From contig OZ244156.1 in assembly GCA_965216395.1 (NCBI GenBank), positions 1,096,765 to 1,160,764 of the forward strand: a DNA stretch of 64,000 bases, written 5' to 3'. The notes beneath the pieces are model-generated. The model was not told the origin of the DNA and did not search any database. It was given only the letters and a program-made list of their open reading frames with translations. Below are positions 1-64,000 of this stretch, in pieces; positions within the stretch are counted from its first letter, which is position 1; each line of letters starts with the position of its first letter. Made by a program: the position numbers and the translations under genes. The stretch comes from Alphaproteobacteria bacterium. Lineage in GTDB: Bacteria > Pseudomonadota > Alphaproteobacteria > Micavibrionales > SZUA-601.

Positions 1-749
1 TTAGAAAATTCCAACGCCTTATATTGCGCTGTGTTTTGTAAAGTTTCTAAAAGAGCTTGCCTGTCTACTAGACTTGGGAGTGCGCTTAAATCAAAGTTCA
101 CATCAAGATTACTAGTATCTGTAATATCGAGTATACGCGCCAAATCATTTTTGGCAGTAATCACGTCCTTTTCAGCTTTACGTTTTGCAACTTCTGCTGC
201 CGCTTGTTCTATATCGGCTTTGGTATGTTGAATATCAGCTGATTTAGCCGCACTAACACGTTTTTTAACGATACTATGTGTTTTGTTGGCTAAGCTGAGG
301 CGCTTATTTGCAAGATTGATACGTTCTTGTGCGACTGCCAGTCGGGCAAAAGCATAATCAGTTTCAGCAAGAAGACTTAAAGTTTGTGCTTTAGCTTGTT
401 GCTGAGTGATTTTATATGTGAGGTTGGCGATATCTTTACGATTTTTCCGCTTACCACCCATCTCAATGGTCTGTTCAATTCCAAGCGTAATGTCAGCTCC
501 ATCAAAGCCAGATAGCTCATCTGTTCCAGCAAAGTTTTCTACCTCAAAAATTGCATCAGGATTTAACGGTAGCGAGGCTTGCTGTCTATTGCCATCGGCT
601 GCGTCAATATCAGCTAATGCTGCCATATAAGTTGGGTTGTTTTGTAATACCCTTTGAAGCGCTGTTTCTTTATTTAATGTTTCTGCACCAGCATCATTTG
701 GTTGCAAAAGCAGTAAAGAAAGTGCGCAGGTGTAAAGTATTTTTTTCAT
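1..749 (-). CDS. Outer-membrane efflux factor, TolC/OEP family (CzcC/CusC-like); N-terminal ~249 codons, continues past the left window edge
   Basis: Absent from the ORF track because it is open at the edge. Reverse complement from the ATG at 749-747 reads MKKILYTCALSLLLLQPNDAGAETLNKETALQRVLQNNPTYMAALADIDAADGNRQQASLPLNPDAIFEVENFAGTDELSGFDGADITLGIEQTIEMGGKRKNR... with no stop down to position 1. This is a signal peptide followed by the typical first repeat of OEP-family proteins. Confidence 0.6.
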   Translation of the reverse strand, partial: MKKILYTCALSLLLLQPNDAGAETLNKETALQRVLQNNPTYMAALADIDAADGNRQQASLPLNPDAIFEVENFAGTDELSGFDGADITLGIEQTIEMGGKRKNRKDIANLTYKITQQQAKAQTLSLLAETDYAFARLAVAQERINLANKRLSLANKTHSIVKKRVSAAKSADIQHTKADIEQAAAEVAKRKAEKDVITAKNDLARILDITDTSNLDVNFDLSALPSLVDRQALLETLQNTAQYKALEFS

Positions 750-891
750 TCTATTAGTTCCTTGTTGAATAAATCAGGACACAAGGTAACGCTGAACACA
801 AACAGCGCGTCTTGTGAAAGCAATAAGGTCGTAAGAGTGTCCTCTGCTAATGACGTTAGGTCAAAAGAAGATGAGCTTAGCCTTGAAAAAA

Positions 892-1257
892 TTAAACTTT
901 GGGGGGGCGTTTTAATGAGTAGATAAGGTTTGATGCAAACAAAGTTGTATCAGGTATAAGTATCTTATCTTTGTCAGAAGTATCAATAGATTTGGCATCA
1001 GACAAGTTAGTAGCATGATGAACACAGCATCCAGCGCATGACATCTCACAGCCTTTGCTGCCTAAAGAAGTGCTATCTTGGTCATCAACATCAATGCTTA
1101 TAGAGATTTCTGTGTTTGTATCAACGCTAGCATGAACGTGCGATACGCAGACCATCACAGAGAGGATCATAGCAAACGCAGATAGCACTAAGAAAAATTT
1201 ACTCATATAGAAAAAACTAACATTAAAAAGTAACAGTTGTCGATTCAAATAACTCAT
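892..1257 (-). CDS. Small secreted Cys/His-rich protein, possible periplasmic metal-binding partner of the efflux system
   Basis: ORF track. An internal start at 1206 (MSKFFLVLSAFAMILSVMVCVSHVHA) gives a clean signal peptide. The mature part carries CEMSCAGCCVHH. It lies directly upstream of, and co-oriented with, the OEP gene. A G7 run at 901-907 sits in the last codons. Confidence 0.4.
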   Translation of the reverse strand: MSYLNRQLLLFNVSFFYMSKFFLVLSAFAMILSVMVCVSHVHASVDTNTEISISIDVDDQDSTSLGSKGCEMSCAGCCVHHATNLSDAKSIDTSDKDKILIPDTTLFASNLIYSLKRPPKV

Positions 1258-1444
1258 TCGCTACCTTAAGTCAAATAGTTACAAAAACCTTTAATTATTT
1301 TTCCACACTTCATATTATCACACAAACTATGGTAAATACTGTTGTTATTCATTGATTTAAAATAAAAAATTACATTACTTTTAAAAATGTATTTTCACTG
1401 CTTATTGTCATTTTGATAAGTTCGTTATTGAACTTGACGTCACC

Positions 1445-1780
1445 CTAAACAAGATTTGAAACCTCTGCTGTCATAAATTGTCTTAAAGTTAAATATGCGT
1501 TTTTTACTAAAAAAAGATCTCTTTGAACGTCAGGGTTTTTTCCTCCATGAAATAAATTGTTTCTAACTGAATACCAAAACTCAACCATATTACCCCAATC
1601 ATTAAGCGATAATACTTCACCTTTTTGAATACTATTTTCTTGATTGGGTTGATCACCTGAACTATTCCACCATTTATCAATTTGCTGGTCATCCATGTCA
1701 TGTGAACTATTGTGTAGTGGCTTAGATTTAAGTTCAGAGATAATTTCAGTCCAAGTATCTTTCAAAAAATCATCTTCCAA
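1445..1780 (-). CDS. HEPN-like C-terminal half of a split gene (Rx4H motif)
   Basis: Contains EFWYSVRNNLFHGGKN, i.e. the R-x4-H HEPN signature in a helical context. There is no ATG start (the track start is TTG) and no SD. It overlaps the upstream ORF by 19 nt in the -1 frame at an A7 tract. Confidence 0.55.
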   Translation of the reverse strand: MEDDFLKDTWTEIISELKSKPLHNSSHDMDDQQIDKWWNSSGDQPNQENSIQKGEVLSLNDWGNMVEFWYSVRNNLFHGGKNPDVQRDLFLVKNAYLTLRQFMTAEVSNLV

Positions 1781-2184
1781 TATTTTTTTATGTAAGATTC
1801 TTGTCGCACAGTATCTTTTTTAAGGCATTGTATAACCTTCCGATCATTACTTTGATCAAGATACAGGTTATTTTTAATATGTGCGATAAATGAAAGATAT
1901 TCAAAAACAAATTTAGAGAAATAATCACCCTCACTTGCTTTTTCATGCCAGGCTATAATCAAAGGAGTATAACTTCTTAACTCATCGGAAATCATTTGAA
2001 CAACTTTGTTACACCTCTTACAATAATATTCCACTATACCAATATTCCACGCGCCGTAATCTCCAGACATTTCAGAGGCAATATAATCAGCCATCTGACC
2101 ATCTGTTGCATTATCATCAAGATCAGCCATTTCTTCACGTCGATCTATTTTAACAAGCCGCCTATGGCACAGATCACATTTCAT
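1762..2184 (-). CDS. Zn-ribbon-like N-terminal half of the split HEPN gene
   Basis: CDLC (residues 3-6) and CKRC (about residues 55-58) form a CxxC...CxxC pair. The ATG abuts the stop of the upstream 272-aa gene (TGA ATG). It ends in a stop just after an A_AAA_AAA heptamer. Confidence 0.5.
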   Translation of the reverse strand: MKCDLCHRRLVKIDRREEMADLDDNATDGQMADYIASEMSGDYGAWNIGIVEYYCKRCNKVVQMISDELRSYTPLIIAWHEKASEGDYFSKFVFEYLSFIAHIKNNLYLDQSNDRKVIQCLKKDTVRQESYIKKYWKMIF

Positions 2185-3003
2185 TCAAAACAAACTTGGC
2201 TGTAACGCTATTGGTGGGTGAAAAGTTCCAATAATAACATAGGGGTTTCGCGCTCTCCTTATATGCCACTCCCTCGTAGTTCCAAGAAAGAAATAAAGAT
2301 CTTTTTTAAGAGCAAAATCATCAAAATATTTCTCTTTTACTTTTTTAGAAGCGGCATCTGGTGTTGATTTTTTTAAGCAATTCCAATAAAGAGAACCAAC
2401 TTCCCAGTCCTCAATCATCAATGTACTTCTTTCACCAAGATCATCTTCAAATATATACGAGAATTTCTTAGGTAGCTTTGGCATCATTTTAAAGTCTTCT
2501 ATATTCTGATCTTCAAACAGACTGCCCTGCTTTAGTTGACTTAAAATGCCATTTACCTTGTGCTGAGGCCACTCTGGGTCAGCGTCTTCTATTATAAAAT
2601 CAACAATTTTAGATGGCTTAAATACGGCTAATGATATTTTATCTTTATGTGCTAGTGATATTATTTCTTTTTTATTAGTATAAACTTTTGTCTTTTCTAA
2701 AACTATTTTTTTTCTATCTTCCCACTCACGTGATGTACCTATTTTCTGAAGTAGTTTTATTTCTTGAGTATTAGGAACACGATAGCTTTCTGGCCTAGGG
2801 TCCCCCTTATTTTTCTCAACATCCACTTCAATCCATTGATACTTTGAATAGCGTTTATCTTCTTTAAGTAATCTAAAAGGTATTGGATAAAGCCTTATCC
2901 AAGAACCATCCTCTCTAAAGCCTGCCGTACAAGCAAGTTCTTTATACTTTTCTGAGATAGTAGGATAAGTTTTAACGGTAATTAAAACACGTTCTTTTAG
3001 CAT
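2185..3003 (-). CDS. Conserved hypothetical protein (272 aa), middle gene of the three-gene operon
   Basis: Long ORF with no competing frame. It is 14 nt downstream of the DUF488 gene and directly abuts the ZnR-HEPN gene. I could assign no catalytic motif. The N-terminus is LITVKTYPTISEKYKELACTAGFREDGSWIRLYPIPFR. Confidence 0.6.
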   Translation of the reverse strand: MLKERVLITVKTYPTISEKYKELACTAGFREDGSWIRLYPIPFRLLKEDKRYSKYQWIEVDVEKNKGDPRPESYRVPNTQEIKLLQKIGTSREWEDRKKIVLEKTKVYTNKKEIISLAHKDKISLAVFKPSKIVDFIIEDADPEWPQHKVNGILSQLKQGSLFEDQNIEDFKMMPKLPKKFSYIFEDDLGERSTLMIEDWEVGSLYWNCLKKSTPDAASKKVKEKYFDDFALKKDLYFFLGTTREWHIRRARNPYVIIGTFHPPIALQPSLF

Positions 3004-3017
3004 TATTTATCCTCAAT

Positions 3018-3938
3018 CTATATGTGATTAATTTTATAATCCCATTCAGGTCGATTGGATATTGCTTTAGCAACACGTCCTCTATGACACATACAATGGT
3101 CTGCTTCGAAACAAGTAATTGCAATACGTTTGTGTTTTTGAAAAATAGCTACAAGCTTATCTAAAGCATCTTCATTATCTCTAAGCGTCGTTTTCTCATA
3201 GTCATCAAAAAGACGGTTATAATCAGATTGCGTTTTTAGCTCTTGCCTTTTGTCTGAGACAATTCCTAGTTCTGGTATATGAATATATTCAATACCTAAT
3301 TTTTTAAGAGTCTCAGAAAGTGTAGTCTTAGAAAACCCATATTTGCGACTTAAAGGATTTTTCCTAACATCACACAAAACTTTAACATTATTTTTGATTA
3401 GGCGATTCAAGTAATTTTCAAAGGATTGACCCTCATAACCTATCGTGAAAAAAGCGTGACTTTCATCTACCGGCTTACTATTTTCAATAACAGATAATTC
3501 TTTATCTGACATCAAATCTTGAGAAATTTCACTGTTAATTGCGTAATAAGGGTAATTACGATAAATTTCTTTAATTAGATTTTCGCCACAAATATTTTTA
3601 TATTTATCTTTAAATAAAATAATCTTTTTCTTATCGTCGTTAGATACTTGATCAATATAGTTAGTATTTTCTTCAGCTAAACACCAGTTATCTTCTGGCA
3701 AGATAGCTCCAACCTCAGTTAAACGACGTCGATCTGCATAAGATTGAAATGAAAAACAGCCAAATCGGTAAGGAACAAACTCGTAGCTTTTATCTTTCTG
3801 ACAAATCTCTGTATACAAAAATAAATATTTTTGTAAATCCAAGCTAGATAAACGTCCCCCAAAAGCTTCTAACAAGGCTAGTAGTAGTTTTTGACGACCA
3901 AATAATGATTTTTTCTTCTTAATGCTCATGACAATCAC
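3018..3938 (-). CDS. DUF488-domain fusion protein (N-terminal wHTH/Panacea-like module plus C-terminal DUF488)
   Basis: The C-terminal ~150 aa (FFTIGYEGQSFENYLNRLIKNNVKVLCDVRKNPLSRKYGFSK...GIEYIHIPELG...RIAITCFEADHCMCHRGRVA) follow the DUF488/YeaO-like pattern (TIGH/Y ... DVR ... C-E ... CHR). The N-terminal part (LQKYLFLYTEI...YEFVPYRFGCFSFQSY) loosely resembles DUF4065/SocA-type antitoxin domains; this part is low confidence. Confidence 0.7.
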   Translation of the reverse strand: MIVMSIKKKKSLFGRQKLLLALLEAFGGRLSSLDLQKYLFLYTEICQKDKSYEFVPYRFGCFSFQSYADRRRLTEVGAILPEDNWCLAEENTNYIDQVSNDDKKKIILFKDKYKNICGENLIKEIYRNYPYYAINSEISQDLMSDKELSVIENSKPVDESHAFFTIGYEGQSFENYLNRLIKNNVKVLCDVRKNPLSRKYGFSKTTLSETLKKLGIEYIHIPELGIVSDKRQELKTQSDYNRLFDDYEKTTLRDNEDALDKLVAIFQKHKRIAITCFEADHCMCHRGRVAKAISNRPEWDYKINHI

Positions 3939-4022
3939 AATAGTAAGTTAACTTGTGTTTGTAAAAGGTTAAGTTATTAGCTTAATCAGTAGTTAAATAG
4001 TATTCTATACTTACAAAGTATA

Positions 4023-7000
4023 TTATATATTCTCTTCAATAAGTTTTATTTCATCAGGAGTGAGGTCAAACACTTTGTAAACAGCGTTGTTTAAATCACT
4101 TTCAATAGAGATAATATTATTTGATAATTCAGAAATTGCTTTGCGTTTTTCAGTAAGATATTCCTCCCATTCATCGCGTTGTTTAAGACTAAGCTCTTTC
4201 TTAAAAACTTTTTTAATCTGTTTTTGAAACTCTTTAAAACTCAACTCCCACCATGATTTCAGACTATTATTGAGTTTGTATTCTGTGTCGTCAGGTGCAA
4301 AATCATGGATACGGTTACGTACTTGTTCTTGCAATTCATAGCGCTTCTCTGCAGCAATTTGGGCATTTTCTGCCAAATTTTCGATATTATTTTTTTGTTT
4401 ATTTGTAGCATTAGGGATAGGTAATTTATTTATATAAACAGGTTTTGCTTCTAAATACCCACCTTGCCTTATAATTGCCATATCCTTTAAAACGAACCAA
4501 AGAACATTTGAATTTAATAAGCCGCATACATAATGGCTTGCTCCTGATAATATAGGAGATGGGGCATTAATATAATATTTCTTGTTGTCATAGGAAAACT
4601 GTGGTTTAGATTGCAAATTCCCCCATATAATTTTGGGCTTTTCAAATTCCGTGTGATATGCAACCGTATCTTGAATTTCATACCATTTGTAAGTCCCTGA
4701 CTTCCTACCTATCCATTTTTTGTCAGTTGGCCAATCTTTAGGTTTGGGCATTAGCCTTTCTTTGTGTTTTTCAAGGTATTCTTTAATTGCTGGATATTTT
4801 TCAATATCTATATTTCTCTTAGTAAAAATTAAATAGAGTTTACGAGGTTCTGAAACCCATTTTTTTAAGTCTTTTCCTTCAAGAAAGGGGTGAATAATAT
4901 CATTCGAATTATGGTCTTTTTCAACCAAATTTTTCTTTACTTGAGATGAAATCAAGAAAACATCATTGCACCCTGTAACAACGCCTCTGTATACCAATGG
5001 ATAAATAGTTTCTAGTTTTTGAGATTTCTTTTGAATTTTATAAATTAGCTCTTTTGTGAGTTCACTTTGCAGATTCCATTGATTTTCGTTAAACCATTCT
5101 TGAGGCATGGTTTTTGAACGTTCATTAAAAAGCTTAGAAATATCGTCCTCTGGTTTTTCAGTTATTTTTAAAAATTCTATTTTATGATCTTTCATCGGTA
5201 TTGCATTATCAATCACAAAGATCGCTGGATAAGTTGTTACACCTTCAAATAACTGCACATCTCCAAAGTCTATAATAGTATCTATCTTTGATTTTTTGCT
5301 TAAATACTTGCGTAAATTTTCTCCACTCCCTGTCTTAAAAAAAGTAGCGGAACTGATATATCCCAAACGCCCGATATTAGGTTTTAATATACGCAAACCG
5401 AGTTCAAAAAAATAACTATATAAATCTGCCACGCCATTATAAACCTCATAGCGTTTTTCAAGATACGGTTTCATAGGAGAAATTAATTCTTGCCGGACGT
5501 AAGGTGGGTTTCCTAATACAACATCAAAACCACCGTCCGCGAAGACATCGGAAAATGCCTCTTTCCATGAAAATGCTTGATAAGAATAGTTAGAGTCTTC
5601 AATCACGCTATCACCAACACGCAAATTATCATCTAAGGAATTTAAAACTTTTCCACGCTGGGCTGTTTTTAACCATAAGGAAAGTTTAGTTATTTCTATA
5701 GACTCAGCGTTTACATCAACACCGTATAGGTTGTTATTTAGTATCTCCTTATTAAGGTCGAATACGTCGCGAGTACCGCCTCGTAAATCCGCAATTCGTT
5801 GATTAACACGTTCATATTCAGCATGAAGGTAATCAAAGGCCGCAACTAAGAATGCACCAGAGCCACATGCAGGGTCAACAACACGAATGTTCTTTAATGT
5901 ATCTTGATATGCTCTCCAAAACTTCAGTTCGGCTGCCTTGGATTTCCATTTAACAAGAGGTTGCCCTACAGTCACACCTGCAGTAAAATATTGCCTGCTC
6001 CCTTTTGTAATAAACTCTACCATTAAAAGATTGCGGCGTTTTTCTATATATTCGCCTAAGGTTTTCTCTACGATAAAACGTGTTATTGAGTTGGGGGTAT
6101 AGACAACACCCTCCTTCTTCTTTTTACCGTCTTTTTTCTTAAGACTTAAATCTCCAAACTCTTTTAATGCCTCTATGTCAGAAATGGATTGCTCAAAAAT
6201 ATGACCTAGTATTGTAACACTAACTTCACTTTGAAAATCATACGCACCAATTTTGTTAAAACCTTGAAAAATGCTATCTGGTAATTTTAAACTATCTATT
6301 ATTTTGTTAGGCGCAAATAAACCGCCATTATATTTGGGTATATTAAGAGATTTGTTTCCCTTATCTATAAAAGTGAAAAGTGCCTTAAAATTTTCCCAAA
6401 TAGGTTTGGGATTGTATTTGTCTTTATGCCTATAAGCTTCGTTCAAACTATCTTCAGGAAGAAGTCCCTTATCTTCAGCAAAAGCAATAAACAAAATACG
6501 ATCTAAAATTAACTGTGCATAGCCAACAGCATCTTGAAATATAATAGTTGGATTATTATCTGTAATTGCATGAATCAGGTTATGGCGAATTACCTTATAA
6601 TCCTGATAAAGGCGATCAGTAATCTCTTTATCCTGTTTTTCAGACTGTTTTAACCACTCATAAGTTTGACCACCAAGCAAATTATCTTTGTTAAGAAGTA
6701 AGTAAAAACGTTTGTACTCTTCTGGTTCACTTAGTAGGTCAAGTGAAAAACGCTCATAATTTTGCCTACCATAACCTACGGCATATAAACGTATTTCCAA
6801 ATAATTAGAAATAATAACCCACTTAGCCCCTTTAGCATCCATAGCATAATCCCATGCTTGTTGCACTGGAGTTTTATTGCGGCCTGACATGATAGCGTCT
6901 AAAGATGTTTTTGCCCCTTTGAGCTCAAATGGTGCAAGACATGAGTTTTTCTCTGGTAAGTTTGGGTCAATAAAACTTCCTAATGCTAGGTCAACACGTG

Positions 7001-7247
7001 TTCCAGCTATTGGGTATTCTACAGCAACATCATAATTGCCTGATGTTGATCCGAATGGTTTATACCCTAATACTTGGGTAACAATATTTTCTGTAAAAAT
7101 ACCATGTAAAGAAGTTTCCTTTTGAAGATAGATACTGCCATCTTTAATTGAGTTGGCCCAATTTTCTAGTATTTTCAAATGACCCGATGGGATTTCTATT
7201 GGCTGTTTAAGTAATTTATTTATTACTTTTGGATGAAAAAGTTCCAT
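4023..7247 (-). CDS. Type IIG restriction-modification enzyme (single-chain PD-(D/E)xK nuclease, gamma-class N6-adenine methyltransferase and TaqI-like specificity domain)
   Basis: 1074 aa. N-terminal VDLALG...APFELKGAK (D...ExK). Methyltransferase motif I VVDPACGSGAFLVAAF and motif IV VLGNPPYV. The C-terminal region with WYEIQD...KIIWGNL is typical of Eco57I/MmeI-like target-recognition domains. Confidence 0.85.
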   Translation of the reverse strand: MELFHPKVINKLLKQPIEIPSGHLKILENWANSIKDGSIYLQKETSLHGIFTENIVTQVLGYKPFGSTSGNYDVAVEYPIAGTRVDLALGSFIDPNLPEKNSCLAPFELKGAKTSLDAIMSGRNKTPVQQAWDYAMDAKGAKWVIISNYLEIRLYAVGYGRQNYERFSLDLLSEPEEYKRFYLLLNKDNLLGGQTYEWLKQSEKQDKEITDRLYQDYKVIRHNLIHAITDNNPTIIFQDAVGYAQLILDRILFIAFAEDKGLLPEDSLNEAYRHKDKYNPKPIWENFKALFTFIDKGNKSLNIPKYNGGLFAPNKIIDSLKLPDSIFQGFNKIGAYDFQSEVSVTILGHIFEQSISDIEALKEFGDLSLKKKDGKKKKEGVVYTPNSITRFIVEKTLGEYIEKRRNLLMVEFITKGSRQYFTAGVTVGQPLVKWKSKAAELKFWRAYQDTLKNIRVVDPACGSGAFLVAAFDYLHAEYERVNQRIADLRGGTRDVFDLNKEILNNNLYGVDVNAESIEITKLSLWLKTAQRGKVLNSLDDNLRVGDSVIEDSNYSYQAFSWKEAFSDVFADGGFDVVLGNPPYVRQELISPMKPYLEKRYEVYNGVADLYSYFFELGLRILKPNIGRLGYISSATFFKTGSGENLRKYLSKKSKIDTIIDFGDVQLFEGVTTYPAIFVIDNAIPMKDHKIEFLKITEKPEDDISKLFNERSKTMPQEWFNENQWNLQSELTKELIYKIQKKSQKLETIYPLVYRGVVTGCNDVFLISSQVKKNLVEKDHNSNDIIHPFLEGKDLKKWVSEPRKLYLIFTKRNIDIEKYPAIKEYLEKHKERLMPKPKDWPTDKKWIGRKSGTYKWYEIQDTVAYHTEFEKPKIIWGNLQSKPQFSYDNKKYYINAPSPILSGASHYVCGLLNSNVLWFVLKDMAIIRQGGYLEAKPVYINKLPIPNATNKQKNNIENLAENAQIAAEKRYELQEQVRNRIHDFAPDDTEYKLNNSLKSWWELSFKEFQKQIKKVFKKELSLKQRDEWEEYLTEKRKAISELSNNIISIESDLNNAVYKVFDLTPDEIKLIEENI

Positions 7248-7318
7248 AATTTTCCTAAAAAATTTTAATATTCCTAAAATAATAAAAGCATTAATCTAGT
7301 AATACTTATATCTATAAT

Positions 7319-9676
7319 TTACGCTGACTTTACTTCTGGCTCCTGTAAAGAAGCACTATCATTAATGGTTTCAGAGTCCTCACCCATCATTTTTTTATAA
7401 TGTTCATGAAATTCAGTTTGTTTAAATACACTTTCAAAATATCCTATGAACTTTTCAACATCAACTTCTTTCAAATCCGTATAATTGACTGCATCAGAAT
7501 ATGATTCTTTATTTACGTACCTTTCAAAAATTGAAAAAACAACATCATCCTCTGTGTCTCTTAATTTTTCAAACGCCTTTGATAACTTATTTTGACAATG
7601 AATAAAGTTAAAATAATGCTCTAGAATATTTCTCATTGCATTCGGTAAAATAACTGGTGATGCTTTATTGTTTTTAACATCTTTAATTACTTGCCAATAG
7701 GATTCATAATTATTTTGAATTTGTGATCTATTTATTTTTTCAATTATAGACCGTTTTCCCTTTATAACTCTATAAGTAGCACATTTTTTACCTAACTCAT
7801 TTCCTGTATTTCTTTCTATTTGAGCAAACATTTCATGTAAAAAATATAAATGATGTGTAAGTACTATAACCTGCCCATAAACTTTATCTTTAGAAAAAAA
7901 GATTTTTTTAATTAGGCAAGAAATATCAAAAACATGGTTAAATGAAAGACTAGATATTGGGTCATCTATTACAATAACACGATCTTCAATTGAAACTTTT
8001 GTATCAGCATCTGTTACCCCCATACAACTCTGAACAAAATACAAAAAAGAGATAAGTGTTTTTTCTCCTTCACTAAGTGAATGAAAAACGTTTTTCCCTG
8101 TATCCGTACGAGTTAATCGATAAAAAGTAATACTATCAATCACCTCTTTTTCAAAAGAAAACCCACTAAGGCCTATTAATTTAAGAGTTTTATCAATCCA
8201 TATTACAGCTTCATCTACATTTTTAGTTTCATTTTGAAACTTTTGAATTATTGCATCTTCACTTTTTAAAACTTCTTCTAATTCTTTGATTTTAAAAATT
8301 AAAGGTTTTTGATCAAAAGTATTTTTTTCTTTAGCAGTGTTGAAATCAGTAATTGTTTTATCAGCTAATTTTCTTATTAAGCACCAAAATTCATTTTTAA
8401 TTTCATCTTTAAATAATTTACTATCTTTGAGTTTATTATTGAAAGCTATATGTTCAGCATTTATAGCTGCAATAGTATTATTAATAAAAGTTATTTTATT
8501 TTCTGTTGAAATTAATTCAACAATAGTATTTGGGGCAGATATTTTTGAATTAATCTTTCTATTATTACTCTCAAGAATAATCCTTAAATTCTTACATTCT
8601 TCTTTTAAATTTTTATTAGACATTAAAATGTCAGAACTATCATAAGAATCTAGTATTACTAGCAAGTCTTCAGCTTTTAAATTGTATGATTTTTCTAAGC
8701 TTTTTAATTGCTCGATTTTAAATTGATATTGAGTATCAATATGAGATTTTATTTTGTCTTTTAAATCAATACTTAAATCCCTATAACAAAAAGGGCAGTC
8801 ATCCGTTTTATCAAGATATTTATCTATCCCTTCATTAAGCCAATTCTCATGCTCTAATTGATCTATTAAACCAGACAAATAGCCATCTTTAGAACTAGCA
8901 ATAATTTCTTTGAAGAGGATATTATTCTCAAATTCAGAAAAGCCTGTTTCTAGTAAAGAGAAAATTTCCTTCTCAGTTGAAGAACCATCAGAAAGTTCTG
9001 CATACTCAACAGCTATACTGTTAATTTTATCTGGTATTTTTTCTATTTCTAATTCATGTATATTAGAGCTAACCACCTTGTCTTTAAATTTTTTTGCAGG
9101 CACGAGGTAACCCGTCATACATTCTTTTAAAGATTGTGTAGTTTCATACATTTTTTTGAATTTATATACTTCATCTATAAGTTTTTTTTCTAATAATTTT
9201 TGTTCTTGACCTAGTGCTAGTAATTTTTCATCAAGTGGTTTTTTTTCTGCTGTGACAACTTCTTTTCGTTGATTGGCTTCTGAAATAGCTTCTATAGCTT
9301 TTTTATTGGTTTCATCCAGAGTAAAAATACCTTTTTGTTTATCTTCAGTATAAAAAGTGTCCTTCACGTAATCTTCATTATAAACCAAAGATTCAAGCGG
9401 TTTTTTAGGGGATGACAAAGTAACATTACAATCTTCATAACCCTCACGGTTTTGATCAGCCAACAGCCTAGAAATTGTTGTTTTCCCAGAACCATTAAGA
9501 CCATAAATAAAATTATATTTTTTAAGTGCTAACGATTCAGGCTCAGTAAAGCTTGTTACTTTTGAAATTGTTATGCTTTTTACTGGGTGTGAAGACGGAA
9601 CAACACTTTGAACCTTAGACTTAATACTTTTTATGACACCCGACATTTCAACCTCTATTATATTATCGTTATACAA
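7319..9676 (-). CDS. RloC/PrrC-family AAA_13 ATPase, putative tRNA anticodon nuclease with a coiled-coil/zinc-hook insert
   Basis: 785 aa. Walker A YGLNGSGKTT. A long Lys/Glu-rich coiled-coil insert carries CPFC (DDCPFCYRDL) near its middle. Walker B VIVIDDPISSLSFNH. The C-terminal LPNAMRNILEHYFNFIH resembles the PrrC/RloC nuclease-domain R..E..H region. It lies immediately upstream of an R-M gene, as prrC and rloC do. Confidence 0.75.
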   Translation of the reverse strand: MYNDNIIEVEMSGVIKSIKSKVQSVVPSSHPVKSITISKVTSFTEPESLALKKYNFIYGLNGSGKTTISRLLADQNREGYEDCNVTLSSPKKPLESLVYNEDYVKDTFYTEDKQKGIFTLDETNKKAIEAISEANQRKEVVTAEKKPLDEKLLALGQEQKLLEKKLIDEVYKFKKMYETTQSLKECMTGYLVPAKKFKDKVVSSNIHELEIEKIPDKINSIAVEYAELSDGSSTEKEIFSLLETGFSEFENNILFKEIIASSKDGYLSGLIDQLEHENWLNEGIDKYLDKTDDCPFCYRDLSIDLKDKIKSHIDTQYQFKIEQLKSLEKSYNLKAEDLLVILDSYDSSDILMSNKNLKEECKNLRIILESNNRKINSKISAPNTIVELISTENKITFINNTIAAINAEHIAFNNKLKDSKLFKDEIKNEFWCLIRKLADKTITDFNTAKEKNTFDQKPLIFKIKELEEVLKSEDAIIQKFQNETKNVDEAVIWIDKTLKLIGLSGFSFEKEVIDSITFYRLTRTDTGKNVFHSLSEGEKTLISFLYFVQSCMGVTDADTKVSIEDRVIVIDDPISSLSFNHVFDISCLIKKIFFSKDKVYGQVIVLTHHLYFLHEMFAQIERNTGNELGKKCATYRVIKGKRSIIEKINRSQIQNNYESYWQVIKDVKNNKASPVILPNAMRNILEHYFNFIHCQNKLSKAFEKLRDTEDDVVFSIFERYVNKESYSDAVNYTDLKEVDVEKFIGYFESVFKQTEFHEHYKKMMGEDSETINDSASLQEPEVKSA

Positions 9677-9806
9677 TAATATTGCTCTTATAAAAAATCA
9701 AACCATATAAAAAGTAGTTTCTGAGCCTAAACTCTTCAATTTTATAAAATATGCATTATTAATCATAAAAGTTTTAAATATTCTTTCCGCTTGCTATCCC
9801 TGCTAA

Positions 9807-9996
9807 CCCAAGCTAACGTTTGGGTGTGAATGCATTCGTGCATTCGCCGGGGCTTTAGAACCCTGCTTTAAGCGGCTGACATCAGCCGCAATGATGTCGT
9901 CTTTCGGTCTTATGACCGGGAGGCGACGGTGTATGTCCAAGCCTTGCGGTTAAAGATCGTCGCGGTTGTCTTAAAGCAACTTCTAAACTCCCGGTC
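9807..9996 (+). ncRNA. Candidate structured RNA or cis-regulatory leader upstream of the GIY-YIG gene
   Basis: GC-rich patch in an AT-rich spacer: I count 33/60 G+C in 9841-9900 versus 12/60 in 9721-9780. Hairpins: CCCAA/TTGGG (9807-9824), GAATGC/GCATTC (9828-9845), GCGGCTG-ACAT-CAGCCGC (9872-9889). Long-range helix GACCGGGAG (9914-9922) with CTCCCGGTC (9988-9996), stacked on GCGACG (9923-9928) with CGTCGC (9958-9963). Confidence 0.35.
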
Positions 9997-10024
9997 ACCA
10001 GGCAAAATGCCTTGGTGACCTTTT
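9993..10024 (+). terminator. Rho-independent terminator or attenuator hairpin directly before the GIY-YIG start codon
   Basis: GGTCACCAGGC-AAAAT-GCCTTGGTGACC (one bulged T) followed by TTTT. Its 5' arm shares GGTC (9993-9996) with the 3' arm of the long-range helix, so the two structures partly exclude each other. SD GAAAGG and the ATG at 10041 follow. Confidence 0.6.
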
Positions 10025-10040
10025 AGTTTGAAAGGCAACC

Positions 10041-10859
10041 ATGATTACACTGGAACAAATTTTAAATTCACAAAGCACAATACTTGAAGATGCTAAAGTC
10101 AAAGTCGTTCGCCATAAAGATAGTCGAACCGAATACCGCGATATTTTAAAAGACCGTGAACAACTGCTTGAATATCAAATGGGGCAGAAAAACCATGTTT
10201 TTAAAGATTGCGATTACATTATTTCTTTTATTGGACTAGAGCGAAAACGATCTCTTTTCATTGGTGTGTTTAAAGTTGGTGATTATAACAAAGCACCAGA
10301 CAATCACCGTTATAATCATTTATATGACTTAACCCCTGTCCCTGAATTTAAACATCTTGAAGATCGGCTTATTATCGATTGGGGCAACAATGCTATTTCT
10401 TGGCATCAGTGGTATGACAAACAACCCAAAGGGGTGATTGAAATTCTGCCCCAAGGATATATTGGCAACTTCCCTGGCCTGCTCAACTTCACCCTTGAAT
10501 TTGATGAACTTAAAAAACTAACCAATAACCCTGATGCTAATTTTGATTGGAAGAACCACCTATCATCGGTCAATGGTGTTTATATGATTTTAGATACTTT
10601 GACAGGACAACAATATATTGGATCAGCTAATGGTAAAAATGGGATTTGGCAAAGATGGTGTGAGTATGCAATTAACTATACAGGTGGTAATAAAGAGCTT
10701 ATCCAATTAATCAAACAAGACGCAAACCATCACAAGAATTTCAGGTTTTCGATTTTACAAACTTTGCCTAGCAACATCACTCAAAAAGAAATTGTTGCCA
10801 TCGAAAATCTTTACAAACAAAAATTAGGCTCAAAAGCGCATGGCTTGAATAACAATTAA
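10041..10859 (+). CDS. GIY-YIG nuclease-domain protein with an uncharacterised N-terminal domain
   Basis: The C-terminal ~90 aa read VNGVYMILDTLTGQQYIGSANGKNGIWQRW...ENLYKQKLG (GIY...YIG...R...E/N pattern). The N-terminal ~180 aa are unassigned. Confidence 0.75.
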   Translation: MITLEQILNSQSTILEDAKVKVVRHKDSRTEYRDILKDREQLLEYQMGQKNHVFKDCDYIISFIGLERKRSLFIGVFKVGDYNKAPDNHRYNHLYDLTPVPEFKHLEDRLIIDWGNNAISWHQWYDKQPKGVIEILPQGYIGNFPGLLNFTLEFDELKKLTNNPDANFDWKNHLSSVNGVYMILDTLTGQQYIGSANGKNGIWQRWCEYAINYTGGNKELIQLIKQDANHHKNFRFSILQTLPSNITQKEIVAIENLYKQKLGSKAHGLNNN

Positions 10860-10943
10860 CGTAAAAGACAACTAAAATACTGATTTCAAAATAATACCAT
10901 TCATTTTTTGATTGACATATCTTAATTATCTGGTATTTCTAAA

Positions 10944-11113
10944 AGTGCCTTGCAGAGTAGCACTTAGGAACCGGTGACAGTCCGGCGCTTGGCCGGTGAA
11001 AGCTTTAAGCGTGGTAGCTTCGTAAACTAACGTCATGTGCACTTCCTTGTGAGTGTCAGCCCGAATAGTCCCGACATTTAAACATTGAAACTTTAATCAA
11101 TGCTAGATGTCGG
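10944..11113 (+). ncRNA. Second GC-rich structured segment, upstream of the ParB-methyltransferase gene
   Basis: Hairpins AGTGC/GCACT (10944-10964), CCGGC/GCCGG (10982-10996), AAGCT/AGCTT (11000-11020), CCGACAT/ATGTCGG (11071-11113). It shares the 10-mer GCTTTAAGCG (11002-11011) with the first segment (9865-9874). A possible TTGACA -35 box lies just upstream, at about 10911. Confidence 0.25.
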
Positions 11114-11178
11114 CACGTTCAAAATCAAAAACTATGAATGTCATTGATATCTAGCATACAAGCTAGAAGGCATTCACG

Positions 11179-12501
11179 ATGACTAAACCAAATAAACAAC
11201 ATGACCCACAAATTACATGGGTCGATGCTGGCACCCTCACCCCTTATATTAACAACGCTAAAAAACACCCTGAAAAACAAATACACCAGATTGCCGAGAG
11301 CATAAAACAGTTTGGCTTTATCAATCCAATATTGGTTGATGACAAAAATATTGTCATTGCAGGTCATGGTCGACTTGAAGCAGCTAAACTGATTGGTATG
11401 GCGGAAGTGCCTGTTATTTTGATCAGCCATTTAAGTGAAGAAGAAGCACGCGCCTATCGCTTGGCTGATAATCAGCTGACCATGAATACGGGATATGATG
11501 ACGGGTTATTAAAAATTGAGCTTACTGAACTCAACGCGCTTGATTTGGACTTTGAATTAGAAATCACCGGATTTGAAACCGCAACACTTGACCTGATCAT
11601 TGATCAATCCAATATGGCCGACAATGATGAGGCTGATGAGCTACCCGATATTGATGACAACACTGTGCCTGTTACTCAGCTTGGTGATATCTGGCAGCTC
11701 GGTGATCATCGTCTTATTTGCGGTGATGCAACACAAGCAGAGACCTATCAAAAACTGATGGGCGATGATGACAAGGCGCAAGCGATTTTCACAGACCCAC
11801 CATATAATGTACCCGTTGATGGTCATGTTTGCGGTGCTGGTAAAATCAAGCATCGTGAGTTTGCCATGGCATCAGGCGAAATGACCCGCGATGAGTTTCT
11901 CACCTTCCTTTCATCTTTCATCAAGATGTCGATTGAGCACAGCGTCGACGGATCACTCCATTATATTTGTATGGACTGGCGCCATATTCGGGATCTGATT
12001 GAAAGCAGTGACGGCCTGTACAGCGATCTCAAGAACATCTGCGTCTGGAATAAAGACAATGGTGGTATGGGGTCGCTCTATCGATCAAAGCATGAGTTCG
12101 TCGCCGTCTTTAAAAACGGCACAGCGCCCCACACCAACAATATCAAACTTGGCAAGCACGGACGCTATCGTACAAATGTTTGGGATTACAAAGGTGTGAA
12201 CAGTTTTGGCTCAAACCAAGCTGATCTAAAAATGCACCCAACCGTCAAACCAGTCGCAATGGTCAGTGATGCCATTAAGGATTGTACCAAACGTGAACAA
12301 AGCGTCCTTGACCCCTTCTCCGGTTCAGGAACAACACTGATGGCCTGTGAAAAATCGGGTCGGCATGCGCGCTGCATTGAGCTGGATCCAATCTATTGCG
12401 ATGTCATCATCAAGCGTTGGCAGGATTTAACCGGCCTGGATGCTGTTCACAGTGTCACTGGCAAAACATTTACTGAAATTAAGGAAGACGACCATGAGTA
12501 A
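11179..12501 (+). CDS. ParB-like nuclease domain fused to an N6/N4 DNA methyltransferase
   Basis: The N-terminus (NPILVDDKNIVIAGHGRLEAAKLIG) is ParB/Srx-like. The centre has IFTDPPYNV (motif IV). The C-terminus has VLDPFSGSGTTLMACE (motif I). This is beta-class permuted order, typical of phage/GTA ParB-methyltransferase fusions. Confidence 0.85.
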   Translation: MTKPNKQHDPQITWVDAGTLTPYINNAKKHPEKQIHQIAESIKQFGFINPILVDDKNIVIAGHGRLEAAKLIGMAEVPVILISHLSEEEARAYRLADNQLTMNTGYDDGLLKIELTELNALDLDFELEITGFETATLDLIIDQSNMADNDEADELPDIDDNTVPVTQLGDIWQLGDHRLICGDATQAETYQKLMGDDDKAQAIFTDPPYNVPVDGHVCGAGKIKHREFAMASGEMTRDEFLTFLSSFIKMSIEHSVDGSLHYICMDWRHIRDLIESSDGLYSDLKNICVWNKDNGGMGSLYRSKHEFVAVFKNGTAPHTNNIKLGKHGRYRTNVWDYKGVNSFGSNQADLKMHPTVKPVAMVSDAIKDCTKREQSVLDPFSGSGTTLMACEKSGRHARCIELDPIYCDVIIKRWQDLTGLDAVHSVTGKTFTEIKEDDHE

Positions 12502-12883
12502 TAATGACAATAACGACGATTATGACGTTGGCTACGGTAAGCCACCCAAAAACACGCGCTTTGGTGCAAAGGATGGCAATCCAAGAAATCAAAAAGGACG
12601 ACCAAAAATACCAAACACTTTGGAAGAAGAAGCTCAGGCTGTTTTTAAAGCAAAAATAGGCATCACTCTTAATGGCAGGAAGACCAAAATTTCAAGGCGT
12701 CAGGCACTCATGGAAGTAATTGTTAATGGCGCCATTAACGGTGATGCACGCATGATGCGCCTAGCCATCCCGTTGTCCAAACTCGCTGACAACGCTCCTG
12801 AGATGGAAGTCCTCCCTGAAGATGAGATGGCACTCAAACGCTTATTAGAAAACATGAGCGATAATGGTGATGGTCATGAATAA
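12494..12883 (+). CDS. DUF5681-type small basic protein (terminase small-subunit-like)
   Basis: The ATG at 12494 overlaps the upstream stop (ATGAGTAA). VGYGKPPKNTRFGAKDGNPRNQKGRPK is the hallmark N-terminus of DUF5681 proteins, which sit upstream of terL in alphaproteobacterial phage-like elements. Confidence 0.55.
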   Translation: MSNNDNNDDYDVGYGKPPKNTRFGAKDGNPRNQKGRPKIPNTLEEEAQAVFKAKIGITLNGRKTKISRRQALMEVIVNGAINGDARMMRLAIPLSKLADNAPEMEVLPEDEMALKRLLENMSDNGDGHE

Positions 12884-14000
12884 TATTACAAACATTATCG
12901 ATATGTACCGCTATGATTTTCGAAGTTATATTGGTTTTTCTTATCGTACGCTACACCCCTATGAGCATCTTCAAGATAATTGGCACATTGATCTCTTAGC
13001 CGGTCATATCGAAGCGCTTGTTAAAAATGGAGAAAAACGACTTATTATTAATCTACCGCCACGCACACTCAAATCACATTGTGTGAGCGTGGCATTGACC
13101 ACATGGCTCTTGGGGCGTGATCCATCAACAAAAATTCTCTGTCTTCATGGCAGTGATGTTTTAGGACGCGATCTGCATGATGCTTCCAGACAACTTATGA
13201 TGCATCCAAGATACCGCGCCCTGTTTCCAGGAACAGTCATTCATGATAACAATAGAAAGATTCAAACGACATTTGGTGGTAAACGATTATTTTTACCCTT
13301 CATGAAAAATCTAACGGGGCTTGGCGCTGATTATATCATCATTGATGATCCCATCAGTGCAACAGATGCTCAAAATGATTCAATGCGCGATGCTGTTAAC
13401 AGACAGTTTGACCGTAATATTATTCAGCGCCTGAATCATAAATCATCTGGTATTATTATCGTTGTGATGCAACGCCTACATGAGCATGATCTGACAGGGC
13501 ACTTGCTGAGTAAGAAAATAGGCTTTCACCATCTCAATATTCCAGCTATTGCCATGGAAGACACAATTTGGAAATTGCCTCATAACAAAACCTATCAATG
13601 GCGTAAGGGTGAAGCGCTTCATAAAACACGCGAACCGCGCGAAGAACTTATCAAGACGCTACACTTAATTGGTGGATATGCTTTTGCTCATCAATATTTA
13701 CAAGGGTTATATAAGCCACATTTTGGCGAAAATGAGAAAGGTGCAATCTGGTTAAGCCCAGCGCGTGAGGGAGAATTTTATGATTTTCGAACCAATACCA
13801 ATCCACATGGATTTTATCATATTAGTGAAGAACATCTGATCACAGCAAAAGTGTTTGGTATTGGCGAAGACCCCTATCCTGATAATATGCGCTATAAACT
13901 AACCTTGGAAGAAGTTCTCGAACAAGCTAGGCTTCATCGTGAAAAACACCTTGAAGAAGAACGATTACGAATTGAGGCAGAAAACAAAGAATCTGGTTAA
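12864..14000 (+). CDS. Terminase large-subunit-like ATPase that appears to lack the C-terminal nuclease domain
   Basis: Walker A-like LPPRTLKS and Walker B DYIIIDDP, then VVMQRLHEHDLTGHLL and AHQYLQG, as in TerL ATPase domains. It is only 378 aa and ends in a charged coiled-coil tail (EEERLRIEAENKESG), not an RNase H-like nuclease fold. Confidence 0.65.
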   Translation: MVMVMNNITNIIDMYRYDFRSYIGFSYRTLHPYEHLQDNWHIDLLAGHIEALVKNGEKRLIINLPPRTLKSHCVSVALTTWLLGRDPSTKILCLHGSDVLGRDLHDASRQLMMHPRYRALFPGTVIHDNNRKIQTTFGGKRLFLPFMKNLTGLGADYIIIDDPISATDAQNDSMRDAVNRQFDRNIIQRLNHKSSGIIIVVMQRLHEHDLTGHLLSKKIGFHHLNIPAIAMEDTIWKLPHNKTYQWRKGEALHKTREPREELIKTLHLIGGYAFAHQYLQGLYKPHFGENEKGAIWLSPAREGEFYDFRTNTNPHGFYHISEEHLITAKVFGIGEDPYPDNMRYKLTLEEVLEQARLHREKHLEEERLRIEAENKESG

Positions 14001-14005
14001 ATTGA

Positions 14006-14563
14006 TTGGACTTCCCCCTCAAGGTAAGCGTTACTGTTGGTGTTGCAACAACGAGAGACACTATCATGCCAAGACAATATTTGAACATTTCAACAGCCCC
14101 CCTATATAAAGTCAGCGATATCCCCGTCGATAAGGCGCTCAAACAGATTAAGAAGCTTCAAGGTCAACCACTGCGCCAAACTTATATTAAGATCTGCGGC
14201 CAAGACGGTGTTCTTCGGGTCAAGAATAATAAAGATTTACTACAAAGGCGCCTCTATCAAAATGTTCAAAAACGCCATTTGGGCGGCTTATCAACTAAAC
14301 ATTACAATACACTCTATCGCCTTGTGAGAGACACCTCTCCTGACCGGAAACCCTCTGTTAAAAATAAGTATAACCTATCAGAAGGGTCTGTTTTAAAACG
14401 CACATGGCAAGAACGTGAACATCAGGTTCGCGTTACTGATAAGGGCTTTAATTATCAGGGGCAAACCTACGTTTCACTTAGTCGCATTGCTAAAATCATT
14501 ACAGGTCATGAGCGCTCTGGCCCGGCTTTTTTTGGGCTTAAACAACGCGAGCAAGCATCATGA
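14006..14563 (+). CDS. DUF2924-domain protein (recombinase-associated)
   Basis: The C-terminal GSVLKRTWQEREHQVRVTDKGFNYQGQTYVSLSRIAKIITGHERSGPAFFGL fits the DUF2924 pattern. It overlaps the serine recombinase start by 4 nt. The true start may be the ATG at 14066. Confidence 0.6.
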   Translation: MDFPLKVSVTVGVATTRDTIMPRQYLNISTAPLYKVSDIPVDKALKQIKKLQGQPLRQTYIKICGQDGVLRVKNNKDLLQRRLYQNVQKRHLGGLSTKHYNTLYRLVRDTSPDRKPSVKNKYNLSEGSVLKRTWQEREHQVRVTDKGFNYQGQTYVSLSRIAKIITGHERSGPAFFGLKQREQAS

Positions 14564-16269
14564 CGGCAGAAAACAAAAAATTACGCTGCGCGGTCTACAC
14601 CCGCAAATCAAGCGAAGAAGGTTTAGATCAGGAATTCAATTCACTTGATGCACAGCGCATTGCTGGGGAAGCATATATCCAAAGCCAACAGCATGAAGGC
14701 TGGACGCTTGTTAAAACCGCATATGACGATGGTGGATATAGCGGCGGCAATATCGAACGACCCGGATTAAAAAAGCTTATCTCTGATATTAAACAGCGCA
14801 AGGTTGATGTTGTGGTGGTTTACAAAATTGATCGCCTCACCCGTTCCCTGATGGATTTTTCGAGAATTGTTGAAATCTTTGACGCATACAATGTCAGCTT
14901 TGTTAGCGTCACGCAAAGTTTTAACACCACGACCTCTATGGGACGACTAACACTCAACGTCCTGCTCTCCTTTGCCCAGTTTGAACGTGAAGTCACCGGT
15001 GAGCGTATTCGCGATAAAATCAAAGCGAGCAAGCAAAAAGGAATTTGGATGGGCGGTCGCCCTCCCTTTGGTTACGATGTTGTCAATCGCAAGCTCATTA
15101 TTAATGAAAAAGAAGCCGAACAAATACATTATATATATGAGCAATATTTAAAGAAAAACTCCTGTCATAAAATATTAGTTGATCTGAACACGAAAGGCAT
15201 CACTCAAAAATCTTGGGTCACGCAAAAAGGCAAAGCCATCACTGGCAAGCCGTTTACAACCACTACCATCTACAATCTTCTTAAAAATCCGATTTATCTG
15301 GGTAAACTCAAATATAAAGACAATATATATGATGGTGAGCATAACCCCATTATTGATCAAGATATCTGGGACAAGGTTCAGAGTAAATTGAAAAGCAGGG
15401 CTGCTAATAAGAATGGGCGCAAAAATAAAGTAGCGCCTTTTTTATTAAAAGGAAAAATCTTTGATGACGCGGGGCGCAAATATTCAACCACATACACGTC
15501 TAAAACACGAAATGGTATTAGGAAATACACACGCTACTATGTCATGCTCAAAGAAGCCAAAAAAGGCTATGTCATCAACACTCCACGCTATATTAATGCT
15601 GATGAAATCAAAGAGATTACTCACTCTCTTTTGACAGCTTGTTTAAAAGATGAACTAAGACTTCAAAAACAATGGCACGGCGTTAGTCCTAAACAGCGCG
15701 ATCAACTCTTGAAGAAAGCTATTGTCAGAGTAATGATCAGCAAGGACCAGATCAGAGCTGAGTTTGATAAAGTACAGGTCAAGCGTATTATCAATAAATA
15801 CAAAAAACAGGATATTGCTTTTATTGAGAATGCCAGAGCTAGAAAAAGAACAGTATCAAACATTGATGTTATTGATACTGAGACAAATATGTCTTGTGTT
15901 CTCAACTATGCTTACAAATCCTATAAAGGAAAAAAGATCATTACTGACACATTAGGGCGTGATATTACTGCTCATAAAACAAACAAGAACTCTGATCTGA
16001 TCAGCGCGCTTGTCACCGCCCATCAATGTCATGAACATCTCAAGAAAGGCTCAATAACAAGCATCAAAAAGCTCTCAGAAAAAATGAAACGAGACCCCTC
16101 TTACATTAGTAAAATCATCAAGCTGTATTCTCTATCGCCTAAGATCAAGGCAACCATTCTCGATGGCAATCAGCCTCGCACCACAACTGTGCAATCTCTG
16201 ATTAAAATCAGTCGGCACATTGATTGGAAAAAGCAGGAGGGCTTATTTGGGTTGATATCAAAAGCATAA
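14560..16269 (+). CDS. Large serine recombinase (resolvase/invertase N-domain, recombinase domain and Zn-ribbon/coiled-coil)
   Basis: LRCAVYTRKSSEEGLDQEFNSLDAQR (catalytic Ser region), VVVVYKIDRLTRS, FAQFEREVTGERIRD; 569 aa. Confidence 0.9.
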   Translation: MTAENKKLRCAVYTRKSSEEGLDQEFNSLDAQRIAGEAYIQSQQHEGWTLVKTAYDDGGYSGGNIERPGLKKLISDIKQRKVDVVVVYKIDRLTRSLMDFSRIVEIFDAYNVSFVSVTQSFNTTTSMGRLTLNVLLSFAQFEREVTGERIRDKIKASKQKGIWMGGRPPFGYDVVNRKLIINEKEAEQIHYIYEQYLKKNSCHKILVDLNTKGITQKSWVTQKGKAITGKPFTTTTIYNLLKNPIYLGKLKYKDNIYDGEHNPIIDQDIWDKVQSKLKSRAANKNGRKNKVAPFLLKGKIFDDAGRKYSTTYTSKTRNGIRKYTRYYVMLKEAKKGYVINTPRYINADEIKEITHSLLTACLKDELRLQKQWHGVSPKQRDQLLKKAIVRVMISKDQIRAEFDKVQVKRIINKYKKQDIAFIENARARKRTVSNIDVIDTETNMSCVLNYAYKSYKGKKIITDTLGRDITAHKTNKNSDLISALVTAHQCHEHLKKGSITSIKKLSEKMKRDPSYISKIIKLYSLSPKIKATILDGNQPRTTTVQSLIKISRHIDWKKQEGLFGLISKA

Positions 16270-16308
16270 CAAGCTAATGATATTAGAAGCTATTGTTAGG
16301 AGTTCCAC

Positions 16309-17046
16309 TTGTTCACACCAGAAATTATCAAACATCTTGGACATTACGTCTATCGCCTTATTGATCCTCGTAATGGTGAAACATTTTATGTTGGGAAAGG
16401 GACTAAAAATCGTGTTTTTGATCATGTAAAAGGTGAAATCAAAAGTAAAGATGATGATGACATAAGTCATAAGTTGCAACGTATTAGAGATATTCGTGTT
16501 GACGGCTTTGAAGTTGCGCATGTTATTCATAGGCATGGTTTAGATAGCAAAACAGCCTTTGAAGTTGAAGCAGCCCTGATGGATGCTTATCCAGAAACAA
16601 CCAATGTATCAGGCGGCAGACATTCTGGTGAACGCGGGATCATGCATTCAAAGCAAGTAATTGAACGATATAAAGCAAATGAAACACCCTTTAAACACAA
16701 ACTCTTGATGATTACTGTTAATCGTTCAATATCTGAAAGAGATAGTATTTATGAAGCTGTTAGGTGGGCTTGGAAACTAGCCCCTAAAACAGCCAAACAA
16801 GTTGATTATGTTTTAGCCATGCAACAAGGACTTGTTATTGGTGTGTTCGTTGCAGAAGAATGGTTAAAAGCAACGCCTGAAAACTTTCCAGGCAAAATTG
16901 CTCGCCCGAGACGATGGGGGTTTAATGGGCATGAAGCGCCAGAAGATATTAAGAAAATTTACATGCGCACTAGGATACCCGATGATATGTATAAAAAGGG
17001 AGCAGCCAATCCCATAAAATACATACTAGAGCCCGACAAACATTGA
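16309..17046 (+). CDS. GIY-YIG domain protein (second copy of the fold, different family)
   Basis: The N-terminus GHYVYRLIDPRNGETFYVGKGTKNRVFDH has the GIY-(10)-YIG spacing. It uses a TTG start 6 nt after AGGAG. Confidence 0.65.
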   Translation: MFTPEIIKHLGHYVYRLIDPRNGETFYVGKGTKNRVFDHVKGEIKSKDDDDISHKLQRIRDIRVDGFEVAHVIHRHGLDSKTAFEVEAALMDAYPETTNVSGGRHSGERGIMHSKQVIERYKANETPFKHKLLMITVNRSISERDSIYEAVRWAWKLAPKTAKQVDYVLAMQQGLVIGVFVAEEWLKATPENFPGKIARPRRWGFNGHEAPEDIKKIYMRTRIPDDMYKKGAANPIKYILEPDKH

Positions 17047-17074
17047 GGTATGGCAAAAACAAACTCTACAGCTG
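17045..17074 (+). repeat. Junction motif copy 1 (GAGGTATGGCAAAA...ACAGCTG)
   Basis: GAGGTATGGCAAAAACAAACTCTACAGCTG. Related copies end the two long repeats at 18541-18570 and 21048-21077. Confidence 0.7.
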
Positions 17075-17301
17075 ATTAGATGAAAATTGCCTTATTTGCA
17101 TTTTGACCTGTATCTGGCGACCATGTTTTTGCAAAATAACCTCGCAACGACCCCAGTGATGCGCGGTTGTGAAATAAGATTTCAATTTTTAAAGATATAA
17201 GTGTAATGATTGGTGGTTCGATCTATACTCGAATTAACGCCAACACAGCTCTCTAGATCACTTGATATATCTGAGGTTGAAGTGGATTAATATATCCACT
17301 T

Positions 17302-18426
17302 TTAGTCTATTTTTTCTATTTCATTAAGCATTGGCAAACGATAACTTGTGCTACGCCCCCCGCCTTCATTTTGAATAAATATATGACGGGTTAGTAGATC
17401 TTTTATATCGCGAAGCGCTGTGTCATTAGATGACTTTGTGAGCTTGGCATATTTAGACGTGTTCATATGGCCTTTAAAATCTTCCAGCATTCGATTGATA
17501 ATCAACTGCTGTCTTTCATTAACAGGCTTGTGATTAATGCGCCCCCAAAGATTGTCCTTATATAGAACAGTTTCAAGAATACCTTCTGCTCCCTCAATAG
17601 ACCGACCTAGACAACTCAAGAACCAATCAAGCCAAGGTGTTATGTCAGTTGTGCTTCTTTGTTGTTGTTCAAGCTTTTTATAATAGTCTTTACGCTCATG
17701 ACGAATTTGTGTCGACATTGAATAAAAACGATAATTAGTTTTGTCAGAGCGCGCGAGCATTAAATCTGCAATCGCTCTTGCAATACGACCATTCCCATCT
17801 TCAAAAGGGTGAATAGTAACAAACCATAAATGAGCAACCCCTGCTTTTAAAACAGGGTCAATATTATCAGTATCTGATTCAAACCACTCCAAGAACTGAT
17901 CCATCTCTTTATCTAATGTAGACGCTTGTGGTGCCTCATAGTGAACTTTTTCTTTTCCCGTCGGGCCAGAAACAACCTGCATCGGATCTGTATTCGGTTT
18001 ACGCCATGCACCAACAGTGATTTTTTTCAAACCACTTTGCCCTGTTGGAAACAAGGCTGCATGCCAGCTAAAGAGACGCTCTTTAGTCAAAGGCTCTTTA
18101 TAATTTTGTGTGGCATCTAGGAGCATCTCAACAACGCCATCAACATGACGCCCTGATGGAATGAGCCCTGCAACGTCTAGACCCAACCGCCGCGCCACAG
18201 AAGAACGAACTTCTTGCTGGTTAAGGTTTTCACCTTCAATCTCAGAAGTTTTGAGAATATCCTTGCTGATAATAGTTAGACTTGCTTCTTGTTTTAAAGA
18301 AAATCCGAGCGTATTCATACGTCCAATGAGCAGTCCTTGACGGTGCCGTATATCAGAAAGAGAGGCGGATAAGTCTTTATCGCGCCATGACAGGGTAGGC
18401 CATTGTTTATTTTGATAGATCCACAT
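17302..18426 (-). CDS. Fic/DOC family protein (DUF4172 N-terminus, Fic core, C-terminal wHTH)
   Basis: Fic motif HPFEDGNGRIARAIADL. The N-terminal MWIYQNKQWPTLSWR is typical of DUF4172-Fic proteins. Confidence 0.9.
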   Translation of the reverse strand: MWIYQNKQWPTLSWRDKDLSASLSDIRHRQGLLIGRMNTLGFSLKQEASLTIISKDILKTSEIEGENLNQQEVRSSVARRLGLDVAGLIPSGRHVDGVVEMLLDATQNYKEPLTKERLFSWHAALFPTGQSGLKKITVGAWRKPNTDPMQVVSGPTGKEKVHYEAPQASTLDKEMDQFLEWFESDTDNIDPVLKAGVAHLWFVTIHPFEDGNGRIARAIADLMLARSDKTNYRFYSMSTQIRHERKDYYKKLEQQQRSTTDITPWLDWFLSCLGRSIEGAEGILETVLYKDNLWGRINHKPVNERQQLIINRMLEDFKGHMNTSKYAKLTKSSNDTALRDIKDLLTRHIFIQNEGGGRSTSYRLPMLNEIEKID

Positions 18427-18570
18427 ATTTATTCACCGCATAATTTAAGGTGATTATAACCTATATTCACCGCAAAGGCAAGAATATTCACAGCATAATG
18501 TGCGGTGATTAAACGCCCTATTCACCGCAAAAGACTTTTGGAGGTATGGCAAAATTCAGAAACACAGCTG
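18369..18570 (+). repeat. Direct repeat copy A (fic 5' end, upstream operator region and junction motif)
   Basis: It aligns by eye with 20909-21077 at high identity, except for a ~35-bp segment absent from copy B. Confidence 0.85.
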
Positions 18571-18703
18571 AGACAATTGATACACATGATATTAAAGTAA
18601 AAAACAATACTCTTAAAAACTAATAATTATTTAGATAAGTCATGTTGACATTATAAAACAGAATTATAATATATATAATAAATACATATTATAAAGGTGC
18701 GCC

Positions 18704-19306
18704 ATGCTAAAAGATCAAACTATTGCTATCGTAAGTGTTAAAAAAGAAACTGGGCAAGAAGCAAACACACCAGCAGGCTATGTATCCAATTTGCTGCACG
18801 ATAATGTTAAAGCGGGTGATAACATACAGATTGCACCACCTTGTGGAGATTTTTTCCTAGACTTAACCGAAAAACATGAGCGCCCTTTGGTACTATTATC
18901 TGCAGGAGTAGGCATCACGCCTATCTTGAGCATTCTGTTATCCGTTATAGAAGAAACGCCAGACCGCCCGATTATTTTTATCCACGGCAGTTTAAACAAA
19001 GGAACGCAAGCATTTAAAGAAGTGATTGATAATCTTGCATCGCAACACCCTAATCTTAAAGTTCATTATCGTTACAGTGACCCTATTGATGAAGCACCCA
19101 ATGATACTAATACAAGTATTGGTTTAATTGATGCAAACTTAATTGAAGAAATGGTGTCAGACCGTAATGCAGACTATTATTTCTGTGGTCCAAAGCCTTT
19201 TATGGTCAATATTTACCATGATCTTTTAGAGTGGGGCATCCCAGCATCACAAGTTCATTTTGAATTCTTTGGTCCTCGGCAAGAATTAGAAAGTAAAGTG
19301 GCTTAA
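18704..19306 (+). pseudogene. hmp: 5'-truncated flavohemoprotein (Hmp): part of the FAD domain and the NAD-binding domain only
   Basis: GYVSNLLHDNVKAGDNIQIAPPCGDFFL, LVLLSAGVGITPILSIL, DYYFCGPKPFM and HFEFFGP match the ferredoxin-reductase module of Hmp. The globin domain and the RxYS FAD motif are missing, and no continuation exists upstream in any frame. Confidence 0.7.
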
Positions 19307-19312
19307 CTTTTC

Positions 19313-19741
19313 ATGCAATTAACTCAGTTTACAGACTACGCTCTACGCACGCTAATGTATCTGGCAACTGCGCCTGATCAACTCTCTAGTGTTAAGACAA
19401 TTTCTAGTCACTATGGTATCTCTAATAACCATTTAGTAAAAGTCGTTCATCGCCTTTCCCAGTTTTCATATATTGAAACAACTAAGGGAAAAGGCGGGGG
19501 AATCAAATTGTCAAAAAATTCTCTAACCCTTCGTTTAGGTGACCTTGTCAACACACTAGAACCCAATATGTGTATTGCGGAATGTTTTAATCCCGAAACA
19601 AACACATGTCGTATTACTGATTATTGTCAATTAAAGCACTATCTATTTGAGGCCAATCAATCTTTTATCGATACGCTGAATCAATACACACTTGCTGACA
19701 CCGTTAAAGATAAAAAATTAGCACATAGTATTACGGGGTGA
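19313..19741 (+). CDS. nsrR: Rrf2-family NO-responsive regulator
   Basis: MQLTQFTDYALRTLMYLA plus a three-Cys cluster (CIAECFNPETNTCRITDYC), in the context of hmp and globin genes. Confidence 0.75.
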   Translation: MQLTQFTDYALRTLMYLATAPDQLSSVKTISSHYGISNNHLVKVVHRLSQFSYIETTKGKGGGIKLSKNSLTLRLGDLVNTLEPNMCIAECFNPETNTCRITDYCQLKHYLFEANQSFIDTLNQYTLADTVKDKKLAHSITG

Positions 19742-20205
19742 TTATGCTTTCTTTCTTCTCTAAGCATCAAGATAGCCTAAATATAATAATACCTATGCTC
19801 TATTTAATATGGGCAGGCCTTATTCTTGGGGTATCCTTTATTGCCACGCCTGTAAAATTTCAAGCACCTAACCTGACAATGCCTGTTGCATTGGAAGTTG
19901 GCAAAGCAACTTTTCATCTTTTCAATCCTATTGAATGGGTAATCATCATTGCCATTATTATACTAACAGGTATAGCGCCTAATCTATCTCAGAAATGGGA
20001 TCTAATCTTTTTATTATTACCCCTGCTATTGGCTCAAACTTTTTGGCTACTCCCTGCGTTAGATATACGGGCAGATGCCGTCATTGCAGGAACACCACCA
20101 AACCCAAACCATCTACATTGGATATATATTATAATGGAACTCAGTAAACTTCTTATAACGCTTATTGTGCCATGGCAGATTTTAAAAAGAGGACTTCATG
20201 GCTAG
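19738..20205 (+). CDS. Four-TM membrane protein (DUF4149-like)
   Basis: Hydrophobic segments and 4-nt overlaps with both neighbours. The family call is tentative. Confidence 0.45.
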   Translation: MIMLSFFSKHQDSLNIIIPMLYLIWAGLILGVSFIATPVKFQAPNLTMPVALEVGKATFHLFNPIEWVIIIAIIILTGIAPNLSQKWDLIFLLLPLLLAQTFWLLPALDIRADAVIAGTPPNPNHLHWIYIIMELSKLLITLIVPWQILKRGLHG

Positions 20206-20587
20206 CGACACAATAACAGAAGAATCAATCAAACTTTTAGTAAATAATTTTTATCAAAAGATTCGATTAGATACAGAGTTATCCCCTATTTTCATACAAA
20301 TCATTGGAGAAGATGAAAAAGATTGGGTGCCACATTTAGAGCGCATGTATGCCTTTTGGTCATCTATCATGCTTTCTTCTGGTCAATATCACGGAAACCC
20401 CATGAAAAAGCACAAGGATATTCCAAAATTTAATAAGCAATTATTTGAACGATGGTTATTCTTATTTGCAGAAACAGCACATGAAATACATACAGATGAC
20501 ATCGCTCAAAAATATATTGATAGAAGCCACCGTATTGCAGAAAGCCTAAAGCACGCCCTATACAAGAGTAAAGAAAGAGTAATGTGA
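20198..20587 (+). CDS. Group III truncated haemoglobin (Ctb-like)
   Basis: ITEESIKLLVNNFYQKIRLDTELSPIF...WVPHLERMYAFWSSIMLSSGQYHGNPMKKH...FERWLFLF parallels Campylobacter Ctb-type trHb sequences. Confidence 0.7.
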   Translation: MASDTITEESIKLLVNNFYQKIRLDTELSPIFIQIIGEDEKDWVPHLERMYAFWSSIMLSSGQYHGNPMKKHKDIPKFNKQLFERWLFLFAETAHEIHTDDIAQKYIDRSHRIAESLKHALYKSKERVM

Positions 20588-20862
20588 TGAAAACCCTTCC
20601 TCAAAATTTAAAAAAATATAAATCCACCCCTGTATTTACAGAAAAAAATGTCCCCAGTGGGCTTTTAAAAAACCACATGACGAGACCTGATATATGGGGC
20701 GTTATACAAGTCCAAAAAGGTCAAATTAAATATACTATTCAAAATAAAGACGCTTATATCCTTAGTCCTGATACCAATGGAATTGTTGAACCAGAAACCC
20801 CTCATCATATAAAACCATTGGGATCCGTATCTTTTTTTATTACTTTTTACAAACAAGATTAA
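20584..20862 (+). CDS. DUF1971 protein (TehB N-terminal-like)
   Basis: YKSTPVFTEKNVPSGLLKNH...WGVIQVQKGQIKY...ETPHHIKPLG fits DUF1971. Confidence 0.6.
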   Translation: MMKTLPQNLKKYKSTPVFTEKNVPSGLLKNHMTRPDIWGVIQVQKGQIKYTIQNKDAYILSPDTNGIVEPETPHHIKPLGSVSFFITFYKQD

Positions 20863-20908
20863 ACAAAATTATTATATTTGAGCGCAATCACCATAAAAAC
20901 TGCGGTAA

Positions 20909-21077
20909 ATAAGTCTTTATCGCGCCATGATAGTATTGGCCATTGTTTATTTTGATAGATCCACATATATATTTACCGCAAAGACAAGAATATTCACAGC
21001 ATAATGTGCGGTGATTAGCCATTTCATTCACCGCAAAACCACACTTCGAGGTATGGCAAAATTCAGAAACACAGCTG
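20909..21077 (+). repeat. Direct repeat copy B
   Basis: See copy A. It contains the remnant fic start, the operator-like motifs and the junction motif. Confidence 0.85.
20910..20966 (-). pseudogene. Remnant of a second fic gene (first 19 codons only)
   Basis: Reverse complement from the ATG at 20966 reads MWIYQNKQWPILSWRDKDL, compared with MWIYQNKQWPTLSWRDKDL for the intact gene. Similarity then stops. Confidence 0.8.
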
Positions 21078-21139
21078 GCTTTAATAAAAACGCCTAAAAC
21101 CCTTATATATCAAGGCATCTGGTACCTTGTTCTTGTGTA

Positions 21140-21157
21140 GTCGGCGGTTCGAGCCCG
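21140..21157 (+). repeat. 18-nt inverted copy of the tRNA-Ala T-arm
   Basis: GTCGGCGGTTCGAGCCCG is the exact reverse complement of 21227-21244 inside the tRNA-Ala gene. Confidence 0.8.
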
Positions 21158-21213
21158 TATCGACGCGGGTTACAAAACCATGTTAAGCTATTGATTTTAA
21201 ACGATAAATTTCG

Positions 21214-21289
21214 TGGTGGAGCTGAGCGGGCTCGAACCGCCGACCTCTTCGCTGCCAGCGAAGCGCTCTCCCAGCTGAGCTACAGCCCC
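21214..21289 (-). tRNA. tRNA-Ala (anticodon GGC)
   Basis: Reverse complement: GGGGCTGTAGCTCAGCTGGGAGAGCGCTTCGCTGGCAGCGAAGAGGTCGGCGGTTCGAGCCCGCTCAGCTCCACCA. It folds as a cloverleaf with G3:U70, anticodon loop CTGGCAG and an encoded CCA. Confidence 0.95.
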
Positions 21290-21377
21290 ACACGATCTGA
21301 GATGAACGGAGATTAAATGGCTCTGATCTGTTTTTCAAGAGTAAACTTCTATTGCATCCTTCTTTAATCTGGCTAGA

Positions 21378-22064
21378 ATGCGTTTCATGGAAACAAATGG
21401 TCATATTTATAAAAATACCGTTATTGCGATTGACGGCCCTGCCGCTAGCGGTAAAGGCACATTGGCTAAAAAACTTAGTCGTGAATTTGATTACGCACTT
21501 CTTGACACAGGTTTACTTTATCGTGCTGTTGGATTAATGGTTTTAAATCAAGGCCAAGATCCCGACAACCCAAAAGCAGCAACACAAGCAGCAGAGTTAC
21601 TAACAGATAGTTTGGGTGAAGAAACGCTTAAAAATCCAAAGCTTCGGGGCAACGAAGTAGCGATTGCCGCGTCAAAAGTTTCAGCTGTACCTATGGTCAG
21701 ACAGGTTTTACTTGATTTACAACGTAATTTCGCGCGTACCCCACCTGATGGTAAAAGTGGGGCTGTTCTTGATGGGCGTGATATTGGTACCATTGTCTGC
21801 CCTGATGCTGATTTTAAATTTTTTGTGACCGCAACACCAGAGATACGCGCGGAAAGGCGTTCACGCGAAAAATATGGCGAAAAATGGCTTGAACACTATG
21901 AAACACTGCTCGCTCAAACAATTGAAAGAGATGAACGCGATTCCAACCGCCCTATTGCCCCCTTAAAACCAGCTTTTGATGCGATTATTCTAGATACAAC
22001 CCATATGGATATCGAAACAGTTTTTGCAACCGCTCTCAAAGAAATATATCAGCAAACTTCTTGA
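21378..22064 (+). CDS. cmk: Cytidylate kinase
   Basis: IAIDGPAASGKGTLAKKLS, and synteny with rpsA. Confidence 0.9.
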   Translation: MRFMETNGHIYKNTVIAIDGPAASGKGTLAKKLSREFDYALLDTGLLYRAVGLMVLNQGQDPDNPKAATQAAELLTDSLGEETLKNPKLRGNEVAIAASKVSAVPMVRQVLLDLQRNFARTPPDGKSGAVLDGRDIGTIVCPDADFKFFVTATPEIRAERRSREKYGEKWLEHYETLLAQTIERDERDSNRPIAPLKPAFDAIILDTTHMDIETVFATALKEIYQQTS

Positions 22065-22090
22065 AAATATTCCAAAAATTAAAAAGAATG

Positions 22091-22119
22091 TTTGACATTA
22101 CACTTGTTTTTGCCTAAAC
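22091..22119 (+). promoter_or_regulatory. Possible sigma-70 promoter for rpsA
   Basis: TTGACA (22091-22096), 17-nt spacer, TAAACA (22114-22119). Confidence 0.3.
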
Positions 22120-22226
22120 AGTGGCTGTCTTAAATCCATGATTTGGGACAATCAATCATTAAGGTCAGATGGTATTTGATACCGCCATAGCGATTGAATT
22201 ATTTCTAAAAGGAAAAATTATATATA

Positions 22227-24005
22227 ATGACTAAAACGAATACAGTGGCAAAAATGCCAGAAAATCAACTTAACGAAGACTTCGCTCAACTACTCGAGGA
22301 GTCGCTTTCTAACAATACATTCAAAATCGGTTCTGTTACCAGAGGTACGGTTATTGGCTTTGAAAAAGATCTTGTGATCATTGACGTAGGCCTTAAATCT
22401 GAAGGACGTGTTCCTGTTCGTGAATTTTCACCAGCCGGTGGTGAACTTGACATTGATATCGGTGACAAAATCGATGTTTTTGTTGAACGTATGGAAGACC
22501 GTAATGGTGAGATTGTTCTTTCTCGTGAAAAAGCACGTCGTGAAGAAGCATGGATTGAACTTGAAAAACTTCATGAAAAAGGAGAGCGTGTCAACGGAAT
22601 TATCTTTAACCGTGTTAAAGGCGGTTTTACCGTTGATCTAAGTGGTGCAATCGCATTTTTACCCGGTTCTCAAGTGGATATTCGTCCCATCAAAGATGTG
22701 ACACCCTTAATGGGGACCCCTCAACCATTCCAGATTCTAAAAATGGATCGTGCACGTGGGAATATTGTTGTTTCACGTCGTGCTGTCTTGGAAGAAAGCC
22801 GTGCAGAAGCGCGTGGTGAACTCATTCAAGGTATGTCTGAAGGTCAAACACTTGATGGTGTTGTAAAAAATATTACAGATTATGGTGCTTTTATTGATTT
22901 AGGTGGCGTGGACGGCTTGCTTCATGTGACAGATATCTCATGGCAAAGAATCAATCATCCATCGGAAGTTTTAACAGTTGGACAAACCGTTAAAGTTCAA
23001 GTTATTCGCTTTAACGAAGACAACCAACGTATTTCATTAGGTATGAAACAGCTTGAATCAGACCCATGGGAAGATGTTGCCGTAAAATACCCTGTTCAAA
23101 CGAAAGCTAAAGGGCGTATTACAAATATTGCCGACTATGGTGCTTTTGTTGAATTAGAGCCAGGTATTGAAGGCCTTATTCACGTTTCTGAAATGTCATG
23201 GACCAAGAAAAACGTTCATCCAAGCAAAATTGTTTCAACTTCACAAGAAGTAGAAGTCATGGTTCTTGAAGTTGATACCGATAAGCGTCGTATCAGCCTT
23301 GGCTTGAAACAATGTTTGGATAATCCATGGTCAAGCTTCACTGAAAAATATAGTGTCGGTGACGTTATCGAAGGCGAAGCAAAAAATACCACTGAATTTG
23401 GTCTTTTTGTCGGCCTTGACGGTGATATCGACGGTATGGTTCATATGTCAGATATTTCATGGGACTTAGATGGAGAAGAAGCGCTCCAAACTGTTGAAAA
23501 AGGTTCAACCGTTAAGGCTAAAATTCTTGAAATCGATGCAGAAAAGGAACGTATTTCTTTGGGCATGAAGCAATTGACAGATGACCCGTTTGCAGGCGCT
23601 CTTGATGGTGTTTCTAAAGGTTCTGTTGTAACATGTACAATCACAGCAACAGACGCTAAAGGTGTTGAAGTATCTGTTAAAGAGAGTTTGACCGGTTACA
23701 TTAAGAAAAGCGATTTATCGCGTGAGCGTTCAGAACAACGTGTCGATCGTTTTGCTGTTGGCGAAAAAGTTGACGCTATGGTCGTTTCGATTGAAAAATC
23801 GTCTCGCAAGTTGAATCTTTCGATTAAGGCACGTGAACTGGCTGAAGATAAAAAAGCCGTTGCTGAATACGGTTCTTCCGACAGTGGTGCATCCCTTGGT
23901 GACATTCTCGGTGCTGCGTTACAAAACCAAAAAGCAGAAGAGAAACCAAAGAAAAAAGCTTCAGCAAAAAAGAAAGACGAAAAATCGTCTGACGAAGACA
24001 AATAA
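22227..24005 (+). CDS. rpsA: 30S ribosomal protein S1
   Basis: Six S1-domain repeats (for example GTVIGFEKDLVIIDVGLKSEGRVP and VVKNITDYGAFIDLGGVDGLLHVTDISW) and an acidic/Lys-rich tail. Confidence 0.95.
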   Translation: MTKTNTVAKMPENQLNEDFAQLLEESLSNNTFKIGSVTRGTVIGFEKDLVIIDVGLKSEGRVPVREFSPAGGELDIDIGDKIDVFVERMEDRNGEIVLSREKARREEAWIELEKLHEKGERVNGIIFNRVKGGFTVDLSGAIAFLPGSQVDIRPIKDVTPLMGTPQPFQILKMDRARGNIVVSRRAVLEESRAEARGELIQGMSEGQTLDGVVKNITDYGAFIDLGGVDGLLHVTDISWQRINHPSEVLTVGQTVKVQVIRFNEDNQRISLGMKQLESDPWEDVAVKYPVQTKAKGRITNIADYGAFVELEPGIEGLIHVSEMSWTKKNVHPSKIVSTSQEVEVMVLEVDTDKRRISLGLKQCLDNPWSSFTEKYSVGDVIEGEAKNTTEFGLFVGLDGDIDGMVHMSDISWDLDGEEALQTVEKGSTVKAKILEIDAEKERISLGMKQLTDDPFAGALDGVSKGSVVTCTITATDAKGVEVSVKESLTGYIKKSDLSRERSEQRVDRFAVGEKVDAMVVSIEKSSRKLNLSIKARELAEDKKAVAEYGSSDSGASLGDILGAALQNQKAEEKPKKKASAKKKDEKSSDEDK

Positions 24006-24019
24006 AACATCATGAAAAA

Positions 24020-24050
24020 GCCAAACCCAATATAAGGGGTTTGGCTTTTT
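24020..24050 (+). terminator. Rho-independent terminator after rpsA
   Basis: GCCAAACCC-loop-GGGTTTGGC followed by TTTTT. Confidence 0.8.
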
Positions 24051-24083
24051 CAAATACTCAAAATATAAACGGACTAAATTACT

Positions 24084-24368
24084 ATGACAAAATCAGAGCT
24101 TATCTTACGTATTACTGATAAAAATCCCCATTTAGGTCAAGAGGATATTGAGAGAATTGTCACAACAATTCTTCATGAAATTACAGACGCTCTCGCAAAG
24201 GGCAATCGCGTTGAACTCCGTGGCTTTGGTGTTTTTTCTGTTAAAGAACGTAACCCACGCGATGGTAGAAATCCACGCACAGGCGAATCAGTGAAGGTTG
24301 AAAAAAAGAAAGTTCCGTTCTTTAAAACCGGAAAACTGTTGCATGAAAAGCTCAATAGTGAAAAATAA
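24084..24368 (+). CDS. ihfB: Integration host factor beta subunit
   Basis: MTKSELI...[43 protein letters not shown], in the cmk-rpsA-ihfB synteny. Confidence 0.9.
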
Positions 24369-24384
24369 TCTGTATTTTTTTTAT

Positions 24385-24412
24385 AAAAAAGGCTGATTTT
24401 TCGGCCTTTTTC
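24385..24412 (+). terminator. Terminator after ihfB
   Basis: AAAAAAGGC-loop-GCCTTTTT. Confidence 0.55.
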
Positions 24413-24536
24413 TTTATTATTTTTTAATAATTTACATATTAATTTGAAATTAGCAAAATATTGTTGTATGTATGTGGCATAACATTATTTATAAGAAAAT
24501 TACTTAATTGATGATTTTTAAGAAATATTAAGAAGG

Positions 24537-25430
24537 ATGAGAGCAATGAAATTAAAATTTCCAACCATGAAAATGAAACTCGGTTTTTGTATGCTTGCAA
24601 TAGGCGCAATGAGTTTTTTAAACAGTTGCAGTAAGGATGATGGCGGCGCGGACCCAACCACACCAACAGGCCAAAACCCAACAAACCCAGGTACAGGTAA
24701 CCCAACCAATCCTGGTAATGGTAGTGGTACAGATTACAGCCAAGATGTAGTGAGTAAAAGTTTTACATTTACAGATGTCTACTTTCTCTCTGGTTCAGAA
24801 AATAGCATTAAAATGGATAATAAAGACGCAAGTAATCCAGGGCTTGATCGGGTGCCAAAGTTAGGAAAAACGCTTTTGCTAAACTCTATTGGTGCTAACC
24901 CAGACACATCAATGGTTGTTACTGTCACGGGGCAAATTGTCCCTGACAATAAAAAACCAATTGATATGCCAAATAATGATGGGTTTGCTTATTCAGCAAT
25001 TTCAATTGTTTCACCACAATATGTTCCTGAAGATAGTACAGCAGAACCTAATATTCGTATTGAGCGTATTCAAGATTTTACTTTTGCACCGAATGGTGCA
25101 CAAGGACAGGATATGTTTGGTAATACAATTGTTAATATCACGAGTGGCGAATTTAAAATGACCGCACTTGTGTCAGGTGCCTTAGGACAAACCAGTTCAG
25201 GACAACCCGTACAATCTATTACATACAAATATGTTTCCAATGCTTATGTCGCAAGTTACTATGCCGATAATGCTGTGGTTGCAAATAGCAATCTAAATGT
25301 GCCCAATGAAATTGAAGCATTATTTAATGATAATAGCGCTTCATCTATTGAAGTTTATGGTATTGAGATTATTAACAGTGATCCTAACCTTAACGGATTA
25401 CAAGTAACTCGTCCTTATATGCCAAATTAA
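24537..25430 (+). CDS. Lipoprotein with a Pro/Thr/Asn/Gly-rich linker, function unknown
   Basis: Signal peptide and lipobox (MKLGFCMLAIGAMSFLNSC), then DPTTPTGQNPTNPGTGNPTNPGNGSG. The start is probably one of the internal ATGs at 24546-24573. Confidence 0.65.
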   Translation: MRAMKLKFPTMKMKLGFCMLAIGAMSFLNSCSKDDGGADPTTPTGQNPTNPGTGNPTNPGNGSGTDYSQDVVSKSFTFTDVYFLSGSENSIKMDNKDASNPGLDRVPKLGKTLLLNSIGANPDTSMVVTVTGQIVPDNKKPIDMPNNDGFAYSAISIVSPQYVPEDSTAEPNIRIERIQDFTFAPNGAQGQDMFGNTIVNITSGEFKMTALVSGALGQTSSGQPVQSITYKYVSNAYVASYYADNAVVANSNLNVPNEIEALFNDNSASSIEVYGIEIINSDPNLNGLQVTRPYMPN

Positions 25431-25450
25431 AGTCGAGTAGAACACTTCTT

Positions 25451-25481
25451 AAAAAAACCTGCGTATATCGCAGGTTTTTTT
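25451..25481. terminator. Bidirectional terminator between the convergent lipoprotein genes
   Basis: AAAAAAACCTGCG-TATAT-CGCAGGTTTTTTT. Confidence 0.8.
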
Positions 25482-25512
25482 ATAAAAATATCTTCGATAG
25501 AAAAGTATATAT

Positions 25513-28500
25513 TTAACCGCTGACATCACCAAAAGGATCATCGCTAGGGCAATCAATATAATTACCATCCGCATCAAACCCAGGTACACAGGGTTCATCA
25601 TCATCACAAGCCGGATGACCAATAGGATAGCTTAGACCATCAGATCCGATACATGTGCCATCACCAAAGTTTGGATCACAGTTTGCATGCCCCATCGGCC
25701 ATGGGTTGCCATCCATATCAAAACACCATGGCGGACAATAAGGATGGCCTTCGGTATAAGTTATACCATTATAACCCGTACAAGTGCCTGGTGGTGATTC
25801 CCACTCACCAATTTCACATCCACCAGCATAGGTTGTTCCGCCATCAGTGTTCCCGTCACCAACACTATCATCCCAGTAACGATCTTCAGATAATGCCATG
25901 AAATCACACACTTCCGATGGCGGAATAATATCCGTGGTTTGAAGAGCACCAAATACATTGGCAAAGGATGCACCTGCCAAATTGAATTCAAAATAGTGAT
26001 CCACCGTTTTTTCACCAGGGTTACTTGGGTTGTCAATCACATGATCGGCACATGTATTCACCGCACCGGGGAGATTAAGGATAAAAACCTGACCATTTTC
26101 ATATGTATCTTTAAAACGGCCAGAGAAGGAGCTCAAATCTGAAGTCGTGCCACAGACACTATTTATAAAACCTGTATGCGGGCCAGCCTCGCCATCGGTC
26201 ATCACATAGACCGCGACCTCAATATCACTGGGATCTTTTGGATCATTCGGGTAAAGCTGGTTATGAAGATCGGCACGATATTGCATTTCTGTTTGCAAAT
26301 GGCCAAGTGCCGCCTCTAGCGTTTGATAAAGTGGCGTCCCACCACCACGCGTGTCTGTTATATCAGCAATGCCATTTAAAACATTGCTAATTTCATTAAC
26401 TATAACTTCCTCATTACCACAATCAGGCCAATTATCGTCAATCGGTGTTGGTTGCCCATCGCCCAATTTACAACCCGTGACACGAAAAGTACGACTGTCA
26501 ATATTATTACTTAGGAAATATGTATAAATAAAGGAGGAACCATATTGCATTTCTGGCACGATAACTTCATTAATCGCATAATCAACGGCTTGATATTTTA
26601 ATTCCGTCACTGGATTCCCATTTTCATCCAAGATCGCTTCTTCATCATAGAAACAAACACCAGGGCACGTATCTTGACAATCAGGCGCATTACTGCCCTG
26701 TTGGCAAATACGCAAACCATCACCATCACCATCAGAACCTTGGTATAATGAACCCAGTAAATCATCATGGACATCTTCACATGTCCCGCCACTGCTCAAC
26801 GCACCTTCTACAAAGGCGGTAATCATGGGGTCGTTTTGGTAAATCGCTTTAATATCATTCATCAGCGCATTATAATCTTCAACACTTTGAGTGCCATCAT
26901 TAGCCACCATATTTTCATCTAAAATTGTACAACTGGCCTCAGGGTTGTTAAATACGTTATAAAGTGTGGTTTTACAACGACGGTCCCCCCTTACCTTATG
27001 AACCAAGTCTTCTGGAGTGGTAAAACCCATACTAGCTGAGCGATCGACAATCACCATCGTCACTTCGGGTAATACCCCTTGTTTACAGGTTTGGCCTTCC
27101 ATGTTACATGAGATATTGGTTGTTGATAAAAAATTGGCCATTTGCGTTAAAATGGAGTCGTTAAACTCATCCTGATCAGCGATCGTATTAAGATCATCGC
27201 TTGATAAGAAATAATTCAGATTATTCACACGATCAACCACATCGGGCGTTTCTGTTCCCGCCACCGCGATAGTGCTATAGGCTTGTTCGCCCCGCCCTGT
27301 ATTGTGTGGTTGTAGCGCCAGCGGTGTTGTCATTTGCACGCGTTGACGTACATACATCGAACCATTACCCATCGGACAGCTGATCGGCACATTATCAATA
27401 CGCGTATGACATTGTGCTCCCACGTAATACATCTGATAAATCGTGTTTTTTTCATCGGTCAGCACAGGGGGCGTATTACCCGTTGGGTCGACCTCATAAA
27501 CGTCACATCGGCGCGTTTCATAATCAGCAATCAAATCGCCATACCAATCAAAACCACATTCTCGTTCAATCATGTCGCCATTAACGACTTGACCATTTTG
27601 AATAATCGGATTAACCGCTTGTTGGATCGTAATCGGTTCTTCATTACATTCTATAAGAATGGATGGATCAAGCGCGGGATCAAAGGGTAAACACTCATCC
27701 GCTTGACCGGGAACAGACACACAGCGAATTGTTAGCGGTTGACTGGTATTCGCATCTTGAAAATATGTTGACCAATCGGTTCCCATGGTAATACCGTCAG
27801 AGATTTGAAAATCTCTCTCTGGGGCTTCTTGCGCAGGGCGACAGAATTGATCAATATCGGCTTGTGTGGGTTGCTCACAATCACGAACAACCATGGGTAA
27901 ACCATCCGCATCAAGTTGTATTTGACCCGTATTTTGGTCAAATGTGTAACGGGTCACACATTGTTTTGCGATTGTGCCCATTAATTGCACATTGCCAATA
28001 TTTGTATTTAAACCAGATAAATCAGCACATTGATAAACAATCGTTGAAAGTTTATCCGTAAATTCTTGAGGCAGAACTGTTTGAATATTAGCCAAGTTTA
28101 ACGCCACAACTGGTGAACCATTGGCGATATCTAAGCTTTGGATCGCATTCATACAATCTGCATTGTTTTGTGTATTTGCGATACCTTTAATCGTTGAATC
28201 TGATTTATAACCAACATTGCGCGCACCAAAACGATTTTGTAATTCACCAATCATTTGCATCGCATGAACATCGCTGTCAATCGGGCCAAGACCACGAATA
28301 TTAGCCTCTTCTTCGTGAATATAAGCAAAAACACCGTCATTACAACGTTGCGTACGCACCACGCCAGAATCACCACCAATAATATTGGCATATGAACCCG
28401 GTGCGGCGCCATTGGCCTCCATAAAATAAGCGCTGAGTTCACTTTGCACAGCATCAGCAATAGCGACAGAAATTTCCCCCGCACGGCTTGAAGATATTTG

Positions 28501-28608
28501 TGATTCTTGGTCTTCAAACATTTTCTTTTCACCTGGAAGACATGCCGTGACCATGCCGATAAGACAAATGACTGATAGTCGTTTCAAAAATTTCATTTTA
28601 TTCTCCAA
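25513..28608 (-). CDS. Large Cys-rich lipoprotein with a von Willebrand factor A (MIDAS) domain
   Basis: Lipobox LIGMVTAC. MIDAS-like VIVDRSASMG and a later VYVMTDGEAG. Many Cys residues. Three C-terminal repeats of the form C-x-G/D-x-N/D-G-x2-Y/W-x2-GH-P/A-x-C. Confidence 0.7.
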   Translation of the reverse strand: MENKMKFLKRLSVICLIGMVTACLPGEKKMFEDQESQISSSRAGEISVAIADAVQSELSAYFMEANGAAPGSYANIIGGDSGVVRTQRCNDGVFAYIHEEEANIRGLGPIDSDVHAMQMIGELQNRFGARNVGYKSDSTIKGIANTQNNADCMNAIQSLDIANGSPVVALNLANIQTVLPQEFTDKLSTIVYQCADLSGLNTNIGNVQLMGTIAKQCVTRYTFDQNTGQIQLDADGLPMVVRDCEQPTQADIDQFCRPAQEAPERDFQISDGITMGTDWSTYFQDANTSQPLTIRCVSVPGQADECLPFDPALDPSILIECNEEPITIQQAVNPIIQNGQVVNGDMIERECGFDWYGDLIADYETRRCDVYEVDPTGNTPPVLTDEKNTIYQMYYVGAQCHTRIDNVPISCPMGNGSMYVRQRVQMTTPLALQPHNTGRGEQAYSTIAVAGTETPDVVDRVNNLNYFLSSDDLNTIADQDEFNDSILTQMANFLSTTNISCNMEGQTCKQGVLPEVTMVIVDRSASMGFTTPEDLVHKVRGDRRCKTTLYNVFNNPEASCTILDENMVANDGTQSVEDYNALMNDIKAIYQNDPMITAFVEGALSSGGTCEDVHDDLLGSLYQGSDGDGDGLRICQQGSNAPDCQDTCPGVCFYDEEAILDENGNPVTELKYQAVDYAINEVIVPEMQYGSSFIYTYFLSNNIDSRTFRVTGCKLGDGQPTPIDDNWPDCGNEEVIVNEISNVLNGIADITDTRGGGTPLYQTLEAALGHLQTEMQYRADLHNQLYPNDPKDPSDIEVAVYVMTDGEAGPHTGFINSVCGTTSDLSSFSGRFKDTYENGQVFILNLPGAVNTCADHVIDNPSNPGEKTVDHYFEFNLAGASFANVFGALQTTDIIPPSEVCDFMALSEDRYWDDSVGDGNTDGGTTYAGGCEIGEWESPPGTCTGYNGITYTEGHPYCPPWCFDMDGNPWPMGHANCDPNFGDGTCIGSDGLSYPIGHPACDDDEPCVPGFDADGNYIDCPSDDPFGDVSG

Positions 28609-28817
28609 GTGTTCGAATTAAGCGAATTCTATAATTAATAAGTCTCATTATACCACAAATATATAAAATTTTATACATATTTTTTGTATTATATGTCGTA
28701 TAAATTAACCACAAGACCACCTTTACACAAAATTACGTAAAAAATCTTAATGAATAGAAAAGTTTTTTATTAAAAGGACTAGATTTTTTATCCATTTCAG
28801 GGCATAAAAGCATCATT

Positions 28818-29666
28818 ATGAGTTGGATTTCAAATATTGTACGCCCTAAAATACGGGCTCTCGTTCAGAAACAGGATATTCCAGATAATCTATGGATTAA
28901 ATGTCCATCCTGTAACTCTATGTTGTTTCATCGAGATTTAGAGAAACATCATCAGGTTTGCCATTACTGTAACCATCACTTAAGACTGCCGATTACAAAA
29001 AGATTGCAGCTTTTATTTGATAATGAAAACTATAAGACAGAGAAGTTACCAGAAAACGTAACTGATCCTTTAAAATTCAAAGATCGCAAAAAATACACAG
29101 ATAGATTGCGTGAGGCACGCCAAAAAACAGGCCGCGATGATGCTATTATTGTTGCCTCTGGCACAATTGGCGAAAAAAAAGCTGTTGTAGCCGCTTTTGA
29201 CTTTCGTTTCATGGGTGGATCTATGGGTATTGCTGTGGGTAACGGCCTTGTTCGAGCGGCAGAAATTGCTGTCAAGCAAGGCGCTGCACTAATTGTCGTA
29301 CCGGCTTCTGGGGGCGCACGTATGCAAGAAGGCATCTTATCTCTTATGCAGATGCCACGTTCAATCATCGCCATTGATAAGGTTAAAGACGCAAAATTGC
29401 CTTATATCGTCTTACTAACAGATCCAACAACTGGTGGGGTCAGTGCCTCTTTTGCAATGCTTGGTGATATCCATATCGCAGAGCCAGGCACGCAAATTGG
29501 CTTTGCAGGTAAACGTGTTATTCAAGAAACCATACGTGAAAAACTGCCCGAAGGGTTTCAAACTGCGGAATATCTCTTGGATCATGGACAAGTCGATCTT
29601 GTGGTACCACGTCACGAATTAGCCGAAACAATCGGTAAAATTTTGAGAATACTCATGAAAAAATAA
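28818..29666 (+). CDS. accD: Acetyl-CoA carboxylase carboxyltransferase beta subunit
   Basis: N-terminal Zn finger CPSCNSMLFHRDLEKHHQVCHYCNHH, plus FDFRFMGGSMG. Confidence 0.95.
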   Translation: MSWISNIVRPKIRALVQKQDIPDNLWIKCPSCNSMLFHRDLEKHHQVCHYCNHHLRLPITKRLQLLFDNENYKTEKLPENVTDPLKFKDRKKYTDRLREARQKTGRDDAIIVASGTIGEKKAVVAAFDFRFMGGSMGIAVGNGLVRAAEIAVKQGAALIVVPASGGARMQEGILSLMQMPRSIIAIDKVKDAKLPYIVLLTDPTTGGVSASFAMLGDIHIAEPGTQIGFAGKRVIQETIREKLPEGFQTAEYLLDHGQVDLVVPRHELAETIGKILRILMKK

Positions 29667-29667
29667 G

Positions 29668-30996
29668 ATGAAAAAAGATAAAAATCATCTTAGGCAGGTT
29701 TTAGAGCAAGAATTACAGGAAATATACACGTATCATACTCAATCCATTGATTTGGGATTAGAGAGGGTTTATCGCCTTTTAAATGACCTTGGCAACCCAC
29801 ACGAAGCTTTACCCCCCGTGATACATATTGCTGGAACAAACGGTAAAGGCTCAACGCTGAGTTTTATTCAAGCCATCATGGAAGATGCTGGATATTGTGT
29901 TCACAAATATACATCCCCTCACCTTATTCGATTTAACGAACGTATTATTCTCAGTGGCCAAGAAATCAGCGATGAGACATTATTACCGCTTATTCAACAT
30001 GTCAAATCTGTTAATAAAAATCAACCCATTACGTTTTTCGAATTCACCATGGCGATGGTGTTTTATGCTTTTGCACAAAATCCTGCAGATATTGTCTTAC
30101 TTGAGACAGGCTTAGGCGGACGTCTTGACGCATCCAATGTTATTACAAAACCATCCGCCTCACTTATATCAAAAATTGGTATGGATCATATGCATTTTTT
30201 AGGCGACACAATAGAACAGATTGCCTTTGAAAAAGCGGGGATAATCAAGCAAAACTGCCCTTGTTTTGTTAGTAAACAAGTCAGTGAAAATGTTTATAAC
30301 GTTTTTGAAAAATATGCGGGCGAAAAACAAGCGCCACTGAAACGTTATGGCGTTGATTGGTCGGTTCACCCAAAAGAATCAGGGTTTGAAGTCACTTTTG
30401 ATCAAGAACAGGTGCATCTTCCAAATCCGAGTTTGCTCGGTGAACATCAATATGAAAATGCCTCTCTGGCCATCGCATGTCTTAAAAATTTGCAGGGATT
30501 TGATATTACAAACCAAAACATTAAAAATGGGATACAAAAGGCACAATGGCCTGCCCGCATGCAGCATATTGCCTGTGGATATCTCACAAATTTTATCTCA
30601 AAAGAAGCTGAAATATGGCTCGATGGTGGCCACAATATTGACGGCACAATCGCTATTGCTGAGATTCTAAAGAACTGGCAAGAAGAGGGCGCGAAAACGC
30701 ATCTCATTTTTGCCACTGTTGACAATCGGGATCCTGCGACCATTATTGCTCCGCTTCTTCCCTTTGTTGACACAGTGAGCAGTATTGACTTTGATCATAA
30801 CAAAGCGCGCAGAGCCTCTGAAACCGTATCATTGCTTAAAAAAGCTGGCATAAATGCAGCCGCATATGCAACAATTATCGACGCTTTATTGGTTTTAAAT
30901 AAGGAAATAATTTCAGGAGATCGCGTTCTGATTTGCGGTTCGCTCTACATGGCTGGTGAAATTTTAGCAATAAATCAGAAAACTGGATTGGCTTAG
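29668..30996 (+). CDS. folC: Folylpolyglutamate synthase / dihydrofolate synthase
   Basis: IHIAGTNGKGST and the accD-folC synteny. Confidence 0.9.
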   Translation: MKKDKNHLRQVLEQELQEIYTYHTQSIDLGLERVYRLLNDLGNPHEALPPVIHIAGTNGKGSTLSFIQAIMEDAGYCVHKYTSPHLIRFNERIILSGQEISDETLLPLIQHVKSVNKNQPITFFEFTMAMVFYAFAQNPADIVLLETGLGGRLDASNVITKPSASLISKIGMDHMHFLGDTIEQIAFEKAGIIKQNCPCFVSKQVSENVYNVFEKYAGEKQAPLKRYGVDWSVHPKESGFEVTFDQEQVHLPNPSLLGEHQYENASLAIACLKNLQGFDITNQNIKNGIQKAQWPARMQHIACGYLTNFISKEAEIWLDGGHNIDGTIAIAEILKNWQEEGAKTHLIFATVDNRDPATIIAPLLPFVDTVSSIDFDHNKARRASETVSLLKKAGINAAAYATIIDALLVLNKEIISGDRVLICGSLYMAGEILAINQKTGLA

Positions 30997-31051
30997 GACT
31001 TATTATTTCCTATAATATTTTAGAAAATAACAAATAACAGAGATAAAAAGC

Positions 31052-31483
31052 ATGAATTCACGCTGGGACAAACGTTTTTTAGACTTAGCCGAACATATTT
31101 CGACTTGGTCACGTGATCCCAATCGAAAAGTGGGTTCTGTGATTGTTCGCCCCGATAAAACAGTAGCATCGATGGGATTTAACGGTTTCCCGAGAAATGT
31201 TGATGACGATGAAACACGTTACAATGACCGTGAAACAAAGAATCAGATGGTTGTTCATGCAGAAATGAATGCTATTTTACATGCACGCGAACCTCTTCAT
31301 GGATATACATTATACGTGTGGCCTTTTCATCCGTGCGCACGCTGTGCCGCGGCGATCATACAATCAGGAATTAAGCATGTTGTAACCGTTCCGTGGGAAA
31401 CAACAAATTGGAAAGAGACCATTCGAATCGCTCGACAAATGATGGACGAAGCGGGTGTTCGCATTCAAATTTTTGAAAATTAA
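31052..31483 (+). CDS. dCMP/CMP deaminase family protein
   Basis: Zinc motifs VHAEMNAI and PCARCA. Confidence 0.85.
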   Translation: MNSRWDKRFLDLAEHISTWSRDPNRKVGSVIVRPDKTVASMGFNGFPRNVDDDETRYNDRETKNQMVVHAEMNAILHAREPLHGYTLYVWPFHPCARCAAAIIQSGIKHVVTVPWETTNWKETIRIARQMMDEAGVRIQIFEN

Positions 31484-31515
31484 TAAACAAACCGATAAAT
31501 CAATAAGGAATAATA

Positions 31516-32805
31516 ATGGATAAAATACGTGTTAAAGGCGGTCAACGTCTCGAAGGAACGATCACAATTTCTGGTGCCAAAAATTCAGCATTAAAATTAA
31601 TGTGCGCCACGATGCTGACAGAAGAACCTGTGACACTCTACAATGTACCGCAATTGGCCGATATTGCGACTTTAACCGATCTTTTAACCGATATGGGAAC
31701 AAAAATTGAACTCGACGGTGATCAATCGGCTCAAAGTGATTATGGCCGTGTGATAAAGTTTACTACACCAGAGGTTAAACCCCATGCCGATTATGAGCTT
31801 GTGCGGAAACTTCGTGCTAGTATTGGGGTCTTAGGCCCTGTTTTGGCGCGTCACCATTATGCTGAAGTTTCCTTACCTGGCGGTTGTGCCATTGGCGCCC
31901 GTCCGCTTGACCTACATATCATGGCGATGGAACAACTAGGCGCAGATGTTACAATCGAAAACGGTTATATTATCGCTAAAGCTGAAGGGGGGCTTAAAGG
32001 GGGACATATCGTTTTCCCAAAAGTCACCGTTATGGGTACAGAAAATGCGATGATGGCCGCAACACTCGCCAAGGGTGAAACCATTATTTCCAATGCAGCT
32101 CGTGAACCCGAAGTGGCTGATTTGGCAAATATGCTCAATAAAATGGGAGCTAAAATATCGGGTCACGGCACTGATACGATCACGATTCAAGGTGTTGAAA
32201 AGCTTCATGGTGTTGAATATCACGTCATTGCGGATCGTATCGAAGCGGGCACTTACGCTGTCGCTGCGGCGCTCACCGCGGGAGATATATTCCTTGAACA
32301 TGCCAATCGTGAACATTTCGAAGCCACTGCGGTTAAATTGGAAGAAGCCGGCGCTGTGGTAGAACAAAAAGAAAATGGCTTACGTGTCTATCGTAACGCT
32401 GACTCACCGATTAAACCAATTGACGTTATCACAGCGCCTTTCCCTGGTTTTGCTACTGATTTGCAAGCGCAAACAATGATTTTGATGTGTTTGGCCGATG
32501 GTGCCGGCACTTTGGAAGAAAACGTTTTCGAAAACCGTTTTATGCATGTTCCAGAATTATCAAGAATGGGCGCGGATATTAGTATCCACGGCAATACAGC
32601 AACCATCAAAGGTATTAAAAAATTCCATGGCGCCCAAGTCATGGCAACGGATCTTCGCGCCTCTGTTTCTCTTATTCTTGCTGGTTTAGTAGCAGAAGGA
32701 GAAACAATTGTCAGCCGTATTTATCACCTTGACCGTGGATATGAACAATTAGAAAGAAAATTATCACGCGTTGGGGCGATCATCGAACGCTTCAGTGAAG
32801 ACTAA
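31516..32805 (+). CDS. murA: UDP-N-acetylglucosamine 1-carboxyvinyltransferase
   Basis: MDKIRVKGGQRLEGTITISGAKNSALKLM..., full length. Confidence 0.95.
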   Translation: MDKIRVKGGQRLEGTITISGAKNSALKLMCATMLTEEPVTLYNVPQLADIATLTDLLTDMGTKIELDGDQSAQSDYGRVIKFTTPEVKPHADYELVRKLRASIGVLGPVLARHHYAEVSLPGGCAIGARPLDLHIMAMEQLGADVTIENGYIIAKAEGGLKGGHIVFPKVTVMGTENAMMAATLAKGETIISNAAREPEVADLANMLNKMGAKISGHGTDTITIQGVEKLHGVEYHVIADRIEAGTYAVAAALTAGDIFLEHANREHFEATAVKLEEAGAVVEQKENGLRVYRNADSPIKPIDVITAPFPGFATDLQAQTMILMCLADGAGTLEENVFENRFMHVPELSRMGADISIHGNTATIKGIKKFHGAQVMATDLRASVSLILAGLVAEGETIVSRIYHLDRGYEQLERKLSRVGAIIERFSED

Positions 32806-32884
32806 TAATAGGCTCAGACCTTGCAAAAAGATTTAAAAACAGGTAAAAAGCTCAAAATATAACAAATATAAAGCGAAGGATTAT

Positions 32885-33103
32885 ATGGCTAAAGAAGATC
32901 TTATTGAATTTGACGGTGTTGTTCTTGAACTCCTCCCAAACACAACATTCTTAGTTGAACTTGAAAATGAACATCGTATCATTGCCCACATGGCGGGGAA
33001 AATGCGTAAAAACCGTATTCGCGTTCTGGCAGGAGATAAGGTGAAGGTTGAAATGACCCCTTATGACCTTACTAAGGGTCGTATTATTTTTCGAACAAAG
33101 TAA
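32885..33103 (+). CDS. infA: Translation initiation factor IF-1
   Basis: [70 protein letters not shown]. Confidence 0.95.
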
Positions 33104-33109
33104 AGCACG

Positions 33110-33685
33110 ATGTCTCAGGCGCGTCTTATTCTCGGCTCTGGCTCCCCTCGAAGGCTGGATCTTTTGCGCCAGATTAATATTGAACCCGATATTATTGCTC
33201 GTCCCGACATCCTAGAAATCCCTAATAAGGGTGAAAAACCGCGCGATTACGTCATTCGGCTTGCGCGAGAAAAAAATCAAGCCTTAGCAGATAAATACCC
33301 CAATGATTTTGTGATCACGGGGGATACAACCGTTGCTTTGGGGCGTCGCTTTATTGAAAAAGCAAAAAACGACCAAGAACAAAGAAAATTTATGAATATG
33401 ATGTCAGGGCGCGCGCACCGTGTTCTCAGTGCTGTATGTTTAAAATCCCCGCATGGAAAAATTTCATGCAAATTATCAACAACACGGATTATTTTTAAAC
33501 GATTAAGTCATCAAGAAATTGAAGATTATGTGCAGAGCGGCCATTGGCAAGGAAAAGCAGGCTATGGTGTTCAGGACATTGAACATTTGATTCAGTCTTT
33601 GCAAGGTTCCTATAGTGGCGCAATCGGTTTGCCGCTTTATGAAACACATCAATTACTTACCGGCATGGGTTATTACACATCATGA
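33110..33685 (+). CDS. maf: Maf-like nucleoside triphosphate pyrophosphatase
   Basis: LILGSGSPRRLDLL...GAIGLP. Confidence 0.85.
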   Translation: MSQARLILGSGSPRRLDLLRQINIEPDIIARPDILEIPNKGEKPRDYVIRLAREKNQALADKYPNDFVITGDTTVALGRRFIEKAKNDQEQRKFMNMMSGRAHRVLSAVCLKSPHGKISCKLSTTRIIFKRLSHQEIEDYVQSGHWQGKAGYGVQDIEHLIQSLQGSYSGAIGLPLYETHQLLTGMGYYTS

Positions 33686-34518
33686 ATTGGATGATCGTTG
33701 GCGATGAAGACGAAAATTTCGAGTATGCCGCCCTTTTAAAGGATAAAATATTTTTTGATTTTAAAATCCGTAATAAAAAATCTATCTTTTCTATTGGTGA
33801 TATTTTTTATGGTCAAATTGATCAATATTTCCCCCGATTAAATGCTTATCGCGTTATTTTACCTCAAAACAGCGTCGCACATTTACCGGATTCATCTCGA
33901 AAAAAACATTATAAATCAGGAGATTATATATTAGTTGAAATACGCTCCTTAGCATATGCTGATAAAGACATCCTTTTATCCAGTAAAACCAACCCGAAGG
34001 AAACCGATCTGTCTACATCTAATAAGAAACAGATAGAAAAAGTTTTTTCAGCCGCCTCATTGACGGAAATAATTTTTCAAAAATATCAACACCTTGAACC
34101 GAAATTATCAGATAATAATTTTGACCATTATGATCTATGGCCACGTATAGAGAACTTAAAACAAGGAAAACTTAGTCTAAAAAACGGCGTGTCTATTGTG
34201 ATTGATACTACAACAGCGCTAACCGCCATAGATGTGAACAGCATTGGCCAAGTCAGCGCCACCAAAGCCAATATTATTGCCTCAGAAGCTATTATTCAAC
34301 AAATTCGTTTAAGAAATATCAGTGGCATTATTATCATTGACTTCATCAATATGAAAGAAAAAGCTGACCGAATTGGGCTCAAAGAAAAAATTAAAAAAAT
34401 AACGTGTTACGATATTTATCCATTTCACATCCATGGCTTTACGCGATTAAATCTGTTCGAATTAAGCCGAAAACGAAAAGGCAATTCGATATCCGAGATT
34501 ATTGGCCAAACAAATTAA
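33682..34518 (+). CDS. Short RNase E/G-family protein
   Basis: S1-like IGDIFYGQIDQYFPRLNAYRV, then LTAIDVNS, GIIIIDFINM and LFELSRKR, with maf-rng synteny. At 278 aa it is much shorter than canonical RNase G. Confidence 0.6.
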   Translation: MNWMIVGDEDENFEYAALLKDKIFFDFKIRNKKSIFSIGDIFYGQIDQYFPRLNAYRVILPQNSVAHLPDSSRKKHYKSGDYILVEIRSLAYADKDILLSSKTNPKETDLSTSNKKQIEKVFSAASLTEIIFQKYQHLEPKLSDNNFDHYDLWPRIENLKQGKLSLKNGVSIVIDTTTALTAIDVNSIGQVSATKANIIASEAIIQQIRLRNISGIIIIDFINMKEKADRIGLKEKIKKITCYDIYPFHIHGFTRLNLFELSRKRKGNSISEIIGQTN

Positions 34519-34669
34519 CAGCATCGAATAGGCTTTAGAAACAATAACTTTTATCAAATTTATTTGAGCATTAGAGCATTGAAATCTTAACATACAAAAA
34601 GGTGTTATACGGTTTACAGGGCCAAAAATTACATTAATCATTAAGGTTTTGAGCTATTATTATTTCGTA

Positions 34670-35005
34670 ATGGCGCGTTCACGTAAGAATCTTACAGTCC
34701 TGGTTGTAGAAGACTCCCCCGCTGACTTTTTTATTTTAAAAGAGTTACTCTTACGCTTAGGTGACAAGATTGAGATTATTGATCATGCGTATAACCTTCG
34801 AGAGGCAGAGAATTTAATCAAAGCAAATAATTATGATTTGTCATTCGTTGATCTTGGTTTACAAAATAGCGATAAAATTGAAACATTAAGACGGTTTCAA
34901 AATCTTTCTTATATGGGCCCTATTATCATACTTACTGGCCTTATAGCCGTCCTACTTTTTTATGGGTTGATGAAGCACATTACTTTCTTCATGAACATGA
35001 TATAG
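34670..35005 (+). pseudogene. Truncated response-regulator receiver domain
   Basis: LTVLVVEDSPADFFILKELL...DLSFVDLGLQNSD...GPIIILTGL covers beta1 to beta4. The sequence then becomes hydrophobic nonsense (IAVLLFYGLMKHITFFMNMI), and alpha4-beta5-alpha5 are missing. Confidence 0.55.
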
Positions 35006-35043
35006 ATCATCAATCAACAGCGCGAAGTTACCGTGCCTGTACC

Positions 35044-35625
35044 GTGGATCTCACACAAAACTTACCCAATTTTAGTCTCCATTTTGGTGGACGTGATATA
35101 TTAATCTACTTAGGATTATCTATAAAGCATCGTATGGAAATTTCTAAATATGGCACAACCTACGACTTTAAGCGTTTCAGTCTCTCACAAGGTGAGATTG
35201 CACCTTTTTGGTATAGGCTTATAGGACAGAAAATATTAGGCATTAAAATTAATGAATACATGATTCATATTGTCTTTGAACCTGCTTTGGGATTTTTAGT
35301 AGGAAGCCTTTTGCTAATTTTTCCATTTTCCCGATTAGTCGGTGGTGTTTTAATATTCTCTGCTATTTGTTTTGCAATCAAAAACTTTACACAAGCGCAA
35401 TTGGGACGTAACTGGGTTCTTGATATTATTGATGATAAAATCTGCAATGAATTAAATCATGATATATTTATTGAGGATAAGCCAAGTCAAGAAACGAAAG
35501 GTGTTTATTTACCTATTGAATTACCAAAGGAAGAGGAAACCCGTAAAATAATCTATGATGCTTTTAATCAATCAATGGGGATTGAAGAAGATATTTGGGT
35601 CAATGACCAATTGGATGATGATTAA
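35044..35625 (+). CDS. Hypothetical two-TM membrane protein; its frame stays open upstream to 34882 and there encodes a Walker-B-like WVDEAHYF remnant
   Basis: ORF track (GTG start). TM segments ALGFLVGSLLLIFPF and VGGVLIFSAICFAI. The upstream in-frame extension reads ...YSRPTFLWVDEAHYFLHEHDIDHQSTARSYRACTVDLTQ. Confidence 0.4.
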   Translation: MDLTQNLPNFSLHFGGRDILIYLGLSIKHRMEISKYGTTYDFKRFSLSQGEIAPFWYRLIGQKILGIKINEYMIHIVFEPALGFLVGSLLLIFPFSRLVGGVLIFSAICFAIKNFTQAQLGRNWVLDIIDDKICNELNHDIFIEDKPSQETKGVYLPIELPKEEETRKIIYDAFNQSMGIEEDIWVNDQLDDD

Positions 35626-35961
35626 TTATTTATCTCTTGTGTCAAGAAATGGCCCCTCAGCTTCTTTAGGATCAAATAAATGCCCTTGTTCGGGCGCTCT
35701 TTGTAGAATATATCTTTTGAGATGAATAATCATATTATGTAAACGCTTGTCAAATTGACTTTGTGAGACTTTACCAATATTAAGCACATGTAATTCATGT
35801 CTAAGATGCATTTCAATGACACGACGTGCTACAAAAGCAGGCTTAAAACCTAATTTTTCAGTGATCAGTTTTTGGGCTTGCTCTTTATATTCAGGATATA
35901 AATCTGAATATTCCATTAGTGTATCCCAACTATATTCTGGAGCATAATATTTAGATGTCAT
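35626..35961 (-). CDS. Tandem paralogue 1 of an uncharacterised ~110-aa family
   Basis: ORF with SD AGAGG. About 70% identical by eye to paralogue 2. The shared C-terminal tail is PEQxHLFDPKEAExPFLDTRDK. Confidence 0.7.
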   Translation of the reverse strand: MTSKYYAPEYSWDTLMEYSDLYPEYKEQAQKLITEKLGFKPAFVARRVIEMHLRHELHVLNIGKVSQSQFDKRLHNMIIHLKRYILQRAPEQGHLFDPKEAEGPFLDTRDK

Positions 35962-36068
35962 ATTAAACCTCTATTTTCTTGACATAAAGAATAACATATA
36001 AATCATTAAATTTCAACTATGGAAAGCAAGCATCTGGGAAGATTTCAAATGCAAAAGCATATTGTTAA

Positions 36069-36404
36069 TTATTTATCCCTTGTGTCAAGAAATGGCGCTT
36101 CTGCCTCTTTTGGGTCAAATAAATGCGCCTGTTCGGGTGCTCTTTCTAGAATATATCTTTTAATGTGAATAATCATATTATGCAAGCGCTTGTCAAATTG
36201 ACTTTGTGAAACGTTACCAATTTTAAGCTCATGTAATTCACGTCGAAGACACTTTTCAACACTTTTACTAGCAACATAGGCAGGTTTGAAACCTAATTTT
36301 TCTTTAATTAATTCTCGTGCTTGCTCTTTATATTCAGGGTAAAAATTACAAAACTCTTTGACAGAATTCCATTTATACTCGGGCGCATAATTTTTAGATG
36401 TCAT
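36069..36404 (-). CDS. Tandem paralogue 2
   Basis: As above. The repeat period is 443-445 bp and includes a near-identical ~105-bp upstream spacer. Confidence 0.7.
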   Translation of the reverse strand: MTSKNYAPEYKWNSVKEFCNFYPEYKEQARELIKEKLGFKPAYVASKSVEKCLRRELHELKIGNVSQSQFDKRLHNMIIHIKRYILERAPEQAHLFDPKEAEAPFLDTRDK

Positions 36405-36513
36405 TTTTAAACCTTTCGTTTTTTTGACATAAAGAATAACATAAAAATCATTAAATTTAAACTATGGAAAGCAAGCATCTGGGAAGATTTCAAATGCAAA
36501 AGCATATTGTTAA

Positions 36514-36846
36514 TTATTTATCCCTTGTATCAAGAAATGGAGCTTCTGCCTCTTTTGGGTCAAATAAATGCGCCTGTTCAGGTACTCGTAGTAAGATGTA
36601 TTTTTTAATTAGTATCAAACCATTGTGAAGACGTTTGTTAAAAGTGTATTGAGATATTTTACCTTGTTCAAGAAGTTTTAATTCTTTTCTTAGTCCTCGC
36701 TCAGTGCTTCGACTTGCATTTAAGCTAGGCTTGAAACCTAATCCTTCAATAACAAGTTTTCGAGCTTGGTCTTTGTACTCCAAATCATCTGTATCATAAG
36801 CAATAATAGATGCCCAATCGGTAGAAAAAGGTTTACTAGTTGGCAT
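36514..36846 (-). CDS. Tandem paralogue 3 (most divergent)
   Basis: The last 22 residues (PEQAHLFDPKEAEAPFLDTRDK) are identical to paralogue 2, while the N-terminal two-thirds are diverged. Confidence 0.7.
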   Translation of the reverse strand: MPTSKPFSTDWASIIAYDTDDLEYKDQARKLVIEGLGFKPSLNASRSTERGLRKELKLLEQGKISQYTFNKRLHNGLILIKKYILLRVPEQAHLFDPKEAEAPFLDTRDK

Positions 36847-36898
36847 TTTGAAACTCCAAATTACCCATTAAACATAACATAAATTAAACTTTATTTCA

Positions 36899-37279
36899 AT
36901 GATGAAAAAGGATGATTTAAAGCTTTTAAAAGACACTATTTTAATCGATTTTGATATTATAAAGCTTATTGATGAAAAAGAAAAAGCGATTGATAAACTT
37001 ACGCATAAACAAACATCGGGTTATTTTGAACCTAAACCAAGTTTAACTCCCAAAGATGATTTAAACCTACCTAAAGAGAAATCTCTAAGTAAAGAATTAA
37101 AGGATGCTCAGCGCAATAAAATTGAGCAAACCCGTAAAGATTTTGATGATAAAATAGAAGCAGAAGCCCGCAATAACATCGATAGAAATGGTTATGAACA
37201 TCACAAAGAAAAAATGAATAAACTCAACCAATATAGGTCAAGACAACAACTAAGCCCACGCCGTAGACATGGGTATTAG
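36899..37279 (+). CDS. Hypothetical Lys/Asp/Glu-rich coiled-coil protein
   Basis: ORF track only; low-complexity charged sequence. Confidence 0.35.
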   Translation: MMKKDDLKLLKDTILIDFDIIKLIDEKEKAIDKLTHKQTSGYFEPKPSLTPKDDLNLPKEKSLSKELKDAQRNKIEQTRKDFDDKIEAEARNNIDRNGYEHHKEKMNKLNQYRSRQQLSPRRRHGY

Positions 37280-37387
37280 TCTACATGCCTTTCGCCAGAC
37301 CTATTAAAAATTACCAGTTTTCGATGGGTGACAATTTTATTAATTTTTGCCTTGTCAGCCCTTAAATTCTTATGTTTTTTGTTTTCG

Positions 37388-37423
37388 TTTTGGGTGGCAT
37401 TTTGGGTGGCATTTTGGGTGGCA
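37388..37423 (+). repeat. Perfect 12-bp tandem repeat x3 (TTTTGGGTGGCA)
   Basis: Read directly: units at 37388-37399, 37400-37411 and 37412-37423. Confidence 0.9.
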
Positions 37424-37632
37424 AATTGACCGTTTTTGTATGAATTTGAATGCAACATGATGCACTTATCCTTTCTTAAAAAAATAAGTAGTTCACGTTT
37501 TATATCGACTCATCAAAGACATCACTATGCACATAAAAGTGCTGTGTCGCCCATATAGCAAGGGATTCAATTTTCTACTGGACAATCGGGCAAAATGTAT
37601 CTATACACCTAATGACCGTTTTGTGACGGTGT

Positions 37633-37708
37633 GCCCTGATAGCTCAGTTGGTAGAGCAAACGACTGAAAATCGTTGTGTCGGCAGTTCAAGTCTGCCTCG
37701 GGGCACCA
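37633..37708 (+). tRNA. tRNA-Phe (anticodon GAA)
   Basis: GCCCTGATAGCTCAGTTGGTAGAGCAAACGACTGAAAATCGTTGTGTCGGCAGTTCAAGTCTGCCTCGGGGCACCA. It folds as a cloverleaf with anticodon loop CTGAAAA and an encoded CCA, followed by a T-run. Confidence 0.95.
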
Positions 37709-37729
37709 TTTTTTTAAAAACCGCTGTCT

Positions 37730-38653
37730 TTATTTAATAATTTCAATATCTTGACCTTTCAAGATATCACGTGTTTTTTGTAGATCATGGGTAACCCCCA
37801 GAATATAACCGCCACCACCAGAGCCACATAATTTTAGATAATAATTGTTGTGATCAATGCCGGATTGCCAAATATTGCGCATATTTTGGGGAATCATTGG
37901 CGAAAAGAGCGCGAAAGTGATTTGTGAAATCTTCTTGAACTGATTCAAAATGAGATCTTTATTTTGCCCAAGCAGAGCATCGACACCCTGATTGGTTATC
38001 GGTATGAATTGATTATAGAACAAATCTTTAAAGTTTTTCTCTTGGATCATTTTTGAAAAATTTTTAACCATAAGATCAGTTTGAGCCACTTGGTGCGTAT
38101 CAAGTAAAAAAAACTTAATAGAGGGATTAAGCCCAGAAAAATCAAAAAGACTAATATTAGAGGGTTGTGCTATCAAAGCTTGGTTAAGATAACTTGTTAA
38201 AGGATCTAAACCCGATGAGATACCATGAAAAAAATGCTCCATTTTTGACAATATGTTTTTTGTTTTAAGAATCTGTGTTGTTTTTACATTACAGTTTTTA
38301 ACACCATATTGATCATAAAGAGCAGCGACCAATGCACCACTGCTACCAATCCCGTATCTCTGTGGAATATGGCTGTCAAAATAAAGATTTTTGCTAAGAT
38401 CTTTTGCCAATTTATTAAGGTTGAGAGCAGATATATCTTTATCAAAAACACATCTTTCTTTTAAATACTTTAAAAACTTCTTCAAAATAAGGTGAGAGGA
38501 TGTTTGATCTTTTGAAAGATTCTGCTGATTTAACCGCAATTGACCGGAATATTTAGAAAATGGAACGGTTACGCCTTTACCGCCATGTACGACGGCATAT
38601 TCCCCTAGAAGAAGAATTTTGGCATGAAAAACGCTATTATTATGCTCCCTCAT
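37730..38653 (-). CDS. GHMP kinase, probable mevalonate kinase
   Basis: AKILLLGEYAVVHGGKGVTVP, YGIGSSGALVAALY and GSGGGGYILG, adjacent to the mevalonate diphosphate decarboxylase gene. Confidence 0.7.
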   Translation of the reverse strand: MREHNNSVFHAKILLLGEYAVVHGGKGVTVPFSKYSGQLRLNQQNLSKDQTSSHLILKKFLKYLKERCVFDKDISALNLNKLAKDLSKNLYFDSHIPQRYGIGSSGALVAALYDQYGVKNCNVKTTQILKTKNILSKMEHFFHGISSGLDPLTSYLNQALIAQPSNISLFDFSGLNPSIKFFLLDTHQVAQTDLMVKNFSKMIQEKNFKDLFYNQFIPITNQGVDALLGQNKDLILNQFKKISQITFALFSPMIPQNMRNIWQSGIDHNNYYLKLCGSGGGGYILGVTHDLQKTRDILKGQDIEIIK

Positions 38654-39702
38654 GATACGCGGTAGGCACCCTCACCCATTTGATCATGGATAAACGCACC
38701 ATCTTCACAGTAATTAGCCAAATCCATTTCAATAAAATTTCTCACTTGCTGTTTACAAAAATCAGGATAAATACAATGAACATTAGCCCCCGCATCCAGT
38801 GTAAAACAAACAGGAATATTATTTTTTATCCGAAAATCTTTGATTTTATTTATAACGGCTAGCGTGTTGGATTTCATCAAAATGACGTTTGGCGTACTAC
38901 TCATCATCAAAGCATGTAAGGTCAAAGCCTCTGTTTCAACAATATCAATAAAAGCGTTCATATCCCCATTTCTAAGCGCTTCTTGCATAAGTTTTATATG
39001 TTTATTCGCTTGTTGATATCGTGCCGCCGCAAATGGATGATTATGCATTAAGGCATGGCCGGCGCTGCTACTTGTATTTTTGCGACCTTTATCAATAAGC
39101 AATACGGTATTACAAAGTGACTTAAACATGTTATCGATTTTATTTTCGTATGGCGTGGCATAGTCATCAGAGCTATTTTTATAATATTGACTTTGTCCCC
39201 ATATATTAAAGCCGCCGTAAACACTTCGACTGGCACTACCCGAGCCAAGGCGCGCTAAAAAAGAGGCTTTTTGCTTTAGTTCATCGCCTTTTAATCCTTG
39301 GATATCGACCAAACAAAGCGCTAAGGCGGCCATACCACTGGCTGAAGAAGCGATGCCACTGCTATGAGGAAAGGAATTTTGCGTCTTGATGGTCAAAAAA
39401 TGACTTTCTAAAAAAGGAATATAACCGCGAATCCGCGAAAAAAATGTTTCAATCTTTGGTCTAAAATTATCATTAGGCACATCATCAACATATATCTCAA
39501 ACCCTGTATGATTGGCTTTTTGAAAAATCACTTCTGTTATCGTATGACAATGCGTTAGAGAGAAACTCAAAGAGGGATTAAGCGGTAACTGCACCTCTTT
39601 TTTACCCCAATATTTAATAAGTGCAATATTACTGGGCGCACACCATTTGACGTGCCCGTGGTCAGGGACGTTAAAATCAGCTTTTTTCTTAAATAGATCC
39701 AT
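38650..39702 (-). CDS. Diphosphomevalonate decarboxylase
   Basis: APSNIALIKYWGKK, SSGIASSASG and LGSGSASRS. Confidence 0.85.
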   Translation of the reverse strand: MDLFKKKADFNVPDHGHVKWCAPSNIALIKYWGKKEVQLPLNPSLSFSLTHCHTITEVIFQKANHTGFEIYVDDVPNDNFRPKIETFFSRIRGYIPFLESHFLTIKTQNSFPHSSGIASSASGMAALALCLVDIQGLKGDELKQKASFLARLGSGSASRSVYGGFNIWGQSQYYKNSSDDYATPYENKIDNMFKSLCNTVLLIDKGRKNTSSSAGHALMHNHPFAAARYQQANKHIKLMQEALRNGDMNAFIDIVETEALTLHALMMSSTPNVILMKSNTLAVINKIKDFRIKNNIPVCFTLDAGANVHCIYPDFCKQQVRNFIEMDLANYCEDGAFIHDQMGEGAYRVS

Positions 39703-39736
39703 TGATTATCTGTTTTTTTTTATTTACAACCAAGCT

Positions 39737-40642
39737 ATGAGACACAATTTTTACAGTCATGGCAAGCTTTTACTCAGTGGTGAATATGCTGTATTGGATG
39801 GTGCCTTATCACTTGCTCTGCCGACTCAATTTGGTCAGTCACTAGACATATCTGAAATTAAAGAAAAAAAACTGCTCTGGACAGCCCAAAATCATCAAAA
39901 TCAAATTTGGTTTGACCTTGAATTAAATTTACCATTAGAGAGCATAAACAATGGATGTGTCACAAGTCATTTTTTAATTAAAGTCTTAGAAGGGGCACAA
40001 GAAATCAATCCTCATTTTTTGTCATCACATAACGGTTATCAAGTCAAAACAAAATTGGATTTTAATCTAGAATGGGGACTTGGATCATCATCAACTTTGA
40101 TCAATAATATCGCCAGTTGGGCGAATATTGATCCGCTTCAACTCTTTAAACGGGTTTCAAACGGCAGCGGTTATGATATTGCATGTGCAGGGTCCCACCA
40201 GCCTATCTTGTATCAAATCAAGAACAAAATACCAACAATAACGCCTGTTGATTATAACCCCATATTCACCGATCAGCTTTATTTCATCTACCTTAATAAA
40301 AAACAATGCAGTAAACAGGCAATTGAAACCTATCGTGCAAAAAGTATTCCTCCCTCTTTCGTAGAGGATATTTCAAACATCACAAAAGAAATCATTCAAT
40401 GTAATCAACTCAAAGAATTTCAATTTCTGATTAGCGCTCATGAGAAATATGTTGCCCAAATTTTAGAAATTCCAACGATTAAAGAAAAGTTTTTTAAAGA
40501 CTACACCGGCTCTATTAAAAGTTTAGGGGCTTGGGGTGGCGACTTCATTCTAGCCACTGGAGAACAAGCCCCCTCCTATTTTAAAAATAAGGGCTATCAC
40601 ACAATTATTCCCTATCAAAACATGGCATTAGATCAATCATGA
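39737..40642 (+). CDS. GYDIA-family GHMP kinase (putative phosphomevalonate kinase)
   Basis: GKLLLSGEYAVLDGALSLALPT, WGLGSSSTLINNIA and the SGYDIACA motif. I moved the start to the ATG at 39737, because the track start at 39647 overlaps the divergent gene. Confidence 0.7.
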   Translation: MRHNFYSHGKLLLSGEYAVLDGALSLALPTQFGQSLDISEIKEKKLLWTAQNHQNQIWFDLELNLPLESINNGCVTSHFLIKVLEGAQEINPHFLSSHNGYQVKTKLDFNLEWGLGSSSTLINNIASWANIDPLQLFKRVSNGSGYDIACAGSHQPILYQIKNKIPTITPVDYNPIFTDQLYFIYLNKKQCSKQAIETYRAKSIPPSFVEDISNITKEIIQCNQLKEFQFLISAHEKYVAQILEIPTIKEKFFKDYTGSIKSLGAWGGDFILATGEQAPSYFKNKGYHTIIPYQNMALDQS

Positions 40643-41220
40643 GTGAAACAAATATTATCATCGGCTCTGATCTCAAAAAACGTTGTGGGTGGTGTGGTAA
40701 TGATCCTTTATACGTTGCTTATCACGATCATGAATGGGGGCGCCCCCAAAAAGATAATATTAAACTCTTTGAACAAATCTGTTTAGAGGGTTTTCAATCA
40801 GGCCTCAGTTGGATCACAATTTTGCGAAAAAGAGATAATTTTCGAAACGCTTTCGATCATTTCGACTATTCTCAAATCATTCAATATGATGATCAAAAAA
40901 TAGAAAACCTTCTTACGAATAAAGGGATTATTCGCCACTCAGGTAAAATAAAAGCCGTTATTAACAATGCGCGTTGCGCTCTTAAACTATTAGATGAATA
41001 CACATCATTGGCCGATTATTTTTGGCGTTTTCAAGGTGAAACACAAAAAAATACTTCTCAAACACCCATAACCGTCAATAAAGAAGCCCAAGCCATGGCA
41101 AAAGACCTCAAAAATCGGGGCTGGAAATTTGTTGGTCCCACAACCTGTTATGCTTTTATGCAAGCGGTTGGGATCGTCAATGACCATGCAGCAGAGTGTT
41201 TTTTAAAAGGTAAAATTTAA
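40639..41220 (+). CDS. tag: DNA-3-methyladenine glycosylase I
   Basis: CGWCGNDPLYVAYHDHEWGRP...LEGFQSGLSWITILRKR. Confidence 0.9.
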   Translation: MSETNIIIGSDLKKRCGWCGNDPLYVAYHDHEWGRPQKDNIKLFEQICLEGFQSGLSWITILRKRDNFRNAFDHFDYSQIIQYDDQKIENLLTNKGIIRHSGKIKAVINNARCALKLLDEYTSLADYFWRFQGETQKNTSQTPITVNKEAQAMAKDLKNRGWKFVGPTTCYAFMQAVGIVNDHAAECFLKGKI

Positions 41221-42686
41221 GCGACCAAACATTGCTTAATGGCTTTTTGCCATCCTTGCAGATATTGATTTCGTGTTTGGATATCCATAGAAGGTTTAAA
41301 ACTTTTATCCAATTGATAAAAATCGTTAATTTCTGTTGATTTTGGATAGAATCCAATTTGCATTCCTGCCAGATAAGCCACGCCCCATACGGTTGTTTCA
41401 ATATTTTTTGGTCGATCAATATTCACATTGCAAATATCAGCAATAAATTGACACACAAAATTATTCGCCACCATGCCACCATCAAGACGGATAGTTTTTA
41501 AAGCCATGTTTGCATCACCAACCATGGCCATAAGCAAATCTTGTGTTTGGTAGGCTTGTGCTTCTAACGCGGCACGAATAATATGCGCCTTGTCCGTTGA
41601 ACGTTGTAAACCAGTGATCAAACCACGCGCAGACGGTTTCCAATAGGGGGCGCCCAAACCTGTAAACGCAGGGACGAAATACACCCCCCCATTATCAGCT
41701 ATTGATTGCGCAATACTTGCTGTTTCACGCGCATGATCGATGATTTTGAGGTCATCACGCAACCATTGAATCGCTGTACCCGCATTAAAAATAGCACCTT
41801 CTAAGGCATAATGGGTGACCCCATTTAAGCGATAGCCAACCGTGGTTAAAAGGCCGTTTTGGGAAGACACCGCTTGAGAACCCGTATTCATTAAAACAAA
41901 ACAACCCGTGCCATAGGTTGACTTGACCATGCCTTTATCAAAACACGCCTGACCAATCAATGCCGCCTGTTGATCACCAGCAACACCCGTCACAGGTATG
42001 GGTTGACCAAAAATAATTGTATTACAAAATTCACCGGCGCAATCTTTCACATCTGGCAACATAGATTTGGGAATATCAAAAATGTTCAGTAATTTATCAT
42101 CCCAGGCTTGATCATGAATATTAAATATTTGAGTACGTGATGCGTTTGTAGCATCACTTATATGCGCAGAACCACCACTGAGATTCCAAATCAGCCATGA
42201 ATCAATAGTACCAAATAAAAGATCACCCTTTTGCGCCTTTTCTTTGGCACCATCCACATGTTCCAAAATCCATTTTATTTTCGATGCAGAAAAATAAGGA
42301 TCAATAACCAATCCCGTTTTATCATAGATCCATTTTTCATGACCTAATTTCTTTAACTGATTACAAAAACGTGCTGTACGGCGATCTTGCCAAACAATCG
42401 CCTTATAAATTGGCTGTCCCGTATGACGGTCCCAAACAACGGTCGTTTCTCGTTGATTGGTAATGGCAATCGCCGCAATATCTTGTGAATCAGCAATCAC
42501 TTCATGGCAAACTGTTAAAACATCTTGCCAAATTTGCAACGCATCCTGTTCCACCCAACCATCTTGCGGATAACGAATATCAAGGCTTTTTTGAGCCTTC
42601 TGGACAATTTGACCTTTTTTATCAAACAAAAAAGCGCGCGTTGAGGTTGTCCCTTGGTCGATGCTTAAAATATATTTACTCATCAT
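41217..42686 (-). CDS. glpK: Glycerol kinase
   Basis: YILSIDQGTTSTRAFLF. The start ATGATG overlaps the glpD stop (ATGATGAGTAA). Confidence 0.95.
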   Translation of the reverse strand: MMSKYILSIDQGTTSTRAFLFDKKGQIVQKAQKSLDIRYPQDGWVEQDALQIWQDVLTVCHEVIADSQDIAAIAITNQRETTVVWDRHTGQPIYKAIVWQDRRTARFCNQLKKLGHEKWIYDKTGLVIDPYFSASKIKWILEHVDGAKEKAQKGDLLFGTIDSWLIWNLSGGSAHISDATNASRTQIFNIHDQAWDDKLLNIFDIPKSMLPDVKDCAGEFCNTIIFGQPIPVTGVAGDQQAALIGQACFDKGMVKSTYGTGCFVLMNTGSQAVSSQNGLLTTVGYRLNGVTHYALEGAIFNAGTAIQWLRDDLKIIDHARETASIAQSIADNGGVYFVPAFTGLGAPYWKPSARGLITGLQRSTDKAHIIRAALEAQAYQTQDLLMAMVGDANMALKTIRLDGGMVANNFVCQFIADICNVNIDRPKNIETTVWGVAYLAGMQIGFYPKSTEINDFYQLDKSFKPSMDIQTRNQYLQGWQKAIKQCLVA

Positions 42687-44172
42687 AACCTCGCTTTTTG
42701 AGGTAGTTTTCAAGATTTTTTTTGGTTTTATCACAGATATGATAGATCAATTTTGACCGTCTTAATAAAATATCATTTAGACCACGCGCCCATTCATATT
42801 CAATCAAATAATCGATTTCACAACTATAGAGATCATCACCAAAACTTTCCCCTAAATCTTTGACAGATTGGGCATGGTTTAAAACCGCATCAATACGTGT
42901 TCCATAGGCTGTGACTAAGCGTTTAACTACTGTCTCCGGCAAAAAATGAAACTGTTTGATTTTTTGATTTAAAAACAAATTTCGATCTAAAATATCACCC
43001 CCTGGAATGCTTGCATTTTCAGTCCAAGGCTTTGTCTTTAAACCCAAAGATTGTGATATCTCATTCACCACATCTTCTGCAAGACGGCGGAAAGTGGTGA
43101 TTTTTCCACCAAATATTGATAAATAATATGGCTTTGTTTCGCCGCGATGAATCCGATAATCACGTGTTATGGCCGCCGCTTCCCCTTCTTCATCATCAAA
43201 AAGAGGACGAACACCGCTATAAGAGAAGACAACATCATCAGCTGAGATCTGTTTTTTAAGATACGCATTCACCGATTGACAAAGATAATCCAACTCTTCT
43301 GGACTAATTACGGGGCGTTTGGGGCCATCATCAGGCAATTCAACATCTGTGGTCCCGATTAATGTGTATTTGCCTTCATAAGGCCACAAGAAAATCACGC
43401 GTTGATCTGGGTTTTGTAAAAGATAGGCATGATTACCTTCATAAAGTTTTTCAACAATAATATGGCTTCCTTTAATTAATCGGATCTTGCCACCTGATGT
43501 TTTTAAACCTTGGATATTTTTAACGACACCGTCCAACCAAGGTCCCGCCGCATTAATCAATGTCTTCGATTGAATTATATCCTTTGAACCGTCTGGGTTT
43601 TCTACTTCTATGTGCCAAATATCTTGAACACGTTTTGCCGATTTAAACTCCGTATAGGTGTTAATGGATGCGCCTTTATGAGACGCATCAACCGCGTTCA
43701 AAACAACAAGGCGCGCATCTTCTACCCAACCATCAGAATAAATAAATCCTTTTTTCAATGTGTTTTTTAAAATCTGTCCATAGGGGTGTTTCTGTATTTT
43801 TATACCACGCGATTTGGCCAATGTTTTACGTCCACCAATATGATCGTAAAGAAACAAGCCAAAGCGAACCAACCAAGCAGGGCGAATTGTGTTTTTGTGA
43901 GGCAAAACAAATTCCAATGGCCAAATCAAATGGGGCGCTGACTTTAAAAGAACCTCTCGCTCTTTCAAAGCTTCCCGAACGAGGCGAAATTCGAAATATT
44001 CTAAATATCGCAAACCACCATGGAGCATTTTTGAGCTGGCTGAGGATGTACCACGCGCCAGATCACCTTTTTCACACAAATATACTGATAATCCTCTACC
44101 AGCTGCGTCACGGGCAATTCCACAACCATTGATACCACCACCAATAATAAAAACGTCATAAATCTCAGACAA
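42676..44172 (-). CDS. glpD: Glycerol-3-phosphate dehydrogenase (FAD)
   Basis: YDVFIIGGGINGCGIARDAAGRGLSV. Confidence 0.9.
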   Translation of the reverse strand: MSEIYDVFIIGGGINGCGIARDAAGRGLSVYLCEKGDLARGTSSASSKMLHGGLRYLEYFEFRLVREALKEREVLLKSAPHLIWPLEFVLPHKNTIRPAWLVRFGLFLYDHIGGRKTLAKSRGIKIQKHPYGQILKNTLKKGFIYSDGWVEDARLVVLNAVDASHKGASINTYTEFKSAKRVQDIWHIEVENPDGSKDIIQSKTLINAAGPWLDGVVKNIQGLKTSGGKIRLIKGSHIIVEKLYEGNHAYLLQNPDQRVIFLWPYEGKYTLIGTTDVELPDDGPKRPVISPEELDYLCQSVNAYLKKQISADDVVFSYSGVRPLFDDEEGEAAAITRDYRIHRGETKPYYLSIFGGKITTFRRLAEDVVNEISQSLGLKTKPWTENASIPGGDILDRNLFLNQKIKQFHFLPETVVKRLVTAYGTRIDAVLNHAQSVKDLGESFGDDLYSCEIDYLIEYEWARGLNDILLRRSKLIYHICDKTKKNLENYLKKRGYDE

Positions 44173-44225
44173 AATACGATCCTTTTGTTAGACGAATAAA
44201 AGGATTACAGAAAAACCTTAAAACC

Positions 44226-44642
44226 TCAATAAGTCTTTTTAATTGGATCAAATTTCATTCGATTATTCAGTATACGAATTTTTGCCTCTAATTGTGTTGG
44301 TGAAAAAGGTTTGCGGACATAGGCCGAAACCCCCACCTCTTTTGCTTCATAAACGGATTCAATATCGCCACGCCCCGTCAACATTAAAAAAGGCATATCT
44401 GGATCAACGGTGCGTAATTGTTTTAACAAATCAATCCCCGTCATTTTGGGCATATTCCAGTCACAAATAACCATATCCACCATTTCAGGAGCCAGGTCTA
44501 ACAAAGACATAGCTTCACGGCCATCAACAGCTTCTGTAATTTGTGTGATGTTCAAATCGCTCAACATACCACGAACCAAACGCCTTGCTTCTGGTTGATC
44601 ATCAATAATCAAAAATTTTAACCGTTCAATATCACTCGCCAT
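44226..44642 (-). CDS. Single-domain CheY-like response regulator
   Basis: FLIIDDQ..., MVICDWNMPKMTG and YVRKPF. Confidence 0.85.
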   Translation of the reverse strand: MASDIERLKFLIIDDQPEARRLVRGMLSDLNITQITEAVDGREAMSLLDLAPEMVDMVICDWNMPKMTGIDLLKQLRTVDPDMPFLMLTGRGDIESVYEAKEVGVSAYVRKPFSPTQLEAKIRILNNRMKFDPIKKTY

Positions 44643-44658
44643 ATTTAAACCTCTTGAT

Positions 44659-45924
44659 TTATTTCATATCCGCTCTTAAACGTTCAGATTCATGTAATGT
44701 TTTTATCTGAATCGCTTTTTCCAAAGCCTTTTTAATTTGTATAGGTTGCACAGGTTTTGACAGAATAATTGCATGATCGGGTAGAGAGAGTTCCTTTAAT
44801 CGGCGATCTTCGGCTGGATAGCCTGTGATATAAACAACAGCCATTTCAGGCCGAAGACTTGTCATTAATTGCGCAACCTTAACCCCACTCATTCCAGGCA
44901 TAATCAAATCCGTCATCAAAACATCAATATCATTGGGAAATTTATCTTGAACATTTAAAGCATCATCGCCATTTATTGCTGTTAATGCGCGCATGCCAAA
45001 ATCTTCTAATATTTGTTGATTAAGCGATAAAAGCTCTTTCTCATCCTCAACAATTAATGCTGTTTTACCAGATAATTCGGTATAAGATCGTGATTCATCG
45101 GATAATACCTGATGCTTTTTTTCAGATAGCGGTAAATAAACAATAATGCTTGTTCCCTCGCCTTCAGCTGTTTTTAAGTCAATTTTACCGCCGGCTTGTT
45201 GCACCAAACCATAGATCATCGGCAGACCCAAACCTGTTCCTTTGCCCTGTTCTTTTGTCGTAAAAAATGGTTCAAACGCTCTCTTAGCAATTTGATCATC
45301 CATACCTGAACCATTATCTGTGATCGTAATCACGGCATATTTTGCCGATTGATTTTCATCAGCTATGTCAACATTTATTGTAATTATCCCTTCAGTATCT
45401 TCTTGAATAGCATCTCTGGAATTAATGCATGTGTTGAGCAATATTTGCCAAACTAAATCTTTATCACAAGAAACAATAACATTCTCTTCTGGTACTTCCA
45501 TCAAAATTTTAACCTTAGGCATCAAAAGGGGTTTGAGAAGAATTTCATGGTCACGGATCGCTTTAATTAAATCACATGTTTTTTCTGAAACAACGCTCTG
45601 CCTGCCAAAAGCCAGTAAACGCCTTGTTAAGCTTGTACCACGCCGCGATGCTTCTAAAATATTTTCAACCATTGCCAAAGCTGGGCTTTCATCATCAATA
45701 TGCTTTTTGACCAAACGTGCATAACCTTCGATAATGGATAATACATTATTGAAATCATGCGCCACACCACCAGCTAATTGCCCCAGCGCTTCCATTTTTT
45801 TCGAATGCGATATTTCAATATCTTTCCATTTTGGCATAACACCTCCAACACTACTATTTATGGTTGTATTATGATCCATGAGTCTGAAAAAAAACTTTAA
45901 TATTATGGTTAAATATCGATACAA
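44659..45924 (-). CDS. Hybrid sensor histidine kinase (HisKA, HATPase_c and receiver)
   Basis: H-box GGVAHDFNNVLSII, G-boxes DNGSGM and GTGLGL, and a C-terminal receiver (ALIVEDE...LMTDLIMPGMSG...SKP). The true start is probably an internal ATG. Confidence 0.85.
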   Translation of the reverse strand: MYRYLTIILKFFFRLMDHNTTINSSVGGVMPKWKDIEISHSKKMEALGQLAGGVAHDFNNVLSIIEGYARLVKKHIDDESPALAMVENILEASRRGTSLTRRLLAFGRQSVVSEKTCDLIKAIRDHEILLKPLLMPKVKILMEVPEENVIVSCDKDLVWQILLNTCINSRDAIQEDTEGIITINVDIADENQSAKYAVITITDNGSGMDDQIAKRAFEPFFTTKEQGKGTGLGLPMIYGLVQQAGGKIDLKTAEGEGTSIIVYLPLSEKKHQVLSDESRSYTELSGKTALIVEDEKELLSLNQQILEDFGMRALTAINGDDALNVQDKFPNDIDVLMTDLIMPGMSGVKVAQLMTSLRPEMAVVYITGYPAEDRRLKELSLPDHAIILSKPVQPIQIKKALEKAIQIKTLHESERLRADMK

Positions 45925-46070
45925 ATGTATGTTTTAAAATAAAAATTACTCATAAAAATGACTTCACTTATTCTTTCAGATATCAAGAAAATAACGAATT
46001 TTAAAGATTGTTTAAGGAAATAACCGCTAAAACAATAAAGATAGTCATATATAACAAGTTGGAAAATCCC

Positions 46071-46487
46071 ATGCCTCTAAAAATACAACTTCGTCCCCAA
46101 GAACGTGTTATTATCAATGGCGCTGTTATTGAAGGACATTCTGACAGTCGCACTGAAATCACTGTTTTGAACAAAGTTATGATTATGCGACAAAAGCATA
46201 TCATTAAAGAAAAGGATGCTGATACCCCATCAAAACGTCTCTATTTTACGTTACAAATGATGTATATTGATCCTGATAATATTGATGATTATCGTCAACA
46301 TTATCAGAAGTTTCACAAAGATTTATGCGAAACGGTTACGTTACCAACACTTGTTAACTCTCTTGAATTAATTGACCGCTCGGTTGAAAACAATAATTTC
46401 TATGATGCGATGAAAATATGTCGCGAACTGATTAAGGTAGAAGCAGAATTATTAAAAATTGCTATGCCTGAAATTGCCCAAGAATAG
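46071..46487 (+). CDS. flbT: Flagellin synthesis regulator FlbT
   Basis: MPLKIQLRPQERVIINGAVIEGHSDSRTEITVLNKVMIMRQKHII matches the FlbT N-terminus. It lies upstream of flagellin. Confidence 0.8.
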   Translation: MPLKIQLRPQERVIINGAVIEGHSDSRTEITVLNKVMIMRQKHIIKEKDADTPSKRLYFTLQMMYIDPDNIDDYRQHYQKFHKDLCETVTLPTLVNSLELIDRSVENNNFYDAMKICRELIKVEAELLKIAMPEIAQE

Positions 46488-46545
46488 ATATTATATCTTA
46501 TAAATTAAATAGTTAACACGCTTTCTTCATTTTTTTAATTCTGTT

Positions 46546-46561
46546 TGGCATAGCTTTTGCA
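46546..46561 (+). promoter_or_regulatory. Sigma-54 (-24/-12) promoter upstream of flagellin
   Basis: TGGCAT-AGCTT-TTGCA, with the canonical GG-N10-GC spacing, ~45 nt upstream of the flagellin ATG. Confidence 0.7.
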
Positions 46562-46604
46562 AATGTTTTAGCAGGAATTATTTTAAAAAAATGGAGAAAC
46601 TATT

Positions 46605-47471
46605 ATGGCTTTAAATTCTGTTCATACAAATGTAAGTGCAATCATCGCGTTACAAGGACTTAATCGTACCAACCAAGCACTAGATGCTTCGCAAAAACGT
46701 GTTAATACGGGTTTTAAAATTGCAGATGCGCTTGACGATGGCGCAGGTTTTTCAATTGCCCAAGGGTTGCGTGCTGATTTACGTGCCTATGAAGCTGTGC
46801 AAGAGCAAATGTCAAAAGCACGTGGCACATTAACCGTTGCCAGTGAAGCATCACGACAAATTTCTGATACGATGGCTGATGTCCGTGCGGTTATTACAAA
46901 ACTTGCTGATGAAAACGTAACAGGTAATCAACGCACACAATATCAAAATGATTATGCAGCACTGAGAACAGAGATCAGTAATTTTATCAACCAAGCTGAT
47001 TTTAATGGTATCAATCTTCTTGATAACTCTGCTGTACCTGGCTTGAACATTATTGGTAATATTGATGGTTCTACTTTGACACTGGGTGCTTACGACTTGA
47101 TCACAGATTTAGGTGCTAACCTTATTGATCTAGACGTTCCTGGTACATTTGCCACAGCCGCCCTAGCTGCTGCGGCTGCACAAGGTACGATTGATCCAAC
47201 CGGAACAGCTGAATTCGTCACAGCTGAAGCAAATATTGGGACAACCATGTCAAACCTTGGTGCAGATCTGAGAACGTTAGACAACCGTTTGGATTATCTA
47301 AGAGTTTTAGAAGATGCAACCACAGACGGACTTGGTTCCATCGTTGATGCTGATTTGGCAAAAGAATCAGCCAAGCTCCAGTCTCTACAGATTCGTCAAC
47401 AGCTGGGTACGCAGACATTAAGTATTGCCAACTCATCACCACAAATCTTACTAAGCCTCTTCCAAGGCTAA
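46605..47471 (+). CDS. Flagellin (short alphaproteobacterial type)
   Basis: The N-terminus is MALNSVHTNVSAIIALQGLNRTNQALDASQKRVNTGFKIADALDDGAGFSIAQGLR. The C-terminus is LQSLQIRQQLGTQTLSIANSSPQILLSLF. Confidence 0.9.
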   Translation: MALNSVHTNVSAIIALQGLNRTNQALDASQKRVNTGFKIADALDDGAGFSIAQGLRADLRAYEAVQEQMSKARGTLTVASEASRQISDTMADVRAVITKLADENVTGNQRTQYQNDYAALRTEISNFINQADFNGINLLDNSAVPGLNIIGNIDGSTLTLGAYDLITDLGANLIDLDVPGTFATAALAAAAAQGTIDPTGTAEFVTAEANIGTTMSNLGADLRTLDNRLDYLRVLEDATTDGLGSIVDADLAKESAKLQSLQIRQQLGTQTLSIANSSPQILLSLFQG

Positions 47472-47515
47472 GGTTTAAGAGTAGTTGAAACTTTTTTAAG
47501 TAAGGCAAAATTATC

Positions 47516-48994
47516 ATGACAACATCAGCATTAGGAGCAGCATTAAGCGGATTACGCGTCGCGCAAAGAAGCCTTGATCTTGTTTCCAATAATATTGCCA
47601 ATGCCGAAACGGAAGGGTATACACGAAAAACCCTTCCAACCGAGCATATTCTTGCTGATGGAATTGGTGTAGGTGTTCGATATGGTTCAGTACAACGCTT
47701 TGTTAATCAAGCTATTTTACGTGATTTTCGTGCCCAAGTGAGTGTTGAAAGTTATTTAAGTAAAAGAGAGCCTTATTTAGCGCGTATTCAATCTTTTCAT
47801 GGTAGTGCAGAGCAAGAAAGTAATATTGCATCCCGTATTGGTAATTTGAACAATGCATTGGTTGAACTTTCTGCTAGTCCTGAATCCACGATATTACAAT
47901 CAACAGTTGTCACCAAAGCACAAGATGTTGCCAATAATATCAATCGATTTTCAGAATTTCTTCTTGAACAGCGCAACCTTGTCCAGCGTGAAATATCGTT
48001 GACTGTTGATGATGTTAATCAACAATTAGAAATGATTGCTGACTTAAACAAACGCATTAAATCCGCTAAAAATACGGATCAAACCACGGCGGCATTTGAA
48101 GATCAGCGTGATAATGCGATCAAAGTTTTATCAGAAAAGATTGCCATCACATATTTCGAAACCTCTGATGGGTCTATCGTTGTTCAAACACCTCAAGGAC
48201 AAGTTTTAGCCGATGAACATGCACGACCCATAAAATTCAACGAAGAGCGGATCGGTTATCAATCCGCTTATCCAGATAACCTGTCAGGTGTTATTTTAGC
48301 AGATAATACTATTGGTGAAGTTGATTTAGCCAGTTTAAATATTGGTGGCGAATTGGGGGCTTTGATTGATCTACGTGATGAAACCTTACCAACCTATCAG
48401 GCACAGCTGGATGAATTGGCGCATAAAATGGCGCTTAGATTCGATGCGCAAAATTTACGGATGTTTACTGATAGCACTGGTGTTATTCCACCCGATGTGC
48501 CGGAAAACTATGCTGGTTTTGCCGCAGAAATGCGTGTTAATCAATTTATTCTTGATGATTCTTCTCTGGTACAAAGTGGAACATCTGGTCCTACACCCGA
48601 TCCTGGATCAAATGCTATTATTAGTAATATTGTCGATTATACATTTGGGCCATTCAGTGACGCATCTAATACGCCCCATCCGCCTTTTAGAATTGAAAAT
48701 ATTGGTCCCAATAATGCAATTAATCTCGATTTATCATTTGAAAATATATCTATTGAAGAATTTGCCCGTGGCATGATCAGTGTACAAGCTGAAGAACATC
48801 AAGCAAATGTTCTATCGCTTGAAATTGAAGAGTCATTTACAAATGATATTCAAAAAAGACTACTCGACACATCGGCTGTAGATACGGATGAAGAACTGTC
48901 TAATATGATCGAACTTCAACAAGCATACGCAGCCGCCGCACAAGTTATCACAACTTTAGAAGAACTATTTAATGAGCTTTTATCGGCTGTGTAA
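47516..48994 (+). CDS. flgK: Flagellar hook-associated protein 1
   Basis: ALSGLRVAQRSLDLVSNNIANAETEGYTRK, and a C-terminal ELSNMIELQQAYAAAAQVITT. Confidence 0.9.
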   Translation: MTTSALGAALSGLRVAQRSLDLVSNNIANAETEGYTRKTLPTEHILADGIGVGVRYGSVQRFVNQAILRDFRAQVSVESYLSKREPYLARIQSFHGSAEQESNIASRIGNLNNALVELSASPESTILQSTVVTKAQDVANNINRFSEFLLEQRNLVQREISLTVDDVNQQLEMIADLNKRIKSAKNTDQTTAAFEDQRDNAIKVLSEKIAITYFETSDGSIVVQTPQGQVLADEHARPIKFNEERIGYQSAYPDNLSGVILADNTIGEVDLASLNIGGELGALIDLRDETLPTYQAQLDELAHKMALRFDAQNLRMFTDSTGVIPPDVPENYAGFAAEMRVNQFILDDSSLVQSGTSGPTPDPGSNAIISNIVDYTFGPFSDASNTPHPPFRIENIGPNNAINLDLSFENISIEEFARGMISVQAEEHQANVLSLEIEESFTNDIQKRLLDTSAVDTDEELSNMIELQQAYAAAAQVITTLEELFNELLSAV

Positions 48995-49027
48995 TTGGTG
49001 ATTAAAATTTTAAAAAGGTAACATATT

Positions 49028-50026
49028 ATGGCAGTTTCAAATATAGGAAGAAGTTTAAACGAACAATTTCTTTTGCAACGTCTACGCAATGAATTGACCG
49101 ATGTTCAAACCCAGATTAACACTGGTAAAAAAGGAAATACTTTTAGCGCGCTTGACACGGCGGGTGCGTCTAATTCACTCTCATTTCGTAACAGTCGCAA
49201 TCTTTTGCAAAGCTATATCGATAGCATCAATATTGTGCGCGCGCGAACGGATGTTATGGATGCTGCGCTGTTAAGCGTAACGGATTCAAGTCGTGATGTA
49301 TTGACACGATTACAATCTCAATTACAAGACACAGCCCCCCAAACAGCCATTATCCGTGATGAAGCGCGCAATCAGCTCGAAGTCGTTTTACAAAAACTAA
49401 ATACGCGTTTTGGGGACCGTTATCTTTTTTCAGGTACAGATATCACAAACCCTCCCCATGATAACGCGACAGGTTTGAATACAAATTTTGCAGCCCAAGT
49501 TGCAACATGGATGGGAGGAACACCCACTGTTGCTTCTGTTGTTACCGATGCCAATACATTCAATGACGCTGCTCTTGGTTATTCAACAACTCTCTCCTCT
49601 GCGGGGAGCGTGACTGTACGCGCCGATGAAGGCACAGATATTGATTACACAGTTTTAGCCAACCAAGAAGGCATCCGTGATGTTATTCGTGGCCTTTCCA
49701 TTGTTGCTAATTTGCAAGACCCAACAACACCAGCAGAACAGGATAATTTTTGGACAATCGTTAATGGTGCCATTGAACTCATTGACAATGGAAGTCGTGT
49801 CATTGATGACCAAATTGGTATTTTGGGCAATAAATCAAGACAAATGGAAGATTTATTGGTACAACATGATGAAAGTCAAGGCGCATTAGAAATTTTTATT
49901 GGCAAAGTGGAAGATATTGACCTTGCCGATGCAGCAACACGTTTCAACTCACTTGAGCTACAGCTCCAAGCCTCTTATCAAGTCACGACAACGGCGCGTC
50001 AGTTAAGCTTGGTTAATTTTCTCTAA
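49028..50026 (+). CDS. flgL: Flagellar hook-associated protein 3
   Basis: Flagellin-like termini and a position directly after flgK. Confidence 0.8.
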   Translation: MAVSNIGRSLNEQFLLQRLRNELTDVQTQINTGKKGNTFSALDTAGASNSLSFRNSRNLLQSYIDSINIVRARTDVMDAALLSVTDSSRDVLTRLQSQLQDTAPQTAIIRDEARNQLEVVLQKLNTRFGDRYLFSGTDITNPPHDNATGLNTNFAAQVATWMGGTPTVASVVTDANTFNDAALGYSTTLSSAGSVTVRADEGTDIDYTVLANQEGIRDVIRGLSIVANLQDPTTPAEQDNFWTIVNGAIELIDNGSRVIDDQIGILGNKSRQMEDLLVQHDESQGALEIFIGKVEDIDLADAATRFNSLELQLQASYQVTTTARQLSLVNFL

Positions 50027-51099
50027 TCTGTAAATTTTTTTGCATCGCTAACCAGTGAATCAAGATCACTATAAACAGCTTGATTAACAATGATATTCAA
50101 ACCATAACGATGGCGAGAACAGGCAGATATCATCGTTTGACCATTCAATTTCTTAGTCATTGCAACAAAACTATGATCAATAGCCAAACCTTGCGCATCG
50201 TGTATATCTAAAGCATGTGATTGATTAATCAATGGCCAGATTACTTTGTTGGAAAAAGTTAAAATACGCGACTGTACCATTTCATTGATTGCCTTTGCCA
50301 CATTGCGATCTTGCGTTAAAATCAATCCTGTTTTTTTATAATTTTCATCGTGGCTACGCCATTTTAAATAGGTCATCACAGCTTCATCCATGGTCGCATA
50401 AGCATCAACCGCCCAAATAATACCATCATGATCCATCAGCGATTTGAGCGCTTTCTCAGTGTCTGATTGGTAGAGTTGCGTCATAAATTGTCTTTGAAAG
50501 TCTGTTTTCTGCCTAAAGCCAGTTTTTAATCGAAACCAGGTCTTTGGAAACTCTTTCTCCAAAGTGATAAGGGGCACGCCACCTTCTTTGGGCGTTTCTT
50601 GACGATAATCGCCCATTAAGACAAGTTTTTCCCATGATTGATCTACCGCCGCTTGCAAAATTTTTATCATCAAGCTTTCATCAATTAAACCAGCTTCATC
50701 AATAAAAACAACTGATCTTTCTGGAATAACATGTGTATTTTTTAAAAAATCATCAATTAAATAAATTTTTTGTTGGGATTTTTCTGATAATCGCAATACC
50801 GCTTGTTGTGAAAGCGAAAGACCAAAAACAGGAAAATTTATGCTATCATAAAACTGCATCGCTTGAGCTGCTAAATATGTTTTGGCTGATCCAGGGGGAC
50901 CACTCAAAATATTCATTTTATATTTTGATTGTAAAATTGACTTTAAAACGTCAGAACGGGTTTCAGGATCGTCTTCAGATGATAAACTATCATGAAAATC
51001 TTCAACAAATTTTTCACTGGCTTTTTGAATATGATCAGCAAAAATGATCTCTTTTTTAAAGAAAATTTTCGCATAAAAGATTAAATCACTTTGCGACAT
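50023..51099 (-). CDS. Compact SF1 (RecD/TraA-like) helicase-domain P-loop protein
   Basis: Walker A LSGPPGSAKTY and Walker B VVFIDEAGLID. The C-terminal IHDAQGLAIDHSFV...SACSRHRYGLNIIV resembles SF1 motifs V/VI. It is the last gene of the pilus operon strand. Confidence 0.55.
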   Translation of the reverse strand: MSQSDLIFYAKIFFKKEIIFADHIQKASEKFVEDFHDSLSSEDDPETRSDVLKSILQSKYKMNILSGPPGSAKTYLAAQAMQFYDSINFPVFGLSLSQQAVLRLSEKSQQKIYLIDDFLKNTHVIPERSVVFIDEAGLIDESLMIKILQAAVDQSWEKLVLMGDYRQETPKEGGVPLITLEKEFPKTWFRLKTGFRQKTDFQRQFMTQLYQSDTEKALKSLMDHDGIIWAVDAYATMDEAVMTYLKWRSHDENYKKTGLILTQDRNVAKAINEMVQSRILTFSNKVIWPLINQSHALDIHDAQGLAIDHSFVAMTKKLNGQTMISACSRHRYGLNIIVNQAVYSDLDSLVSDAKKFTD

Positions 51100-51102
51100 T
51101 TA

Positions 51103-51792
51103 TTATAAAATATTTTTTTCAGGAGAATAAGATGATGGTGCGGGTTTAATCTCTATAATCTTAGAACCATTACTGGCAAACATCCCCCCTAAAGATATGT
51201 CTTCTACAATCAGGCCATTGGGTAATTGATCGCCAACATAAACAGTTTGCCGTGTCATATCATCGCCATATGTTGGCGCAATAACAGCTTTACATGCCTG
51301 ATTAAGACATGTGATTTCTGACCAGACAAAATCTGAAACAGAAACATCCTCAACAACTGGGGCTGAGGCCTTTGATGTTTTTGGTAAATCCAAAGGTGGC
51401 ATCAGTTGCGGTAAACGTGCCGAAGACAAAACATAATCTTGATATAAATCGGCATAAAATTCAGCGCATACATCATTACCAGGCAGTTGTTTACAAATAT
51501 CATATTCAGGGGCAGGCATTTCAAACGGAACGCCAATATCAGAAAAATTTTCGGCAATTTGATTCAGTTCTTCTTGCCGGTCAATCATTTTTTCAAGCAA
51601 AGCGACCTGATTTTGTAACTGTAAAATACTCGACATATAGTCATTATTATATACAAATTGAATTTCAGGCGTTTCCTGCGGTTTTTGAATTTGATTGGCA
51701 CCAAAAATACCCTGTGCATGCGCATGATGTGCTGCCATACTCGGGATCAACGTAATCAAAATTACAAAAATGGTCTTCATTAAAATATTCAT
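51103..51792 (-). CDS. Secreted protein with a PilP-like C-terminal beta domain
   Basis: It has a signal peptide. The C-terminal QTVYVGDQLPNGLIVEDISLGGMFA...IIEIKP parallels ATVKKGEQLSDGSKVQEISIRGVEV...VIVL of the PilP-position gene. Confidence 0.4.
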   Translation of the reverse strand: MNILMKTIFVILITLIPSMAAHHAHAQGIFGANQIQKPQETPEIQFVYNNDYMSSILQLQNQVALLEKMIDRQEELNQIAENFSDIGVPFEMPAPEYDICKQLPGNDVCAEFYADLYQDYVLSSARLPQLMPPLDLPKTSKASAPVVEDVSVSDFVWSEITCLNQACKAVIAPTYGDDMTRQTVYVGDQLPNGLIVEDISLGGMFASNGSKIIEIKPAPSSYSPEKNIL

Positions 51793-51834
51793 AAGGTTAA
51801 TTTGCCTGAAAGGCGTTTAAAAGAGATTAAAATT

Positions 51835-53082
51835 CTAACAATTTGGCCCATATTGATCGTTAATGCCACCTGGTTGAATGGTCACACAGTCATCCACTGT
51901 CAAAACTTCAACAACCGCAGCGCCATTCACCACAGCATCCCCGTTAACGGTGACATTATTATTCACCGTCATTTCATCGGTTTGCGCCGAAACAGCATTA
52001 AGCTCATTCGCATTGAGCGTGTTGGCCTGTATCTCACCATCGGCAAGCACAGAACCGCTAACAATCAGATCACTAGCCAGCGTTGCATCGGCTGATACGC
52101 TTATGTTTGTAGCCGAGATATCAGGCGCATTCACAACAGACGCATTGACCGTATTCACATTCACCGTCGCCGCATCAATATTACCACTTCCCGCTGAACC
52201 ATCTCCAACGATCAAATCCCCTTGTGATAAAGTTAAATCATCCACAACATAAATTTGATCATCAACATTTAATGTCCCACCGATATCAACCGACCCGACA
52301 AAGGTCGTATCGCCATCAACCTGTAATTGTTGAATCGTTGCCGATGTTTCAACCTCTAAATCATTGACATCCATTTCACCAACGGCACGAATGGCGTTAC
52401 CATTCATGTTTAAATCCGTAAACATTGTGTTACGATCTGGATCCCCGACATCATTACGATATAAATAAGGTCCGAAAGCTTCTTCTAAGCTCAAAGAAAG
52501 GTAAGAAACCAGATAACCTGCATCATCATCGGCATCAGTTGGCGGGGCACCGAAAGGTAAGCCAAAATTGACCGTTAAATCGGTCGTCCATAAACCAAAA
52601 GCGCTTTCAGCAATATTCGATGGCGTTAAAATATTAGATGCATACCCACCCGAAGCGCCCGAAGAACGCGCTGCTGGTAAAAGTTTATCATAAGCAACAG
52701 CCCCATCTGTATAAATAACAGCTTGATATTCAACATTTGGTGGCGGGGTAATATTGAGACGAACCCGTAGGTCTTGTCGCAATGGGTTGCGCATCGTCAT
52801 TCCCGTGGGAAGTTGAGCCGCTATTTCAGCCGTAATATCTGTATTATCAATTAATGTACCCGGGTTAGGCGCATTAATTCGAATATAATTCTCAACAATT
52901 TCTGTGATTTTTTGCATGTGCACACCACTGAGCTCAGCCAGTTGCCGGTTAGCCCATAAACTGCTCAATCGGCCAAAACCAATAATCAAGGTAGCTGTTA
53001 ATCCAACAACCAGCAATAATTCTAACAGTGTAAAACCTTGCTGATTATTACACATTTTCTTGATATTTTGTGTTTGTATCAT
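51835..53082 (-). CDS. PilV-like large minor pilin or tip adhesin with a beta-helix-like repeat C-terminus
   Basis: Prepilin N-terminus NNQQG/FTLLELLLVVGLTATLIIG. The C-terminal ~200 aa are degenerate V/N/D/G/T repeats (VNVNTVNASVVNAPDISATNISVSADATL...) ending in Cys residues. Confidence 0.65.
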   Translation of the reverse strand: MIQTQNIKKMCNNQQGFTLLELLLVVGLTATLIIGFGRLSSLWANRQLAELSGVHMQKITEIVENYIRINAPNPGTLIDNTDITAEIAAQLPTGMTMRNPLRQDLRVRLNITPPPNVEYQAVIYTDGAVAYDKLLPAARSSGASGGYASNILTPSNIAESAFGLWTTDLTVNFGLPFGAPPTDADDDAGYLVSYLSLSLEEAFGPYLYRNDVGDPDRNTMFTDLNMNGNAIRAVGEMDVNDLEVETSATIQQLQVDGDTTFVGSVDIGGTLNVDDQIYVVDDLTLSQGDLIVGDGSAGSGNIDAATVNVNTVNASVVNAPDISATNISVSADATLASDLIVSGSVLADGEIQANTLNANELNAVSAQTDEMTVNNNVTVNGDAVVNGAAVVEVLTVDDCVTIQPGGINDQYGPNC

Positions 53083-53093
53083 ACCTTTTACCT

Positions 53094-54656
53094 TTAAAGT
53101 GGGTTGGCTGGCGGGTCCGTAATTGCATCAGGACAAGCCGCCCCGAAACAATCAATATTAATATTAATATCGCCATTATTAATGATAAACTCGCCCCCTG
53201 AATCAATCGTCATAGAGCCAAAATCACTGCTGTTCATCGTCGCATCATCCACAACCATCTGCCCTACCGAAGCCGAAGCATCTGCCCCAACGAGATTAAT
53301 ATTATTAGGCCCAATATCAATATTGGCGGTTGGGGCTTGTATATCACCATCATTGGTACCATTAGCTTGTACGGCTAATACGCCCGAGGGATCTGCTTGT
53401 GTGAATTCACCCAGAACGATCAAATCATTACCATCTGTAACATTAATAGCCAAACTGGATGACTGCTCCGTTAAAACATCGATAATGGCAATTTCATCAG
53501 AAACATTCAGCGCCGCAGCGTGACCGCCCCCTTCAGTTAAACTGCCTGAAATAATTTCAACATTACCATCAACAATCATACCGTTACTACCATTCAAATC
53601 CTCTGTCACTAAGTCATCAGAAACAGATACATCCTGTGCTAAAACTCCACCACCATTAACTGTCATCGTTGCTAAACCATAATAAGCGCTTGCCGTATCT
53701 GTGGTCCCCACCTGCATATTGATGGCATTTAAATTCTGCGCGTCAATAAAACTGACATTAGAAATGGCATTATTCACCCCACCGCCATCAAAACGAATTT
53801 CTGAGACATTAACTGTTTGGGCATCGGGGCGACCTGGTTGTGGATAACGATAAACAATATCTTGATTACTACCTTCTTGGTTGGTTTCCCAAGATGGTGC
53901 AATCGCATCATTCTCATCTAAATTGGCAACATAATTGGCCTGATTGGTGATTACATCTAAATCACTGGACGTTAAACAGTCATTGGGATTATCACCCCAA
54001 CGCGTATATTCCACCACACCATTACACAACCGTGTTGAGGGCTGTAAGACAGGGTTTGCGCCTGAATCTTGCGCTTGTCCTATTCGTAATAATCCAACCG
54101 ATGACGCACCTGCACGAAATGCGGCAATATCAGATCCTGTACGCACTTGATTGGGCCTCAACGTGATATCAATGATGGTAAATGCGGTCGGCGCAGAATT
54201 TGGAGCTCCCCCGCGCGGTGCTAAATCCGCATAAGACGTTATTTGAACATCTTGGTATTTTTGGCGATTCAATTGAAAATTTGACGGCAAAAAATTATTA
54301 GCAATTAAATCATTAATCGTCACTTGGTTGCCCCCCACCCCTGCACCATTCAAAAATGTATCTCTTTGGGGGTTGCCAGCATAATCAGGGTCATAAGCCA
54401 CGGTTTGTACGTATAAATGAGACGCTTTAGCCACTTGGGCAAATTGCTGGCCCATCGCATAGTTAATTTCCCAATTAAATTCTTTTTTTTCAACAAAAGC
54501 CAACGATGTATAACCCGCCCCAAGCAATAAAATAAGCGCAAGCATACCTAAAAACAGGTAACCACTTTCAGCTTTATAAGAGCGGACAAGGCTTTGATTC
54601 GTTTGCATATATCGCAAAACCCATCCTAAAACTTTGTTTTTAAACAATAATAACAC
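53094..54656 (-). CDS. Second large pilin-like protein with a beta-helix-like repeat C-terminus
   Basis: N-terminal hydrophobic helix after ...KAESG/YLFLGMLALILLLGAGYTSLAF (non-canonical, no Glu5). The C-terminal repeats are similar in composition to the neighbouring gene and end CFGAAC. Confidence 0.55.
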   Translation of the reverse strand: MLLLFKNKVLGWVLRYMQTNQSLVRSYKAESGYLFLGMLALILLLGAGYTSLAFVEKKEFNWEINYAMGQQFAQVAKASHLYVQTVAYDPDYAGNPQRDTFLNGAGVGGNQVTINDLIANNFLPSNFQLNRQKYQDVQITSYADLAPRGGAPNSAPTAFTIIDITLRPNQVRTGSDIAAFRAGASSVGLLRIGQAQDSGANPVLQPSTRLCNGVVEYTRWGDNPNDCLTSSDLDVITNQANYVANLDENDAIAPSWETNQEGSNQDIVYRYPQPGRPDAQTVNVSEIRFDGGGVNNAISNVSFIDAQNLNAINMQVGTTDTASAYYGLATMTVNGGGVLAQDVSVSDDLVTEDLNGSNGMIVDGNVEIISGSLTEGGGHAAALNVSDEIAIIDVLTEQSSSLAINVTDGNDLIVLGEFTQADPSGVLAVQANGTNDGDIQAPTANIDIGPNNINLVGADASASVGQMVVDDATMNSSDFGSMTIDSGGEFIINNGDININIDCFGAACPDAITDPPANPL

Positions 54657-54778
54657 TTAAATTCAATTCCCAATCCTTTATAACTACAGATTGATCATAC
54701 ATAAACAACCCTAATAAACAGTATACCACAATTTATATAAAATTTTAAGTATATTTTATAAATAAACTTTCATCTTAA

Positions 54779-54811
54779 TAAAAAAAGCCACCCAAATATG
54801 AGTGGCTTTTT
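54779..54811. terminator. Terminator or attenuator after the major pilin gene
   Basis: AAAAAAAGCCACC-loop-GAGTGGCTTTTT. On the minus strand the hairpin is followed by a U-run. Confidence 0.7.
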
Positions 54812-54829
54812 AAGAATATCATTTTAATT

Positions 54830-55333
54830 TTAATTGAAAGTCCATTCCATGCTTTCACCACCTTCACAACCATCAACCAAATCAGAAACAAGCGTAGGTG
54901 AGTCAACACCACTGGCAGCAACGTTCAGATCAATCACATCAGAAGGATCGGTAATGGCTGTACCCAATTTGATACATGGGTTTTCTGGGACATCTTCGAA
55001 TGTCACAGTAAAGTTTGAATCATTCGTTCCAGAAGGTTCAACCGTAATATCACCATTAAACGGGTGTTTACCCGAATCAGGAATAGCACCCAATCCTATC
55101 ATAACAGCCGTGCTTATACCGTCATAGCTTGACTGATTCTGATAAAGATTTTGAGCCTCTTGCTTAATTTGTAACAATAGACGTGTACCGTCACTGACCT
55201 TATTGCCTTCTGTGACAAGACGGTATGTTGCGATACCACCAATTAAGAGTAAGGCACCAACACCAACAACCAAAAGCAATTCAAGCAGTGTGAAGCCTGA
55301 CTGGCGATCCTTTGTTTTATTATTTGAATTCAT
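54830..55333 (-). CDS. pilS: Major prepilin
   Basis: MNSNNKTKDRQSG/FTLLELLLVVGVGALLLIGG (G-1, F+1, E+5), 167 aa, a C-terminal Cys pair, and a terminator immediately downstream. Confidence 0.8.
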   Translation of the reverse strand: MNSNNKTKDRQSGFTLLELLLVVGVGALLLIGGIATYRLVTEGNKVSDGTRLLLQIKQEAQNLYQNQSSYDGISTAVMIGLGAIPDSGKHPFNGDITVEPSGTNDSNFTVTFEDVPENPCIKLGTAITDPSDVIDLNVAASGVDSPTLVSDLVDGCEGGESMEWTFN

Positions 55334-55346
55334 TTTTTTCTCCTAT

Positions 55347-56408
55347 TTAAAGTGATGATGCTGCTTGGATTTGTTGAACGACTCCAAACAGCGCTGTAAT
55401 TAGTAATCCCATTGTAACCGCAATAAGCACAAGTGCAACCGTATTTGCAATTTTCATAGCCGAAGATATATTTGTTTCCACATCTTGAACCCATTCACGC
55501 GTTACGTTTACTAGATTATCCTCGAAACCTTTTAACGTTGCGTAAACGCGAAGATCATCAATCAATTCTTCATCAGGGAAATCAAACCCCGTTCGAGCCA
55601 TGGCTTCTCCTAAATTATGTCCCGCAGAGATTTCATGACTAATCGCATTAATACGTTCCGAAAGATAGGGCGGAACTTTATTCGATATCCGTCGCAAAGA
55701 AACACCATCAATTTTCACCCCTGAAGACATCAAAGACGCAATAGATAATAAGAAAGAGGATCCCTGCCACATGCGATAAACACTCCATGGAACGATTTTT
55801 TCAACCACCATACGCGATTTCCCCGTCCAACGCGGCAAAGAATACGAAATAATGATCATTGCTGATAAAAGAATCATAAAAATCATTAAACCATTCTCTT
55901 TTATAAAATTAGAAGCATAGGCAATTTTCTGTGGTGTCCCGGTCCAATCTTCGATTGGCATTACTTCTGCAAAGGTCGGAATAACATTGTAAGAAGCCAT
56001 CGCTAAAGCCGCAATCAAGATCACAATCAACAAAGCAGGATAAGCACCGCTACTGATAATCGCATTTTTGACGCGTCTCTGGGCTTCAACCGCTTCGGCG
56101 GCGTTCAAAAGTGAATCTTGTAGCTTACCCGAATCACTGCCCGATTCAAGGAGCATACTTTCCCCCGTTGGCACATAATAGCCAATACAAGTTCCAAAAT
56201 TAACACCATTTTCAACTTGATTTCGCCATTTCAAAATTAAATCAGCTAGACCGTGTCGGCGACGTTTTTTTTCTAAAAAAGCGATCTGCGTTAACCCTGC
56301 ATCCAATGACACGCCATTACGTAGTAATTGTGATAATTTACGATAAAAACGCATACGCGTTTTAATATCAAATTGAAACAATATCGTTAAACGTTCACCT
56401 AAAGTCAT
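55347..56408 (-). CDS. pilR: Pilus platform protein (GspF/PilC family)
   Basis: Polytopic membrane protein with two GspF-like repeats, positioned between the ATPase and the prepilin as in R64 and PAPI-1. Confidence 0.75.
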   Translation of the reverse strand: MTLGERLTILFQFDIKTRMRFYRKLSQLLRNGVSLDAGLTQIAFLEKKRRRHGLADLILKWRNQVENGVNFGTCIGYYVPTGESMLLESGSDSGKLQDSLLNAAEAVEAQRRVKNAIISSGAYPALLIVILIAALAMASYNVIPTFAEVMPIEDWTGTPQKIAYASNFIKENGLMIFMILLSAMIIISYSLPRWTGKSRMVVEKIVPWSVYRMWQGSSFLLSIASLMSSGVKIDGVSLRRISNKVPPYLSERINAISHEISAGHNLGEAMARTGFDFPDEELIDDLRVYATLKGFEDNLVNVTREWVQDVETNISSAMKIANTVALVLIAVTMGLLITALFGVVQQIQAASSL

Positions 56409-57985
56409 GACGCATCTTCTCGATTGGGTCGAACCAGCGGACCAACGACTTTTTCAGCATCCACAGGGTCACATTCGCCAGCAATCACACGATCAATCAT
56501 GTGTTCAACCATATTGCGCCCGCCTAAATTTTTAAGCCAATGATCTTCTGCACCGGCTTTGTTATCTGCACGCACATATTCCATGAATTTTTCATCTGGA
56601 ATAATAATCTCTGCGACCAAAGTTCGACCCACATAACCTTTACCATCGCCACAATTTTCACAGCCCTTTTCATTGTGAAGACGAATTTTTTCCATGGGCA
56701 CGCCCGCTTCATCAAGGCGCGCCATAAGAGAATAAGAAATTTCATCTCCTGAAACGACAGGACGACTACATTGAGGACATAAAACACGTACTAAACGTTG
56801 CGAAATCAAACCTGTTAACAGCGTAGGATCACCGAGTTTAAAACTTTCAACTTTCAAATCACGCAAACGAAACGGAATTGTCACCGCATCATTACTATGC
56901 AGGGTTGTCCATACTTGGTGACCCGTCATGGCGGCTTCAAAAGCAAGCTGTGCGGAGGCTGCATCACGCACCTCACCGATCATCAAACGATCTGGATTGG
57001 AACGCAGTGAAGCTGCAATGGCTTTGGTAAATGCAGCTTCGCGTTCCTCAGCCGTCGCCGCATTAACAACCGGCATCTGTACCGCACCAGGAATGGGATA
57101 TTCAGGCGGATCTTCAACCGTATAGATAGCAATATTATTTTTATGTTCTTTTAAGATTGAGATAATATTACGTTGCAATGTTGTTGATTTACCATGACCC
57201 GTTGGCCCTGCAACAACATTAATACCAAAAGGCAAAGCCCGTAAATATTCAAAATCTTCGATCTGTTCTGGAGAGAAACCAAGCGCACTGACATCGCCTT
57301 CCGTCTTTTCATCACTGTCATAAAGAAGACGCACAATCATCACCCGCCCACCATAGACTATGGGATTAAACTGCAAACGAAGTGAGATCACACCATCAGG
57401 AAGACGCAGGTCTTTACGATTGGAAACACGGGCGCCTTGATATTCGTAAGGCTGATAGTTAACGTCAGACGCATCGGCCATTGTAAACGCCGCTGCACAG
57501 AAACTATGGCCATAATCAGGTGGCCATTCGGCAATTTGTTGCATCATCCCATCAATACGGGCACGCACGATACACGAATTTTCACCCACAACGACATGAA
57601 TATCCGACGCGCGACGTTTCGATACTTTTGCAACCAAATCAATGACTTCACGTCGCATACGTGCATCATCACGACCAATACGTGACGATTCTTGTTGTGC
57701 CTTAGCGTAACATGCGGTTATGGAGCTAATATCCACCGCTTCTATTTCTGGCTCAGGAAAACCTTCAATCTTAATTTCTTCAATAAAACTTAGAATCTGT
57801 GGATTATTCATGTGCGATTTTGACACCATTAAACGCCCATCAGAAAAATAAGCAGCAATGGAACGGATCTGATGACCGCGATCAAGCACCCCGCCCTCAA
57901 TCGTTAGAGGGATATCAGGATTTAGATCTGCAAGTTTAATTTTTTTCTTTTTAAAAAGATCCATACCTATCGCTCTTCCTGCCAA
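56405..57985 (-). CDS. pilQ: Pilus assembly ATPase (GspE/PilB family)
   Basis: Walker A GPTGHGKSTT, Asp/His boxes (IGEVRD, TGHQVWTTLHSN) and a tetra-Cys motif CPQC...CENC. Confidence 0.9.
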   Translation of the reverse strand: MAGRAIGMDLFKKKKIKLADLNPDIPLTIEGGVLDRGHQIRSIAAYFSDGRLMVSKSHMNNPQILSFIEEIKIEGFPEPEIEAVDISSITACYAKAQQESSRIGRDDARMRREVIDLVAKVSKRRASDIHVVVGENSCIVRARIDGMMQQIAEWPPDYGHSFCAAAFTMADASDVNYQPYEYQGARVSNRKDLRLPDGVISLRLQFNPIVYGGRVMIVRLLYDSDEKTEGDVSALGFSPEQIEDFEYLRALPFGINVVAGPTGHGKSTTLQRNIISILKEHKNNIAIYTVEDPPEYPIPGAVQMPVVNAATAEEREAAFTKAIAASLRSNPDRLMIGEVRDAASAQLAFEAAMTGHQVWTTLHSNDAVTIPFRLRDLKVESFKLGDPTLLTGLISQRLVRVLCPQCSRPVVSGDEISYSLMARLDEAGVPMEKIRLHNEKGCENCGDGKGYVGRTLVAEIIIPDEKFMEYVRADNKAGAEDHWLKNLGGRNMVEHMIDRVIAGECDPVDAEKVVGPLVRPNREDAS

Positions 57986-58521
57986 TCCAATACGATTACC
58001 TTACCTTTTTTATTTTTCACCTCAACACCACGGATAGAAATTTCTTGTACTTTTGAACCATCGCTCAACTGTTCACCTTTTTTAACAGTGGCCAGCATCC
58101 CTTCAGACGTGATAAGTTGTGCTTGTAATTGCCCATCTTTACCCCATACACGACGAACAAACCATTGCGAGGTATTTTGTAATGGTTTTTGATTTAATAC
58201 TGGTGCGATATTTTCTTCAATTTCTGCCGCACTAATAGGTTGCAACATTTTCATATCAATCGGTGTCGGATTACCCAATAAGGCTGAATTGTTTGAAAAT
58301 TTCTCAGACGCAAGTTCATTAAGCTCTTGAAGTAATTTAGATCTTTCGACACATAAGGAAAGACGATCAATATCTTCTTGTACACGTGCCAAATCTGATG
58401 GAACAACCATTGCTTCCACTTGAGGATCGGGACATAAAACTTCAGCTGCTTTTACCAATGTCGGAGACATTAAAAAAATCATCACAGCTAAGAAATAAAA
58501 AAAACTCTGCATATTATTCAC
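57967..58521 (-). CDS. Periplasmic pilus biogenesis protein in the PilP position
   Basis: Signal peptide, matching size and gene order, and a C-terminal beta domain. Assigned by position, not by motif. Confidence 0.5.
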   Translation of the reverse strand: MNNMQSFFYFLAVMIFLMSPTLVKAAEVLCPDPQVEAMVVPSDLARVQEDIDRLSLCVERSKLLQELNELASEKFSNNSALLGNPTPIDMKMLQPISAAEIEENIAPVLNQKPLQNTSQWFVRRVWGKDGQLQAQLITSEGMLATVKKGEQLSDGSKVQEISIRGVEVKNKKGKVIVLDWQEER

Positions 58522-59803
58522 CTTTTCTTTTCGTCATGATTTTGGCCTTATACATCCAATCACCTTTGTCTACATCCCACGTAATTTTTTGAACCTCCAT
58601 ACCAACAAGGTCAAAATATCCAGCGAGTGTTTTGGGCGAAACGGTTGTTTTCAACTCAATTTCTATATAGGGGCGCTCGGGTAATTTTGGTCGTTCACCT
58701 TTTTTCGGTGGGGGGGGCGGCTTGGGCGTCACAGGCTTAATTTTTAAACGACCAATATTATTCAAACGTTGTTCAAGATTAAAAATCGCTTGTTCATTTG
58801 AAAGCCAATTTTCCTGTTGAAATAACGATAATTCTTTTAATGGCATAGAAGCAAGTAAACTACGCCCTTTAATAGACACACGCGCCGAAGAAGGAAAATC
58901 TTTCATGTAATTACGGGCAATATTCATACTGCCAACCGTTTTTTGCCACTCAACAGTAACACCACTTGGGCTACATGTCATCATGACTAATGGCCAACCA
59001 GGTATCGGGCGAATAATCTGACCCGCTGTTTGACCACATGTATCAATGAGGACACTGGGTCTGGGGAGTTGAATGATTTTTTCTTCTTCTGGTTGACTTA
59101 AATCAGGGAGCGCCGCCACTTCTTTGGGTAACTGAGAATAGGCTGATAATTTTTTTTCAATTTTTGGTTTTTCCGGTACTTTAATCGGTTTTGGGAACAG
59201 AACAGGCATTAAGAAATAAGCAAAAACACCCAGCACACAGATCACAAAAGCAAGCGTTGCAAGTTGTAAATTTTTAGTGCTACCAAAAAAGGATGTAAGA
59301 CTTGTTGCTTGAAGCACAGCACCGTTTTTCCAATCACCAATCAGGTCGGACAAATCAATCTCTTCGATATCTAAATCCCATTCTTTTGGCGCATAAGCAT
59401 GAGGCCAATTATGATTATCAGCCCCTTCCATAAAAGCATTATAGGCGTCTTCTTCTGAAGCAAAAAATTGATCGCCATGCGGAGAAACAGTGTCTGAATG
59501 AACTTGTAAATACCACCAACCATTATCGGCTTTGAAAACGCCATGCCAATCCCCAACCATTTTATCAACAGCAATGGAAGCAATCGCTGTCATGCCAGCG
59601 CGGTGGCCTTTGTCCAACCACCCAATACCATGCTGATTAACAATCGAGGATCTCAAACAATAAAAGTCTCCTTGTGCTTTTCGAACGCGGTGACGTGCTA
59701 ATTTTTTATCGTCATCTTCATTGACCAATAACCACAGTAAACCAACGGCATATTTTTTACCGTTAAAAATCAAAACACCGTCGTTTTTATTATCTGCTCG
59801 CAA
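58514..59803 (-). CDS. Bitopic pilus biogenesis protein in the PilO position
   Basis: 429 aa with one central TM (LATLAFVICVLGVFAYFLMPVLF). Size and order match R64 PilO. Confidence 0.5.
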   Translation of the reverse strand: MRADNKNDGVLIFNGKKYAVGLLWLLVNEDDDKKLARHRVRKAQGDFYCLRSSIVNQHGIGWLDKGHRAGMTAIASIAVDKMVGDWHGVFKADNGWWYLQVHSDTVSPHGDQFFASEEDAYNAFMEGADNHNWPHAYAPKEWDLDIEEIDLSDLIGDWKNGAVLQATSLTSFFGSTKNLQLATLAFVICVLGVFAYFLMPVLFPKPIKVPEKPKIEKKLSAYSQLPKEVAALPDLSQPEEEKIIQLPRPSVLIDTCGQTAGQIIRPIPGWPLVMMTCSPSGVTVEWQKTVGSMNIARNYMKDFPSSARVSIKGRSLLASMPLKELSLFQQENWLSNEQAIFNLEQRLNNIGRLKIKPVTPKPPPPPKKGERPKLPERPYIEIELKTTVSPKTLAGYFDLVGMEVQKITWDVDKGDWMYKAKIMTKRKGE

Positions 59804-59836
59804 AGTTTAATACTCTATTTTTTCTTAATCAATGAA

Positions 59837-61462
59837 TTACTGTGTCAATACGCTGATCGGTTCTTCTGGCAATACATCTGTTGTAATCAATAGAACACGA
59901 ATTTCGCGACCATGGCCAAAACGTTTTTGTCCACCAGTAAACATATTCCATGAAACACCTGTGCCCGATTCAAGATCATTAGCGACCTTTTTCTCAAAAC
60001 CGGCCAGAACGAGGGTTTCACCATCAGATAAAATAGCATTTTGTAAGAAACCCGTCGTGTCGACTTCTGGTAACTGAATTGAAGAATCGCCTGCATTAAA
60101 TTCACGTAAAGCCACCAGATCTGTAATACCTACAGCAAGACGAAGCATAACTTTATCACGTTGAATCACGCGCGGGAGAACATTCATCGTCAAACCGATA
60201 TCAATTGTTCCCGGTTCAAGAGAAAGCGAGGATGTCGTATCTGAAGAAGACCCTGAAACACGCGCCACGTAAGAGCGTTTCGTCGCCACCTGTAACGGTG
60301 CGGGTTGATCAGAAAGCGTCACAATCGATCCAGAATGCACCACTGAAACCTCTTGCGCCACAGCAGAAAGCGCATTGATTACGGCCTGAACAGAACCATC
60401 CGTACCTAAGTTTCCAGGAATTTCTCTAACCAAACCCGTTGAAACATCGCGTCCATCGCCTAAACCACTCGCTAAACTGGAAAAGATAAAGGGTTGGTCA
60501 TTGAAAACATCTTTCAATACTACATCAAGATCAAAATTATAATCATTAGAATTGTCCAAAGTTACAGATAATACCTGTACCTCAATAGCAACACGACGAA
60601 GACGAAGCTTGTTCTGCATTTCAAGATATTTTTCTACATCTTTAACCACGGATGGTGAACCCGCCACCGTCACAGTCCCTGTTGTTGGAGAAAAACTCAC
60701 GCGAGCGCGCGATTCTGTGATACTTGAAATGGCTTCTTCAATTTCTTCCCAAATAGATAATGTTGTTGATGTATCAACGGATTGTTGTGGCAAACCACTT
60801 TCAGCACCGCTTGGACCTGTCTTAACACTGCCCCCAACTTCGGTTGAACCGGCTAATGAGTGAAGCATAAAAGTCCGCACAACATGTTTTGAAAGAACAA
60901 TTGACTTACCATCATAATGCCATTGCGCATCGAAACGGTCAGAAACCTGATCAAGGACATCTGACAAAGCCCCTTGCCACAAAATCCGACCTCCAGAAAC
61001 TTCTGTACCACCTGCTGGTAAAAACCGCGTTTGCTGATCACGCCCATCTTCACTTCCCGCTTCTACAATAACACGAATACCTGTTGTCCCCTGAATCGTT
61101 CGCGCCACTTCGTATAATGTCAGCGGCTTATCAAAAGTAATAATCAATGCCTCATTATGATCAACAGATTTAGGCAAAAGCGTTCCATTTTCAGAAAGAA
61201 TAGCCCGTTCACCAAACCAAGGCTCATTTTTAATGCTGAGAGAGGTTTTTTGACCTGAGTCAAAAGAACGGATTTCTTGCAAAGCTCTTTCAGCAGAGCT
61301 ACGGATTTCTTGTGATTTTTCCCTTGCCTCTTCTCTTTGAGCGCAACTCATCAACGGCAAGATAAGTATGGATAGTAAGAGAAAAAATTTCAAAGATTGA
61401 AGGATTGAATAACGCATAGGAGATACCAATTTGATAATATTAAATGTCATAATGAACCACAA
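59837..61462 (-). CDS. pilN: Secretin lipoprotein (type IVb PilN/TcpC-like)
   Basis: Lipobox ILPLMSC. The C-terminal secretin-like region ends ...GREIRVLLITTDVLPEEP. Confidence 0.75.
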   Translation of the reverse strand: MWFIMTFNIIKLVSPMRYSILQSLKFFLLLSILILPLMSCAQREEAREKSQEIRSSAERALQEIRSFDSGQKTSLSIKNEPWFGERAILSENGTLLPKSVDHNEALIITFDKPLTLYEVARTIQGTTGIRVIVEAGSEDGRDQQTRFLPAGGTEVSGGRILWQGALSDVLDQVSDRFDAQWHYDGKSIVLSKHVVRTFMLHSLAGSTEVGGSVKTGPSGAESGLPQQSVDTSTTLSIWEEIEEAISSITESRARVSFSPTTGTVTVAGSPSVVKDVEKYLEMQNKLRLRRVAIEVQVLSVTLDNSNDYNFDLDVVLKDVFNDQPFIFSSLASGLGDGRDVSTGLVREIPGNLGTDGSVQAVINALSAVAQEVSVVHSGSIVTLSDQPAPLQVATKRSYVARVSGSSSDTTSSLSLEPGTIDIGLTMNVLPRVIQRDKVMLRLAVGITDLVALREFNAGDSSIQLPEVDTTGFLQNAILSDGETLVLAGFEKKVANDLESGTGVSWNMFTGGQKRFGHGREIRVLLITTDVLPEEPISVLTQ

Positions 61463-61579
61463 TGATTAAAAAGAACTTCGTGATCTGTATTTTGCTCATG
61501 AATTAGTTAATGATAACATAATAAACGCAGATCAAAAGACCTGATATTAAGCTTTTTTTATAATAATTTAAAAAACGAA

Positions 61580-63091
61580 TTAACCGTCAAGGTTTTCCGT
61601 TTCAATGACCAAGACAGGTTGACCAGAAGGTTGATTAAGGTGTAAACGACCCAAAGGACGCGGTTCTGCACTTGAAAGGCCATCTAAAACAGTTTGAACA
61701 GCCTTTTCAAAACTCCCAGAAATATTCACATCCACTTGAATTGGATAATTAAATTTTGATTTCCAAACCAAAGAAACATTTGCTTGTTCAGCCCAGTCCA
61801 CTAAAATAGATCGCAATGTCGCACCACTATCGGCTTGCCATTGATACCCACCCGATATCATTGAATTTTGTGACATCATATTATTACCAAACGTTGATTC
61901 AACGAATTCACCTTCTTGTTGAGATTGGTTTGAAACCACGCCTTGCATAGCAGTCGTTTTTTGTGAACCGTTATTCAAATACGTCGTTGGCACAAAAGGT
62001 TTAACCTGATGAACACTTGATGGTGGAGTTAATTCCATCGGTTGGCCAATAGAAAGCTCAGAAAGCTCTAAACGGTCAGAACGTACTAATAAACTTTGTG
62101 GCTCATTTGATATTTTTTGATCCAACTGAATTGGTTGTGCACTTTTTTGAAGTGACATAGTTTTTGGCAAAACATCACGCATTGGTTTTTCATCAACCAA
62201 CAAATCGTTGATCGGACTTTGTGATAAAGGTTTCTTAGGCATTTGCACAACAGGTGTTAATTCAACTGGGGCCATTTTATCGTTCTCGTGCATTTCTTGT
62301 TTTTGGACAATTTTTGTTTTTTGTGCCATTGCCATTTCAACAGGCGGGGTAGATCGTAAATAAATCACATTCCCAGATATCTCAGCAGAAACACCATGCG
62401 CGCGCGTCATGTCAGAAACAACCTCATCCCATGGCTTACCACCTCGCCAATCCACTTTCATACCTGGATTAACACTATCCGCAAAAACATAACGGTAATC
62501 AGCCGGTACAATTTGTTGTAAAGCAATAACCAAAGGCACTTGGGTAGCAAAGCCTTGCGCCACCTGTTTATCTGATACAGCTAATTCAACAGGTTGTGAA
62601 AACTCAGAGTTTTTAAAAGAGTTATCGTCTGATTTCATAACCATATCGGGTAACTTACCTTTCATCTCTTGCTTAGTACTCATATCGCTGGACTTCGTTT
62701 CAGAGGCGATCAGAATTTTTTTGTTTTTAACAGGTAAGGAAGACACAGATTTTTTTTGTTTTGGTAAAATTTCCTTTAAAGTCGTTTGAATATTTCCCAT
62801 CCATGTTTTCGTTTCAGTTTCTTCAACATTCATCGGTGATGACTGAACTTCGGGTTTAAGCTCAGGTTTAGACTCAGGCTCAGTTTTGATATCACGCGTT
62901 TTATTTTCAACAAGATTTTCTGATAAAACAGTTTCAGAAACAACCTTCTCTTCCACCACTTTCGGGGCCGACATACTGGGCTCTTGATTAATAGGCGCGA
63001 CGAACTCAAAACCAGCTTGAACATATGTTGGCATAACAGATATTGCTAAAATGAACGCAGTTCCGATGTATAAATTTGAACGATGAGCCAT
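61580..63091 (-). CDS. pilL: PilL-like protein with two TcpQ-type domains
   Basis: It has a signal peptide. The central VPLVIALQQIVPADYRYVFADSVNPGMKVDWRGGKPWDEVVSDMTRAHGVSAEISGNVIYL and the C-terminal YQWQADSGATLRSILVDWAEQANVSLVWKSKFNYPIQVDVNISGSFEKAVQTVL both fit the TcpQ/PilL C-terminal domain pattern. Confidence 0.6.
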   Translation of the reverse strand: MAHRSNLYIGTAFILAISVMPTYVQAGFEFVAPINQEPSMSAPKVVEEKVVSETVLSENLVENKTRDIKTEPESKPELKPEVQSSPMNVEETETKTWMGNIQTTLKEILPKQKKSVSSLPVKNKKILIASETKSSDMSTKQEMKGKLPDMVMKSDDNSFKNSEFSQPVELAVSDKQVAQGFATQVPLVIALQQIVPADYRYVFADSVNPGMKVDWRGGKPWDEVVSDMTRAHGVSAEISGNVIYLRSTPPVEMAMAQKTKIVQKQEMHENDKMAPVELTPVVQMPKKPLSQSPINDLLVDEKPMRDVLPKTMSLQKSAQPIQLDQKISNEPQSLLVRSDRLELSELSIGQPMELTPPSSVHQVKPFVPTTYLNNGSQKTTAMQGVVSNQSQQEGEFVESTFGNNMMSQNSMISGGYQWQADSGATLRSILVDWAEQANVSLVWKSKFNYPIQVDVNISGSFEKAVQTVLDGLSSAEPRPLGRLHLNQPSGQPVLVIETENLDG

Positions 63092-63185
63092 TATTGAGTC
63101 CCTTATTTATTTTTTAATTTATTTTGATATTCTGAAGTGTCTTGTATCAATATGCAAGAGATAGAAGTAATTCGCTAATTTTTTT

Positions 63186-63467
63186 TTAAAATCCACCATA
63201 ATCTTTAAATTCACGTCGATTTATTTTAAGTAGAGCAGGTCTTTTTTGACCAATAAACCAAACACGTACTCTGCGCATAGCCAACGGAACTGTTAATCCA
63301 AAACGTTCCAAAATAGCAAAAAAAACAACGGACAAAATCGCTAAAATAAAAGTCCATAAGCGAATATGAATCAGAAATAACAACAAAAACCCCGCTGCAC
63401 GCGCATCTACATTAAAAAACCGAACGGCTCTTGCTGTGTTACGCCAGTGATTTTGTGCGTTAAACAT
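63186..63467 (-). CDS. icmT: IcmT/TraK-family small membrane protein (type IVB secretion)
   Basis: NHWRNTARAVRFFNVDARAAGFLLLFLIHIRLWTFILAILSVVFFAILERFGLTVPLAMRRVRVW closely follows the IcmT/TraK pattern. I place the start at 63467, where ATGTTTAA overlaps the upstream stop. Confidence 0.75.
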   Translation of the reverse strand: MFNAQNHWRNTARAVRFFNVDARAAGFLLLFLIHIRLWTFILAILSVVFFAILERFGLTVPLAMRRVRVWFIGQKRPALLKINRREFKDYGGF

Positions 63468-64000
63468 TTTCTTCACCTGACCCTTTTGCAATCAGCATGT
63501 AATGGCGTTTTTCAATCAAGCCTTCATCATAAGCCATTTTCGCAGATTGTACCATTGTACGCCCTCTCTCAGGGAGAATTTTCAAAAGCTCAATAACCCA
63601 TTTTTCATGATCCATACTAAGGAATTTTTCCCGTAATTCATCATCAAAAACCAACCATTCACGCAATCCTACGCGCCCACCACCAATGCGGGGCAATAAT
63701 GTTTGTGTCACGATTAACCGCATAGATTCCATCAAAGAATAGGCGCGCTCATTGCGCTCAGAATGGTCAAAAGCAACAACCATACGCCGAATGGTTGCGG
63801 CCACACCATTCGTATGCACAGTTGTGTATACTGCGTGACCCGTTTGCGCCGCCTCAATAGCGGCTGCAATCGTTTCTCTATCACGTGATTCGCCCACTAA
63901 AATAATATTGGGTTTACGGCGTAAGGCGTTACGCACACCTGCTTCAAAACTTTTTAGATGACGCGGTATTTCTGTTTGAGCAATCAAACTCGTAGGGCCT
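63460..64000 (-). CDS. PilT/DotB-type hexameric secretion ATPase, C-terminal part; continues past the right window edge
   Basis: NIILVGESRDRETIAAAIEAAQTGHAVYTTVHTNGVAATIRRM (Asp/His boxes). The frame is open to position 64000 (...GPTSLIAQTEIPRH), since the track M is an internal TTG. The DotB/TraJ assignment is favoured by translational coupling to icmT/traK. Confidence 0.7.
   Translation of the reverse strand, partial: GPTSLIAQTEIPRHLKSFEAGVRNALRRKPNIILVGESRDRETIAAAIEAAQTGHAVYTTVHTNGVAATIRRMVVAFDHSERNERAYSLMESMRLIVTQTLLPRIGGGRVGLREWLVFDDELREKFLSMDHEKWVIELLKILPERGRTMVQSAKMAYDEGLIEKRHYMLIAKGSGEENV

Follow-up and report, generated by a model that had tools for sequence, protein, structure and literature searches.

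A chromosomal gene array combining one arm of a Dot/Icm-like type IVB secretion system with a type IVb thin pilus in a relative of Micavibrio

The stretch of 64,000 nucleotides analysed here (the window) raises the question of whether a row of pilus and secretion genes, abutting a flagellar locus in an alphaproteobacterial chromosome, is an integrated I-type conjugative element or a Dot/Icm-like translocator with an associated pilus. The host belongs to a Micavibrionales-like order and is a relative of the bacteria-eating Micavibrio; its genome is small (1.65 Mb, 38.9% GC). The 13 minus-strand genes of the preliminary description were all found at their coordinates in the ORF list of the window, and the proposed convergence with flgL was borne out, the stop codons of the operon and of flgL overlapping at 50023-50026. 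The window holds the distal 14 kb of a co-directional array of about 17.4 kb, whose genes are tightly packed, with short gaps or overlaps, in the order dsbG-like, slt, dotD, dotC, dotB, icmT, pilL-like, pilN, pilO, pilP, pilQ, pilR, pilS and a terminator, followed by two large pilin-like genes, a gene for a 229-aa protein and a small helicase gene. Extension past position 64000 showed dotC and dotD immediately upstream of the window end and, preceding dotD, genes for a cell-wall-cutting enzyme (lytic transglycosylase) and a DsbG-like disulfide isomerase. The earlier statement that no transglycosylase is present thus holds for the window, but not for its immediate surroundings. All features given with coordinates below are on the minus strand.

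The front of the operon encodes two outer-membrane lipoproteins (DotC and DotD), the ATPase DotB and IcmT, a small membrane protein. The C-terminal 179 codons of dotB lie in the window (63460..64000; TIGR02524, 194 bits) and the gene runs past its end, the full-length product being of 411 aa. This full-length protein scored 386 bits against the DotB profile, compared with 231 bits for plasmid TraJ and 209 bits for PilT, and against solved structures it reached 350 bits with Legionella DotB (6geb) and 141 bits with the best PilT, in agreement with its proposed DotB/TraJ-like nature. DotB, like PilN, stays under its NCBIfam equivalog cut-off. A PilT retraction motor was rejected on these profile scores and on the adjacent type IVB genes. 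The 93-aa protein encoded from an ATG at 63186..63467 (ORF to 63491) was identified as IcmT/TraK, as had been suggested (NF038220, 97 bits, cut-off 40), and the overlap ATGTTTAA of the dotB stop and the icmT start was read directly in the sequence at 63467-63460. DotC and DotD matched the solved Legionella proteins with 145 and 71 bits, respectively.

[quoted passage not shown] The first remote site (C1:126-137 kb) carries icmL, icmK, icmE, two DUF6750 genes, icmJ and a gene for a 1021-aa IcmB/DotO, and encodes DotI, DotH, DotG, DotN and DotO; dotA lies at a second one (1036 kb) and dotM and dotL at a third (1642-1646 kb). The T4BSS genes are consequently spread over four chromosomal sites, including this locus. 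Together they make up a complete type IVB (Dot/Icm, MPF_I-class) machine, of which the dot genes of the operon are one arm.

The pil half contains what, by sequence, is a complete set for a type IVb thin pilus. Its first gene (61580..63091) encodes a PilL-like, BfpG/TcpQ-type periplasmic protein of 503 aa with a TcpQ domain (PF10671, residues 417-482). Its N-terminus is a Sec signal without a lipobox cysteine, and the protein has two small N0-like domains (about 178-250 and 412-500) joined by long disordered Pro-rich linkers. Both domains were modelled by AlphaFold with pLDDT >90, both matched the TcpQ-family gene of plasmid pND6-2, and the best Foldseek match was BfpG in the BfpB-BfpG secretin complex 9u5s (TM 0.86, rmsd 1.8 A). 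The next gene, pilN (59837..61462), encodes a type IVb secretin lipoprotein in which the Secretin domain and a lipobox were seen; TIGR02520 was its best profile (227 bits, under the 288-bit equivalog cut-off), and tblastn matched it to annotated PilN genes on IncI and pND6-2 plasmids. It is followed by pilO (58514..59803), a PilO2-type pilin accessory gene matching PF06864/PAP_PilO end to end (66.9 bits), and by pilP (57967..58521; TIGR03021, 35.1 bits, cut-off 34.65). The assembly ATPase of the GspE/PilB class is encoded by pilQ (56405..57985; PF00437 T2SSE, 231 bits), which aligns from end to end with the pilus ATPases of both IncI and pND6-2 plasmids at 31-33% identity, and the inner-membrane platform of the GspF/PilC class by pilR (55347..56408), which matches PF00482 T2SSF in two stretches. 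The product of pilS (54830..55333) is the major type IVb prepilin, matched by PF08805, Bundlin and N_methyl alike, and its N-terminus, read directly, shows a 13-residue leader, a cleavage site between G and F, and Glu5. We found no retraction-type ATPase at this locus. The reported absence of a prepilin peptidase is correct for the operon, but a genome search gave two elsewhere, one beside a Tad cluster and the other beside another pilus/T2SS cluster.

An intrinsic terminator had been proposed 3' of pilS, and it was corroborated both in the sequence, as a GC-rich hairpin with a T-run at about 54780..54811, and in the predicted fold (spacer z -2.96); a consensus scan placed a promoter-like site just past it (54748-54720). 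Of the two large pilins described as PilV-like, the 415-aa protein (51835..53082) can be accepted as a PilV-like minor pilin or tip adhesin, because it has an N_methyl match, a canonical prepilin motif and 27% identity over 288 aa (E 7e-12) to the annotated PilV tip adhesin of pND6-2. The 520-aa protein (53094..54656), in contrast, had no family match, and its directly read N-terminus is hydrophobic after a G-Y junction and lacks Glu5; its homologues occupy the same position in relatives with 24-42% identity. The secreted 229-aa protein (51103..51792) matched no family in profile searches, and its BLASTP comparison with PilP was not significant (E 0.46), so its description as a PilP-like paralogue was not upheld; G252, G254 and a further MAG have homologues in the corresponding place. 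The last gene (50023..51099) encodes a minimal SF1B (RecD/Dda-like) helicase of 358 aa, recognised by AAA_30 (86 bits) and RecD-like models of Pfam and NCBIfam as the preliminary description anticipated. TraA_Ti matched its helicase part only, the match to RecD2 (3e1s) was weak, and its Atlas clusters were all AAA_30/Viral_helicase1.

The gene order is not new, since it is already known from Pseudomonas plasmids. Plasmid pND6-2 (NC_018746) of P. putida ND6, of MPF_I type, and related P. aeruginosa plasmids carry DotD/TraH, DotC, a DotB-type ATPase, IcmT/TraK, a TcpQ-family PilL, PilN, PilO2, PilP and, at the end, ATPase, platform, major pilin and PilV. The identities to pND6-2 (DotC 40%, IcmT 47%, DotB 35%, PilL domains 32-39%, PilR 30%, PilV 27%) were the highest measured to any annotated plasmid locus. 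pND6-2, however, is a plasmid that carries genes for replication and partition; in it, icmT and pilL are separated by ParM and a further gene, and pilV comes after a PilT-like ATPase, whereas the array studied here is chromosomal, is preceded by slt and the dsbG-like gene, has two large pilin-like genes and a helicase, and belongs to a scattered T4BSS. The likeness to R64 noted earlier extends to gene content; the order differs. IncI1 R64 and IncI-gamma plasmids share the pilus parts L, N, O, P, Q, R, S and V and have traH-I-J-K (homologues of DotD-DotC-DotB-IcmT) nearby on the same strand, but their pil genes lie ahead of traE-K, the identities are only 25-33%, and their clusters include PilM, PilT (transglycosylase), PilU (peptidase), a PilV shufflon with the Rci recombinase and the NikB relaxase, none of which is found at this locus. 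With Legionella Dot/Icm the system shares a chromosomal, multi-locus arrangement without a relaxase at the locus, the order icmL-K-E-G-C-D-J-B and the DotL/DotM/DotN coupling complex; it differs in its alphaproteobacterial host, bacteria-preying where cultured, and in that IcmS was not found in the genome by a search without a positive control. In Legionellales, dotDCB is not known to have a thin pilus attached. The lipoprotein secretin resembles BfpB of EPEC, and the C-terminal BfpG fold and TcpQ domain of the PilL-like protein recall the pairs BfpB-BfpG and TcpC-TcpQ (V. cholerae), although the PilL-like protein is much longer, has an additional N0-like domain as well as disordered linkers, and outlives the loss of the secretin.

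DotC was present in 307/320 genomes of the order. Among 25 DotC-centred loci from other families, 23 had dsbG-slt-dotDCB-icmT-pilL, and 16 of these other-family loci were convergent with flgL-flgK. PilN was detected in 37/320 genomes, from six of the eight families and usually at this same site, and the full fused order was seen in 12 of the 17 pilus-bearing loci having enough flank. All strongly supported clades agreed between the DotC+DotB and the PilN+PilQ+PilR trees. These results lead us to consider it probable that the array is a long-resident chromosomal Dot/Icm arm joined to a thin pilus, of plasmid-like ancestry, with a pilus that probably serves the T4BSS; at the level of gene content, the Dot/Icm-like system with a pilus proposed at the outset is supported, dotC and dotD being adjacent and the rest elsewhere in the genome. 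By analogy with IncI plasmids, contact with a target cell would be established and maintained by the thin pilus through its variable tip proteins; docking of the T4BSS would follow, and its translocated substrates would most probably be proteins. The close packing of the genes suggests joint production of both machines, and judged by this spacing the dot and pil halves would be co-transcribed; a search for RNA runs containing this DNA gave none. The pilS terminator may lower tip-protein expression relative to the major pilin.

What the pilus and machine act on, we infer. One possibility, which we regard as doubtful, is that the system is directed not at bacterial prey but, like those of Legionella and Coxiella, at a eukaryotic host cell, which would make this small-genome family protist-associated. 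All characterised relaxase-less T4BSS are known to target eukaryotic cells (see also PMC9418006), the genome is small, with 38.9% GC, and DotB is nearer to the Legionella protein than to TraJ of plasmids. The sole cultured members of the order are, however, epibiotic predators of bacteria (PMC3189940), and these carry the same dot block (G103). In addition, a full flagellum is retained, and an ATP/ADP translocase, like IcmS, was not found in the genome, both searches lacking a positive control.

It is unlikely, in our judgement, that the pilus works alone, for example in adhesion to surfaces or cells, in aggregation or in the uptake of DNA, and that its place behind dotDCB-icmT is a plasmid relic without functional coupling. 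About 88% of the genomes of the order keep the T4BSS without PilN, and five complete genomes without the pilus lack any PilN-type secretin, indicating that the pilus is dispensable for the machine. The pilus cluster lies apart from the dot genes in several relatives (G254, G264, G317, G060 and L102), and the linkage is therefore not obligatory; a consensus scan also gave promoter-like sites in the 94-bp icmT-pilL gap. Against this, the fused order is usual where the pilus exists and the pilus has co-diverged with the dot genes. In R64 and other IncI plasmids, moreover, the homologous thin pilus serves the homologous T4BSS of the plasmid.

A conjugative element of I type integrated into the chromosome (an ICE, or a plasmid like IncI or pND6-2) or its recent remnant, with DNA transfer as its main job and the pilus stabilising mating pairs, would account for the pND6-2 order, the nearest named relatives of all parts on MPF_I conjugative plasmids and the RecD/TraA-like helicase closing the operon. 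In principle the machine could also serve a MOBP relaxase (75.6 bits) encoded together with a VirD4-like coupling protein at C1:389-395 kb. This reading is nevertheless very improbable: the relaxase module is 760 kb away, MobA/MobL was not found, the locus has no relaxase, flanking integrase, tRNA, repeats or shufflon and no GC anomaly (40.7% vs 38.9%), the T4BSS genes are scattered, the helicase is restricted at this position to one genus, and the order-wide DotC, the block conserved beside flgL across families and the agreeing trees do not support it.

The long-resident arm descends from an I-type plasmid-like ancestor, whose order survives on pND6-2-type plasmids, and the block became fixed in the chromosome before the families of the order split. 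The pil genes were subsequently lost in most lineages, which retained the dot genes together with the PilL-like gene. Two points stand out for the lineage as a whole: type IV secretion was reported to be absent in the genome paper of M. aeruginosavorus, and the PilL-like gene is kept, still adjoining icmT, after the loss of the pilus.

Thirteen co-directional and tightly spaced ORFs occupied positions 50023-64000 on the minus strand, and profile searches supplied identities for the gene array that the preliminary description had proposed there. Read from the right edge, the first of them was the C-terminal half of dotB (63460-64000; TIGR02524, 194 bits), which overlapped the gene for IcmT/TraK (63186-63491; NF038220, 97 bits against a cut-off of 40) through the stop/start sequence ATGTTTAA at 63467-63460; both the overlap and the assignment of this small protein were as first suggested. 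A PilL-like protein with a TcpQ domain (61580-63091) and the secretin PilN (59837-61462) followed. TIGR02520 was the best match of PilN, at 227 bits and below the equivalog cut-off of 288 bits, and the protein carried a lipobox and, by tblastn, matched the genes annotated as PilN on IncI and pND6-2 plasmids. The R64/IncI-type thin-pilus set was then completed by PilO (58514-59803; PF06864), PilP (57967-58521; TIGR03021, barely above the cut-off), the PilQ ATPase (56405-57985; T2SSE, PF00437, 231 bits), the PilR platform protein (55347-56408; T2SSF, PF00482) and the type IVb pilin PilS (54830-55333; PF08805 and Bundlin), so that the pilus order first described was upheld by profiles and by comparison with annotated plasmids. 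Behind pilS, a hairpin with a T-run at approximately 54811-54780 was seen in both the sequence and the fold, confirming the terminator claimed at this place; in the scan for promoters and terminators the number of matches was that of the background, and this folding-checked terminator was the only signal retained from it.

Four genes lay beyond the terminator. Two of them, encoding proteins of 520 aa (53094-54656) and 415 aa (51835-53082), had been taken as large PilV-like pilins. This held for the 415-aa protein, which had a prepilin N-methyl motif and was homologous to the N-terminal part of the PilV of pND6-2 (27% identity, E 7e-12), but less clearly for the 520-aa protein, whose N-terminus was a degenerate pilin-like one and which had no family match in profile searches. 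The next gene encoded a secreted protein of 229 aa (51103-51792), also with no family match in profile searches, and its proposed relationship to PilP as a paralogue was unsupported by BLASTP (E 0.46). The last gene encoded an AAA_30/RecD-like helicase (50023-51099), the match of which to Ti-type TraA covered the helicase part only; it overlapped the convergent flgL gene by four bases at the stop codons (50023-50026), and no terminator was detected between the two. Searches of the locus found neither shufflon repeats nor a recombinase, as would belong to an R64-type diversification of PilV, and the cluster included neither the PilT transglycosylase nor the PilU prepilin peptidase of R64.

The host genome consists of a single contig of 1.65 Mb (C1), of which the window covers C1:1096765-1160764, and the remainder of the array was found just past the window edge. 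For the full DotB protein (411 aa) the TIGR02524 score was 386 bits; this did not reach the equivalog cut-off of 463 bits but was far above the scores on the TraJ (231 bits) and PilT (209 bits) profiles. Among solved structures, Legionella DotB was matched with 350 bits and the best PilT with 141 bits, and this ruled out the reading of the ATPase as a PilT retraction motor. Upstream of dotB were dotC/traI (PF16932, 250 bits) and then dotD, both of which the preliminary description had named as genes to look for past position 64000 and whose products matched chains of the Legionella core complex. These were preceded by a gene for an SLT-domain transglycosylase, so that the absence of a lytic transglycosylase is true of the window but not of the array, and by a gene for a DsbG-like protein, beyond which came the housekeeping genes Bax1-I, aldo-keto reductase, permease and UbiH. 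The whole array, with the dsbG-like gene at one end and the helicase gene at the other, measured approximately 17.4 kb on one contig, with every pilus and dot gene intact. DotB, DotC, DotD and IcmT of a Dot/Icm-type type IVB secretion system (T4BSS) were thus all present. The two observations that had been named as speaking against the first reading, neighbouring sequence devoid of type IVB genes and a small protein outside the IcmT/TraK family, were not made, because further type IVB genes adjoin and the small protein is IcmT/TraK.

The other parts of the secretion machine, for which icmB/dotO, icmE/dotG and dotL had been proposed as markers, were present at other chromosomal loci. The region C1:126-137 kb contained icmL, icmK, icmE (with a TrbI domain), two genes for DUF6750 proteins in the icmC/icmD position, icmJ/dotN and a gene for a 1021-aa protein, in the Legionella order. 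This last protein, the DotO/IcmB candidate, had no profile match and no match in a search of PDB sequences; it was 37% identical to an annotated IcmB of a Xanthomonas plasmid in a plasmid tblastn search, and its closest plasmid relatives (42-44% identity) were genes of the megaplasmids NC_012811 (Methylorubrum extorquens AM1), NZ_CP016463 (Bosea sp. RAC05) and NZ_CP140867. These relatives, with 43% identity for the Methylorubrum and Bosea genes, are poorly annotated and belong to alphaproteobacterial megaplasmids, not to replicons of the IncI or Legionella type. In Bosea (neighbourhood L122) the copy had genes for an A24 peptidase and for a coupling protein of the TraM-recognition kind nearby, and no arm comparable to the dot-pil array was found in its megaplasmid surroundings. 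The dotA gene was found at C1 1036 kb, and dotM together with the coupling protein gene dotL at C1 1642-1646 kb, which completed the set of DotO/IcmB, DotL with DotM and DotN, DotA, DotG, DotH and DotI. The genes adjoining these scattered loci were housekeeping genes.

Several other genes were noted in and around these loci. A second, diverged IcmL/DotI paralogue (C1:1541173-1541850, L009; 75 bits), which may be a DotJ-like partner, was located at a distance from every other T4BSS gene, flanked by genes for a tRNA methyltransferase and an ABC transporter. Directly upstream of dotM there was a defence-like gene for an OLD-family AAA_15/TOPRIM nuclease (C1:1646522-1648147, L116), and an unassigned 173-aa gene separated dotM from dotL (L116). 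A search of the genome with PF12608 for the IcmS adaptor and a search with PF03219 for an ATP/ADP translocase, each run without a positive control, gave no match. A search elsewhere had been proposed for the prepilin peptidase missing from the window, and two were found, one at C1:123 kb beside a TadG-like gene and the other at C1:261 kb beside another secretin cluster. The first, a Tad-type enzyme of 159 aa, lay with the TadG-like VWA protein at C1:123145-125346 (L007), 1-3 kb downstream of icmB. With the Tad genes, the type IVb pilus of the window and the secretin cluster at C1:255-275 kb, the genome has at least three pilus-type systems.

The likeness to R64 that had been recognised at first extended to the parts but not to their order. 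In an IncI-gamma/K1 plasmid the pil genes come first (pilI...M-N-O-P-Q-R-S-T-U-V), followed by the shufflon, rci, traE-F-G, and then traH-I-J with a 96-aa gene. The order of the window was instead that of pND6-2 (NC_018746), a plasmid of Pseudomonas putida ND6, in which the array starts with DotD/TraH, DotC, an ATPase and IcmT, continues with ParM and a hypothetical gene, and goes on to a member of the TcpQ family, PilN, PilO2, PilP, an ATPase, a platform protein, a pilin, a PilT-like ATPase and PilV. Identities to pND6-2 were higher than those to IncI (DotC, 40%; IcmT, 47%; both PilL domains, 32-39%). Since the gene order is the same, the fusion of dotDCB-icmT to a thin pilus is an existing plasmid architecture and not an invention of this lineage, and the machine is of a known kind, an MPF_I T4BSS with a thin pilus.

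The genome belongs to a Micavibrionales-like order. Of the 320 genomes that represented this order, 307 contained DotC, all eight families being included, and 31 loci around DotC or PilN were examined. Among the 25 centred on DotC in other families, 23 had the block dsbG-slt-dotD-dotC-dotB-icmT-pilL-like, which in 16 was convergent with flgL-flgK, the same site as in the window. The single-contig genome G103, for instance, had this block beside flgL at C1 ~2426500-2446499 (L056). A PilN orthologue was found in only 37 of the 320 genomes (7/9 in family f1, 0/9 in f2, 3/3 in f3, 1/1 in f4, 10/237 in f5, 12/15 in f6, 0/42 in f7 and 3/3 in f8), and no PilN-type secretin was present anywhere in five complete pilus-less genomes. 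Sufficient flanking sequence was available at 17 loci bearing the pilus, and 12 of them showed the full fused dot-pil order; the pilus cluster sits elsewhere in a few genomes. Trees of DotC and DotB and of PilN, PilQ and PilR from 13 genomes agreed in every strongly supported clade. The GC content of the block was 40.7%, compared with 38.9% for the genome, and no tRNA, integrase or shufflon repeats were found flanking the array. The order-wide presence of DotC, the shared flgL site, the agreement of the trees, the similar GC content and the lack of such flanking elements together point to the block being an old chromosomal resident, not recently integrated, from which the pilus part has been lost repeatedly. 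In the literature, the genome paper of M. aeruginosavorus ARL-13 states that it found no sign of a secretion system of type III or type IV (PMC3189940), and Needham et al. (2022) mentioned in passing seven Micavibrionales MAGs with pT4SSi (PMC9418006); this count was the sole published trace of a Micavibrionales T4BSS that we found, and our search returned no dedicated paper linking Micavibrio with Dot/Icm, T4SS or T4BSS.

Two interpretations had been offered for the locus, and the one of a Dot/Icm-like system with an associated pilus was supported at the gene level, as a system that may deliver effectors into a target cell. The other, an integrated I-type conjugative element, was rejected. 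The array has flgK-flgL on one side and housekeeping genes on the other, with no relaxase or oriT, no integrase and no att or tRNA borders, and its occurrence is not patchy but order-wide at one site, with no foreign composition. A relaxase had been sought beyond the window, and the genome did contain one of the MOBP type (C1:389.5-390.6 kb; PF03432, 75.6 bits), but none was within the four T4BSS loci; no MobA/MobL was found in the genome. The MOBP relaxase belonged to a module unlinked to those loci (C1:389529-395119, L117), together with a small upstream gene and a gene for a 457-aa VirD4-like coupling protein. The module had no mating-pair genes of its own and might ride on the T4BSS.

In the R64/IncI type, PilL is a lipoprotein with a TcpQ-type domain; the PilL-like protein had the TcpQ domain and a BfpG fold, and its N-terminus had a Sec signal and no lipobox cysteine. 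The signal peptide recurred in fifteen homologues, as did a mature end of the GFEW type and a pair of conserved blocks, and the AlphaFold model predicted two confident small domains with disordered linkers between them. In the structural comparison BfpG, from the type IVb secretin complex BfpB-BfpG, ranked highest with a TM of 0.86; secretin N0 domains and Xanthomonas VirB7 came next, and then DotD as a weak match. A word-based homologue search yielded nine close relatives and was uninformative. Most simply, the protein is the partner of PilN where PilN exists. Nevertheless, it persists in genomes lacking the pilus: it was intact, signal peptide and both N0-like domains included, next to icmT at L056, L058, L063, L066, L069, L071, L076 and L079, where pilN-pilV had been lost. 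Its persistence beside icmT in genomes without any PilN-type secretin suggests a second role with the outer-membrane complex of the T4BSS, so that it may serve the secretion system itself.

The PilV-like proteins were 42-53% identical in a same-genus comparison, versus 84-86% for PilQ and PilR. Among sequencing runs, four that contain the window were located, all of DNA type, and no RNA run. We infer that the dot and pil halves would be co-expressed, that the terminator behind pilS may set the ratio of pilin to tip protein, and that the pilus would contact a target cell through the fast-diverging PilV-like proteins, the T4BSS then delivering substrates to the contacted cell. The target may be a eukaryotic host or, in line with what is expected of Micavibrio relatives, bacterial prey. 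All cultured species of the Micavibrio group prey obligately on bacteria. We tentatively propose, as a possibility that we hold to be less probable than its opposite, that the Micavibrionales Dot/Icm machine, helped in some lineages by the thin pilus, is a contact-dependent weapon of epibiotic predators, in which the variable PilV-like tips would choose the prey, the T4BSS would inject effectors into the bacterium and the PilL-like protein, retained where the pilus is gone, would form an outer-membrane component of the T4BSS specific to this lineage. If this were true, the machine would become the first of the type IVB class directed at bacteria.

The significance of the locus lies in its setting, as the system is fixed in the chromosome throughout an order related to Micavibrio; in this genome both machines are complete. 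It records one step by which a conjugative system became domesticated, and the window offers a complete example suited to designing tests of the T4BSS and the pilus in cell contact and predation. Its value is therefore in the lineage-wide picture that it gives and in the question of the target that it raises.
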